A stretch of 64,000 nt of DNA from NCBI RefSeq assembly GCF_032444005.1, contig NC_091282.1, forward strand, positions 111,476,001 through 111,540,000, given 5' to 3'. The position numbers and the translations under genes were made by a program. A model generated the notes under the pieces. The model searched no databases and was not told the DNA's origin. It was given only the letters and a program-made list of their open reading frames with translations. Below, piece by piece: positions 1-64,000 of this stretch (positions are counted from its first letter, which is position 1; each line of letters opens with the position of its first letter). This stretch comes from Ranitomeya imitator. Lineage: Eukaryota.

Positions 1-1204
1 GAGGGGTCTATATGATAGAAAATTCCCAAGTGTGACACCATTCTAAAAACTGCACCCCTCAAGGTGCTCAAAACCACATTCAAGAAGTTTATTAACCCTT
101 CAGGTGTTTAATAGGAATTTTTGGAATGTTTAAATAAAAATGAACATTTAACTTTTTTACACAAAAAATTTACTTCAGCTCCAATTTGTTTTATTTTACC
201 AAGGGTAACAGGAGAAAATGGACCCCAAAAGTTGTTGTCCAATTTGTCCTGAGTACGCTGATACCCCATATGTGGCAGTAAACCACTGTTTGGGCGCATG
301 GGAGAGCTCGGAAGGGAAGGAGCGCCGTTTGACTTTTCAATGCAAAATTGACAGGAATTGAGATGGGACGCCATGTTGCGTTTGGAGAGCCCCTGATGTG
401 CCTAAACATTGAAACCCCCCACAAGTGACACCATTTTGGAAAGTAGACCCCCTAAGGAACTCATCTTGATGTGTTGTGAGAGCTTTGAACCCCCAAGTAT
501 TTCACTACAGTTTATAACGCAGAGCCGTGCAAATAAAAAATATTTTTTTTCCACAAAAATTATATTTTAGCCCCCAGTTTTGTATTTTTCCAAGGTTAGC
601 AGGAGAAATTGGACCCTAAATGTTGTTGTCCAATTTGTCCTGAGTACGCTGATACCCGATATGTGGGGGGGAACCACCGTTTGGGCGCATGGAAGGGCTC
701 GGAAGGGAAGGAACATCATTTGGAATGCAGACTTAGATGGATTGGTCTGCAGGCGTCACATTGCGTTTGCAGAGCCTCTAATGTACCTAAACAGTAGAAA
801 CCCCCCACAAGTGACCCCATATTGGAAACTAGACCCCTCAATGAACTTATCTAGATGTGTTGTGAGAACTTTGAACCCCCAAGGGTTCCACTACAGTTTA
901 TAACGCAGAGCCGTAAAAATAAAAAATCTTTTTGTTTTCCCACAAAAATTATTTTTTAGCCCCCAGTTTTGTATTTTCCCAAGGGTAACAGGAGAAATTG
1001 GTCCACAAAAGTTGTTGTCCAATTTGTCCTGAGTACGCTGATACCCCATATGTGAGGGTAAACCCCTGTTTGGGCACACAGGAGAGCTCGGAAGGGAAGG
1101 AGCACTGTTTTACTTTTTCAACGCAGAATTGGCTGGAATTGAGATCGGACGCCATGTCGTATTTGGAGAGACCCTGATGTGCCGAAACAGTGGAAACCCC
1201 CCAA

Positions 1205-1360
1205 TTATAACTGAAACCCTAATCTAAACACACCCCTAACCCTAATTCCAATGGTAACCCTAATCACACCTCTAACCCTGACACACCCCTAACCCTAATC
1301 CCAACCCGATTCCCAACTGTAAATGTAATCTAAACCCTAACCCTAACTTTAGCCCCAACC
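1205..1360 (+). repeat. Degenerate telomere-like (CCCTAA)n array running into an assembly gap
   Basis: CCCTAA/CCCTAAT/CCCCAA variants; homologous to 27330-27897. Confidence 0.85.
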
Positions 1361-1524
1361 NNNNNNNNNNNNNNNNNNNNNNNNNNNNNNNNNNNNNNNN
1401 NNNNNNNNNNNNNNNNNNNNNNNNNNNNNNNNNNNNNNNNNNNNNNNNNNNNNNNNNNNNNNNNNNNNNNNNNNNNNNNNNNNNNNNNNNNNNNNNNNNN
1501 NNNNNNNNNNNNNNNNNNNNNNNN
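1361..1524. other. Assembly gap (164 N)
   Basis: Run of N. Confidence 1.
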
Positions 1525-2992
1525 AAAATGGAAATAAATACATTTTTTTTTATTTTTCCCTAACTAAGGGGGTGATGAAGGGGGGTTTGATTTACTTTTA
1601 TAGCGAGTTTTTTAGCGGATTTTTATGATTGGCAGCCGTCACACACTGAAAGACCCTTTTTATTGCAAAAAATATTTTTTGCAATACCACATTTTGAGAG
1701 CTATAATTTTTCCATATTTTGGTCCACAGAGTCATGTGAGGTCTTGTTTTTTGTGGGACGAGTTGACGTTTTTATTGAAAACATTTTCGGGCACGTGACA
1801 TTTTTTGATCGCTTTTTATTCCGATTTTTGTGAGGAAGAATGACCAAAAACCAGCTATTCATGAATTTCTATTGGGGGAGGCGTTTATACCGTTCCGCGT
1901 TTGGTAAAATTGATAAATCAGTTTTATTCTTCGGGTCAGTACGATTACAGCGATACCTCATTTATATCATTTTTTTATGGTTTGGCGCTTTTATACGATA
2001 AAAACTATTTTACAGAAAAAATAATTATTTTTGCATCGCTTTATTCTCAGGACTATAACTTTTTTATTTTTTTGCTGATGATGCTGTATGGCAGCTCGTT
2101 TTTTGCGGGACAATATGATGCTTTCAGCGGTACCATGGTTATTTATATATGTCCTTTTGATCGCGTGTTATTCCACTTTTTGTTCGGCGGTATGATAATA
2201 AAGCGTTGTTTTTTGCCTCGTTTTTTTTTTTTTTTTCTTACGGTGTTTACTGAAGGGGTTAACTAGTGGGACAGTTTTATAGGTCGGGTCGTTACGGACG
2301 CGGCGATACTAAATATGTGTACTTTTATTGTTTTGTTTTTTTTATTTAGATGAAGAAATGTATTTATGGGAATAATTTTTTTTTTTTTTTCATTAGTTTG
2401 GAATATTTTTTTTTATTTTTTTTTACACATTTGGAAAAAATTTTTTTTACTTTTTTACTTTGTCCCAGGGGGGGACATCACAGATCAGTGATCTGACAGT
2501 TTGCACAGCACTCTGTCAGATCACTGATCTGACATGCAGCGCTGCAGCCTTCACAGTGCCTGCTCTGAGCAGGCTCTGTGAAGCCACCTCCCTCCCTGCA
2601 GGACCCGGATCCGCGGCCATCTTGGATCCGGGGCTGGAGGAAGCAGGGAGGGAGGTGAGACCCTCGCAGCAACGCGATCACATCGCGTTGCTCCGGGGGT
2701 CTCAGGGAAGCCCGCAGGGAGCCCCCTCCCTGCGCGGTGCTTCCCTGCACCGCCGGCACATCGCGATCATCTTTGATCGCGGTGTGCCAGGGGTTAATGT
2801 GCCGGGGGCGGTCCGTGACCGCTCCTGGCACATAGTGCCGGATGTCAGCTGCGATAAGCAGCTGACACCCGGCCGCGATCAGCCGCACTCCCCCCGTGAG
2901 CGCGGCCGATCGGCTATGACGTACTATCCCGTCCAGGGTCAGATAAGCCCAGGGCACCTCGACGGGATAGTATGTCTAAGGTCACAGAGGGG

Positions 2993-4344
2993 TTAATCCT
3001 GGGTAATGGGTAAGAGTCTCTCATGGTACAAGTATTGAGTTTCCGGCAATCCACACAAAAGCGCAGAGTCCTGTCTTTCCTCAGCACTAGCACTATTGGA
3101 TTAGCCCATGGACTCTGACTCTCTCTGATGACACCTTTCTTCAACATCTGTCCCAACATGCTCTTCACCTCTTGGTACAGCTGTTGTGAGATTTGCCGAT
3201 AGCGTTCTCTAATGGGCGCAGTATTTCCAGTGGGTATCTCATGTGTGATAGCCGTGGTGCAGCCAAAATCGTCTTCATGGTGGGCGAACATGTCCCTATA
3301 TTGCCCTATCAGTTGCGCCTGTGCCTGAGTGAGTCCAGCCAATTCAGCCTGCATTTGTTCCAGAACAAATTGTCCGTCCTGAATGTGTTGGAGCTCTGGT
3401 GACGAAGAGGAGCTCATCGTCACAGTCCAGAAGTCTCTTTGCTGAACCTCCAGTTGTACAGTCTGAGGTGGCACTATCTCTTCAGGCATACTTACAATCC
3501 AGGCTACTTCATGTTTGGGGAGAACTGTAATGTCTTGATCCTCTAAATTGAGCGTACATTAACAGTCCCATCACGCACAGTGGCTAACGTTCGTGCCACC
3601 AAGAATCCCGAGGTTAGCTGCTCCGAAAAAGATGGCTCGATTTGAATCTCAACTCCTTCCAATGGGATGCGAGGTCGAATGGGCAAGGTGAGTATTGTTT
3701 CTTCGGGTGGTAGAATGAGTTTAGAAGAAGCAGGAACGAGCACTTTTCCTAATGCTCCTCCTTCACGGCAAGATTCTTGAGCTGCATGCACTAACTGTTG
3801 GAATACTCTTCTTTGAGGCGTATGTGGACTCCATTGCTTCAGAGTCTCATTAAGAGGGTTCATTGAAGAGGAGACTCCCGAATTCCTTCAAAACGTTTAT
3901 CCCCAGAGTGACTGTATGTCCGATACTTACTTCTCCCTGGGTTAGCACAACATTCTTTCGTCCCAGATCTTTTCCACAAATGGAGATTTGCATCCACGCC
4001 ACCCGTGACCAGAATGGGCAGTTGGTTGGCAGCCATCAACTTTATCACTGGGCCCACCTGGGCCACCTCGCTTCAGGAAAATGCCACCGGAAGTAAGTTT
4101 CTGGCATCGTTGTTACCTGTGAACCTGTGTCCACCATGCAATGCACTGCACGACCATCAAATTCAGCCCAAACTAGAGGACACACTGATGCTAAACTTGT
4201 GGGACTTCCACTACTCCTCTGCATCTGTTCTGGCTCCGGGCGGCATCCCCCCGGCTTGGAGCCTGTTAGTTTAACAGACGACGGGGTGGGACTCGTCCCC
4301 GACATGTGCACTCCCGCGCTATATGTCCACTCTTGCCACAATTA
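2993..4344 (-). mobile_element. Decayed Ty3/Gypsy pol fragment (aspartic protease, linker, RT N-terminus)
   Basis: ORF 4045-4341 has VDTGSQVT (protease). ORF 2914-3489 has SQSPWANPIVLV..LRFCVD.RKLN...DSYPLPRI (RT N-terminus). Frameshifts present; cut at TTAA by the upstream element. Confidence 0.9.
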
Positions 4345-4901
4345 ACAAGCAGGAGCCTGCTAATGCAGCTGCCCCTGCCTGTAAAAACTGGGGAATGAAT
4401 GGGAAGAAGGGGAATGTAGCTACCTAGACTTGCAGTGCTGCGCCCCCTGCTGGTATAAACTCAGATGAACATGAGCGTGAGAAAATATTCAGAAAAATTC
4501 CCACGCTCGAGTTCATCTGATGTTATACCAGCAGGGGGCACAGCACCGCAAGTCTAGGTAGCTACGTTCCCCTTCTTCCCATTCATTCCCCAGTTTTTAC
4601 AGGCAGGGGCGGCTGCATTAGCAGGCTCCTGCTTGTAAAATTATTTAACCCCTTCAGATGGATTTACATCGTGGGACATGACTGAGCATCGGAGAGGTAT
4701 GGGATATTGTTTTTTTATTTTAACTTTGTTTTAGGTGTCAAGGGTCTTCAATTGGATTGAGAGTATTATAAACTATTACAACACTCTGTGTCTTTATTTC
4801 AATAAAATACTTTTTTCATAATGTGTGTGTGTCTTATTAACCATTTATTACTATTGAATTAATAATGGATAGGTGTCTTATTGACACCTCTCCATCATTA
4901 A

Positions 4902-5371
4902 GGGGATGGGAGAACTACAATACCCAGATAGATTAGCGAAATTAGGATTATTTAGTCTAGAAAAAAGACGACTGAGGGGCGATCTAATAACCATGTATAA
5001 GTATATAAGGGGGCAATACAAATATCTCGCTGGGGATCTGTTTATACCAAGGAAGGTGACGGGCACAAGAGGGCATTCTTTGCGTCTGGAGGAGAGAAGG
5101 TTTTTCCACCAACATAGAAGAGGATTCTTTACTGTTAGGGCGGTAAGAATCTGGAATTGCTTGCCTGAGGAGGTGGTGATGGCGAACTCAGTCGAGGGGT
5201 TCAAGAGAGGCCTGGATGTCTTCCTGGAGCAGAACAATATTGTATCATACAATTATTAGGTTCTGTAGAAGGACGTAGATCTGGGGATTTATTATGATGG
5301 AATATAGGCTGAACTGGATGGACAAATGTCTTTTTTCGGCCTTACTAACTATGTTACTATGTTACTATGTT
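4902..5371 (+). mobile_element. 5'-truncated CR1 LINE 3' end
   Basis: ORF 4906-5259 (LGLFSLEKRRLRGDLITMYKY...TRGH..L...FFTVRAV..WN.LP) is the CR1 ORF2 C-terminus; tail is (ACTATGTT)3. Confidence 0.95.
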
Positions 5372-5847
5372 AATGTCACCTTACAATAGCAAGGTGACAT
5401 TAACCCTTTATTACCCCATATCCCACCGCTACAAGGGAGTGGGAAGAGAGAGGCCAAGTGCCAGAATATGCGCATCTTTCAGATGTGCCTTTTCTGGGGT
5501 GGCTGGGGGCAGATGTTTTTAGCCAGGGGGGGTCCTATAACCATGGTCCCTCTCTAGGCTATTAATATCTGCCCTCAGTCACTGGCTTTCACACTCTGGC
5601 AGAGAAAATTGCTTGGGAGCCCACGCCATATTTTTCTGTGATTTAACCCTTTATTTTAACAGCTAGAGCCCCAAAATTTTACACACAGACACTTGTAACA
5701 TTACTAATGAGGAATATGTAAAAAATAAGGGATATGAAATCGTTTACTGTATGTAAACCGTGTCTCATATCCTGTCGGGTTTGAGAAGGCGGTAGCAAAA
5801 GCCGGCAATTAAATTACCGGCTTTTAAGCTATCTGGCGCTGTATTAA

Positions 5848-5854
<7 letters not shown>

Positions 5855-5894
<40 letters not shown>
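5855..5894. repeat. (TA)n microsatellite
   Basis: Direct reading. Confidence 0.95.
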
Positions 5895-5895
<1 letters not shown>

Positions 5896-6262
5896 CCCAT
5901 GGATCCATTGTATTTCCGTTTTGCAAGCCGGCGAGAAAATCTCGCTGTACGGATGCCATACGGATTACATACAGAGGATGACATGCGTAAAATACGCTGC
6001 CACATTCTACCTACGGATGACATACGGATCACTGTTTTGAGATAATTTCTGCGTATTACGCATGTAAAATATGAACCGTATTTCCCTACGCTGAGTGTGA
6101 CTCCGGCCTAAATCTCTGAAATATGTGATTCAGACGGAACCCCGGGAGGAAGATTCCCTATAATGAGACAGATTAAGGCACTGTGGATGCTGTCTGACCT
6201 TTGAACCGGCGATGTCGGTCTTTTTAGGCAAGCATAAAAGTGCAGTTGACAATAGTTTTGTG

Positions 6263-7255
6263 TAGGGTTGAGCGAAACGGGTCGAAATTGTTCAAAAGTC
6301 GCCGACTTTTGGCAAGGTCGGGTTTCATGAAACCCGACCCGACCCCAGTGGGGGGTCGGCCATGAAGTCGGCGATCTTTTGAATCTGGAATCGGAATTCC
6401 GATCCCGATTCCCGATATGTTTAAGATATCGGGAATTGGTATCGGAATTCAGATTAAAGTGTAAAATATAGAATTAAAATAAAAAATATTGCAATACTTA
6501 CCCTCTGACGCGCCCTGGTACTAACCGGCAGCCTTCCTCCTTCGAATCCGCGCTTCTAGGACCTTGCCGTGACGTCGCGGTGACGTCGCGGCTTGTGATT
6601 GGCCGCGCGGCCGCCCATGTGACCGCTCGCGCGGCCAATCACAAGCCGCGACGTCACCCGCGACGTCACCGAAGGTCCTGGAAGGGCTGATTCTTAGGAA
6701 GGAAGGCTGTCGGAAGGAAGCAGGGCGCTTCGGAGGGTGAGTATATACCTAATAGGAATATACTCACCCTCCGAAGCGCCCTGCTTCCTTCCGACAGCCT
6801 TCCTTCCTAAGAATCAGCCCTTCCAGGACCTTCGGTGACGTCGCGGGTGACGTCGCGGCTTGTGATTGGCCGCGCGAGCGGTCACATGGGCGGCCGCGCG
6901 GCCAATCACAAGCCGCGACGTCACCCGCGACGTCACCGAAGGTCCTGGAAGGCTGATTCTAAGGAAGGAAGGTTCCCGGTTAGTACCAGGGCGCGTCAGA
7001 GGGTAAGTAAAAGGATATTTTTTATTTTAATTCTATATTTTACACTTAAATATGGATCCCAGGGCTTGAAGGAGAGTTTCCGCTCCTTCAGACCCTGGGA
7101 ACCATGGAAACCCAATGCACTGCATTGGGTTTCGAGTTTCGGCCGACCCCGACTTTTTTATAGGATCAGCCGATTTCACTCGACCCGACTTTTCCAAAAG
7201 TCGGATTTCGTGAAACCCGACCCGATCCTATAAAAGTGAAGGTCGCTCAACCCTA
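6263..7255. mobile_element. hAT-type MITE (993 bp) with nested palindromic, CpG-rich interior
   Basis: TIR TAGGGTTGAGCGA...TCGCTCAACCCTA; exact 8-bp TSD GTTTTGTG (6255-6262 and 7256-7263). Confidence 0.92.
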
Positions 7256-7409
7256 GTTTTGTGCACTTCTGAAAAGAAGGAAACTGCTGAACAGAGGCCA
7301 GACGGAGTCCACAGTAACTCTGCTGCCTCATTATAGTGAGTGGATCCCTTGGGGGTTTCATCTGAATTATGTCACTCAGAGATTTAGATGGAAACCCCAA
7401 AGTAAGAAG

Positions 7410-9958
7410 CTCAGGGTAGAGCGCAGGATAAATGTGATCCCAAACATTATGTAAAATGGTCCCAATAAAAGCTTCAATTTAATCCACAAAAAAAGTAAGT
7501 CTGCGCTCAGGTCTGTCATTTGTTACCGGAAATATAAGGGATTTCCACGTTACTGGTAGCACAAAGGCTCTTGAAAAGCAAAATGGCTCTTCGCTCCTCA
7601 AAAGAAATTCAGCAAATTCCAAAATCCAAATGCCCCCTCCCTTCTTAGCCCCAGTGTGTCTAAACCACATATAGTACACACATGTTTGGTACTTCTGTAG
7701 TTATGAAAGCCTGCCTAATTTACAGTGCGTGCCTCCAAAAGCATGAGCTGGGCATAACATACTGGTTGCTAAAACGTACTGGGCACTACAATGGCAGTTT
7801 GCAATTTTCACTCAGCAACATCCACTGCTGCTTGTTTCTGGAAAACACCCATGTAGTCAAAATTATCACTACACCTGTAGATAAATTCCCAAAGGGGGTA
7901 TAATTTCCAAAATGGGGTCACTTGAGGGGTGATTCTGCTTTTCTAACACTTAGAGGTTCTGTATATGGAGTCCGCAAACTAAACTAGGAAAATATGTGTT
8001 CCAGGAGGCAAATAGCGCTCCGTCCGTTCCGAGTCTCACCGTGTGGCTAAGCAGTATTGTACAGCCACATATGGGATATTTCTACATTTAGCAGATATTG
8101 TGGGACAAATTTTGGTGTCATTTTTTAGCATTTCCCAGTGTGAAAATACAACATTTGGGGCTAAAACACAATGTTGGTGGTAAAAATGTAATTATTTTTT
8201 CTTCACTGCACAATGGTATAAAATTCTGTGACACACCTGTGGTGTCAATATAATCACTGCAACCCTAGATGAATTCATTGAGAGGTTGAGTTTGTAAAAT
8301 GGGGTCACTTATGGGAAGTTCAGCTATTCTGGCATCACAGGGGCTCTGACAATGTGACATGGCACTTTCAAATGAGGGCAGCAAAATCTGCACTGTAATA
8401 TGGCGCTACTTCCCTTTTGAGCTTTGCACTATGCCTCAAATTACTTTTGACCTCGTTTTGCTTATATGCACTAACAGAGGTAATTTGTGGTACTGTGCCT
8501 CAAAAGTAGTTTTCAACCATATATGGGATATCGGCGAACTCAGGAGAAATTGCACTACAAATTTTGGAGTCCATTTTCTCCTGTTACCCTTGTGAAAATA
8601 TAAAATTTTGGGCTAAAAAACATTTTTGTCGGAAAAATTTGATTTTTTTTATTCTTGTGGCACAACCTTATATACTTCTGTGAAGCACCTGGGGATTCAA
8701 GGTGCTCAATACACATCTAGATAAGTTCCCTGAGGGGTCTAGTTTCCAAAAATTTTGTTAATTATGGTGGGTTTCCACTGTTTAGGCACATCAGGGGCTC
8801 TCCGAACGCGGCATAGCGTCCGCTAATTATTCCAGCAAATTTTCCATTCAAAAAGTCAAATGGAGCTTCTTTCCTTCCAAGGCCTGCTGTGTACCCAAAC
8901 AATGATTTTATCCCACATATGGAGTATCGGCATGCTCAGGAAAAATGTCATAACAAATTGTATAGTGCAATCTCTCCAGTTACCCTTATGAAAATTTTAA
9001 AAAATGGGTCTAAAGGAAATTTTTGTGAAGAAAGTTTATTTTTTCCTTCCACATTCAATCAATTCCTGTGAAGCACTTGAAGGGTTAATAAACTTATTGC
9101 ATGTGGTTTTGAGTACCATGAGGGGTGCAGTTTTTAGAATGGTTCCTCTTTTGGGTATTTTCTGTCATATAGGCCCCTTAAAGTCACTTCACTTCAAATG
9201 TGATGTGTAGAGAAGATCGAATAACGTCGGCTTCCTCCTTATTCGGCAGGCAATAGCGTTTACCGAAGAAGCTGTAGTGGGAACCCGGATACCTGGAGCG
9301 CTCCCGAAAATCAGGTGTCCGGCGCCGCAGCTGCATGTGTCGCGGCTGTGTGACAATCACAACACACAGGCTCTCCATGCATGTGTTGTGACTGTCACAC
9401 AGCCGCGACACATGCAGCTGCGGCGCCGGACACCTGATTATCAGGAGTGCTCCAGGTATCCGGGTTTCTGCTGCAGCTTCTTCAGTAAATGCTATACTGT
9501 AGCTTGCTGAATAAGGAGCTGACGATATTCACTCATGTCTAGTGATGTGGTCCCTAAAAAAATGGGTTTGTAAATTTTGTTTTAAAAATGAGAAATCGCT
9601 GGTCAACTTATAACCTTTATAACAAAAAAAAAATGTGCTGATGTAAAGTAGACATGTGGGAAATGTTATTTATTAGCTATTTTGTGTGACATAACTCTAA
9701 TTTAAGGGCATAAAAATTAAAAGGTTGAAAATGGCCAAATTTTCGCCAAATTTTCGATTTTTTTCACAAATAAAAGCAAGTCATATCAAATCAATTTTAC
9801 CACTATCATAAAGTACAATATGTCACACACAAAAATTCTCAGAATCAGTGGGATCCATTGAAGCATTCCAGAGTTATAACCTCCATAAATTGACAATGGT
9901 AAGAATTTAAAATATTGGCCTGGTCAGGGAGGTAAAAACAGGCTTTGGTGTGACGGGG
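7410..9958 (-). mobile_element. Older, diverged copy of the piggyBac-like element in reverse orientation
   Basis: Ends GGGG|TTAA (9955-9962); 9600-9958 is the reverse complement of 24894-25300. Left boundary approximate. Confidence 0.7.
9208..9541. mobile_element. hAT-type MITE
   Basis: TAGAGA...TCTA termini; 8-bp TSD GTGATGTG (9200-9207 and 9542-9549); internal inverted repeat of ~80 bp. Confidence 0.88.
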
Positions 9959-10796
9959 TTAAGGACTTCAAGGAAAACCCCTTTAACTAGTGTATGTGTG
10001 CATATACATGTCTGTGTATACTAGAAACACCCAAATACTAATTTTTTTTTTTTTTTTTTTTTTTAATTGTCTTCAATAAGAATAAAAAGCTAAATTCATT
10101 CTTGCAAAAACTGAACTAGATGTTAGAACATTAAAGGGTTTTTTGGGGGGACATGATGGCTGGGGCAGTTATAAAACACTCGCTATGTCCTTGTGTGAAC
10201 CCGGACTATAGGTAATAACAAAATCCTACAATTGAACTAATCCTCTTCATCATCTCACAATCAGCTATTTACGCGTAATAAAGCGTGATTCATTGCTGCG
10301 TTCGTTCTGTAGAGTCTGGTGCTCTAACATAGGAACATCGCTAGGAACAGAACTTTCCAGGGACATTTCCTGCTGGTCACAGACACAGACGTATGTTACA
10401 TAACAGTGCCATTCGAATTTAACAACAGCATGTGTTATGAGACTGGATGGCTGCCGGTAATCTGTACTGTACATGCGCCTAAAGTTTGGGGGAAAAATTA
10501 AAAATAATGAGAATTTAAAGGACTTTAAATAGTTAGCGGAGCAGGTGGACAAACATCTGATTTCCGTCTATGACTTGTCTATGTGGCATGTTTCCCTAGC
10601 AATCTGACCTCCTTAACAATGGTTGTGTAATAACTGTATCCTAAAACACTATCTTCTGTGATTACTTAGCAAAGCAAACAGCAAAATGACAGAACATTCT
10701 CAAATAACCACCAGTTTTTCAAATAATCCATTCTCGGTTTCCAAATGGTGTATTGGTTTTTTTGTGGAACAGAACTTGCTTTTCACAAGAATCTAA

Positions 10797-11174
10797 GGGC
10801 AGGTGCAGACGACCATAAATTCTCTCATCCAAGAGAATCGGGCCGATTATGCTCTGATCAGAGTTTGATTAGAGTGTGATCTGATTTTCTAAAAGAAAAT
10901 GTCTCCCTCTTCTCCATTCTATCAGCCCGTAGTAATCGCATTGCACTCAGATGTCATCCGATTGCAGTCTGATGCTTTCCATGCACTCATTGACTTGTGA
11001 TCTGAATATCGGAACAAACTTGCGCATGCTGCGATGTTTTTTCCCCGGATCAGCTTTGGTCTGACGAAAAATTTGGACACGTGCACAGCCCCATAAAATA
11101 ACATTGGTCTGAGTGCGATCTGGTGTCGGATCGCACTGAGACCGAAAAAAAAAAACGGTCATGTGCATAAGCCC
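10797..11174. mobile_element. Harbinger-like MITE
   Basis: GGGC...GCCC termini with TAA on both sides. Confidence 0.65.
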
Positions 11175-11656
11175 TAAACCAGCTGCATAAAAGTCCTCAT
11201 TTGTCAGGTGAAACTATCTGTTGTTCTGTACAAGAGATCATCGTTCTCAGCAGCTCATTATGCTGTATAGACAGGACTGGTGCTGCCGAGAACAATAACA
11301 GCCTTGTCTCACTGAACAATTTATTATTTATTAATTATTATATATTATTATCTATTTATATATTATATTATATAATATTTATTTAGTTATTATTTATTTA
11401 GTTATTATACAATATATTATATATTATATATATGATGTATTTATTTATTATTTATAGATTGTTCAGTGAGAATCATAAAGTGCAAACAGTATATTAAGCG
11501 ATAGCCGGTCAGTAAATATAGTTATCAATTGGCGGTGATTTAATGCCGCCGATCGGTGCATGTAAATGAACAATTTCTACTGGAATTATTTTAGTAAGAG
11601 TATGTGGACAAAATGTCTTTGTTCAAGGAGTTATTAAAAAAAAAAAAAAACACTTA

Positions 11657-12026
11657 GGGTATGTGCACACGTTGTGGATTCTCTGCGGATCCACAGCGTT
11701 TTTTGCAGTGCAGAAACTCTGCAGATCCGCAATTGATTTACAGTACAAAGTAAATCAATGAGAAATGCGGAAACGCTTCGGTTTAAAAGAAGTAGCATGT
11801 CACTTCTTTTTTGTGAATCTGCAGTGTTTTTGTACCCATTCCATTATAGAAAACCGCAGGGGTAAAAAACGCAGCAAATCCGCAAGAATACCGCAGCAAA
11901 AACGCACAAAAAACGCTGCGGAACCGCACAAAAAAATCTGTCAAATCCGCAGGTGCGTTTTCTGCCAGGAGAGGCAGAACCGCACCAGAAATTCCTAAGC
12001 CTAATCCGCAACGTGTGCACATAGCC
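11657..12026. mobile_element. Harbinger-like MITE (GGYTATGTGCACACG family)
   Basis: TIR GGGTATGTGCACACGTTG / CAACGTGTGCACATAGCC; flanks TTA and TAA. Confidence 0.85.
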
Positions 12027-12611
12027 TAAAAAAGAATGAACATATGCATTTCTGTGTAAAACGACTCGCTGGTCATAAGTTCCACCTCCTGAGCTTCTTT
12101 TAACGCATTCAGGTTTCCAAATAGGTGATCTGACTGTTCTTCTGGCGGCTGCAAATGTTGGGACTGTAAAGACATAGCAAAAATAGACGCTTCAGGATAA
12201 AAGGCATGTCTAGAAGTGTCTTCCTCCTGGAAAATTTGCTGGGCTTGCAAACGTCTTAGACATCATGTGCACATACTCTATGCTAAGGGTTAAAAAGATC
12301 AACATACGGAATGGAGGTTGAAAATGAATGACAGACTCTCAACAAAGCGTAAACCTGATGTGAAAGTCAGCCGAGCCTTCTCCAGACTTCTTAAATTAGA
12401 ACCCTGTTCCTAAAAATATAGTCACCAGTAACTTACAGAAGGTTTTCACAAGTTGGAGCAGCCGTGTAGTAATCCAGGGGTCACATTCTCCTCAGTCTGC
12501 AGAGAATATTATGAATTTGCTAGGAGTCTGGAGAGCGCTGCCTCACCGTGTATTTTTTTTTTCACTTTCTATACTATATATTTTAAAGCACCACTCCTGT
12601 GTTTTATTTTA

Positions 12612-13062
12612 GGCCGGCGTCACACTGGCGTTTTAAACGGCCGAGTGCAATGCGATAAAAAAAAAAATCGCATTGCACTCGGACCAATGTTAAGCTACGG
12701 GGCAGCTCCCAGCAGCCAACTTTTTGTCGGCCGTTTTCCTCGGTCCCAGACAATTGCAGCATGCTGTGATTGTCTCAGACCGAGGAAAACTCTCGGCTCA
12801 CTCGCACCCATATAAGCCTATGGGTGTGAGTGAGACAGCGCACACCACTGCGTTATAAGCGGACCCCAGCAATGGAGGAGATGGAGAAATTCATTTCTCC
12901 GCCTCCTCCGCAGCTGTGCTCCGATCCTCCCTGTGCGAGAGAATCGGAGCACAGACGCATGACACTCGGCTCCTGCTCTGCTGCGAACAGGAGCCGAGTG
13001 TCATTAACGTATCGCATCCGATGCTCTGGCATCGGATGCAATACGCCAGTGTGACGCCGGCC
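12612..13062. mobile_element. Harbinger-like MITE (GGCCGGCGTCACACT family)
   Basis: Perfect TIR GGCCGGCGTCACACTGGCG; TTA TSD on both sides. Confidence 0.9.
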
Positions 13063-13120
13063 TTACTGCTGGAGTGGTGCTTCTAAACTAAGGTCCCTGA
13101 TCCAACCCTTATACTCACCT

Positions 13121-14563
13121 GCCTCTATCTTCTCCTGGTTCTCCTCCTATCTCTCTGACCGATCCTTCACTGTATGTTTTGCTGGTTCCTCCTCCTCTCA
13201 CCTTCCCCTTACTGTTGGGGTTCCTCAAGGATCAGTCCTAGGCCCCCTCCTCTTCTCGTTGTATACTGCCCCTATTGGACAAACAATCAGTAGATTTGGT
13301 TTCCAGTACCATCTCTATGCTCACGACACCCAATTATACACTTCTTCTCCTGATATCACACCGACCTTTTTAGAAAACACCACTGATTGTCTTACCGCTG
13401 TCTCTAACATCATGTGCTCCCTCTATCTGAAACTAAACCTGTCAAAAACTGAACTCCTCGTGTTCTCTCCCTCTACTAACCTACCTTTGCCTGACATTGC
13501 CATCTCCGTGTGCGGTTCCACCATTACTCCAAAGCAACATGCCCGCTGCCTTGGGGTCATCCTTGATTCTGACCTTTCATTCACCCCCTACATCCGATCA
13601 CTGGCTCGCTCTTCTTACCTGCATCTCAAAAACATTTCTAGAATTCGCCCTTTTCTTACTTTCGACTCTGCAAAAACTCTTACTGTTTCACTTATTCATT
13701 CTCGTCTGGACTATTGTAACTCTCTACTAATCGGCCTCCCTCTTGCAAAACTCTCCCCGCTCCAATCTGTCCTGAATGCTGCAGCCAGGATCATATTCCT
13801 CACCAACCGTTACACCGATGCCTCTACCCTGTGCCAGTCATTACACTGGCTACCCATCCACTCCAGAATCCAGTACAAAACTACTACCCTTATCCACAAA
13901 GCACTCCATGGCTCAGCACCACCCTACATCTCCTCCCTGGTATCAGTCTACCACCCTACCCGTGCCCTCCGCTCCGCTAATGACCTCAGGTTAGCATCCT
14001 CAATAATCAGAACCTCCCACTCCCGTCTCCAAGACTTTACACGTGCTGCGCCGATTCTTTGGAATTCACTACCTAGGTTAATACGATTAATCCCCAATCC
14101 CCACAGTTTTAAGCGTACCCTAAAAACTCATTTGTTCAGACTGGCCTACCGCCTCAATCCATTAACCTAACGATCCCTGTGTGGCCTATTTATAAAAAAA
14201 AAAAAAAAAAGGTTCCTCGCATCATGTTCTCATACACTTTATGCAGTATTAGCCCTCTGTGTCTGTACTGCTACATACTTAGGCAGTTAACTGGTTCATG
14301 CAGCTTTACATGAACACCCGATCCTTACACTATAGCTGGTCCGAATAACTAAAGCAATTGTTATCATCCACCTCTCGTGTCTCCCCTTTTCCTCATAGTT
14401 TGTAAGCTTGCGAGCAGGGCCCTCATTCCTCCTGGTATCTGTATTGAACTATATTTCTGTTATGCTGTAATATCTATTGTCTGTACAATTCCCCTCTATA
14501 ATTTGTAAAGCGCTGCGGAATATGTTGGCGCTATATAAATAAAAATTATTATTATTATTATTA
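13121..14563 (+). mobile_element. 5'-truncated L2 LINE inserted into a T2/Kolobok-like MITE
   Basis: [16 protein letters not shown] then the RT C-terminal half; 3' end GCGCTATATAAATAAAA(TTA)n. Flanks carry the inverted motif TATACTCACC...GAGTATA. Confidence 0.93.
13259..14170 (+). pseudogene. L2 ORF2 reverse transcriptase, C-terminal part (YADD mutated to YAHD)
   Basis: [40 protein letters not shown] motifs. Confidence 0.9.
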
Positions 14564-14811
14564 TCTTCACCTTTTATCCGCAATGCTCATGGATCATGGT
14601 CAGTCTCCAGCAGTTTGCAACCTGCCGGATCGCTCCAGTGTTTCATGGAGCAAGCCGGAGGTCACTCTTCATTGTAAGTCTATGAGAGCCTCGTTCTGCT
14701 TCTCACAGACTTGCATTGTGGGCTTGAGATGTAACTTCTGGTCAGTCGTCAGAAGCTGCGGTCACAGGGGCAGCACCGAAAAAGGGTGAAGGCGCCGGAG
14801 GTTGAGTATAA

Positions 14812-15217
14812 GGCTATGTGCACACGTTGCGGATTCTCTGCGGATCCGCAGCGTTTTTTGTGGTGCAGAAACGCTGCAGATCCGCAATTGATTTACAGTA
14901 CAATGTAAATCAATGAGAAAAAAAAAAGCTGTGTACACTTTGCGGAAAATCCGCTGCGCAAACGCTGCGGTTTAAAAGAAGTAGCATGTCACTTCTTTTT
15001 TTGCAAATCTGCAGCGTTTTTGTACCCATTCCATTATAGAAATCCGCAGGGGTAAAAAAAACGCAGCAAATCCGCAAAAAAACGCAGAAAAACCGCAGCA
15101 AAAACGCACAAAAAACACTGCGGATCCGCACAAAATCCGCAGCTGCGTTTTCTGCCAGGAGAGGCAGAATCCGCACCAGAAATTCCTAAGGCTAATCCGC
15201 AACGTGTGCACATAGCC
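14812..15217. mobile_element. Harbinger-like MITE (same family and orientation as 11657-12026)
   Basis: TIR GGCTATGTGCACACGTTGCGG; flanks TAA and TTA. Confidence 0.85.
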
Positions 15218-15226
15218 TTAGACCTG

Positions 15227-15686
15227 TGGATTACCATGGCAGGGCAGCGGAGTACTCGGTACCGGGTCCAGTCACTTTTCAAGGGATGCCACGGTGGCTG
15301 CGACCTGGTCCGTGGCCCTGGGTGTCCAATAAAAGGGAAAGGTCTTTTACGGGAATTTGTAATGGCTATGTTCGTGATGCCACCTGTGGTATTCGGTCAG
15401 TAGGGACCGATGCTGCTTAAAGGGGTCCTCTGGGGTGATATTGTTGCAGCAAGATGGTAACACTTCCCACAGGTGAAGCGGGGTCCCCAGGGCTCCCAAG
15501 GTGTGTGACAAAGATGGTGTATGCCGACGAATAAGTGGATAGGGTTGAGCGACTTTTACTTTTTTAGGGTCGAGTCGCGTTTCGCGAAACAAGACTATCT
15601 CAAAAGTCGAGTGAAATCGGCCAATTATGGCGAAAAGTCGGGGATCGACCGAAACACGAAACCCAATGCAAAGTCAATGGGAAATA

Positions 15687-15718
<32 letters not shown>

Positions 15719-16157
15719 CAGAAAAGCTGGTGTTACACATTGCAAATCGCTACAGCGCACAAGCGACAAGATGGCGATAGGCGTCCACGCCCCTAAGACC
15801 TATGTCATCACTCTGCCCACGCTCCTTCGTTGGCTGAAAAAATGGCGCCAAACGCATCATACGAAACGCGACTTTGGCGCGAAGATCGCCGACCGCATGG
15901 CCGATCCCACACTAGGATCGGGTCGGGTTTCATGAAACCCGACTTTGCCAAAAGTCGGCGACTTTTGAATTTGTCCGATCCGTTTCGCTCAAGCCTAGTG
16001 GAGGACACAGAGTTCCCCCTCCTGGCCTAGATTCAGATGTGTTGAATGTAATTGCCTTACCTGATAGAAAGAATCCTCCTTTGCCTCCAAGCGTGACATC
16101 ACCCTCCCCGAAGGGAAGGCAACATCACTGCAACAACCGGTTACCTGGGGTGCTGCA
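15227..16157 (-). mobile_element. Solo LTR (Gypsy-type) interrupted by a hAT MITE
   Basis: TG...CA ends with 4-bp TSD CCTG (15223-15226 and 16158-16161). Strand tentative. Confidence 0.65.
15540..15997. mobile_element. hAT-type MITE, same TIR family as 6263-7255 but different interior
   Basis: TAGGGTTGAGCGA...TCGCTCAAGCCTA; flanks share GTGGA (partial TSD). Confidence 0.85.
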
Positions 16158-16227
16158 CCTGCAAACACACATTAGAAACACATCACTCCAGCACCGAAAA
16201 ACAAAAAAATTTCAATTGGTGCATTAA

Positions 16228-16632
16228 TGGAGCCTGACAGGAAATTCATTTTGCCTGGACAATGGGCAACAAGACTCAGATCCTGGATGCGTAACTGCGG
16301 CTGCGCAAATGCTGTGACATACTCAGAAGAGACGGCCAAGGATTATGCGTCTTGTATCACTAATCCAATGAAGATCCCAGGCAGCTTCTCACAATCACGT
16401 GCAGGTCTCTTTATGTGTGTATATAGGGAGACCTGTCAGTCATGGGGATTGGGGCGGGAAGAAGCCGCTAGGGACTTCATTCAGACTAGATATTCAAGGC
16501 ACACAGTCTCCAGCCACCTCTTCTCAGAAAGGCTGCCGTGTTTCAGAGTAAAATATACCTGGCTGCACTGTAATAACGAAGTCAGGGCCTCATTCATGCT
16601 GCCCAAATCACAAATGTAGTGACTGGTTCCCT
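16228..16632. mobile_element. T2/Kolobok-like MITE, diverged
   Basis: TTAA flanks; right end GACTGGTTCCCT|TTAA. Confidence 0.55.
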
Positions 16633-16940
16633 TTAAGTTGCTTTGTCTGTGCTAAACACTTGGGTTTGTATTAGTGTGTAAGTATGAATAAATAGACAGC
16701 ATTTTCACACATTGAGAAATATTTTCCTTCTGGACTTGCATGTAAAACTTCTGTGACAACACATTGGACAAGAATTTACCAATTACGTATATTCACCCAT
16801 TGCTAAAAAAAAAAAAGTCTTACCTATGGGGGAATCGGGATTTTTGTAGTGTATCATTGAAGAAATTCGAAATTTCTTCGGCATGGTGCCACATTACTGA
16901 GATTTCATGGATCACTGGTTCTCGTTTGCTGAAACATTAA

Positions 16941-17277
16941 ATGGGTTATCTGGGACTAAGATATTGATGATCTATCTTTTAGGGAAACTTATCCTGATCA
17001 GATTAGTGGGGATTTGACACGGAGTATCCCAAATGTTCAACTGTTCAAGTTCATTCCTGGAATCGCAGCTGCAGGATATTGACAATGCACGGAACCTGGA
17101 ATAGCACAGCTCTTTACTCTGCATAGTGGCCATTCTCAGGTACTGCAGCTCAGTTCCTACTGAAGTGTATGAGATATGAGCTGCAGCACCTATGAACAGC
17201 CATTAAACTCTGTACAGACCCCAGTCTATCTAATATTGATTATTTATTCCAAATATTTTAGTCCTGAGCAAACCCTA
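16941..17277. mobile_element. T2/Kolobok-like MITE, diverged
   Basis: TTAA|ATGGGTTATCTGGGA start; internal inverted GCAGTACCTG/CAGGTACTGC-type motifs; related to 20643-21021. Confidence 0.5.
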
Positions 17278-18119
17278 TGATGTAAATTTTAATAAACCCA
17301 AGCCCTATATGGCCAGAACAAATAATTTTCAGCTGAACAAAAAAAGCATATAGCCTGCCAAGTCTAAACTATAACAATACAAAACATGATTAGGACAATG
17401 TCATCTTTCTCCTTCCCAAATCAACTGTACCCTTCCCTATTATGTGTCTCTTCCCAAATAAGAACAATTGGATGTAAATAGCCACAGAAGACATTTTATT
17501 TCATCTAACAACATATGGAATTACAAACAAATAGGATTAGTACCAAAATGAGGCCAGTAAAAATTCTGCTATTTAAAATAACAAACATAGTAACTGAGTA
17601 TGACACAAGTAGGAAAAGGGTTCATGAAGCTAAGAAATCTGCCCAACCATTTAACACTAGGACTACTGGTATAGTAATTTTGACTACTTACTTTCATTAG
17701 TTCTAGTCAGGGTTCACGAGTCCAGTAGTCCTAGTGCTAAATTTCAGGCCAATTCCTGCCATCTTAGAAGCGGACATCCAATGCTAGGACTTGGCCAGAT
17801 ATTCTCCAGCAGATTGCTGGCAAAACCTCCACCACATTCCACAACTGGAAAGTCCGGAGCCTTAGCCACCTTCTGGAAAACACCCATTTCTTAATTTTTC
17901 TAACCTCAAGGATTTCCCCATATTGCCACATCTACGGTGACATGAATAGATAAAAATAAGAATAAAAAAACACCACGTCCAATTCAGTCAATCAATCCAT
18001 TCACACCCAACTCTTACCTTTTCCGTCATCCATAAAAAAACAACCGCCTACCCTCCCATACCCCTCATTTCCACAAGAGTGGTTGGGTGCTTGGGAGTTC
18101 CACTGACTTCTCAAGGTAA

Positions 18120-18657
18120 GGCCGGTTTCACATTAGCGCTTTTTAGCGCAGGGTAGGCCTGCGTACTGTCCGCATGCGTCTTGCGTACCTATCTTTAACA
18201 TTGTGTACGCAGGGACATGTGTTGGCATCAGTTTGTATGCAGATGCGTCCCCGTGTGTTGTTTCGCGGTGTCCGGTAAATGCAACATGTTGCATTTTTTG
18301 AGGCGTCAAATATGTGCAGGCATACGCATGCGGATGAGTGCCCATAAACAACGCATTACTGTCTATGGTAATGCAATGGTAAGCAAGGACATGTGTACGC
18401 AGGCGTTCGATGCACTTGCGTACTTCGGACTGCGCATTTCCAGGAATCATTGAGACACGTCCTCCTAGAGATATCAAACACATGCGCATAAACAACGCAA
18501 ACGGATACAAACGCATGCACACGCAGCGTTTTTTTCGTCATGCGTTACCTGATGCAGATAAAAAAGGCAGCGCAAGCAGGCGTGTAAATGCATTTTGGCA
18601 TGCGTTTGCACATGCAGATGATACGCTGCGCACAGATACGCTAATGTGAACTTAGCC
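18120..18657. mobile_element. Harbinger-like MITE
   Basis: GGC..TTCACATTAGCG / CGCTAATGTGAA..GCC with TAA TSD. Confidence 0.85.
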
Positions 18658-19749
18658 TAAGATGGGCAGTTAGCCTGCTTTTTTTCATTTTTTTAGCATC
18701 AGCTTTTCTTGTAATCTTCTAATTTGTCTCCTATCGGGGGTAACTTTTTTCTACAATAACCTCATTTACACTTGCTCCCTAGTCTAACCATGGCTGTCTC
18801 TACACAGGCTTCTAGCCCCCAGTCCAGCCTTACTATATCATGTAGGATATGTACTCAATAACTCTAAAATATTCACAATAATTACTAAAGTTGATCAAAT
18901 CTTTTCAAATTTTAATTCATTTTTTCCATATATTTGATTTGCAGAGAATAAATTCGCTGTGAATCACAATACTGCAAAGTCTGCAATTGCCTTGAAAAAA
19001 TGCATGTAACACTCTGACGTCTGAAAGGACTGTATGCAATAACTTTCTTGCCACATGCTGTAGGCCAATGGACAGAATAAGAAAACGTAAAAAATTTCAA
19101 CCTGTGATCATTCTAACAAAAGTTAGGACCCTTCGTACCTTAAAATAAACATAGCCTTATTAATGTGAAAGTAACCTTACCATAAAAACGGGAGGTAAGC
19201 CCGGTAATACCAAACAGCCCATTTAATAACACAGCGCACTAACTGACTTTTCAGATTTTTTTTGTATGAAAAATGGTCCAAAAATTATCCCTATTAGCAA
19301 TTTGTGGTTTTGCAGACCATTCTGTGCAGAATACTGACTAAACCTGATCATGTCACTGTCAGAGGTAACTGTGAAAATGCCCTCCACTTCTTCCCCACTA
19401 ACATGCTTCCAATGGAGGTCAATTGTGGCCTTTGTTTGCTAGTACTTCTGCCCGGTGCCAGAGTTGGTGGTGCTTGAGCTGCTGTTAGCGACTCCCTCAG
19501 TCTTATCCTTGGTGTGCCATGTGATGTGATAGCTGCAGAGCATTATGGTGAAGCCCACACAGTTGCCCATTTGAGCATTCTGTGGCTGCTGCAATCTTCT
19601 ACAATGTCTAAAATGGTGCTGGGCATTGCAAATTGTAAGTTTTTCAAAGTTCCCGGGGACCAGCAAATTCTAGAAAATTCAGTACAAATTTGATTTGCGT
19701 CAAATCGATTTGCCATTTTTTAATAATTACATTTGAAAACTCTTGAGGG

Positions 19750-20642
19750 CGTAAGATTGCACTTACTGAGTGTATTGGGGGACACTCACTTGGTAGCGGA
19801 TTAACGTAGTCAGGCACGGGTTTTCACTTTAACAGTCCATGTGGTTTATTATGGAGTCATAAGCCACAGAAATATGAACAACAAGCAAACAGTCTTTACA
19901 TGAATCTTCACATCATTCATCGGCTTTGAAACGCGGTCACTAAACACGCCGAACCTCTGTGTCCAGTTATCGTGGGTCACCGCACGCCATACAGTTCATT
20001 AATGTCCATGGAGCACAACAGGCACCAACATACGACACTACGGTTGCAGTCTCTAATCATGCTGGACCTTACTCCGTCCAGTTACCATGGGTGACCGCAC
20101 AGCACCCCATACGCTGGGTTACCTTCCAGAAGCTCCTGCTCCATACGCTGACTCCTGTCAGTACTCTCTCTCTCAGGGAAGCTGCCAACCTGGGATCACC
20201 GTCCCAGGAAATGCCTTGCTCACCAGGCCACCTGACAGTCCAGATCCTCAGAAGGGCTGTAGCTTCCCCAAACGCAGTGCCATCACGGACTCTGCACACG
20301 TGTCCTCTCTGTGCGCTATTCAGGACGTCCATCCCCATCTGGGACCGTCCAACACACAGGCCCCCAAGTCCAAGGCCTCCCCCATGTGCTCTTCAGGGAT
20401 CTAGTCCTGCTCCCAGGACCTCCCAACACAGAGACCCTCCGGGACCTGGCACACAGACCACTCAGGTCCATCCATCTTTTCCCCATGTGACCCACATGGT
20501 CACATTATATACTTGTAGCCACTCCCACAGGTGGGAGGTGTGTGTGGCTAGTTCAACCATTACAACTACAGATATGCCTCCATGCATATCCTGAGGAGCA
20601 CATGCAGCACCCCCTAGCTGTAACAGGGGTCACTGCATCACA
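19750..20642 (-). mobile_element. Solo LTR (Gypsy-type)
   Basis: 4-bp TSD AGGG. Reverse-strand start TGTGATGCAGTGACCCCTG matches the 22200 LTR start; terminal TG mutated at 19750. Confidence 0.85.
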
Positions 20643-21021
20643 AGGGGTTCACTACTTTGATATTGATGGTCTATTCATAGAATATATCATCATTATCAGA
20701 TTGCACACCCCACTGATCATCTGTTACCGGTCATAGAGGGGGCCAAATGTGATCAGTTGGGGAAGTGCACAGCTTCATCAACTGTATACTGGCCGCAGCT
20801 GCGTACTGCACATCTGCCCCAATTTGAATGAATGGGAGTGGATCTGCAGTACCCTGCTGTGGCCATTATAGAGTTGACGGAGCTGTTCTGCTCTTCAACT
20901 GATCACTTCGGGCTGGCACCGGAAACAGCTGATTGGTGGGGGGTGCTAAATATTGCATCCCCATTGATCTGATATAGATGATCCATGGTCATCAATATAC
21001 AATTAGTGGACAACCCCTTTA
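20643..21021. mobile_element. T2/Kolobok-like MITE whose left TIR received the solo LTR
   Basis: AGGGGTT... left and GGACAACCCCTTTA right. Confidence 0.55.
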
Positions 21022-22199
21022 CACCCGCATTTAAACATTGCCACACAATACAATCATTATTATTTAAGTAACCAGTGCAAACATCATGAGACCTATGTGA
21101 ATTCCAAAAATAAATAAATGAAAAGTGCACATTCCAGTATGTCCCTTTCTCCAGAGCAAGGATAGTTTGTACAAACTGAAATGTTGGTTTCAGCAAACAC
21201 TGTGAAAGATAAGCGCGATAAGCTGGTTCATACATTATAGAAATGTTACGAATACCTAGAAAGGCTTCCGTAACCCTCACCCCTGTCCCTCCAATGACCA
21301 GTAAAGTGTGCAAATGGTCTATACTGGGAAAGTAAAAACGGGATCCGGCTGGTTTTATAGCGATAATGTACAGGGGTTATGCATGGTCATTTTCTCATTA
21401 ACACGATAGTTCTCATTTACATAACTGGGGTGAAAATATGTTTTGTATAGCGGAAAACATCTTATTTTCTTTACCTTTGACGCAATGTCTTTTATGCTAA
21501 TGTTTAGATTTAATATGCTTAATGTCTTTTAGAACGCATTTGAGAACATAAGCTGCATACCTGAAGCTTAGGCACTTTTCAGCTTACTTCCAGATTATTG
21601 CGGAAATTAATAACAACTATAAATAGACTATATAACATAAACGGCTTATTCCTCTTCAGTCCTATGCTTTATTTTGTTATGGTTTGTTTTCCTCAGTGCC
21701 CCTAAGGGTCAAATATGGTATTGCACATTGCCTATTAAGATCAAATGTTTGTGTATGTAACTCATGGACATGCTGGTTCTTACGGGTGAGAGAAACTTTT
21801 TCTAGATGCAATAACTAATACATGAGAGTCTTAAATAGGAGGCCTCCATTTTTCAACTTGAAGTTCCAAAATGTGTTATTTGAAATACGAGTTTTTGAAA
21901 CTAGATAATCAGTACATACAGTAAAATAAATGTCCCTTTAAAGGGTGAAAAAAAAGGTATTAAAGGATAACATTTCCAAAACTAGATACAAAACCATACC
22001 CTGGTAAATAGAAAATGAATCCCAGGAAAGAGAAGTAAATACAAAAATCCCCCCAAAAATCAATACATTAGAGTCATATTCAGAAGATCAATTACATTAG
22101 ATAAATATTGAATACATAAATAAGAGATAAAATGTTAAAACAAACAAAGGTGCCTTATAGACAAGGGAACATATGCTTAAAAATCAATGTTTTAAGCCC

Positions 22200-23243
22200 T
22201 GTGAGGCAGTGACCCCTGATACAGCTAGGGGTCGCTGTATGAGGCGTATTGAGGCCATGGGAGTGCAAGACAGTCGCAGGCGTAACTGTGAAAATGAGAC
22301 AGTGACCGGCGTCATTGTGAATGGCCGGTATGTGTCGCAGAGCAGATTCTCTACGCTGTTAGCCAGTAATGTTGTTCTGGGATCTGTAGTCCCACAAGTG
22401 TTTGTGTACATTATAATAAGGGAGGCTAACAGGGATAGTCAGAGAGCTGGGCGGGTCTGGCTAACCACACATACCTCCCACCTATTGGGGTGGCTACATT
22501 GATATAATGTGACTGAGGTCTGGTCACATGGTCGGAGTGTCAGGTCCTGGATGGCCTGTGTGTTGGAATGTCCTGGGAGTAGGACTGAATTCCTGAAAAG
22601 CACACGGAGAGGCCATGTACCTGAGAGGCCTATGTTGGAAGATCCTGGGAGTAGGATTGGATTCCTGAAAAGCACATGTAAGGCCATGGTCCCGCAGAGC
22701 CTGTGAAGGCTACTGTGTTGGGGAAGCTACCGTCCTTCTTTGGGTCTGGAACTGTAGGGTGGCCTGGTGAACAAGGCATAGTCCGGTAAAAGTGATCCCA
22801 GTAAGGCAGTTTTCCCGGGTGTGAGGACTGACAAGGAGTCATCGTTTGGAGCAGGAGCTCCCGGAAGGTAACCCAGAGTATGGGGGACTGTGTGTACTGA
22901 CGAGGGTCAGTTAATGGTCCGGCGTGTTTAGAGACAGCAACTTAATGTTGTGCTGTGTGAGTAATTGACATGGCATACGGGCACCCCCTGGAACTAATCA
23001 GAGGAGGACTGGCAGGTGTAGTGTCTGAAAAGTGATTAAAGCCATGTGCTATGAAGTATCTGCTATTGGAACAGACTGTTGGTGCTTATGATGTTCCATG
23101 GATGTAATGTACTGGACTTTACGTTATGCGGTTTATGACGTGTAAATAAACCAAATAGGCTGTTTTGTGAGAAAAGGCCCATGTGCCTTAATCCCATTGC
23201 TGAGCGAGTGTCCCCCAACACATGCAGTAAGTGCTATCTTACA
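22200..23243 (+). mobile_element. Solo LTR (same family as 19750-20642)
   Basis: TGTGAGGCAG...ATCTTACA with 4-bp TSD GCCC; AATAAA near the 3' end. Confidence 0.9.
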
Positions 23244-24364
23244 GCCCACAACAACATGGCGGCAATAAATAGAAAAAAGTACTCGGCAGCCAATACAGGA
23301 TGCTCAATTTCTCATTAACCAGTTATGATAATTGGGGTATACTGAACATTCAGCCACACGTGGTATTATAAATGTAAAAGGTATTATTACCTTGAAAATA
23401 AAATTTTTATCGGCTGCAGCAATATTATAAGTACATCCACCACAGCAGACGTTTCACCTTGCTTCTTCTGGGGGTATGTCCACTTCTTATCCAATAAGTT
23501 TATTGATATTTTTCTGGAATTTTTGTAGTCACTTCTTCTTTAGGGATTCATATTCTATTCCCAGGTTATGATGTTATATCTAGTTAACCAGTTCAAGACT
23601 GGACTATTTATCTTATTTCTTTACCAGGCACACTTAGGTAGCGCAAATAGGGTCTTATCTGACTTACCGTTGTACTAACCTGATCAAAGTTAAAGTCAAT
23701 GTACAGCTGCTGTGGATTCACGTGTTGTCAATCTAATATTCAGTATGATGAGGAAAATTTGTGGATACCTCCCTTGCTGCTCTGTATGTAAGAAATCATT
23801 TGATACAGCAGTATGGGCGGTATCCACAAATAAATTTTTCTTACTTATATTCTCTGTGGGGGTTTTGCTGCTATTGGGCAATATCAATTGGGAAAATAAA
23901 GGAAATAAGTGTCTGTTTTTCCAGTTTTGTTATGACCACAAATGACTACTGAAATACATTTAAAAATGGGTTTCCTATGGGCATCTCCAAACCGTGCTCG
24001 GCGCTCCGTGCTCCTTCTCTGCATTGTATCGCCACCCCTCCACCTATGATTGACATTTATACTGCCATCCACACCGCATATGCATGTACCGTGGTGAAGA
24101 TTTGACGGTTGTTTGGATGAAGTAGAAGACATCATCCACGCCAATTATAGGAGTGCTGGCAAAGATGCAAGCTCAGTACTTGAACCCACAACAAAGAATC
24201 GTACACGACATATGACACACCAGTACATTATATGTCGGGATGGGGTTGACTATGTATGCGCCATTTGTTAACCCTACAAGCTCTATTTATTTCTCTAAAT
24301 TTATTTTACCACTGTATACACTATTTATGTATATGCACCACTGTATGTATATGGTAACACAAGT

Positions 24365-24806
24365 TGTAAGGCAGCTACCGGACAGATAGTTTACGGGACG
24401 TATGTATCACAGAGATGGTTGTCATCTGTGATGTAATCCTGAAGTATTGCTCTAGTGCACATAGCACTAAAAGGATTGTTTGGTGCATCTGGGCCAGGTT
24501 TTATGGGCAGCCTGAGAGATGGGCAGGTCTGGCTGCCCACATACCTTACTTCTGTGTGTGGTTAACCTGTTAAAATGGAGTTCGTTGTTTGGCACATGGC
24601 TGTCCGTGTAGGGAGAAGGCCTCCGGTGTGGGATATCTATACTGACCCAGTGTACTGAATGCTATACAGCCTGTGTGACCAGGACTAAGTGCTTTCTGTT
24701 TATAAAGCAGAAATAAACCAACATGGACATTTAAATGGAAACGCTTCCTGTTTTGTCTCCCGACGCACCCAAGTGAGTAGCATTCCCTATAAAATGTACA
24801 AGTATC
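24365..24806 (+). mobile_element. Diverged LTR relic related to the 22200 LTR
   Basis: TGTAAGGCAG start; shares GGGCAGGTCTGGCT..CACATACCT and the AATAAA/GTGAGT..TATCTTA 3' motifs; no clean TSD. Confidence 0.55.
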
Positions 24807-24893
24807 TTATGACCATTTTCTGTTCAATTACCCTCTCCAGTGAGAAAGAGGTCAGGACATCTAGTGCCTCCAATGGGAAGCAGCAATATTTAA

Positions 24894-27800
24894 CCCCTTA
24901 GTGACAGAGCCAATTTGGTACTTAATGACCGAGCCAATTTTTACAATTCTGACCACTGTCACTTTATGAAGTTATAACTCTGGAACGCTTTAATGGATCC
25001 CTCTGATTCAGAGACCGTTTTTTCCTGACATATTGTACTTCATGTTAGTGGTAACATTTCTTTGATATTACTTGCGATTATTTAGGAAAATAACGGAAAT
25101 GTGGCGAAAAATTTTTAAATTTTGCAATTTTCAAACTTTGTATTTTTATGCCCTTAAATCAGAGAGATATGTCACAAAAAATAGTTAAAAAAAGTAACAT
25201 TTCCCACATGTCTACTTTACATCAGCACAATTTTAGAAACAACATTTTTTTTGTTAGGGAGTTAAAAGGGTTAAAAGTTGACCAGCAATTTCTCATTTTT
25301 ACAACACCATTTTTTTTTTAGGGACCACATCACATGTGAAGTCATTTTGAGGGGTCTATATGATAGAAAATAACCAAGTGTGACACCATTCTTAAAACTG
25401 CACCCCTCAAGGTGCTCAAAACCACATTCAAGAAGTTTATTAACCCTTTTCGTGCTTCACAGTAACTGAAACAATGTGGAAGGAAAAAATGAACATTTAA
25501 CTTTTTTTGCAAACATTTTACTTCAGAACCATTTTTTTTTTCACAAGTGTAAAAACAGAAATGTAACCATAAAATTTGTTGTGCAATTTCTCCTGAATAG
25601 TCCGATACTCTATATGTGGGGGTAAACCACTGTTTGGACGCACTGCAGAGCTTGGAAGAGAAGGAGTGCCATTTGACTTTTTCAATGCAGAATTGGCTGG
25701 AATTGAGATCTGATGCCATGTCACGTTTAGAGAGCCCCTGATGTGCCTAAATAATAGAAACCCCCCCCAAAGTGACACAATTTTGGATACTAGACCCCTT
25801 AAGGAACTTATCTAGATGTGTGGTGAGCACTTTAAAACCCCAGGTGCTTCACAGAAGTTTATAACGTAGAGCCGTAAAAATAAAAAAATCGCATTTTTTC
25901 TACAAAAATGATTTTTTTGCCCCAAAATTTTTATTTTCACAAGGGTAACAGGAGAAATTAGACAACATAAGTTGTTGTTCAATTTCTCCTGAGTACGTCG
26001 ATGCACCATATGTGGGGGTAAACCACTGTTTGGGCGCACCGCAGAGCTTGGAAGAGAAGGAGTGCCGTTTGACTTTTTCAATGCAGAATTGGCTGCAATT
26101 GAGATCGGACTCCATGTTGCGTTTGCAGAGCCCCTGATGTGCCTAAACAGTGGAAACCCCCCACAAGTGACACCATTTTGGAAACTAGACCCATTAAGGA
26201 ACTTATCTAGATATGTGGTGAGCACTTTGAACCTCCAAGTGCGTCACAGAAATTTATAAAGTAGAGCCATGAAAATAAAAAATCCTTTTTTTTCCCTCAA
26301 AAATTATTTTTTAGCCCGCAATTTTTTTATTTTCTCAAGGGTAACAGGAGACATTGGACCCCAAAATTTGTTGAACAGTTTGTCCTGAGTATGCTGATAC
26401 CCCATATGTGGGGGGGGCACTGTTTGGGCACACATCAGGGCTCGGAAGGGAAGGAGCGCCTCTTGGAATGCAGACTTTGATGGGATGGTCTGCGGGCGTC
26501 ATGTTGCATTTGCAGAGCTCCTGATGTACCTAAACAGTAGAAACCCCCCACAAGTGACCCCATTTTGGAAACTAGACCCCCCAAAGAGCTTATCTCGATG
26601 TGTGATGAGCACTGTGAATCCCCAACTGCTTCACAGAAGTTTATAATGTAGAGCCATGAAAATAACAAAAATTATATTTTTTCCACAAAAATGATGTTTT
26701 CACCCCCAAATTTTTTCTTTCTTAAGGGTAACAGGAGAAATTGGACCCCAAAATTTATTGTGCAATTTATGCTGAGTAGGCTGATACCCCATATATGGGG
26801 GGACCACTGTTTGGGCACATGGCAGAGCCGTTTTGGAATGCAGACTTTGATAGAATGGTCTGCGGGTGTTATGCTGTATTTGCAGAGCTCCTGATGTACC
26901 TAAACAGTAGAAACCCCCCACAAGTGACCCCATTTTAGAAACTAGACCCCCCAAAGAGCTTATCTCGATGTGTGATGAGCACTATGAACCCCCAACTGCT
27001 TCACAGAAGTTTATAATGTCCCCAACCTGTAGCTTGGGAGCCACATGTCGTGAGTCGTGAAAATAAAAAAACAAAAACATTTTCCGCAAAAATGATTTTT
27101 TAGCCCCCAAGTTTTTATTTTCACAAATGTAACAGGAGAAATTGGACCACAAAAGTTGTTGTCCAATTTATCCTGAGTACACTGATGCCCCATATGTGGG
27201 GGTAAACCACTGTTTGGGCGCACAGCAGAGCTCAGAAGGGAGGGAGCACCATTTGACTTTTTGAGAGCAAAATTGGCTGTCTTGTTTGGAGACCCCCTGA
27301 TGTACCTAAACAGTGAAACCCCCCCCCCAATTCTAACTCCAAACCTAACCCCAACGCACCCTTAACCCTAATCCCAACCCGATCCATAATCCTAATCACA
27401 ACCCTAACGATAATCACAACCCTAACCCCAAAACAACCCTAATCCCAACCCTAACCATAACCCTAATCAGAACCCTAAATCCAACACACCCCTAATTCTA
27501 ATCTCAACCATAACCTCACACCTAACCCTAATCCCAATACACCCCTAACCCTAATCCCAACCGTAACCTTAACCCTAATCTCAAACCTAACCCTAATTCC
27601 AAACGTAACCCTAATGCCAACCCTAACCCTAATACCAACCCTAATCCAAACCCTAACCCTAATCCCAACTCTAACCCTAACTTTAGCCGCAACCCTAGCC
27701 CTAACTTTAGTCCCAACCCTAACCCTAGCCCTAACCCTAGCCCTAACTTTAGCCCCAACCCCAACCATAACCCTAAACCTAGCCCTAACCCTAACTTTAG

Positions 27801-28628
27801 CCCCAACCCTAACCCTAGCCTTAACCCTAACCCTAACTTTAGCCCCAACCCTAACCCTAGCCCTAACCCTAACTCTAACCCTAGCTTTAGCCCAACTCCT
27901 CTAGCTGCTGGCCGGCAGATCATGGCAGGCGCACTGCGCATGCGCCCGCCATTTTCTTACTGGATGAAGAAGCCGGTAGCCAGAAGGGGACGCAGGAGGA
28001 CCCAGGGACACCGGTAAGTATAACAGGGGAATCCCCCTATTTCTCTGTCCTCTGATGTGCGATCGCTTTTGTTTTCCGATAAAACAGTAAACAGTTAATT
28101 ACCGGCGATCGCAAAACGGGGGTCGGTGAAAACCGACCCCGATCATGTTCTTTTTGGGTCTCGGCTACCCCCGGCAGCCAAGACCCCAAAGATCTTCCGG
28201 GTGCCAGCCGGCGGGCGCACTGCACATGCTCCCGCCATTTTTTGGCCAGAACAAGATGGCGGCACCCATCGGCAGCCATGAGGAGCACCGGAGGAGACAG
28301 GTGAGTATCTGGGGGGCGATCCGGGACCCCATTTCTCTGTCCTCTGATGTGTGATGACATCAAAGGACAGAGAAATTAAATGGGAAATCGCGTTTTTGGG
28401 GTTTTTTTGCGACCGCCGGTAAACGGTTAATTACCTGCGATCGCAACCCGGGGGTCGGTAAAAATAACCAGAATCATGTTCTCTGGGGTCCCTGCTACCG
28501 AGACCCCAGAAAAAATCCGACTCTGGGGGCGCTATTCACTTTTTACACAGCGCCATTAATTAACGGCGCTGTGGTTTAAATACCCTTAACTGCCGCCGTT
28601 AAAAGGCATATCGGCGGTCGCTAAGGGG
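24894..28628 (+). mobile_element. Complete piggyBac-like non-autonomous element (3735 bp)
   Basis: TTAA TSD (24890-24893 and 28629-28632); TIR CCCCTTAG(T/C)GAC; five ~370-405 bp subrepeats plus a telomere-like array; no transposase. Superfamily inferred from TTAA plus CCC termini. Confidence 0.9.
27330..27897 (+). repeat. Interstitial telomere-like array (CCCTAA with CCCTAG, CCCCAA, CTTTAG variants)
   Basis: Direct reading; source of the low-complexity LGLG/RVRV/LTLT ORFs. Confidence 0.95.
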
Positions 28629-28766
28629 TTAAAGTCAATATGGACCCTTTGAAGGGTTCTGCTACATGGCCTATGGTAAGAAGCCAAACCAGAAACTGCT
28701 CTCCACGAGTAGAAATTTTACCCTTTAGACTACCTGTTCGAAGCCTAAACTAAACCAGTTCTTCTG

Positions 28767-28813
28767 ATTTGCACTGATGAGGGGCAAATACCCAGAAACA
28801 TGTGCCTACAAAT
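28767..28813 (+). ncRNA. Degenerate minimal type I hammerhead ribozyme
   Basis: ATTTGCA-CTGATGA-GGGG-CAAATA-CCCA-GAAA-CATGTG-CC-TACAAAT: intact CUGAUGA and GAAA core, stems I-III recognisable, cleavage triplet GCC instead of GUC. Confidence 0.65.
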
Positions 28814-29007
28814 GAAGTTTATGGTTTGGCTTCTTATCCTAAGTCATGTGGCAAGAGTTCCTGACCTCTTTCTCTTTGAAAAGGTTATATGCATGCATAA
28901 ATTCCAAGAGAAGCATTGCGTGGTCTATAAGTCTCCTTACACTGACTTAGTGCTCTCCGCAAGGTGAGACTTTATCCCTTAGACACCATTTATCTGAGCA
29001 CTATATG

Positions 29008-29578
29008 ATTACAGAACTAGAAACACATGGGCTACTTGGACATTGAACAAGTCTGTAGGAACCTGTTCACACACCACCAAGAAACTTGAAGACACAAAAG
29101 CGCACAGTGAGGTCAAAAATACTCTGTTGTATGAAAAAAATCACAGTAAAAAGCAAGTGCTAGTCAAAAAATGAAAAAATACAGGGTATTTAGTTACTTT
29201 TTTTTGCAGAAAAATGTATACTAAGCTGCTCCACCAATCGTCAAGGTATACCCATATAGAGCAGTCCTACCTAATGTATATAATCCCTATCTGATGTATT
29301 TAAAAACCTGATCATCTGTATAGTACCTGTATAAGCAGGGTTCAGAGAGGGAATTTTCATGTGGACATGCTGGATGGAACAGCTTTGATGCAAATGACCC
29401 ATAAGGAGTGGTGGACTCCCCAGTCTTGTAGAAACAAGAGAACAATTACAGAACCAGAAACACATGGGCTACTTGAACATTGAACAAGTCTGTAGGAACC
29501 TGTTCACACACCACCAAGAAACTTGAAGACACAAAAGAGCACAGTGAGGTCAAAAATACTCTGTTGTAAAAAAAAAAA
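29008..29578. repeat. Partial tandem (about 1.3 units of 437 bp), Penelope pLTR/retrozyme-like architecture
   Basis: 29008-29130 repeats at 29445-29568; ends in an A-run. Confidence 0.7.
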
Positions 29579-30867
29579 GTTAGTTTCAATGCTGTAAGGC
29601 ACTTTTTGTTTGGCTGTTGAATACTTTATAACCCTTGGCATTATATTTTTGAGTGCTGTAAACACATCCAGAATATCTGATTGCTGAATCACTCTATATA
29701 TCAGGAAGCTGTAGGGCACAACTTATCTGCGTGGCACTGTTTGGCCACGGTACTGATCTATTTATCCAGGGAAACATTGACCCCATGATTTACTGTAACA
29801 TCTGAATAGTATAGTTTAGTGATAGCCTTAGAAGAAAAAGTTAACTGGCAGCCTAATGCAAATCTGTCGCAGAAGAAGGAATATAAATCTGGAGCTATCA
29901 AGCAGCAGCACCATAACCGGTACAAACTGACCAATTTTCTACTCACTTTTTATGACAAGAAGTTATAAAAAGGTGAACTGAATACAAACATGGACTCTGT
30001 GTGTTCATACAATATATTATAAATTGATTACTAATTCAGTGCCCAAAAACAGATAAAGGAGACAGATGATAAATGGCCTCTGCTGTCTCTAGAACCTTTA
30101 TTTACTCATAAAACTCTTTACAACACTGAAGAAGACCCGCTGTATCCTACATTTATCTGCAGACCACAAATGATCAGGAGCAAAAACAATCATGAAATGT
30201 ATTGTAAAGGGAATATAAGTGCATGACTATATCATATTATAGTTCGGCGTGACATTGCCACCACAAGGACACACTTATTTAATCACGCAGTATTCATATG
30301 TCTATCTAGCAGTGTTTAGTTTATTCTGTCAATAGCAACATTCAAACATTTACATGGTGCAAATCGCAATGCAACAGCTGAAAGAGGGAAAAAAAAGATA
30401 AAATCATATTAAACAGAGGTCTCCATTGGTTTATTGTTCTTACCACCCACACAACACACAATTCCCGGACTATTATTCAAGATATCACATGAAGGTTTCC
30501 ATTCGCCATTGTGTGAAATTAATTGCAGCATTTATGGTGCGTCTTTCAAAAGCCGAGGAAAGGTCTTGCTCTGTACGTGTCTGCCTGTAAGCGATATGTA
30601 ATATTATACCTATAATTAACCTAATGTATATATATGTCACCAGCATCAAATATCCAACAAGGATATTCAGAATATTTGTCAATCACAATCATGCGTTTAC
30701 AGAAATGTAACCATGTGTCTAGCTGTTAAAGCCCAGGTCCCCCAGTTGGATATGAATATGGAGAGTTGTATTGGGCATTTGCTATATATTCTAGGATAGG
30801 GAGGTCTATTAATGGCACCCAATAATCAAACTGATAACAAATGTTTCAAGAGACAGTCTAATCTGTA

Positions 30868-32420
30868 CAATGGCATGTATAAATGTGGGCACCACTGTTC
30901 AAAATTACTGTTATGGCGAACAGTTATGCAAGGAAATCGGAAAGGAAATCTTTTGTACCTACTGCTATGGGGATGTATAATAATTTCTTAAGGGTGGTAG
31001 ACAACAATGACTGATTGCAGGTGCACTAATGTCAATTAACAGTGACTTATATACCTGAACTATCTACATCTATTTGTTATCTAATGTTGGTATACTTGTG
31101 CAAGATTTGTGTCCTAATATTATATGTACTGCTGTTTGTATTGCTGCTGTAATACCGTAATTTCCCCCGGGATCAATAAAGTGTATCGTATCGTAAGTTG
31201 AAAAGTAAATGATCACTAAAAGGCCTAAAGTTAAAGAGGACACATTCCCTTTGAATTCTAGGTAAAAAATATATATATTTATTTTTTACATTTTAAAAAT
31301 TAGAAAAAAAGGAAAATGGACCAGTACAAAATTTTGGGTACCCTCCATAGATTGTAACTTGTAGCATTCCCTTTTGCAAGTATCACCACTTGTAAATGCT
31401 TTTTGTAGTCAGATAAGAATCTTAATTCTTGTTTAAAAGGATTTTCATCCATTCTTCCTTGGAAAATTCTTCCAGTTCTGTGAGATTCCTGGGTTGTCTT
31501 GCATGCACTGCTATTCTGAGGTCTAACTACAGATTTTCCTATGATGTTTAGATCAGGGGACTGTGAGGGCCATTGTAAAACCTTCAGCTTGCGCCTTTTG
31601 AGGTAGTTTATTGTGGATTTTGACGTGTGTTTAGGATTATTACCCATTTGTAGAAGCCATCCTTTTTTCAATTTCAGCTTTTTCAAAGAAGGTCTTATGT
31701 TTGCATCAAGAAGTTGTTGAAATTTCATTAAAACCATTCTTCCCTTTACCCTTGAAATGATCTACGTGCCATTGGCTGCAATATAACCCCAAAGCATGAT
31801 CGATTCACCCCCATACATAATGGTTGGCAAGATGTTCTTTTCCTGTAATTCTGTGCCCTTTTTTCTTTACACATACCTTTCATCATTGTGGCCAAAGTGT
31901 TCTATTTTAACCTCATCGGTCCACAGGACTTGTTTCCAAAATGCATTAGGCTTGTTTAGATGTTTCTGATGCTGAATTTTATGATGAGGGTGCAGGAGAG
32001 GTTTTTTTCTGATGACTCTTCCATGATGGCCATATTTGTGCAGGTGTCTCTGAACAGAAGAACAACGTACCACAACTCCAGAGTCTGCTAAATCTTTCTG
32101 AAAATATTTTGCAGTCAACTGGGGGTTCTGATTTGCCTCTCTAGCAATCCTACGAGCAGCTCTCACTAAATTTTTGCTTGGACTTCCCTACCTTATCTTG
32201 AACTACACTGTTCCTGTTAGCTGCCATTTATTAATCACATTTCGAACCGAGGAAAGGGCAACTCGAAAACGCTTTGCTATAGCCTTCTCCTGCTTTGTGG
32301 GCGTCCACCATTTTCATTTTCAGAGTGCTAGGCAGTGCTTAGAAGAACCCATGGCTGCTGTTTTTTTGGCCCAAGGTAGAGGAAATTGGGTTTTTATTTG
32401 CATCACCTGGCCTTCCCTAA
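30868..32420 (-). mobile_element. Tc1/mariner element, decayed transposase, one TIR present
   Basis: TA|CAATGGCATG TIR; ORFs 31867-32166 (WKQVLWTDEVKIEHFG) and 31300-31737 (QM.NNPKHTSKST..WPSQSPDLNII). Confidence 0.92.
30933..31194 (+). mobile_element. Rex1/Babar-like LINE 3' fragment inserted in the Tc1 TIR region
   Basis: RKSFVPTAMGMYN C-terminus, then GGGATCAATAAAGT and a (TATCG)n tail; AAG duplicated at the flanks; Tc1 sequence resumes after it. Confidence 0.65.
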
Positions 32421-33029
32421 CAGATTATTGTCAGGGGAGATAAAGATCCAACTGTCCAATTTTGGACTACCAATCCTTTTGTTGTCTAACTGATGAGTGC
32501 AATCCAGAGAAGTCAGCCATCAGCTCTTATAGGGAAAACATCTGACTCCACTCAGATGACAGAATAGAAGAAAACAGAGAAGTTTTTTTCCTCTATCTTC
32601 TCTTCATCTGATGAAAGAATCTATGACTGTCTTCACAGGAGGGAAAATAGATTAATGTTAGCAGACCTCTTTTGAAAATAACATGTCACTTTACATACAT
32701 ACAGTATGTATTTTTATATAGAGTAAATGCCACTGTTCTCCTGAATCTAGCGTTGTTTTTCATTTGTTCAAGCTCCTCTCGATTCCCAAGATATGGTCCT
32801 CTCCTCACTGTATATAAATCTTGTATTTCTAACCAATTGGACATGTATTCAACTATTCTACTGGGAGTTTTCTTATAGGAACACACTGAGTTAGCTAAAA
32901 AGACTAGATTTATATATAGGGACGAGAAGGCCATATCTCTAAAATGTTCCTTTTATATATGGCTTGAAAAGGGCACTATGTAGCCAAATTGTTGCAATTA
33001 CTTTTTTTTCCTGAGTATGCTGTGACTAA

Positions 33030-33398
33030 GGCTATGTGCACACGTTCAGGATTTCTTGCAGAAAATTCCTGAGAATTCCGGACATTTTCTGCAAGAAATC
33101 CGCAAGAAAACCGCATGTGTTTTTGCCGCGGTTTTGCAGCGTTTTTGCCGCGGTTTTTTCCGGACACCTCCCAATGCATTTTGGAGTGGAAATCCGCAAA
33201 AAAAACGCAAAAAGATAGAGCATGTCCGGATTTTGTGCGGTATGCGTTTTTTTTTGCGGAAAAAAACGCATCATGTGCACAAAACATGCGGAATTCATTC
33301 TAAATGATGGGATGCTTATTATATGCGGTTTTTTTTGCGGTTTTATAGCGTTTTTATCGGGAAAAACCGCGAAAAAACCGCAACGTGTGAACACAGCC
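33030..33398. mobile_element. Harbinger-like MITE
   Basis: GGCT.TGT.CACACGTT TIR with TAA TSD. Confidence 0.88.
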
Positions 33399-33804
33399 TA
33401 ATAAAGATATTTCTGGAGTAGAACGTTTAGTGTCTTGGATATTTGGAATTTTAGCGATTTTGCAACATTGTGCGGTATGACTGACGAAGACTGCACGGAC
33501 TACAGAGTGGTGCACATACATAATTTTGAACTGTCAGGAATGGAGAGGCACAGGAAAAATGAAAAACAATGTGTGACATTTGTGTCTGAACACACTCCTA
33601 TTGCCTCTGCCCTGTCCCTATATGGCACTGCACTTAACCATGTACTGTATACCTAAGCTACTGCAGTGCCATGCACATGCGGTATGTGACATAGCTAATC
33701 AGAAGAACTATACTATATTTCTAATTTGAGGTATTTGCTAATATTATTTGTGACAACACAGCATTTAATCTTAATTATCCAGATGTCTATTTTCAGTAAG
33801 CCAG

Positions 33805-35996
33805 CACACTGCATCTCTCTTATACCAGGTCCTACGCTGAGTCTATGTTTGGATGTGCAGGTCAGGTTTTTGAAATGTATTCTCTAGCCTTCTGATCGTG
33901 CACTCCGCCTCCTAGCCACAGGTGTTTTAATTACAGCAGGTCCAGTACCCCTCCACAGAGAGAGAGAATTTTAGTCTAGGAAGAGGTTTCACATGTACCC
34001 ATTCAGATGGAGACGTTTATTCTCAGCGAGGTAAGGCAAGCGTAGGACCTGGTATAAGAGAGATGCCATAAAGGGGCTACCATGTACACATAAAATTGGC
34101 CATTTTTATGCGCTAAACGCTCTCATTTTTCATATTTCTAGTGCAGTAATGCAGTTCAAATTTCGTATTTCAAGTTTGTATGTTCTAGCGCTGCAGTGTG
34201 CTGCCTTATTTACTTAACTATATACGAGTTGGCGACTCTAGGTTCAGCACCTGTTCACACTGAGTCTATGTTTGGATGTGCAGGTCAGGTTTTTGAAATG
34301 TATTCTCTAGCCTTCTGATCGTGCACTCCGCCTCCTAGCCACAGGTGTTTTAATTACAGCAGGTCCAGTACCCCTCCACAGAGAGAGAGAATTTTAGTCT
34401 AGGAAGAGGTTTCACATGTACCCATTCAGATGGAGACGTTTATTCTCAGCGAGGTAAGGCAAGCGTAGGACCTGGTATAAGAGAGATGCCGTAAAGGGGC
34501 TACCATGTACACATAAAATTGGCCATTTTTATGCGCTAAACGCTCTCATTTTTCATATTTCTAGTGCAGTAATGCAGTTCAAATTTCGTATTTCAAGTTT
34601 GTATGTTCTAGCGCTGCAGTGTGCTGCCTTATTTACTTAACTATATACGAGTTGGCGACTCTAGGTTCAGCACCTGTTCACACTGAGTCTATGTTTGGAT
34701 GTGCAGGTCAGGTTTTTGAAATGTATTCTCTAGCCTTCTGATCGTGCACTCCGCCTCCTAGCCACAGGTGTTTTAATTACAGCAGGTCCAGTACCCCTCC
34801 ACAGAGAGAGAGAATTTTAGTCTAGGAAGAGGTTTCACATGTACCCATTCAGATGGAGACGTTTATTCTCAGCGAGGTAAGGCAAGCGTAGGACCTGGTA
34901 TAAGAGAGATGCCGTAAAGGGGCTACCAGGTACACATAAAATTGGCCATTTTTATGCGCTAAACGCTCTCATTTTTCATATTTCTAGTGCAGTAATGCAG
35001 TTCAAATTTCGTATTTCAAGTTTGTATGTTCTAGCGCTGCAGTGTACTGCCTTATTTACTTAACTATATACGAGTTGGCGACTCTAGGTTCAGCACCTGT
35101 TCACACTGAGTCTATGTTTGGATGTGCAGGTCAGGTTTTTGAAATGTATTCTCTAGCCTTCTGATCGTGCACTCCGCCTCCTAGCCACAGGTGTTTTAAT
35201 TACAGCAGGTCTAGTACCCCTCCACAGAGAGAGAGAATTTTAGTCTAGGAAGAGGTTTCACATGTACCCATTCAGATGGAGACGTTTATTCTCAGCGAGG
35301 TAAGGCAAGCGAAGTACCTGGTATAAGAGAGATGCCGTAAAGGGGCTACCAGGTACACATAAAATTGGCCATTTTTATGCGCTAAACGCTCTCATTTTTC
35401 ATATTTCTAGTGCAGTAATGCAGTTCAAATTTCGTATTTCAAGTTTGTATGTTCTAGCGCTGCAGTGTGCTGCCTTATTTACTTAACTATATACGAGTTG
35501 GCGACTCTAGGTTCAGCACCTGTTCACGCTGAGTCTATGTTTGGATGTGCAGGTCAGGTTTTTGAAATGTATTCTCTAGCCTTCTGATCGTGCACTCCGC
35601 CTCCTAGCCACAGGTGTTTTAATTACAGCAGGTCCAGTACCCCTCCACAGAGAGAGAGAATTTTAGTCTAGGAAGAGGTTTCACATGTACCCATTCAGAT
35701 GGAGACGTTTATTCTCAGCTAGGTAAGGCAAGCGTAGGACCTAGTATAAGAGAGATGCCGTAAAGGGGCTACCAGGTACACATAAAATTGGCCATTTTTA
35801 TGCGCTAAACGCTCTAATTTTTCATATTTCTAGTGCAGTAATGCAGTTCAAATTTCGTATTTCAAGTTTGTATGTTCTAGCGCTGCAGTGTGCTGCCTTA
35901 TTTACCTAACTATATACGAGTTGGCGACTCTAGGTTCAGCACCTGTTCACACTGAGTCTATGTTTGGATGTGCAGGTCAGGTTTTTGAAATGTATT
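33805..35996. repeat. Tandem array of a 423-bp non-coding unit (5 units plus ~43 bp) with an inverted head
   Basis: GAGTCTATG recurs at 33839, 34262, 34685, 35108, 35531 and 35954; units differ by only a few substitutions. Confidence 0.97.
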
Positions 35997-36045
35997 TTTA
36001 GTAAGCCAGGAGGCATAGACTATTATCTTTATGTTGACTCTTCTT

Positions 36046-39000
36046 TTATTATTATTATTATTCATTTTTATAGCACCATTTATTCCATGGCACTTTACAT
36101 GTGAATGGGGCAAATATAGACAAGTACAATAAACATGAGTAAAACAAGGCACACACAAGTACAGGAGGAGAGAGGACCCTGCCCGCGAGGGCTCACAGTC
36201 TACAGGGGATGGGTGAGGATACACTAGGTGAGGGTAGAGCTGATCATGTGGCGGTTCAGTATACTAGGGATCACTTCAGGTTGTAGGCTTGTCGGAAGAG
36301 GTGGGTCTTCAGGTTCCTTTTGAAGGTTTCCGTGGTAGGTGAGAGCCTGATGTGTTGGGGTAGAGAGTTCCAGAGTATAGGGGAAGCACGGGAGAAGTCT
36401 TGGATGCGGTTGTGGGAGGAAGAGATGAGAGAGGAGTAAACAAGGAGATCATGAGATGATCGAAGGTTGCGTGTAGGTAGGTAACGGGAGACCATGTCAC
36501 AGATGTATGGATGAGTCAGATTGTGAATGGCTTTGTATGTCATTGTTAGTGTTTAGCCTCTGGGCAATAGGAAGCCAGTGAAGGGCCTGGCAGAGAGGAG
36601 AGGCTGGGGAGTAATGGGGAGACAGGTGGATTAGTCGGGCAGCAGAGTTTAGGATGGATTGGATTGGTGGGAGATGATAAGGGCATGTACTGGTGTTTTT
36701 GTGGTTTCAAGGTCAAGGAATGCACGGCTCTGAGAAATGTTTTTGAGCTGGAATCAGCAAGAGGAGGCAAGGGCTTGGATATGTGGCTTGAAAGAGAGGG
36801 TAGAGTCAAGGATCACCCCAAGGTACCGAGCGTGCGGGACCGGGGAAAGTGAGCAGCCATTGACATTGATGAATAGGTCGGGTGGAGGGGTAGAATGAGG
36901 TGGGAAAAAGATGATGAATTCTGTTTTGTCCATGTTCAGTTTTAGAAAACGAGCAGAAAAGAAGGATGAAATAGCAGACAGACATTGTGGGATTTTGGTC
37001 AGTAAGGAAGTGAGGTCGGGTCCAGATAGGTAGATCTGCGTGTCATCAGCGTAGAGATGATATTGTAAACCGTGGAATTCTATGAGTTGTCCAAGGCCGA
37101 AGGTGTAGATGGAGAAGAGTAGGGGTCCTAGAACTGAGCCTTGGGGAACACCGACAGGGGGCGAGATGAGGAGGTGGTGTGGGAGAGGGAGACACTGAAT
37201 GTCCGGTCTGTTAGATATGATGAGATCCAGGATAGGGCCAAGTCTGTGATGCCAAGAGATGAGAGAATCTGTAACAGGAGGGAGTGGTCCACAGTGTCAA
37301 AGGCAGAAGACAGGTCCAGGAGGAGGAGGACAGAGTAGTGTCGCTTGCTCTTGGCGGTTAGTAGGTCATTGGTCACTTTAGTTAGGGCAGTTTCAGTTGA
37401 GTGATGTGTTCGGAAGCCAGATTGTAACCGGTCAAAGAGGGAGCAGGACGAGAGATGGGAGGACAGTTCAAGATGGACATGCTGTTCCAGTAGTTTTGAG
37501 GCATAAGGGAGAAGGGATATCGGGCGATAGCTGGACACAGAGGATGGGTCGAGGGAGGGTTTTTTGAGAATATGTGTGATTGATACGTGTTTGAAGGATG
37601 AGGGGAACAGGGCCGGCTCCAGGTTTTTGAGGGCCCCGGGCGAAAGAGTCTCAGTGGGCCCCCCTTTAACACATACCACGATTCATGATCGCATATAAAC
37701 ACAGCCATGTAGTATATAGCACAACCCACGTAGTATATAGCACAGCCACGTAGAATATAACACAGCCATGTAGTATATAACAGCCCACATAGCATATAAC
37801 TCAGCCACGTAGTATATAGCACAGCCCATGTATCATATAACAGCCCATATAGTATATAACACGGCCCACATAGTTTATAGAACAGCCATGTAGTATACAG
37901 CACAGCCCACACAGTAGTATATAGCACAGCCTACACAGTGGTATATAGCACAGCCCACACAGTAGTATATAGCACAGCCCACACAGTAGTATACAGCACT
38001 GGCCACACAGTAGTATACAGCACTGCCCACATAGTAGTATATAGTACTGCCCACATAGTATATAGCAGCCCACGTAGTATATAACAGCCCACATAGTATA
38101 TAACACTGCCCACGTAGTATATAACACTGCCCACGTAGTATATAGCAGCCCATGTAGTATATAGCAGCCAACGTAGTATATAGCAGCCCACGTAGCATAT
38201 AGCAGACCATGTAGTATATAGCAGCCCACGTAGTATATATAAGCCTATGTAGTATATAGCAGCCCACGTAGCATATAGCAGCCCACGTAGCATATAGCAG
38301 CCCATGTAGTATATAGCAGCCCATGTAGTATATAGCAGCCCACGTAGCATATAGCAGCCCACGTAGCATATAGCAGCCCACGTAGCATATAGCAGCCCAC
38401 GTAGCATATAGCAGCCCACATAGTATATAGCAGCCCACTCATTCTCTGGGCACTGGATGGTCGGAAGTCACTCTGCTCTGCGTATCCATGGCAACGGATT
38501 GTGGGCGGCTGTTCAGCAGCTGCAGTGCAAAAGTCCCAGAGCTCCGGGCTGCCTCCTCTCTTCTAGCATGCACCTCTGACCGCAGATTCCTGCCTCAGGG
38601 GCCGCATGCGGGCAGCCTGCACCTAACGCCGGCCCTGAATGGGCCACCCTGTATCGCCAGGGCCCCGGCACTTGCCCGGGTACGCCGGGTGCTGACGCCG
38701 GCCCTGGAGGGGAAGACACCATTTGTAAGTGAGAGGTTGAAGAGTTGTGTTAGGGTTGGGATGAAGACTTTTGCGAGGTTAGGGATGAGGTGGGACGCGA
38801 GCTGGTCAAGGGTGCAAGTGGTGAGATGTGATCTTGATAGAAGGATGGAGAGCTGATCGTCTGTCATGGTGGAGAAGCTGGCTTTGGAACCAGGCTGAGA
38901 AGTCAAGAGGAGGGGCATTAGGGGCTGCGGGCCATAGCTTTGTCTGATGTTATCTATCTTCTGCTTAAAGAAAGAGGCAAATTATTCAGCTAAAATGAGA

Positions 39001-40780
39001 GGGGAGAGAGGAGATGCTTGGGGACGGAGTAGAGAATTGAAAGTGTTGAAGAGCTGTTTAGGGTTGTGAGTCAGGGAGGATATGAGAGATGAGAAGTAAG
39101 TTTGTTTTGCGGCAGTGAGCGCGGACATGAAGCTGGCGAGGGACTGCTTGTATGCAGTAAAGTGCTCAGCACCGTTCAGCGATCCTGGAAACCCGTCTCA
39201 GTTCTTTGGCCAGGCTGGTTAGCCAGGGCTGCCTGTTGATTATACGAGTTTTGCTATGCATGAGTGGGGCGGCCGAATCGAGTGTTGCTGTTATTGTGGT
39301 GTTATAAAAGAGGTAGCAGCATCTGTGTCATGGAAGGAAGCTATGTCTGTAAGAGGGAGAAGGGACTCAGAGAGTGATTGTAAATTGAGGTGTTTGAGAT
39401 TTATGCAAGGGTGAGTGAGTTTGTGGAGTGGAGGTTGCGCGCTAGGAGGGGAGAGAGAGAGAAGAAAATGTCAGTAGGTTGTGGTCAGACAAGGGGAGGG
39501 GTGAGTTAGTGAGACTAGTAAGGGAACAGAGGCGGGTGAATTTGAGGTCCAATGTGTGGACATCTTTATGGGTGGCTACAGATGACCATTGAGTGAGACC
39601 AAAGGAGACAGTGAGCGATAAAAGTTTAGAGGTGGCTGAGGTGGAAGTGTCAATGGGGATATTGAAGTCACCCATGATGATAATGGGGATGTCGGCTGAG
39701 AGAAAATGAAGTAGCCAGGTGGTGAAGTGGTAAAGAAAGGTTGAGATGGCTAGTTCTGGGGGGCAGTAGATGACAGCCAGCTGGAGATTAGAGGGGGAGT
39801 AGATGCGGACAGAGTGCACCTCGAACGAGGGAAGAGTAGCAGCGGGTGGTAGTGGAATTGGGGTAAAGGAGCAGGTATCGGACAGGAGCAAGCCAACCCC
39901 TCCACCATGTTTGTTGCTGGGGCGAGGGGTGTGAGAGAGGTGGAATCCACCATAGGAAAGAGTGGCTGGAGAGGTAAGCCAGGTCTCAGTGATGCCGAGG
40001 AAGGAGAGTTTGTTATTGATAAAGAGGTCGTGGATAAATGACAGTTTATTGCAGACAGAGCGTGCATTCCATAGTGCTCCAGGTAGGGAAATTGGGGGAT
40101 TGGGGGCTGGATGAATGGGTATGAGGTTACTGTGGTTGTGAAGACGTGTAGAGGATCGTGGCAGGGGATTAGAAATGAGTGTGGGATGTGATGAGGAGGG
40201 CCAGGATTTGGGGATATGTCGCCAGCAATGAGGAGCAGTAGACAGAGCGTTAGAAGTTGTGAGCTGGATAGGTCATGATGTGGTCGTGTGTGTCTGGAGA
40301 AAATGGATTGTATGTGGAGGAACAGTTCTGTGGAGGAGGTGAGGTGGCTGAAAAGGATGGAGGAAGAAATGACTGGTTCCTTACTGGGTGGAGGGATTAC
40401 AGGAGATAGGAAGAAATAAAGTAGTATGGGGGTGAATGTAAAAAGAAGCCGAAACATTATAGTAGTTTTCTATTCTTTTACCTTACAGTCAATTCCAGTC
40501 AATTTCTAGTCTAATTCATAGTAATTAAAAATCTGTAATGTAAAAGATGGAATTTCAAAGATGGTCAGACACGTCTGGTCAGACTCATGGCTTTGAATTT
40601 ATGTGCACCTAAGGGCTCACAGCTGAGAGGGGGGATGTGGGAGTGTGTGTCAAGAGCACATGTTCACAGTTAAGCCAGGTCATAAAGAGGGGGTGGGGTA
40701 GATTGGCCACTCAGGTATGCAAGGAAGACACAAGAGGAGTGAAGTACATATGGATAGAAAATAATGGGTAAGCAAAGCAT
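36046..40780 (-). mobile_element. Near full-length decayed L2 LINE (APE endonuclease plus RT)
   Basis: (TAA)n tail at 36046; YADD at ~37040; [15 protein letters not shown]; IMGDFNIP and SDHNLL (APE). 5' boundary approximate. Confidence 0.92.
37608..38706. mobile_element. hAT-type MITE with internal ~19-22 bp minisatellite
   Basis: TIR CAGGGCCGGC; 8-bp TSD GAGGGGAA; (GTAGTATATAGCAGCCCAC)n interior. Confidence 0.93.
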
Positions 40781-41145
40781 ACCAGGTGGCAATTACATGC
40801 ACTTCATATAGACAGACATTGCAGGAAAAGCTGAGTAGATATTTGTAAATTGATGAATGGTTGCTATTTACCTCTTATATCAGCTCCTATGGTTTATTGT
40901 CTGCTATCTTTGCAAGACAGTGATTCAAGGTCATTGAACAATGAATGTTTGCTTAATTTGTTGAGTGACCATTGTGAGGGAACTGTGGCTTGCTGACTTG
41001 TAAAACAGAGGAGTAAAAACTAGGCAAAAATTATTAAATAGTCAAACAAAGCAAGTTAATCTCATTACATCTTTCTCTTGACTCCTGGATAATGGATTGA
41101 AGGACAACAATTGTGAACTATATAAAGGGGATATGTCTCTGGAAC

Positions 41146-41398
41146 CAGGGCCGGCTCCAGGTTTTTGAGGGCCCCGGGCGAAAGAGTCTCAGTGGGCCCC
41201 CCCTTTAACACATACCACGATTCATGATCGCATATAAACACAGCCATGTAGTATATAGCACAGCCCACATAGTATATAGCACAGCCACGTAGCATATAAC
41301 ACAGCCATGTAGTATATAACAGCCCACGTAGCATATAACACAGCCACGTAGTATATAGTACAGCCCATCTATATATATAATTGTCTAAGGGTTTTTCC

Positions 41399-41429
<31 letters not shown>

Positions 41430-42670
41430 CTGGAAATCCCGGCTCTCTGATTGGTCGAGGCCGCCAGGCCTCGACCAATCAGAGACCGGCACAGCATCGA
41501 CGTAGAAATCCCGCGTCTCTGATTGGTCGAGGCCGCCAGGCCTCGACCAATCAGCAGCGGGCACAGCGACGATGATGTCATAATGGTTGCCATGGCGACG
41601 ATGATGTCATAAAGGTTGCCTCGACCAATCAGCGATGGGCACAGTCTGCCGCGAATTCTGGAATCATCATTGTCCATATACTACGGGGACATGCATATTC
41701 TAGAATACCCGATGCGTTAGAATCGGGCCACAATCTAGTGTATCATATAACAGCCCATATAGTATATAACAAGGCCCACGTAGTTTATAGAACAGCCATG
41801 TAGTATACAGCACAGCCCACATAGTAGTTTACAACACTGCCCACACAGTAGTATATAGCACAGCCCACACAGTGGTATATAGCACAGCCCACACAGTAGT
41901 ATACAGCACTGGCCACACAGTAGTATACAGCACTGCCCACATAGTATATAGCAGCCCACGTAGTATATAACACTGCCCACGTAGTATATAACACTGCCCA
42001 CATAGTATATAACACTGCCCACGTAGTATATAGCAGCCAACGTAGTATATAGCAGCCCACGTAGCATATAGCAGACCATGTAGTATATAGCAGCCCACGT
42101 AGTATATAGCAGCCTATGTAGTATATAGCAGACCACGTAGCATATAGCAGCCCACGTACCATATAGCAGCCCACGTAGCATATAGCAGACCATGTAGTAT
42201 ATAGCAGCCCACGTAGTATATAGCAGCCTATGTAGTATATAGCAGACCACGTAGCATATAGCAGCCCACGTACCATATAGCAGCCCACGTAGTATATAGC
42301 AGCCCACGTAGTATATAGCAGCCCACGTAGCATATAGCAGCCCACGTAGCATATAGCAGCCAACGTAGCATATTGCAGCCCACATAGTATATAGCAGCCC
42401 ACTCATTCTCTGGGCACTGGACGGTCGGAAGTCACTCTGCTCTGCGTATCCATGGCGACAGATTGTGGGCGGCTATCCAGCAGCTGCAGTGCAAAAGTCC
42501 CAGAGCTCCGTGCTGCCTCCTCACTTCTAGCATGCACCTCGGACTGCAGATTCCTGCCTCAGGGGCCGCATGCGGGCAGCCTGCACCTAACGCCGGCCCT
42601 GAATGGGCCCCCCTGTATCGCCAGGGCCCCGGCACTTGCCCGGGTACGCCGGGTGCTGACGCCGGCCCTG
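41146..42670. mobile_element. hAT-type MITE, same family as 37608-38706
   Basis: TIR CAGGGCCGGC; 8-bp TSD TCTGGAAC. Confidence 0.93.
41368..41738 (+). mobile_element. Non-autonomous Helitron (371 bp)
   Basis: 5' TC, 3' CTAG, subterminal hairpin CCCGAT/ATCGGG (41708-41727); inserted between A and T with no TSD. Confidence 0.88.
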
Positions 42671-42679
42671 TCTGGAACA

Positions 42680-42990
42680 ATACTTCCAAGAGATCCAGAG
42701 ACTCTTTACAAAACCACAGCCAGGAACACTCTACAAGACAGCTGCCAGAAAGTCATGGCACCATCATGAGGAAAACAGATTTGACATTCTACATGATGCC
42801 AACTCAGGCAACCATGACCACAGCTGAAAGAATACAGTTATAGAAACTGAATTCCAGCTCATCCAATTGCTCTATGCTCATCCACCTGGGGCTCGGTACC
42901 AGCCTCGCCCTGGCCTCACATCAAGGAAAATTAAAAAAATTGGAATCCGGCTCAACAGGACTGGATTTTCCTTTTCTTTTTCTTTTTCAT
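42680..42990 (+). pseudogene. Possible L1 ORF1 C-terminal relic
   Basis: Frameshifted IMRK...RIQL...DFPF fragments resemble the vertebrate L1 ORF1 C-terminus; weak. Confidence 0.3.
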
Positions 42991-43149
42991 AAGAAAATAT
43001 GGTGCATACAAAAGAAAAATGTATTCATTTATGTCAATAAGGTATCTTCAATACTGTTGTGGTAGGTTTTCTCCCATGGATTGTTCACTTCATGTCTTTT
43101 CACAACATTACTGCATAACCCATATTTTATTAAGATTCAACTCATGGAC

Positions 43150-43585
43150 AGATGTCCTGAATCCTGATATTTTCTTCAAGAATTTTCTGATAAAATTCAG
43201 AGTTGATTGTTCCATCAATGATGGTAAGCCATACTGGTCCAGATAAAGCAAAAAAGGCTTAATCCATGATAGCGTGAGTTCTTTGTGCTGTATTGCAAAG
43301 TTTTTATTTTTCCAAATATTACTCCTCTAATTTACACTAAAAAGCTCTATTTTGGTCTCATCGGTCTGCAAAACATTGTTCCAATAGCCTTCTGACTTGG
43401 CCAGGTGATCTTTTGCAAACTCCAGATAGGAGAATAGTGGCTTTTTCCTTGCAATTCTGCCATGTACATCATGTCTATTTGGTGTCCTCCTGATGGTGGA
43501 CCCAACATTAACATTAGCTTATGTAAGATAGGTCTTTAGTTGCTTAGAAGATACCTTGGGTTACTTTATGACCTTGCAGATTATT
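43150..43585 (-). mobile_element. Tc1 transposase relic
   Basis: Sequence parallels the reverse-strand Tc1 at 31700-32150 (…CTCATCGGTC.CA.A.AC.TGTT.CCAA…). Confidence 0.6.
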
Positions 43586-43594
43586 ATACTGTAA

Positions 43595-43932
43595 GGATCT
43601 GTGCACACGTTGCGGACTTTGCTGCGGATCCACAGCGTTTCCGCAGCTGTGGATCCGCAGCAGTTTCCCATGCGTTTACAGTACAATGTAAACCTACGGG
43701 AAACGAAAACCGCAGTGCACATGCTGCGGAAAAAAACGCGTGGAAACGCAGCAGGATTATTTTCCGCAGCATGTCAATTCTTTCAGCGGAATCTGCAGCG
43801 GTTTTACATCTGCTCCAATAGAAAACTGCAGATGGAAAACCGCAGCGGAATCTGCAGTAGAAACCGCAATAAATCCGCAGTAAAAACCGCAGCGGTTTTG
43901 CACTGCAGTTTTTCAAAATCCGCTGCGGAAAA
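43595..43932. mobile_element. Harbinger-like MITE, right end missing
   Basis: TAA|GGATCTGTGCACACGTTGCGG left TIR; CCGCAG/CTGCGG-rich interior. Confidence 0.7.
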
Positions 43933-44315
43933 GTAGTTTTAGGTCAAATTTAAACACAAAGAGATTGTGAGTTCTTATTTAAGAATATTTGCAATTTTAC
44001 ATTTTTTTTTATTTCAGATGCATTGCAAAAAAATGACTGTGAAGATCTACCTCCTCACATTGACCAACTGCACCAAAAAGATAGGTCCAATGATTCAACA
44101 TAAAATTCTTGTGAATGACAATTATAAACTTTCAATGCACAAGACTGGCCACCTCTTCATTGAAGTATATGGACAGAAGCTGGGAATATGTAAACAGAGG
44201 TCATTCCCAGTAGATAAGGTGTCAGTTAGGACCTTGACCAGCTGAGGATTTATTTATTTTATTTTTGCCACATTTTTATTATCTGCAGGTCTTAAACCTT
44301 GCAGACTTAGCTTAA

Positions 44316-44600
44316 ATGGCCTCTGTCACCCCCTCCAGCTGTTATAAACTAAAAGAGCCACCTTGTGCAGCAGTAATGCTGCATTCTAACAAAGTGGCTC
44401 TTTTAGTTTTTGGTGCAGTTATTGCCAAAATAAAGCGTTTTATAATTTAGCAAAAATACCTTTCTTTAGCGAGGGAGGCAGGTCTTAACCCCCCTGCTGG
44501 AAACAGCACACTGCCGTCACTCAAATCTTCAGGTGTGTCGGGCACCGCCCCCTCCGCGCTGTTTTCCCATGAAATCCGGCGCCTGGCCGTCTGACCTCTC
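44316..44600. mobile_element. T2/Kolobok-like MITE, left half
   Basis: TTAA|ATGGCCTCTGTCACC start and internal inverted AAAAGAGCCAC/GTGGCTCTTTT. Confidence 0.5.
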
Positions 44601-45437
44601 ATGCAGTCTTGCAAACTGCGCCAGTGCGGCCAGTGCGGCCACCCACCTTGGGAATCCCAGCCCCGCACTGTGCATAATGGGCACACAGTCGGCGTACTGT
44701 TGGAAGCAGATCTTGCAGCTCCGGGTAGGTTTTGAGAAAACGCTGAACCACGAGGTTAAGCACATGGGCCTGGCAAGGTAGTGTGTGAGCTCGCCTCGCC
44801 TCAGAGCCCCCACCAGGTTCTGGCCATTGTCACACACGACCATGCCTGGCTGTAGGTTCAGCGGTGTCAACCACAGATCTGACTGCTCTTTCAGAGCTGT
44901 CCATTACTTTTCAGCATTGTGCGGTTTGTCACCTAAGTAGATTAGCTTCAGCACAGCATATTGGCGCTTGGCTGAGGCAGTGCTGCAGTGCTGCAGTGCT
45001 TCCAGCTTGTGACTGATGTACTACTTTCGGAGATGGAGGCTAAAGAGGAGGCGGAAGAGGAGATGCAGGAGCTGTAGATTGTGGAGGCAATCCAGATTGA
45101 CGTAGGACCCGCAATCCTCGGGGTTGGGAGTATGTGCACCATCCCAAGGTCAGACTGGGTCCCGACTTCCTTTTTGGAAGTGCATTTGAAAAGCAAGGTG
45201 GATTGCTGTTAAGGGAACTAGAGAAAAAAAAAATCTTTTAAATCTTCAGCATAGCGAGTGTGAGCGAGCTGAGTGTGAGCTGAGTGTAAGTGTGAATGGC
45301 GGTAAGTGTGACTTGTGATTCAGTGACTTTGGATTCAGGGAGTTTCCAAGGGAGGAATTGCTGTCTGTTTTTTTATTAACACTTTGTATTTATTTTTTTT
45401 ATTTAACTTTTCTGTCTGGTGCAATCCCCATTAGGAA

Positions 45438-46419
45438 ATGTGCTCCACTCTTGTTAATGCCATCCAGTGCACATCTTGCCATATGTATGCAATCCTTGAG
45501 CAGCCGATCGAGGGTGCATACTGCTGTGCAAGATGCGAGCACGTTGTGCATTTGGAAACCCAGATTCTGAATCTAAATGTGCAGCTGGCAACACTGAGAT
45601 CCATAGACAATATGGAGAGGAGTCTTCTGCTCACGGAGCAGATGCTCAATGGGATAGATGAGGGGGGGATGGTAGAATGGAGCTGCAGGATGGTGAAGTA
45701 GCAAGCTGGGTGACAGTTAGGAAGCGGGGTAGAGGGAAGAGTGCCAGAGAGGCTAGTCCTGATCTGGAACACCCCAATAAGTTTGCTAAGTTGGCAGATG
45801 AGGGGGGTGCCAGTACAGGGGTAGCACTGCTGCAGCCAGGCATGTCCTCTGAAAGCCGGAGGAATGACTGCTCCAGTAAGGAGGGAAATAGGAGCGCAGG
45901 GCAAGCCAGACAGGTGCTGGTAGTGGGCGACTCAATTATTAGGGGAACAGATAGGGCAATCTGTCACAAAGACAGGGATCGTCGAACGGTGTGCTGCCTA
46001 CCTGGCGCTCGAGTCCGACACATCGCTGATCGGGTGGACAGATTACTGGGAGGGGCTGGTGAGGACACAGCGGTCATGGTGCACATTGGCACAAATGACA
46101 AAGTTAGAGGTAGGTGGAAGGTCCTTAAAGATGATTTCAGGGACTTAGGCCGCAAGCTGAAAGCAAGGACCTACAACGTGGTATTTTCCGAAATACTGCC
46201 TTACCACGTGCCACGCCAGAGAGGCAACGGGAGATTAGGGAGGTTAATAAGCGGCTCAAGAATTGGTGTAGGAAGGAGGAGTTTGGGTTCCTGCAGAACT
46301 GGGCCGACTTCTTAGTTGGCTACAGGCTCTACGCTAGGGACGGGCTGCACCTCAATGGGGAGAGTGCAGCTGTGCTGGGGGAGAAAATGGCTAGAAGGTT
46401 GGAGGAGTGTTTAAACTAG
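45438..46419 (+). pseudogene. CR1 ORF1: zinc finger/leucine zipper plus SGNH esterase, frameshifted
   Basis: C..C..Y....C..C; VVGDSIIRG, VHIGTND, DGLHLN motifs. Confidence 0.9.
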
Positions 46420-46574
46420 GAATTGGGGGAGGGTATTCATTTTATAGGAGGGGAAGATAGTGCAGATAGAGACCTGGGCACAAATAAGGAAGTTGGGGGT
46501 GGCAGTGGCATGCGGGTGGGGTTAGAACAGTTAATAATTTAAGAAACAGAGGTACAGAGAGGAACATCAAGTGC

Positions 46575-49341
46575 ATGTATACTAATGCCAGAAGCCTCGC
46601 CAACAAAATGGACGAATTAGAACTAATGTTGTTGGAGCATAATTATGACATCGTGGGGATATCTGAAAAGTGGCTGGATGAGAGCCATGACTGGGCTGTT
46701 AACTTGCAGGGCTATAGCCTGTTCAGAAATGACCGCACAGATAAGCGAGGGGGTGGGGTGTCTCTGTATGTAAAATTGTCCTTAAAACCCATCCTGCATA
46801 ATAATATAAATGAAAATGTAGAATCCCTGTGGATGGAGATAAGGGGAGGGGCAAAAAATAATAAATTACTGATAGGGGTTTGTTATAAATCTCCAAAAAT
46901 AATGGAAGCAATGGAGAATATCCTCGTAAAGCAAATAGATGAAGCTGCGACTCAAGGAGAAGTCATTATTATGGGGGACTTCAACTACCCTGAAATAGAT
47001 TGGGGAACAGAAACCTGCAGTTCCAGCAAAGGTAATCGGTTTTTGACAACTATGAGAGACAATTACCTTTCACAACTGGTTCAGGACCCAACAAGAAGGG
47101 GGGCACTGCTAGACCTAATATTAACCAACAGGCCAGACCGCAGATCAAATATAAGGGTTGGGGGTCACTTGGGGAATAGTGATCACAAAATAATAAGTTT
47201 TCATGTATCCTTTAAAAAGATGTGTAATAGAGGGGTTACAAGGACACTAAACTTCAGGAGGGCAAATTTCCAACGGATGAGAGAGGATCTTGGTGCAATT
47301 AACTGGGACGATATCCTGAGACACAAAAATACACAAAGAAAATGGGAGACATTTATTAGCATCCTGGATAGGACCTGTGCACAGTATATACCGTATGGGA
47401 ATAAACATACTAGAAATAGGAGGAAACCAATATGGCTAAATAGAGCTGTAAGGGGCCCAATAAGTGACAAAAAGAAAGCATTTAGAGAATTAAAGGAAGT
47501 AAGTAGTGAGGAGGCATTAAATAAATACAAAAAATTAAATAAATTCTGTAAAAAGCAAATCAAGGCAGCAAAGATTGAGACAAAGAGACTCATTGCCAGA
47601 GAGAGTAAAAATAATCCTAAAATATTCTTTAACTACATAAATAGTAAGAAACTAAAAAATGATAGTGTTGGCCCCCTTAAAAATAGTCTGGGTGAAATGG
47701 TGGATGAGGATGAGGAAAAAGCCAATATGCTAAATGACTTTTTTTCATCAGTATTTACACAAGAAAATCCCATGGCAGACAAAATGACTAGTGATAAAAA
47801 TTCCCAATTAAATGTCACCTGCTTAACCCAGCAGGAAGTGCGGCGGCGTCTAAAGATCACTGAAATTGACAAATCTCCGGGCCCGGATGGGATATACCCT
47901 TGAGTACTGCAGGAATTAAGTACAGTCATTGATAGACCATTATTTTTAATCTTTAAAGACTCCATAATAACAGGGTCTGTACCACAGGACTGGCGTATAG
48001 CAAATGTGGTGCCAATATTCAAAAAGGGGACAAAACCGAACTCGGAAATTATAGGCCAGTAAGCTTAACCTCTACTGTGGGTAAAATCCTGGAGGGCATG
48101 CTAAGGGATGCTATACTGGAGTATCTGAAGAGGAATAACCTCATGACCCAGTATCAGCACGGGTTTACTAGGGACCGTTCATGTCAGACTAATCTCATCA
48201 GGTTCTATGAAGAGGTAAGTTCCGGATTGGACCAAGGAAACCCAGTGGATGTAGTGTATATGGACTTTTCAAAATCTTTTGATACGGTGCCACACAAAAG
48301 GTTGATACATAAAATGAGAATAATGGGGATAGGGGAAAATATGTGCAAGTGGGTTGAGAGCTGGCTCAGGGATAGGAAACAAAGGGTGGTTATTAATGGA
48401 GCACACTCGGACTGGGTAGCGGTTAGCAGTGGGGTATCACAGGGGTCAGTATTGGGCCCTCTTCTTTTTAACATATTTATTAATGACCTTGTAGGGGGCA
48501 TTCAGAGTAGAATTTCAATATTTGCAGATGACACTAAACTCTGCAGGGTAATCAATACAGAGGAGGACAATTTTATATTACAGGATGATTTATGTAAACT
48601 AGAAGCTTGGGCTGATAAATGACAAATGAGCTTTAATGGGGATAAATGTAAGGTCATGCACTTGGGTAGAAGTAATAAGATGTATAATTATGTGCTTAAT
48701 TCTAAAACTCTGGGCAAAATCGTCAATGAAAAAGACCTGGGTGTATGGGTGGATGACAAACTCATATTCAGTGGCCAGTGTCAGGCAGCTGCTACAAAGG
48801 CAAATAAAATAATGGGATGCATTAAAAGAGTCATATATGCTCATGAAGAGAACATAATTTTACCTCTAAACAAGTCACTAGTTCGACCACACTTAGAATA
48901 CTGTGCACAGTTCTGGTCTCCGGTGTATAAGAAAGACATAGCTGAACTAGAGCAGGTGCAGAGAAGAGCGACCAAGGTTATTAGAGGACTGGGGGTCTGC
49001 AATACCAAGATAGGTTATTACACTTGGGGCTATTTAGTTTGGAAAACCGAAGACTAAGGGGTGATCTTATTTTAATGTATAAATATATGAGGGGACAGTA
49101 CAAAGACCTTTCTGATGATCTTTTTAATCATAGACCTGAAACAGGGACAAGGGGGCACCCTCTGCGTTTGGAGGAAAAAAGGTTTAAGCATAATAACAGA
49201 CGCGGATTCTTTACTGTAAGAGCAGAGAGACTATGGAACTCTCTACCGTATAATGTTGTAATGAGTGATTCATTACTTAAATTTAAGAGGTGACTGGATA
49301 CCTTTCTGGAAAAGTATAATGTTACAGGGTATATATACTAG
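46575..49341 (+). pseudogene. CR1 ORF2: APE endonuclease plus reverse transcriptase
   Basis: YTNARSL, MGDFNYP, LLDLILTN, SDH; SGVSQGSVLGP, FADDTKL; C-terminal FFTVR..WN.LP. Confidence 0.95.
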
Positions 49342-50021
49342 ATTCCTTGATAGGGCGTTGATCCAGGGAACTAGTTTGATTGCCGTATGTGGAGTCGGGT
49401 AGGAATTTTTTTCCCCAATGTGGAGCTTATTATTTGCCACATGGGTTTTTTTGCCTTCCTCTGGATCAACAAGTTAGGGCATGTTAGGTTAGGCTATGGG
49501 TTGAACTAGATGGACTTATAGTCTTCCCTCAACCTTAATAACTATGTAACTATGTTAAACCAGTGTGCTGTCTGTGAGATCTACTGTCCCTGCCCACAAG
49601 CACTTGTCCACGTGTCCGTGGTTAGGTGGACTTTTCCAGCAACAGCATTGTTAAGGGCACGGCTAATATTGTGGGACACATGCTTGTGTAATGCCAAGAC
49701 AGCACACTGGGAGAAATAGTGGCGGCTGGGGACTGAATACCTTGGCACGGGCACTGCCATCAGGTTGTGGAAAGCTTCGCTCTCCATGAGCCTAAAAGGC
49801 AACATTTTGAGCACAAGCAGATGTGAAATTTGTCAATTTAGTACTGTGGCTGGGTGGGGTGTTGGAGGCGTACTTCCGCTTGCGTTCCAAAGACTGTGGA
49901 ATGGACAACTGAAGGCTGCACTGGAACAAGGACGTGTATGAGCTCGATGATGGTGCTAGTTGAGTCTGGGTAACAGGAGGTGCAGGGCATGAGGCATCTT
50001 CACATGCACTGTGGACAGGAG

Positions 50022-50556
50022 TGTCACGATACCCAGTATAAATGCTGCCGGGAAAACTGCACCCAGCAGCAACGGTGCTGGACTGGTAACTAACCTGATC
50101 ACCAACGGGACCTTCCACATGAGACAGAGTGATCAGGTAAAGCAACAGGACCTTAGATCACGTGACAGAGTGGGAGGTGGTCAGGGACGGAGCCATATGC
50201 TGGGAAACAGAGAAGGAACAAGCATAAAAGAATAGTGAAACAAGCAGAGGTCGTAGCCAGGAGATTCCAAGATACCAACAGGGAGAGTCAGGGAATAGTC
50301 AGCAGCCAAGCCAGGGGTCAGTAATCCAGGAAAACGAATAAAGCACGTGACAGGAAGACACAAAGCAAGCCAGCACACACTTCAGAGGTCAAGCATACAG
50401 ACTGCAGAAAACCTATGGCTGACAAGGATACCAGGTTAGGAGTGAGTATAAAGAGCCCTCCCATCTTGAAAGAGAGGCTAACAACATTAACCCTGAGAGA
50501 ACAAGACATTAACCTTGTCCAAACCATGACAAGGGGATTGGATTTCACGCACAACA
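50022..50556 (-). mobile_element. Solo LTR (Gypsy-type) inside the hAT transposase gene
   Basis: TGTCACGA...ACAACA ends; hAT sequence resumes on both sides; no clean TSD. Confidence 0.65.
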
Positions 50557-52494
50557 GTGGAAGAAGGAGTGGTGTTACCCGCAGCCACTGTTCCTGGTGC
50601 CTGTGGTTCAGCTCACAAAATTGGGTGCATTGCTGCCATGTGCCTGATCATGCTGGTGGTGGTCAGGCTGGTAGTTTAGCTATCCCTGCTGATGCGGGCA
50701 TGGCAGGTGTTGCAAATGGCCTGTTTGGGGTTATCGGCAGAGTTTTTAAAAAACAACCAGACTTGTGAAGACCTTACAGTTGGACTGACAACTTCCGCCA
50801 TGTTGGTGTTGCATGGAATGGTTGCCCATCTTCTGTCTGTAGACACCGCACTGATAGACCAGGAATCTGACGGATATACGTGACCTGTTTTTTTTTTTTA
50901 TTTTATACCCCAAAATAGTGTGCAGAACTAGGGTAACAGACAGCAAAGACAGTGGAATGTAGGCCTGAACTGCCACAATTTGTAGGCCACAAATAGATCA
51001 GGCATCTGACAGCGATACCAGACTGTTCAATACGTGGCCTGTATTGTTTTATTTTTTACCCCAAAATAGTGTATAGACCTAGAGTAGCAGGCAGTGAAAA
51101 AGTGGAATGTAGGCCTGAAAAGCAACTATTTGTAGAGCACAGATAGATCTGGCGTCTGACGACGATAGAACACTGTTAAATATGTGGCCTGGATTTTTTT
51201 GGGCCCACCAAAATTTTGTCAGTAAGTAGGCTATGACACTAAAAAAAAAAATATTGGAGTACTAAAATTGTGAAATATTTAGCGCAATGATATGCGATGC
51301 GTGTACAAAACACAGTGATAAATATGAGAACTGTTGCTAAATATTTTTTGGCCAGATAAAGATTTTTTTGGTCAGCAAAATGGTGTCCAAAAATGTTGTA
51401 AGACACTCCAAAAAATACTACACTGCAAAAATAAAGGCTAGAATTTTCTGTGCACTCACATCTGATGCCTGGGACAAAAAAGCAGTTTTAAACTGATAGA
51501 TTTTCATGCTGTTGTTTTAAAATTACCTGGCTGCAGTCTGCAGTGTGACCAAGCAAATAAATGTAGAAAAAAGGGGGGCTCTGGATTGCTTTGTAATAAA
51601 ATTAGCAGGATTCAGGTGTCAAAAAAATTAATCCTAGCCACAGATACCTGCAGCTAGGTGTATATAAAATAGGCAGCAGACAGTAATGGACCCTCTTGAT
51701 GTATGCAGTGAGATCTATATACTCACATACAGTGCCTGCATGCCTTGCATTGATGTGGATATGCGCACATAGACTCCCCTGCCTACCTAGCACTGCAATC
51801 AATATACCCCCTTATTAGCCCTAAAAAGGATTGTTGGTTTATTTGGACTTGTGGATTATGTGATGGTAGACCCACAATAACTAATAAAAGAACTAATCTA
51901 ACCCTATCTCAGCAGCAGCTCTCCCTACACTAGCTGAGTCAGGAGCAGAAAGAGGCGAGCAGGGCGGTGCCAGGTCTCTTATAGACCTGATGACGCTGTG
52001 CGGCCAGCCAAACACTGTAATACCACAACAAAGATGGCTGCGGTATTACAGTGCATGGAAGACAATCCCTGCATGCTCATTGGAGCTCTAAAGAGCGCCA
52101 AAATTTCAGGGCGGAGACCCGAACTCCCACCGAATAATCACGGAAATGCTCGGTGCTCGCCGAGTACACCGAGTACCATGATTCTCGGGCGAGTACCAAG
52201 TAGTGGCGAGCACGTTCGCTGGTAACCAATCTGATCACTATTTTCTTGAACTCTGTCCGGTTTACATGAAAAATTTTTGCCACATAACAAGTGTCAATCA
52301 ATTCTCATACAAGGAACCTTTCCATGGCCCGATGCAAGCTATAAGGAGATAACCTGTCAGCAGCATATTCCTGATTTACACAAGAAAAAGATTTTTAGAG
52401 CTTAGTAACTGATGAGATCATCTGACGAATGATTTGCTCATTTATTACCTGATCACTGTTACATTGTCCAATGATGGGAAATGAACAGTCTTAA

Positions 52495-53229
52495 GGTACC
52501 GTCACACTAAGCGACACTGCAGCGATACCGACAACGATGTCGATCGCTGCAGCGTCGCTGTTTGGTCGCTGGAGAGCTGTCACACAGACCGCTCTCCAGC
52601 GACCAACGATCCCGAGGTCCCCGGTAACCAGGGTAAACATCGGGTTACTAAGCACAGGGCCGCGCTTAGTAACCCGATGTTTACCATGGTTACCAGCGTT
52701 AACGTTAAAAAAACAAACACTACATACTTACCTTCAGCTGTCTGTCCTCCGGCGCTCTGCTTTCTTCTGCACTGTCAGCGCCGGTCAGCCGGAGAGCAGA
52801 GCAGTGACCTCACCGCTGTGCTTTCCGGCTGGCCGGCGCTGACACAGGATGCAGGAGGAGTGCAGAGAAGCAGAGCGCCGGGGACAGACAGCTGAAGGTA
52901 AGTATGTAGTGTTTGTTTTTTTAACGTTTACGCTGGTAACCAGGGTAAACATCAGGTTACTAAGCGTGGCCCTGCGCTTAGTAACCCGATGTTTACCCTG
53001 GTTACCAGTGAAGACATCGCTGGATCGGCGTCACACACGCCGATCCAGCGATGTCAGCGGGAGATCCAGCGACTAAATAAAGTTCTGGATTTTCCTCAGC
53101 GACCAACAATCTCCCAGCAGGGGCCTGATCGTTGGTCGCTGTCACACATAACGATTTCCTTAAGGATATCGTTGCTGCGTCACAAGAAGCAACGATATCG
53201 TTAACGATATCGTTATGTGTGAAGGTACC
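52495..53229. mobile_element. MITE with GGTACC.TCACAC TIRs and nested internal palindromes
   Basis: TTAA on both flanks; two GGTAACCAGGGTAAACATC..GATGTTTACC.TGGTTACC hairpins. Confidence 0.88.
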
Positions 53230-54779
53230 TTAACAAAAGTGGGTTAAGCTGACTACCCACACATATGTAAGGACCTTAAATGGGTTGTCAGAGGCTAATG
53301 ATCGTTGGGGATCTTTTATTGGGCACCCACATCATTCTGCTGTAATCTGCGCTGTTAGAAACCAGAAATGAGCCATGCACAAGCAAACATCAGCCCTGTG
53401 TATTGTTCAGTCACTACTGCTAAGAGCTCCTGTTTATCCCCTATTCAATTAAATAGGTGGTCCCCTATGAGGCATGGATTTTCACCACAGACGATGAGGC
53501 ACAGGAGTCATTTTGGTCTGTCTAGTGAGGCCCAGGCATCACCTTGTTCACTCTGGTGATGCCTTGGTAGAAAAAGTTTGAGAAGCCCTTTTCTAAAAGG
53601 TGCTCCCACGTTTCTCATTGTGCTTTTAGTATAAACCATAATTTAAGATCATATGATATGGTATGATCATACCTTTTTTCAGTTTGTGTGTTTTTTGAGT
53701 ATGGGGTGAGTTGACTTGTGAACAATGAGAAGCAAAGTGTACATGAATATTATTAAGGTGAGACAAAAACACAGACTAAGGGGATTAGTCACTCCTTTAA
53801 TTACACAAGACAAATGAGTACAGTAATTTCCCCTGTTTCTCTCTGTTGGGCTAATTCCTTTCATGTTTTCCCAATATTCAAATGCGTTACTTCTTGTGTT
53901 CAAGCACATTGCCATCAGGTGCACAAACACGTGAGTCTGATATTATCTGGGTGTGAATCCATTGATAACAGGTAGGCAACAAACAAAACATTGGAAGGGC
54001 AAACATTGCTCCTTTCATGCGAATTATAACAGATCCTTTATGTTCCAGTATTAATCTCTATTATTCACAACAAATCAGTTCATACTGTATTTTGTCAATG
54101 TCTTGGTTCATCCATGTCATCTATCATGGTTTAATCCGTTATATAAAAAAAGTACTTAATGACGATTAAGCAAAACAAAAAGATAAATGGAAATGGAAAA
54201 TTTTAACATCGAGATCAGGGATGTCTTTAAGGTCAAGTCAAGGGATCTTGGGTGTTTTTCACCTGTCCTTATTCAACAATTTTCTATTAATGCATAAAAA
54301 AAGCATTTGAAAGAACATTATATATAGACACCAACTCATGGTGTGACCGTAGGTCAGTCTTGAATGTTAAATGTGACCACTGAGGATCTGATCGGAGGTA
54401 AGTAGACTGGGTAAATGAAAAGTCAGTCCCCAGACAGGAACCCGATTTGTGGTAGGAAAATGGAGTATCTTAGAAATATTCAATGACTTGATGGCGGTCC
54501 AAGGTATGGATTTTAGAAGAATAGCATTTACCGTAGAAGAGGCAACGGAAGATTATGTAGAGACTCGAGCCATTTTGCAACAAGGGACTACCTAGCTGAA
54601 AACAATTTGCATTGTGGTAACCAATTAAAAAGATTTTTATGAGAAGAAAAAGTTTAAATGATTACAGAAAATAGAAAAATCTTTAGCTTTCTATTGTAAA
54701 TAAATATTCAAATGGAAGTGAAATTACGGGGTGCAAAGTGCAAAGCAGTAAATATGATGGGATTTTATAACTTCATTGT

Positions 54780-55250
54780 TTTTATTACAGTAATTTAACA
54801 ATGAAAACACAAAATATATCTAGGAGCTTTTTTATAATCCCCAGATTTAGTGAAGCCAAGTGTTGTATAGATCTCTTCTTTCGCTAATTGCAGTGAACTT
54901 GCATCCTGATTTTCTAAAACCCTTCCCATCAGAAGACGTTTCTGACACTGGCCCTGTTTGTTACAGTTTTGTATCAATTTTGCAACAGTATTCTGGTTGA
55001 TAAGAAAAGCTTTACTTTTCTTTTTGTATCTTTCACCTTTCTTGTATGAAGAAATTATTTTCTTTCCCTGGTCTTGTGACATTTCTCTTCCATGTGGTGC
55101 CATTGCTAACAGCATGATCTAAGAAGGCATTTTCTTTGTTAATTAATACCCTTTTATAGCCAACTATCTCCTGGACACTATCTATTTAATTAGTAATTAG
55201 ACTTATCTGTGATTACATTCTTATTAATTAGAATTTTGTAGCCTAACCTG
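54780..55250 (-). mobile_element. Tc1 transposase N-terminal relic
   Basis: MAPHGREMSQD..KKII..YKKG..YKK.SK.....NTVAK.IQ paired-like HTH. Confidence 0.75.
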
Positions 55251-55589
55251 GAGTTTGCCACTAACTTCCACTAGCACTTCACGCTGCTGCTGTGTGCATG
55301 CTAATATCATTCACCAAAGATCCTATAACTGCGGGAGTCTAGAGGAACTGAAGAGGAGACAGGCTGATATGTGCAGTGTATGTATATACATGTACAGTTA
55401 TGCTCAAATGTTTACATACCTCGGCTTTCCCCATGACTTACAATCCAGAAACATCAGTGGCTGCATGAAAGATGCAAGAGTCTGTGTGGATCCCAGAAAC
55501 TCACTCAGTTTTTATGCACACACACCGATTACAAGCAAACAGGTCACAGGTGAGGATGTTACCTTTAGTAGACATTCAAACCCATGTGT

Positions 55590-55839
55590 GTCAACTTCAG
55601 TGCATGTTATCAGGCCAAAATCACCAGGGTATGTGAACTTTTGATCAGGGTCATTTGGATGTTTTGGGTTGTCATTATGGTTTAAAAAGAGAAAACACAG
55701 CAGTTTGACAATAAATGGCTTCACCCAACCACTAACCATGAGTGGAGAAAAAGTTTTTGGTGTTATCATTCATATTATCTGAAAAAAGGCCAAGAAAGCA
55801 AAAGTTTTACTGGGGTATGTAAACTTTTGAGTACAACTG
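55590..55839. mobile_element. Tc1 terminal fragment
   Basis: Ends GGTATGTAAACTTTTGAGTACAACTG|TA. Confidence 0.6.
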
Positions 55840-58585
55840 TATATGTATGTGTACATACATTTGTATATATGTGCAGTGTGTGTATATACATTTGTTTGTA
55901 CTGTGAGTTTATAATGATGTGTATGTTCAGTGAGTGTGTGGTGACATGATTATATTTGAATAAACGTTGATTTTTTTGTTCAAGAATAAATGTGGATTAT
56001 TGTTCATGGGAAAAAATAAAACAACCCCTGAATATAAGCCCTAACCCGTTTTCTTTCAGTGCAAAAAATAATATAAGACCCTGTCTTATTTTCAAGTAAA
56101 CAAAATGCCCAGTCCAAAGAGGGAGCGCCAAGCCCCTATTTGTACAAAGTACATAATACTAAAGAATAAAGCATATAGCATTTGTAAAAGCTTTGGGATG
56201 ACATTACCTTGGGAAGATCAGTGAAGCCAAATAGACTGGGATTAGGGAGGAGTGCTTGACTTGACTCGATGTTTTTATCTATGCAAAAATGCAGTCAGTC
56301 ATTTATTAGCAGTTCAGCTCCCATTCTCTCCAATTCTTAATAATAATAGGTCATCAATATTAGAGACCCCGGTAATCTTTTTAAAAGTACAATATACTGT
56401 AGGACTATATACTATACTATTCTATATACTATACTATACTGTCTATTTGGATCTAGCACTAAAAAATGTCCTTCCATAGACAAATACAGAATAATGTAGC
56501 ATAGCTGAATGTGTGATTTAGCTAAATTTAGCATCAGGTAGAAACGTTATATCTCAAAATACTGGAACACTAAACATATTTGAGAGAAAAGTGAGGAGTA
56601 GATTGCTATAGACAACTCTTCCAATTTTTTTCTCGCACAAGATTGATAGTACCTTATTTTGTCAAATAACTCTGTCAACTACTCTAAATGAGAAGTTCTT
56701 GTAAAATACCTTTCCTTGCATGTCTCTGGACAAAAAATGGTTTTATGAGTTGTTAGGGGAAGGCTGAAGACAGCAGACAGAAACAACTACTTTGACGCAT
56801 GTGAAGAATACAAAACAAATACTTCTGCTCTCGAGGTGTCCGCCTGTTATGACATTTACTTTAAAAAAAAAATTTTTTGTCATGTGAGTTCCTGAATTTG
56901 AATGTATCGGCACACCATGTTTATACTTAGGGAAAACTATGTTTCAGACTAAGTATAAACAGAGAGAATACACGACATAGTAGGTTTACGGATAGTGTAG
57001 CTAAGGTGTAACATGTCATGTGGCCGATTTGTGTACAGTCTGTCATCTGAACATGCTCCCAACGGCACAAGGAGGTGTGTTGTTGTGGGGAAACAGATTT
57101 CTGCCTCAATGGAAAAAAACTCATGAACAAACTCTTCTCAGGTGAACATGGAAATTATTATATTTCTAGAGTTGTTCCAATACCTTGTTTCTAATTGTAA
57201 GCGACGGCAGACCACCACCACCACCACCACCAACATAGTGGTGCATAGGTGTAAGGCTAGATGAGGAAAAAATACAGATGTGATAGTGTTTATAATCATC
57301 ATTTATCAGGCCGTATATCCCTTATTTTAAAAAAAAAATGACATGTGTTTCCACAAAGCTCTGATCATACACTGTCTACTTCAGTACTCCCCATAGTCAT
57401 GGGATGACATGTATTACAGGTAGAGAATATAGGTTATATCATTGTTTCCAGCATCATAACAAATCCAGGAATAAAAATGAGTGAACCTCATATATTGATT
57501 ACTTAAAAAAAAATTTTAAAAAAGAAAATATCGTTACACCGCACAAACATATTACCCTGTCCTCTGGGACCGTACTCAGCAAAAATATTGTAGAAAGTCC
57601 GACAATATTGTAGAAGGAATGAAATTGTGGCAGTCACCTGTGCACAAAAATGTAGAAGACTTTATTGCTTTTATGTAGATAAAAATTACAGCATGGTAGT
57701 GTATGGCATAATGCTATATGCAGACAATGGCCGTTTCGCCCCGAGCAGGCACTTCTTCCTGGTCTCTGGGAGAAAGAAACACCTGCTCGGCGCGAAATGG
57801 CTAATGTCCATATAGTGAAGTATGCTGTACACTACGATGCTGTAATTTGTATCTTCTTGGAATAAAGTCTTCTGAATTTTGTATGCACTGGAAAATGCCG
57901 CAATTTCATTTTTTCTACAATCTTATTATAGAATACAGTGGCAGAATGGTAAAGTTGATCCCCATTCAGGGCTTGCAGAAGTTTGCATATACACAGTCGT
58001 TGATTCAACAACTTTACTCACAGGGAGGCAACAAGCTTGATGGTTACATAGTTACAAGAGCCAATAGGTTGACTTAAAAAAGAGTGAAAAGAGATGAGAC
58101 CCATTGGGTGGCATTGTGTGCTAGAATAAGTAAAGAGAGTGAGATGTTGCTCATTTGATGGAGTTAAGTAGCAAAGCCACAAAAAGAGGACAAAGAATCC
58201 TCCAAAAATTCAAGAATTAATACAGCAAAAAAGGGTCAGAAGTATTTACCTGCCCGGGTTTGAGAACTAATGCACTCTCAGAATGCAGCAAATCCATGTA
58301 GTAAAGATGGCGGCAACAGAGTTGAAAGAGATGAGACAACTATTCACAACCTACCAATTCATGGAGGTGGTGATTGCTTAGTATTAGATTACATAAAAGC
58401 AGTTTGTATAGGGCGCTGGTCACACACAGGTAATGGACAGTATCTGGCTTGTTTCACAGTGTCTTAGTTTTAAAGTTTAACAAAGACACTAGCCCACCGT
58501 GTTCAACCTATAATAACCTAACAAATTGTGGTTCATCTTTTACACTTGCTGCCTCACAGTTGCCTATATGCAGGCAGACTACTAA

Positions 58586-60648
58586 TCTACTATATAAAGC
58601 TGAATGTGTGTGTGTGTGTGTGTGTATGTGTGTATGTCCGGGATTGGCATCTGCACCGTCGCAGCTACAGCCACAAAATTTTGCACAGTCACACGTCTGG
58701 ACCCTGAGAGCGTCATAGGCCATGTTGTGAGGCGAAATTTTAACCCCGCGCGTTCCAATTCACCAAACAATTTTGCCCCTATCTACATAATGGGGAAAAG
58801 TGAAAGGAAAAGTGTTGGAGGCAAATTGACAGCAGCCAGATGTGAACAAGGGGGACTTAAAGAGTGAGAGCGATGGCGCCAAAGAGTATATACCGTACAG
58901 TTGCTAAGGTGGGGCCCCGACATGGGATACTCACCACACACGGGGATATGAACACACACACAAAATGCGCCACACACTACCACGTGCTTGAACACATATA
59001 CCATCCTCAGCACACATTTCACCACACATACACCAACCTCGCCACATAAAAGTCAAAACACAAAAGTCGCCGGTCAAAACTCGCCACGCGCAAAACTCGC
59101 CACATGCAAAAAATAGGCTCACGCAAAACTCGCCACAAGTGCAAAACTCACCTCATGGAAAACTCACCACATGCAAAACTTGCACACGCGGAAAAATTGC
59201 CACATGCACAAAAGTTGCAACACATGCAAAAGTTGCCTCACACAAAACTTGCACATACTCAAAAGGCACCACACATAAAACTTGCCACGCGCAAAACTCG
59301 CCATGCGCAAAACTTGCTGCACACAACTTGCTACACTAACCTATCACATGCAACTTGACACACAAAAAGTTGCTACACGCATGTTGCCACACAAAACTCA
59401 TCCCACAAAAGTCGCTACACACAACTCAACACACACAACTTGACAAACGAAACTCGCCCTAAAACACACACAAGTCTGGTATTATCTTCAAAAATAAAAA
59501 TCTGATTAATAAGCAGACAAACTACAAGAGCAACAAATGTACCATATAGGAAATACGGCAGCTGTCAGTCACATGACCTGTCTATTATGTGTATGTGTGA
59601 GCTAATATATACTGCCAGGGGGAGGGCTTCCTGTTGGCTGGGGATTTATCAGGCTGCCAATTTAGCTTACAAATACTGAGGTAAAAATACTGAGCAAATA
59701 ACGTGTGAACGAGGTCTAATACAGGAGGAGATGACACACAGGTATATACTATATACAGGGGAGATGACACACAGATATATACTATATACAGGAGAGATGA
59801 CACACAGGTATATACTATATAGAGGAGGAGATGGCATACAGGTACATATATATACAGGAGGAGATGACATACAGGTATATACTATATACAGGAGCAGATG
59901 ACCTACAGGTATATACTATATACAGGAGGAGATTACATACAGGTATATGCTATATATAGAAGATGACATACAGGTATATACTATATACAGGAGGAGATGA
60001 CACAGATATATACTATATACAGGGGAGATGACACACAGATATATACTATATACAGGAGGAGATGACATACAGGTATATACTATATATAAGAGAAGATGAC
60101 ATACAGGTATATGCTATATACAGAGGAGATGACACACAGCAGGTATATACTATATACAGGGGAGATGACATACAGGTATATACTATATACAGGAGATGAC
60201 ATACAGGTGTATACTATATATAAGGGAGATGATAAACATGTATATACTGAGGTGAAAATGAGAGGTGTGAGGTGAAAATGAAAAGGTGTGAGTGCAAAAT
60301 GAGAGGAGTGAGGGAAAATAGTGGAGTGATCAGAAAATGACAGATGTGAGGTCGAAATGACAAGTGTTAGGGGGGAATGAGAGGAGTGAGGGGAAAAATA
60401 AGGAGTGAGGGGGAAAATAAGGAGTGAGGGGGAAAATAAGGAGTGAGGGGGAAAATAAGGACTGAGGGGGTAAATAAGGACTGAGGGAGAAAATGAGAGG
60501 TATGAGGGAGAAAATGAGAGATGTGAGGGGGAAAATGAAAGATGTGATTGGGAAAATGAGAGGCGTGATGGGAAAATAAGAGAAGTGTGGTGCTATAACT
60601 AACCACAGATATTTACTATGCCCAGGCAAAGCCGGGCTCTTTAGCTAG
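58586..60648 (+). mobile_element. Non-autonomous Helitron with several internal minisatellites
   Basis: A|TCTACTATATAAAG...CTAG|T; hairpin GCCCAGGC-AAA-GCCGGGC (60620-60637). Confidence 0.88.
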
Positions 60649-60949
60649 TCTACTATATAAAGCTGAATGTGTGTGTGTATATGTATGTATGTATGTCCGG
60701 GATTGGCATCTGCAACGTCGCAGCTACAGCCACAAAATTTTGCACAGTCACACGTCTGGACCCCGAGAGCGTCATAGGCTATATTGTGAGGCGAAATTTT
60801 AACCCCGCGCGTTCCAATTCACCAAACAATTTTGCCCCTATCTACATAATGGGGAAAAAAGTGAAAGGAAAAGTGTTGGAGGCGTCGCAGCTACAGCAAC
60901 AAAATTTTGCACAGTCACACGTCTGGTCCCCGAGAGCATCATAGGCTAC
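60649..60949 (+). mobile_element. Second Helitron copy, head-to-tail, truncated by the Gypsy LTR
   Basis: TCTACTATATAAAGCTGAATG start repeated directly after CTAG. Confidence 0.88.
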
Positions 60950-61683
60950 TGTTGTGAGTTCTGTTTTTGGGCTCCCTCTGGTGGTTACTGATGGTACTGG
61001 GTGATTTGTGTTCTGCTGTCTCTGGTGTCCACCTGTTCTATTAGGATTTGGGAGTTTCCTATTTAACCGGGCTTTCTTGTCATTTCCCCGCCGGCTATCA
61101 AGGTTATCAGAGTGTTTTGTTACCTCAGCTTCTGGCTTCAGTAATCTTCAGGACAAGCTAAGTTTTTGATTTTCTTGTTCCACGTTTTGCTTTATTTTTG
61201 TCTTGTCCAGCTTGCATATAATTGTTTCTTTGCTGCTGGTTGCTCTAGCGGGCTGTAATTGCTCCTCATGTTCCATGAGTTGGAGCATGAGTTCAAGTAA
61301 TTACAGGATGGGTTTTTAAAGGGTTTTTTGCTGACCGCGCAGATTACTTTTGTATCCTCTGCTATCTAGTTTTAGCGGGCCTCATTTTGCTGAATCTGTT
61401 TTCATACTGTGTATGTGCCTTCCTCTCATTTCACCGTCATTATATGTGGGGGGCTGCTATTTCTGTGGGGTATTTCTCTGGAGGCAAGAGAGGTCTGTGT
61501 TTCTTCTAATAGGGGAAGTTAGATCTTCGGCTGGTGCGAGACGTCTAGGATCAACGTAGGCACGTTCCCCGGCTATTGTTATTTGTGTGTTCAGGTTTAG
61601 GGTCGCGGTCAGCTCAGGTTCCATCACCCTAGAGCTCGTTGGTGCTTGTCCTTTTGTGATTCCCTGCCATTGGAATCATGACA
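60950..61683 (+). mobile_element. 5' LTR of a sushi/Tf1-type Gypsy retrotransposon
   Basis: TGTTG...TGACA, followed by a PBS-position sequence and gag-pol. Confidence 0.9.
61060..61066 (+). promoter_or_regulatory. Putative LTR TATA box
   Basis: TATTTAA lies 30 nt upstream of GCCGGCTAT, the predicted start of R. Confidence 0.55.
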
Positions 61684-61685
61684 GT

Positions 61686-61694
61686 ATAGCCGGC
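61686..61694 (+). promoter_or_regulatory. Self-priming primer binding site
   Basis: ATAGCCGGC is the exact reverse complement of GCCGGCTAT at 61090-61098. Confidence 0.7.
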
Positions 61695-61847
61695 CAAAAT
61701 GTTTGGGCTGAAGTAGGAGGAAAAGTAGTCTGAGGAAGTTTTTTTTTTTTTCTCCTCTGAGGTTGCTGCCTAGCCTTAATTGCAGCCTGGCTGATTTTTT
61801 TTTTCCTCCTCTTAATCCTTGAATGGCTCTGACCTTAGCTGTTTATC

Positions 61848-64000
61848 ATGGACGTCCAGAGTTTAGCTTCCAGCTTGAATAATCTTGCTGCTAAGGTTCA
61901 AAATATACAAGATTTTGTTGTACATGCTCCTATGTCTGAACCTAGAATTCCTATTCCAGAGTTCTTTGCTGGAGATAGATCTAGTTTTCTGAATTTTAGG
62001 AACAATTGCAAGCTGTTCCTTTCTTTGAAATCTCGCTCTTCTGGAGACCCTGCTCGGCAGGTTAAGATTATTATATCTTTCCTGCGGGGTGACCCTCAAA
62101 ATTGGGCATTTGCATTGGCACCAGGGGATCCTGCGTTGCTTAATGTGGATGCGTTTTTTCTGGCATTGGGTTTGCTCTATGAGGAACCTAACCAAGAGAT
62201 TCAGGCTGAAAAAGCTTTATTAGCTCTCTCTCAGGGGCAAGATGAAGCAGAAATATATTGTCAAAAATTTCGGAAATGGTCAGTGCTTACTCAGTGGAAT
62301 GAGTGCGCCCTGGCTGCAAACTTCAGAGATGGCCTTTCTGAGGCCATTAAAGATGTTATGGTGGGGTTCCCTGCGCCTACGGGTCTGAATGAGTCTATGA
62401 CTATGGCTATTCAGATTGATCGGCGTTTACGGGAGCGCAAACCTGTGCACCATTTGGCGGTGTCTTCTGAACAGGCACTTGAGACAATGCAATGTGATAG
62501 AGTTCAGTCTAGAAGTGAACGGCAAAACTATAGGCGGAAAAATGGGTTGTGCTTTTATTGTGGTGATTCAGCTCATGTTATATCAGCATGCTCTAAACGC
62601 ACAAAAAAGGTTGATAAGTCTGTTGCCATTAGTACTTTACAGTCTAAGTTCATTCTGTCTGTGACTCTGATTTGCTCATTATCATCCATTTCCGTCGATG
62701 CCTATGTAGATTCAGGCGCTGCCCTGAGTCTTATGGATTGGTCATTTGCCAAGCGATGTGGGTTTAGTCTTGAGCCTCCGGAAGTCCCTATTCCTTTGAA
62801 GGGAATTGACTCTACACCTTTAGCTATGAATAAACCTCAGTACTGGACACAAGTGACCATGCGTATGACTCCCGTTCATCAGGAGGTGATTCGCTTCCTG
62901 GTATTGTATAATTTACATGATGTTCTAGTACTTGGTCTGCCATGGTTACAAACTCATAATCCAGTCCTTGACTGGAAAACAATGTCTGTGTTAAGCTGGG
63001 GATGTCAGGGGGTTCATGATGATGCACCTCCGATTTCTATCGCTTCATCTACTCCTTCTGAGGTTCCTGTATTTTTGTCTGATTATCGGGATGTTTTTGA
63101 GGAGCCTAAGCTCAGTTCGCTTCCTCCTCACAGGGATTGCGATTGTGCTATAGATTTAATTCCTGGTAGTAAATTTCCTAAAGGTCGTTTGTTCAATCTG
63201 TCAGTGCCAGAGCATACTGCTATGCGGGATTATGTTAAGGAGTCCTTGGAAAGGGGACATATCCGTCCATCTTCGTCCCCTTTGGGAGCAGGTTTTTTTT
63301 TCGTGGCCAAAAAAGATGGGTCCTTGAGGCCTTGTATAGATTATCGTCTTTTGAATAAGATTACCGTAAAATATCAGTATCCTTTGCCTTTGTTGACTGA
63401 TTTGTTTGCTCGCATTAAGGGGGCTATATGGTTCACTAAGATTGATCTTCGGGGTGCGTATAATCTTATACGAATAAAGCAAGGTGATGAGTGGAAAACC
63501 GCATTTAATACGCCTGAGGGCCATTTTGAGTATTTGGTAATGCCTTTCGGACTTTCTAATGCTCCTTCAGTCTTCCAGTCCTTTATGCACGATATTTTCC
63601 GTGAATATCTGGATAAATTTATGATTGTGTATTTGGATGATATTTTGGTTTTTTCTGATGACTGGGAGTCTCATGTTCAGCAGGTCAGGAGGGTGTTTCA
63701 GGTCCTGCGGGCTAATTCTTTGTTTGTAAAGGGCTCAAAGTGTCTCTTTGGAGTCCAGAAGATTTCTTTCTTGGGGTATATTTTTTCCCCTTCTACTATT
63801 GAGATGGATCCCGTCAAGGTTCGTTCTATTTGTGACTGGACGCAGCCTGCATCTCTTAAGAGTCTGCAGAAGTTCTTGGGCTTTGCTAATTTCTATCGTC
63901 GTTTTATAATTAATTTTTCTAGTGTTGTTAAGCCTTTGACGGATTTGACTAAGAAGGGTGCTGATGTTGCTGATTGGTCTCCTGCGGCTGTGGAGGCCTT
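61848..64000 (+). CDS. Gypsy gag-pol polyprotein (Gag, CCHC knuckle, protease, RT), one open frame running off the window
   Basis: Hand translation gives 717 codons with no stop: MDVQSLAS..., CFYCGDSAHVISAC, VDSGA, LPPHR, SSPLGAGFFFV.KKDGSLRPCIDYR, KIDLRGAY, MPFGLSNAP, YLDDIL. Confidence 0.96.
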   Translation, partial: MDVQSLASSLNNLAAKVQNIQDFVVHAPMSEPRIPIPEFFAGDRSSFLNFRNNCKLFLSLKSRSSGDPARQVKIIISFLRGDPQNWAFALAPGDPALLNVDAFFLALGLLYEEPNQEIQAEKALLALSQGQDEAEIYCQKFRKWSVLTQWNECALAANFRDGLSEAIKDVMVGFPAPTGLNESMTMAIQIDRRLRERKPVHHLAVSSEQALETMQCDRVQSRSERQNYRRKNGLCFYCGDSAHVISACSKRTKKVDKSVAISTLQSKFILSVTLICSLSSISVDAYVDSGAALSLMDWSFAKRCGFSLEPPEVPIPLKGIDSTPLAMNKPQYWTQVTMRMTPVHQEVIRFLVLYNLHDVLVLGLPWLQTHNPVLDWKTMSVLSWGCQGVHDDAPPISIASSTPSEVPVFLSDYRDVFEEPKLSSLPPHRDCDCAIDLIPGSKFPKGRLFNLSVPEHTAMRDYVKESLERGHIRPSSSPLGAGFFFVAKKDGSLRPCIDYRLLNKITVKYQYPLPLLTDLFARIKGAIWFTKIDLRGAYNLIRIKQGDEWKTAFNTPEGHFEYLVMPFGLSNAPSVFQSFMHDIFREYLDKFMIVYLDDILVFSDDWESHVQQVRRVFQVLRANSLFVKGSKCLFGVQKISFLGYIFSPSTIEMDPVKVRSICDWTQPASLKSLQKFLGFANFYRRFIINFSSVVKPLTDLTKKGADVADWSPAAVEA

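Follow-up and report, generated by a model that had tools for sequence, protein, structure and literature searches.

The 2.2-kb block of head-to-tail 423-bp non-coding repeats on NC_091282.1 of Ranitomeya imitator is the product of one insertion event and not a locally grown satellite, because the 17-bp repeat at its borders is a real target-site duplication (TSD) and uninterrupted copies of the host sequence exist. The geometry of the joints fits twin priming on a single-stranded multimeric template. From this geometry we propose, with moderate confidence, that the block arose by target-primed reverse transcription (TPRT) of a linear multimeric transcript, carried out by an enzyme that moves retrozymes and that probably belongs to a Penelope-like element (PLE). 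The main rival, and a real one, is templated repair at the DNA level.

TRF places one array at 33837–35996, with a period of 423, 5.1 copies, 99% matches and 0% indels, in agreement with the five exact-period units described in the first-pass annotation of this DNA. The majority sequence of the five full units serves here purely as a coordinate frame, with no claim that it represents a functional copy. In this frame, the block and its surroundings read as follows within the 64-kb window (the whole stretch of DNA that was analysed).

33621–33787, unstranded: left flank, a high-copy host repeat (word depth in run X1) and the insertion target of the array
33788–33804, unstranded: left TSD copy, 17 bp, TATTTTCAGTAAGCCAG, present once in uninterrupted host copies
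33805–33813, reverse strand: inverted snippet A (CACACTGCA), reverse complement of unit 356–364
33811–33838, reverse strand: inverted snippet B, exact reverse complement of unit 203–230
33837–35951, forward strand: five full 423-bp units, head to tail, without indels
35952–35996, forward strand: partial sixth unit, positions 1–45, with its final 4 nt (TATT) common to the TSD
35993–36009, unstranded: right TSD copy, 17 bp, TATTTTTAGTAAGCCAG, which departs from the left copy by a single C/T change
36010–36500, unstranded: right flank, where host sequence resumes, with a very high-copy repeat from about 36082

Each of the five full units differs from the majority sequence at 1–4 positions (n = 5), and none contains an open reading frame longer than 40 aa, which bears out the earlier description of the repeat as non-coding. 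At unit position 247, units 1–2 carry T and units 3–5 carry G (CTACCATG / CTACCAGG), so the division into two groups of units that had been noticed at first reading is present as a single-base difference. The left 17-mer is separated from unit 1 by 34 nt that match the antisense strand of the unit and fall into two pieces, both of which had been recognized before. The longer, snippet B, is a 28/28 reverse complement of unit 203–230 and extends to 31 nt with one mismatch; the shorter, snippet A, corresponds to unit 356–364. Either the 34-nt head or the 45-nt partial sixth unit can be read as a 30–40-bp tail of the PLE type or as a simple phase offset.

The unit belongs to a very abundant family. 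Contigs matching the unit region number 34,062 in X1, 8,567 of them at least 99% alike, 23,888 in X3, and 1,125 in a small run with a third species label. Summed word depth on the unit is 10^5–10^6 as against 14–17 on unique flank, a figure that is not a copy number; by this crude depth ratio, the family comprises tens of thousands of units or more, roughly 10^4–10^5 per genome. The tens of thousands of contigs indicate that the family is dispersed, and the contig comparison lists no common end position inside the unit. The family is recently amplified and is also present under two other species labels. In the rest of the 64-kb window, sensitive blastn and nhmmer searches with a unit dimer found no other copies or distant relatives of the unit and no partner element, and an exact 28-mer of the unit had 0 matches in JGI metagenome contigs. 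The mean divergence of the units from the majority sequence is 0.5%, which at anuran substitution rates (PMC12822217) would date the insertion to a few million years ago, provided that all units started out identical.

Evidence for a single insertion comes from contigs of four public runs, which we compared with 33300–36500. Joints that pass directly from 33787 to 35993, skipping 2205 bp (the insert plus one 17-mer), occur in both X1 (organism A) and X3 (organism B), and in 84 X3 contigs the match ends at 33804 and continues with the sequence of 36010 onward. Contigs from two species labels thus contain uninterrupted host copies, which may be paralogous copies or the other allele, with a single 17-mer. 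Because the 17-mer is single in the empty state, its two copies around the array are a true TSD. The two copies, which the first-pass annotation had described as near-identical, agree at 16 of 17 positions exactly at both array borders, and this is far beyond chance. The proposal of a single insertion with a TSD is therefore upheld by empty-site joints from two runs. A single-copy 17-mer at the empty site had been set in advance as the test of that proposal and was found, at sites that may be paralogous and not orthologous.

The host sequence around the insertion is itself repetitive. Summed word depth in X1 is 44,000–100,000 on the left flank, compared with 14–17 on the unique stretch at 33407–33620. 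The flanks at 33621–33834 and 36082–36500 are very high-copy in all four runs, and the points 33748, 36159 and 36242, at which many contigs part from this sequence, suggest that older elements are nested here. Elsewhere in the window we observed a degenerate interstitial telomere-type repeat, (CTAACC)n, at 27333–27883 (∼92 copies, 64% matches), and minisatellites of 19–24-bp units (GTAGTATATAGCAGCCCAC-type) at 37701–38438 and 41230–42402, which lie ∼3.5 kb apart in apparently opposite contexts. A run of 164 N at 1361–1524 marks an assembly gap or masked sequence.

All four joints of the insert are readable, and microhomology is present at 4/4 of them. At the right joint, the array stops at unit position 45, and its last TATT is also the first four bases of the TSD. 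At the left joint, the antisense match of snippet A extends, at 7/8 positions, over the final eight TSD bases (TAAGCCAG vs TAAGGCAG; unit 365–372), with a chance probability of about 4e-4. GCA is common to snippets A and B. Snippet B overlaps unit 1 by CT, or by ACGCT if the G variant found at the unit 4/5 border is assumed. The new strands, top at the left and bottom at the right, are both complementary to the same (+) polarity of the unit, which is what a single-stranded template requires. In template coordinates, the second primer site (unit 365–372) lies 51 nt upstream of the position at which the direct array stops (position 1). The unit positions at which the two target 3' ends lie, 45 and about 372, are unrelated, and no 3' recognition signal is evident; priming therefore looks driven by microhomology and not by a signal. 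The first-nick site on the bottom strand, 5'-GAAAATA/GACATC-3' (slash at the nick), is not T-rich, and the insert end, which reads ..GAAATGTATT, has no poly(A) or A-rich 3' end.

These joints can be accommodated by the following sequence of events. The two target strands would have been nicked 17 bp apart and the insert copied into this staggered break. The template would have been a single plus-sense strand with no fewer than 5.6 tandem units, and a transcript reading through an array already present is its most likely source. After a bottom-strand nick between 33787 and 33788, the exposed 3' end (..AATA) would pair with UAUU at unit 42–45, and the first cDNA would run back across 5.1 units to unit position 1. 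A top-strand nick after 33804 would expose a second 3' end (TAAGCCAG), which would pair at 7/8 positions with unit 365–372 in the next unit upstream on the same template. The second cDNA would copy positions 364 to 361, jump by way of the GCA microhomology to 230, and continue to 203. The two cDNA 3' ends would then anneal on CT (or ACGCT) and be filled in, so that the head is inverted, the array direct and 17 bp of target duplicated. Both ends would thus be microhomology-primed, with neither poly(A) nor a fixed 3' end. The enzyme would most likely be the reverse transcriptase plus endonuclease that also moves hammerhead retrozymes, and retrozyme mobilization is attributed to PLEs in the literature. 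The RNA template, the identity of the enzyme and the order of the steps are inferred, the first of these from the geometry of the junctions and from analogy.

This geometry is that of the twin priming described for L1, in which both target 3' ends are extended on one RNA, so that the 5' portion of the insert is inverted and the 3' portion direct; microhomology occurs at its two ends and where the inversion is joined, a short stretch is deleted at that joint, and the TSD measures ∼15 bp (PMC2912911). The frog insert resembles these products in its inverted and direct parts, its joint microhomology and its TSD, and the 51-nt gap corresponds to the small deletion at the inversion joint. It is unlike them in lacking poly(A) and a T-rich nick site, and in having a tandem non-coding repeat as template. 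The 17-bp TSD is within the range of TPRT.

The preference for an RNA template is based on the single-polarity rule, the clean 17-bp TSD, the dynamics of amplification and the context in the literature. Several observations count against the TPRT reading. The head is only ∼34 nt long and in two pieces, whereas in described PLEs the entire pLTR is inverted; break repair by DNA polymerases likewise leaves microhomology and short templated snippets; the 3' ends lie at different unit positions; the TSD is longer than those of rotifer PLEs; and neither a PLE RT–GIY-YIG gene nor any unit-like sequence is found elsewhere in the window. Contigs of unspecified strand, ends and level lie on the unit in X13, a run guessed to be RNA; the ratio of unit to flank in X13 is ∼10-fold below that in DNA with this species label, a hint that the run is not plain DNA.

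The DNA-level rival holds that a staggered break was repaired by copying satellite DNA, either from an extrachromosomal circle or from one strand displaced out of an array. Copying would proceed through microhomology-mediated template switching of the polymerase-theta or MMBIR type, and fill-in of 17-nt overhangs would create the duplication. This scheme accounts for the microhomologies and the two-piece head as well as the RNA reading does: every joint has 2–8 nt of microhomology, and the two snippets, separated by a skip of 125–130 nt, look like templated filler DNA. It is also consistent with the lack of poly(A), a fixed 3' end, a ribozyme or a partner reverse transcriptase in the window, and with its abundance the unit could often serve as a template for repair. 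Satellite DNA can disperse through extrachromosomal circles and microhomology-mediated repair, leaving short blocks at new sites with microhomology joints, but neither a regular 17-bp TSD nor a single-polarity rule is expected of that process. With duplex DNA as the template, the same polarity at both ends is expected half the time, and break repair does not usually leave a clean 17-bp TSD. We regard repair from DNA as the less likely reading, although it has to be taken seriously, and retain reverse transcription of a linear multimer as the preferred reading.

If an RNA was copied, the enzyme could instead have been that of a LINE, of the L1 or CR1/L2 type, acting in trans on a satellite transcript to give a tailless retrocopy by internal priming. 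Twin priming and a TSD peak at 14–16 bp are L1 hallmarks (PMC2912911), and the window contains a broken LINE with APE endonuclease and reverse transcriptase at 46575–49054 on the forward strand (Exo_endo_phos at 46575–47900, RVT_1 at 48077–48619), so such enzymes exist in this genome. However, the bottom-strand nick site is not the T-rich site of L1, there is no poly(A) or microsatellite tail, and no segment of the unit resembles the window LINE. Action of a LINE in trans is thus quite improbable, and an ordinary L1-type TPRT product was rejected on the lack of both an A-rich 3' end and a T-rich first-nick site. Among 30 ORFs of the window, Pfam identified just the APE-type LINE and a DDE fragment, and no GIY-YIG domain.

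Other classes of mobile element can be set aside. The termini, CACACTGCA.. and ..AATGTATT, are not inverted repeats, and a 17-bp TSD compares with 2–11 bp across the superfamilies of DNA transposons, which excludes a DNA transposon or MITE. Helitrons are expected to leave no TSD, to insert between A and T and to have 5'-TC and CTRR-3' ends; here a 17-bp TSD is present and the ends are of another kind. Tyrosine-recombinase elements, for which no TSD is expected, are likewise rejected on the 17-bp TSD.

We next consider whether the unit encodes a ribozyme. Rfam has no family that matches at E ≤ 10 within the array, or at the gathering score anywhere in the window. Rfam is also silent, at E ≤ 5, on a hammerhead-like core near 28775–28800, so its negatives are weak for minimal or decayed frog hammerheads. 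Because the Rfam result is weak by itself, a direct motif search was added: CTGANGA is absent from both strands of the array, and no core appears even when one mismatch is allowed together with a stem II of at least 3 bp and GAAA. The absence of this core noted in the first-pass annotation is confirmed. Both strands of the monomer fold no better than shuffled sequences (z +0.72 and +0.41).

The window does contain sequences of other kinds that recall hammerheads. The core at 28775–28800 (CTGATGAG, with a GGGG..CCC stem followed by AGAAAC) lies inside a fold-back element. Two older tandem arrays, at 153–1203 and 25531–27016, share a related unit of ∼390 bp (2.7 and 3.8 copies, ∼80% identity), the consensus of which has a CTGATG...GAAAC-like stretch; these may be decayed hammerhead retrozyme arrays, with no Rfam hammerhead at E ≤ 5.

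The shape of the RNA is a separate issue. The original claim was of a multimeric or circular RNA; the multimeric part stands, since the twin-priming geometry fits a linear multimer more simply, and the circular part appears less likely. In the circular version, a monomeric 423-nt circle would be reverse-transcribed by rolling circle, as in the retrozyme life cycle, after circularization by an unrecognized self-cleaving motif or by host enzymes. Arrays with no fixed start or end phase are what such copying would produce, and known retrozymes do form circles (PMC7229834). Yet copying of one circle does not predict the T/G split at position 247, the monomer folds no better than shuffles on either strand, and the unit contains no known ribozyme; a second primer on a 423-nt circle would moreover block the first cDNA, which needs five passes. 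We consider rolling-circle copying doubtful, and hold it to be just as doubtful that the unit is a retrozyme-type mobile RNA that either processes and circularizes itself by an undescribed class of self-cleaving motif or has no need of a ribozyme. The 247 split, the ordinary folding and the five-pass block, none of them decisive, favor a linear read-through transcript of a slightly heterogeneous array.

The least credible alternative is that slippage or unequal crossing-over built up an ordinary satellite at this site and that the 17-mers on either side of it are a coincidence: the perfect tandem with its exact period would suit this origin, but the empty-site joints, at which host copies carry the 17-mer once and lack the whole block, rule it out, and the inverted unit sequence at the head and the dispersal of the unit in huge numbers also speak against it.

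Among known systems, the insert is most usefully compared with the non-LTR retrozymes of animals, which in Amphibia average 316 bp, mostly form arrays of no more than 7 units and are tied to PLE pLTRs (Li, Clavereau & Pollet 2026, bioRxiv 10.64898/2026.07.22.740005). Like them (PMC7229834; bioRxiv 10.64898/2026.07.22.740005), it consists of non-coding units of a few hundred bases in a short head-to-tail array, with a TSD longer than 4 bp, low GC and a very high copy number in an amphibian. An array of 5.1 × 423 bp lies within the range of non-coding units of ∼150–1000 bp in short head-to-tail runs by which retrozyme arrays are recognized, and the dispersed insertions with TSDs that characterize retrozymes have a counterpart in the 17-bp TSD and the empty-site joints, with dispersal judged from contigs. 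Unlike the animal non-LTR retrozymes, which have a type I hammerhead in each unit, the 423-bp unit has no hammerhead on either strand. Retrozymes are documented to be expressed as circular RNAs (Cervera & de la Pena 2020, PMC7229834); the 423-nt monomer has no unusual folding stability.

Penelope-like elements offer the second comparison. They insert as tandem plus inverted copies, and clades that lack a ribozyme (Naiad, Chlamys) exist (Craig et al. 2021, PMC8557442); in non-autonomous Chlamys elements, an insertion can consist of several copies arranged head to tail (PMC8557442; PMC3846280). The frog insert shares with PLE insertions the partial and multiple tandem copies, an inverted 5' piece beside direct copies, a TSD and microhomology at the joints. 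The PLE-type layout of tandem copies with an inverted, 5'-truncated copy upstream is thus present, with a head (33805–33838) that is short and in two pieces, and the Penelope-style or retrozyme-like arrangement proposed at first reading agrees with the tandem array, the inverted head and the TSD. The array differs from PLEs in having no RT–GIY-YIG ORF and no demonstrated similarity to a pLTR or a PLE 3' end, and in an inverted piece of ∼34 nt in two fragments in place of a whole inverted pLTR. Its TSD of 17 bp also exceeds the 8–10 bp of PLE TSDs in rotifers (Arkhipova et al. 2013, PMC3846280). PLE clades without a ribozyme have so far been described outside the vertebrates, whereas the 423-bp array is from a vertebrate. 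By analogy with these two systems, we class the element as a putative ribozyme-free, retrozyme-like tandem element that would function like a retrozyme or a non-autonomous PLE, but without the hammerhead that defines the former.

This classification, if correct, has consequences for how such elements are sought. Animal retrozymes have been found and defined by their hammerhead, so ribozyme-free families with the same mobility are invisible to such screens. If the 423-bp family uses the retrozyme machinery, the hammerhead is not needed for mobilization, and a sizeable share of the 'satellite' DNA in large frog genomes would be retroelement cargo. If the 423-nt unit processes itself by an undescribed motif, or moves without any ribozyme, the hammerhead would be dispensable for such mobility in vertebrates. 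The insertion is also young enough for all four of its joints to have stayed readable, which makes it a rare natural record of assembly; as we read it, that record would be one of microhomology priming at both target ends, with no fixed 3' end, on a linear multimer template.
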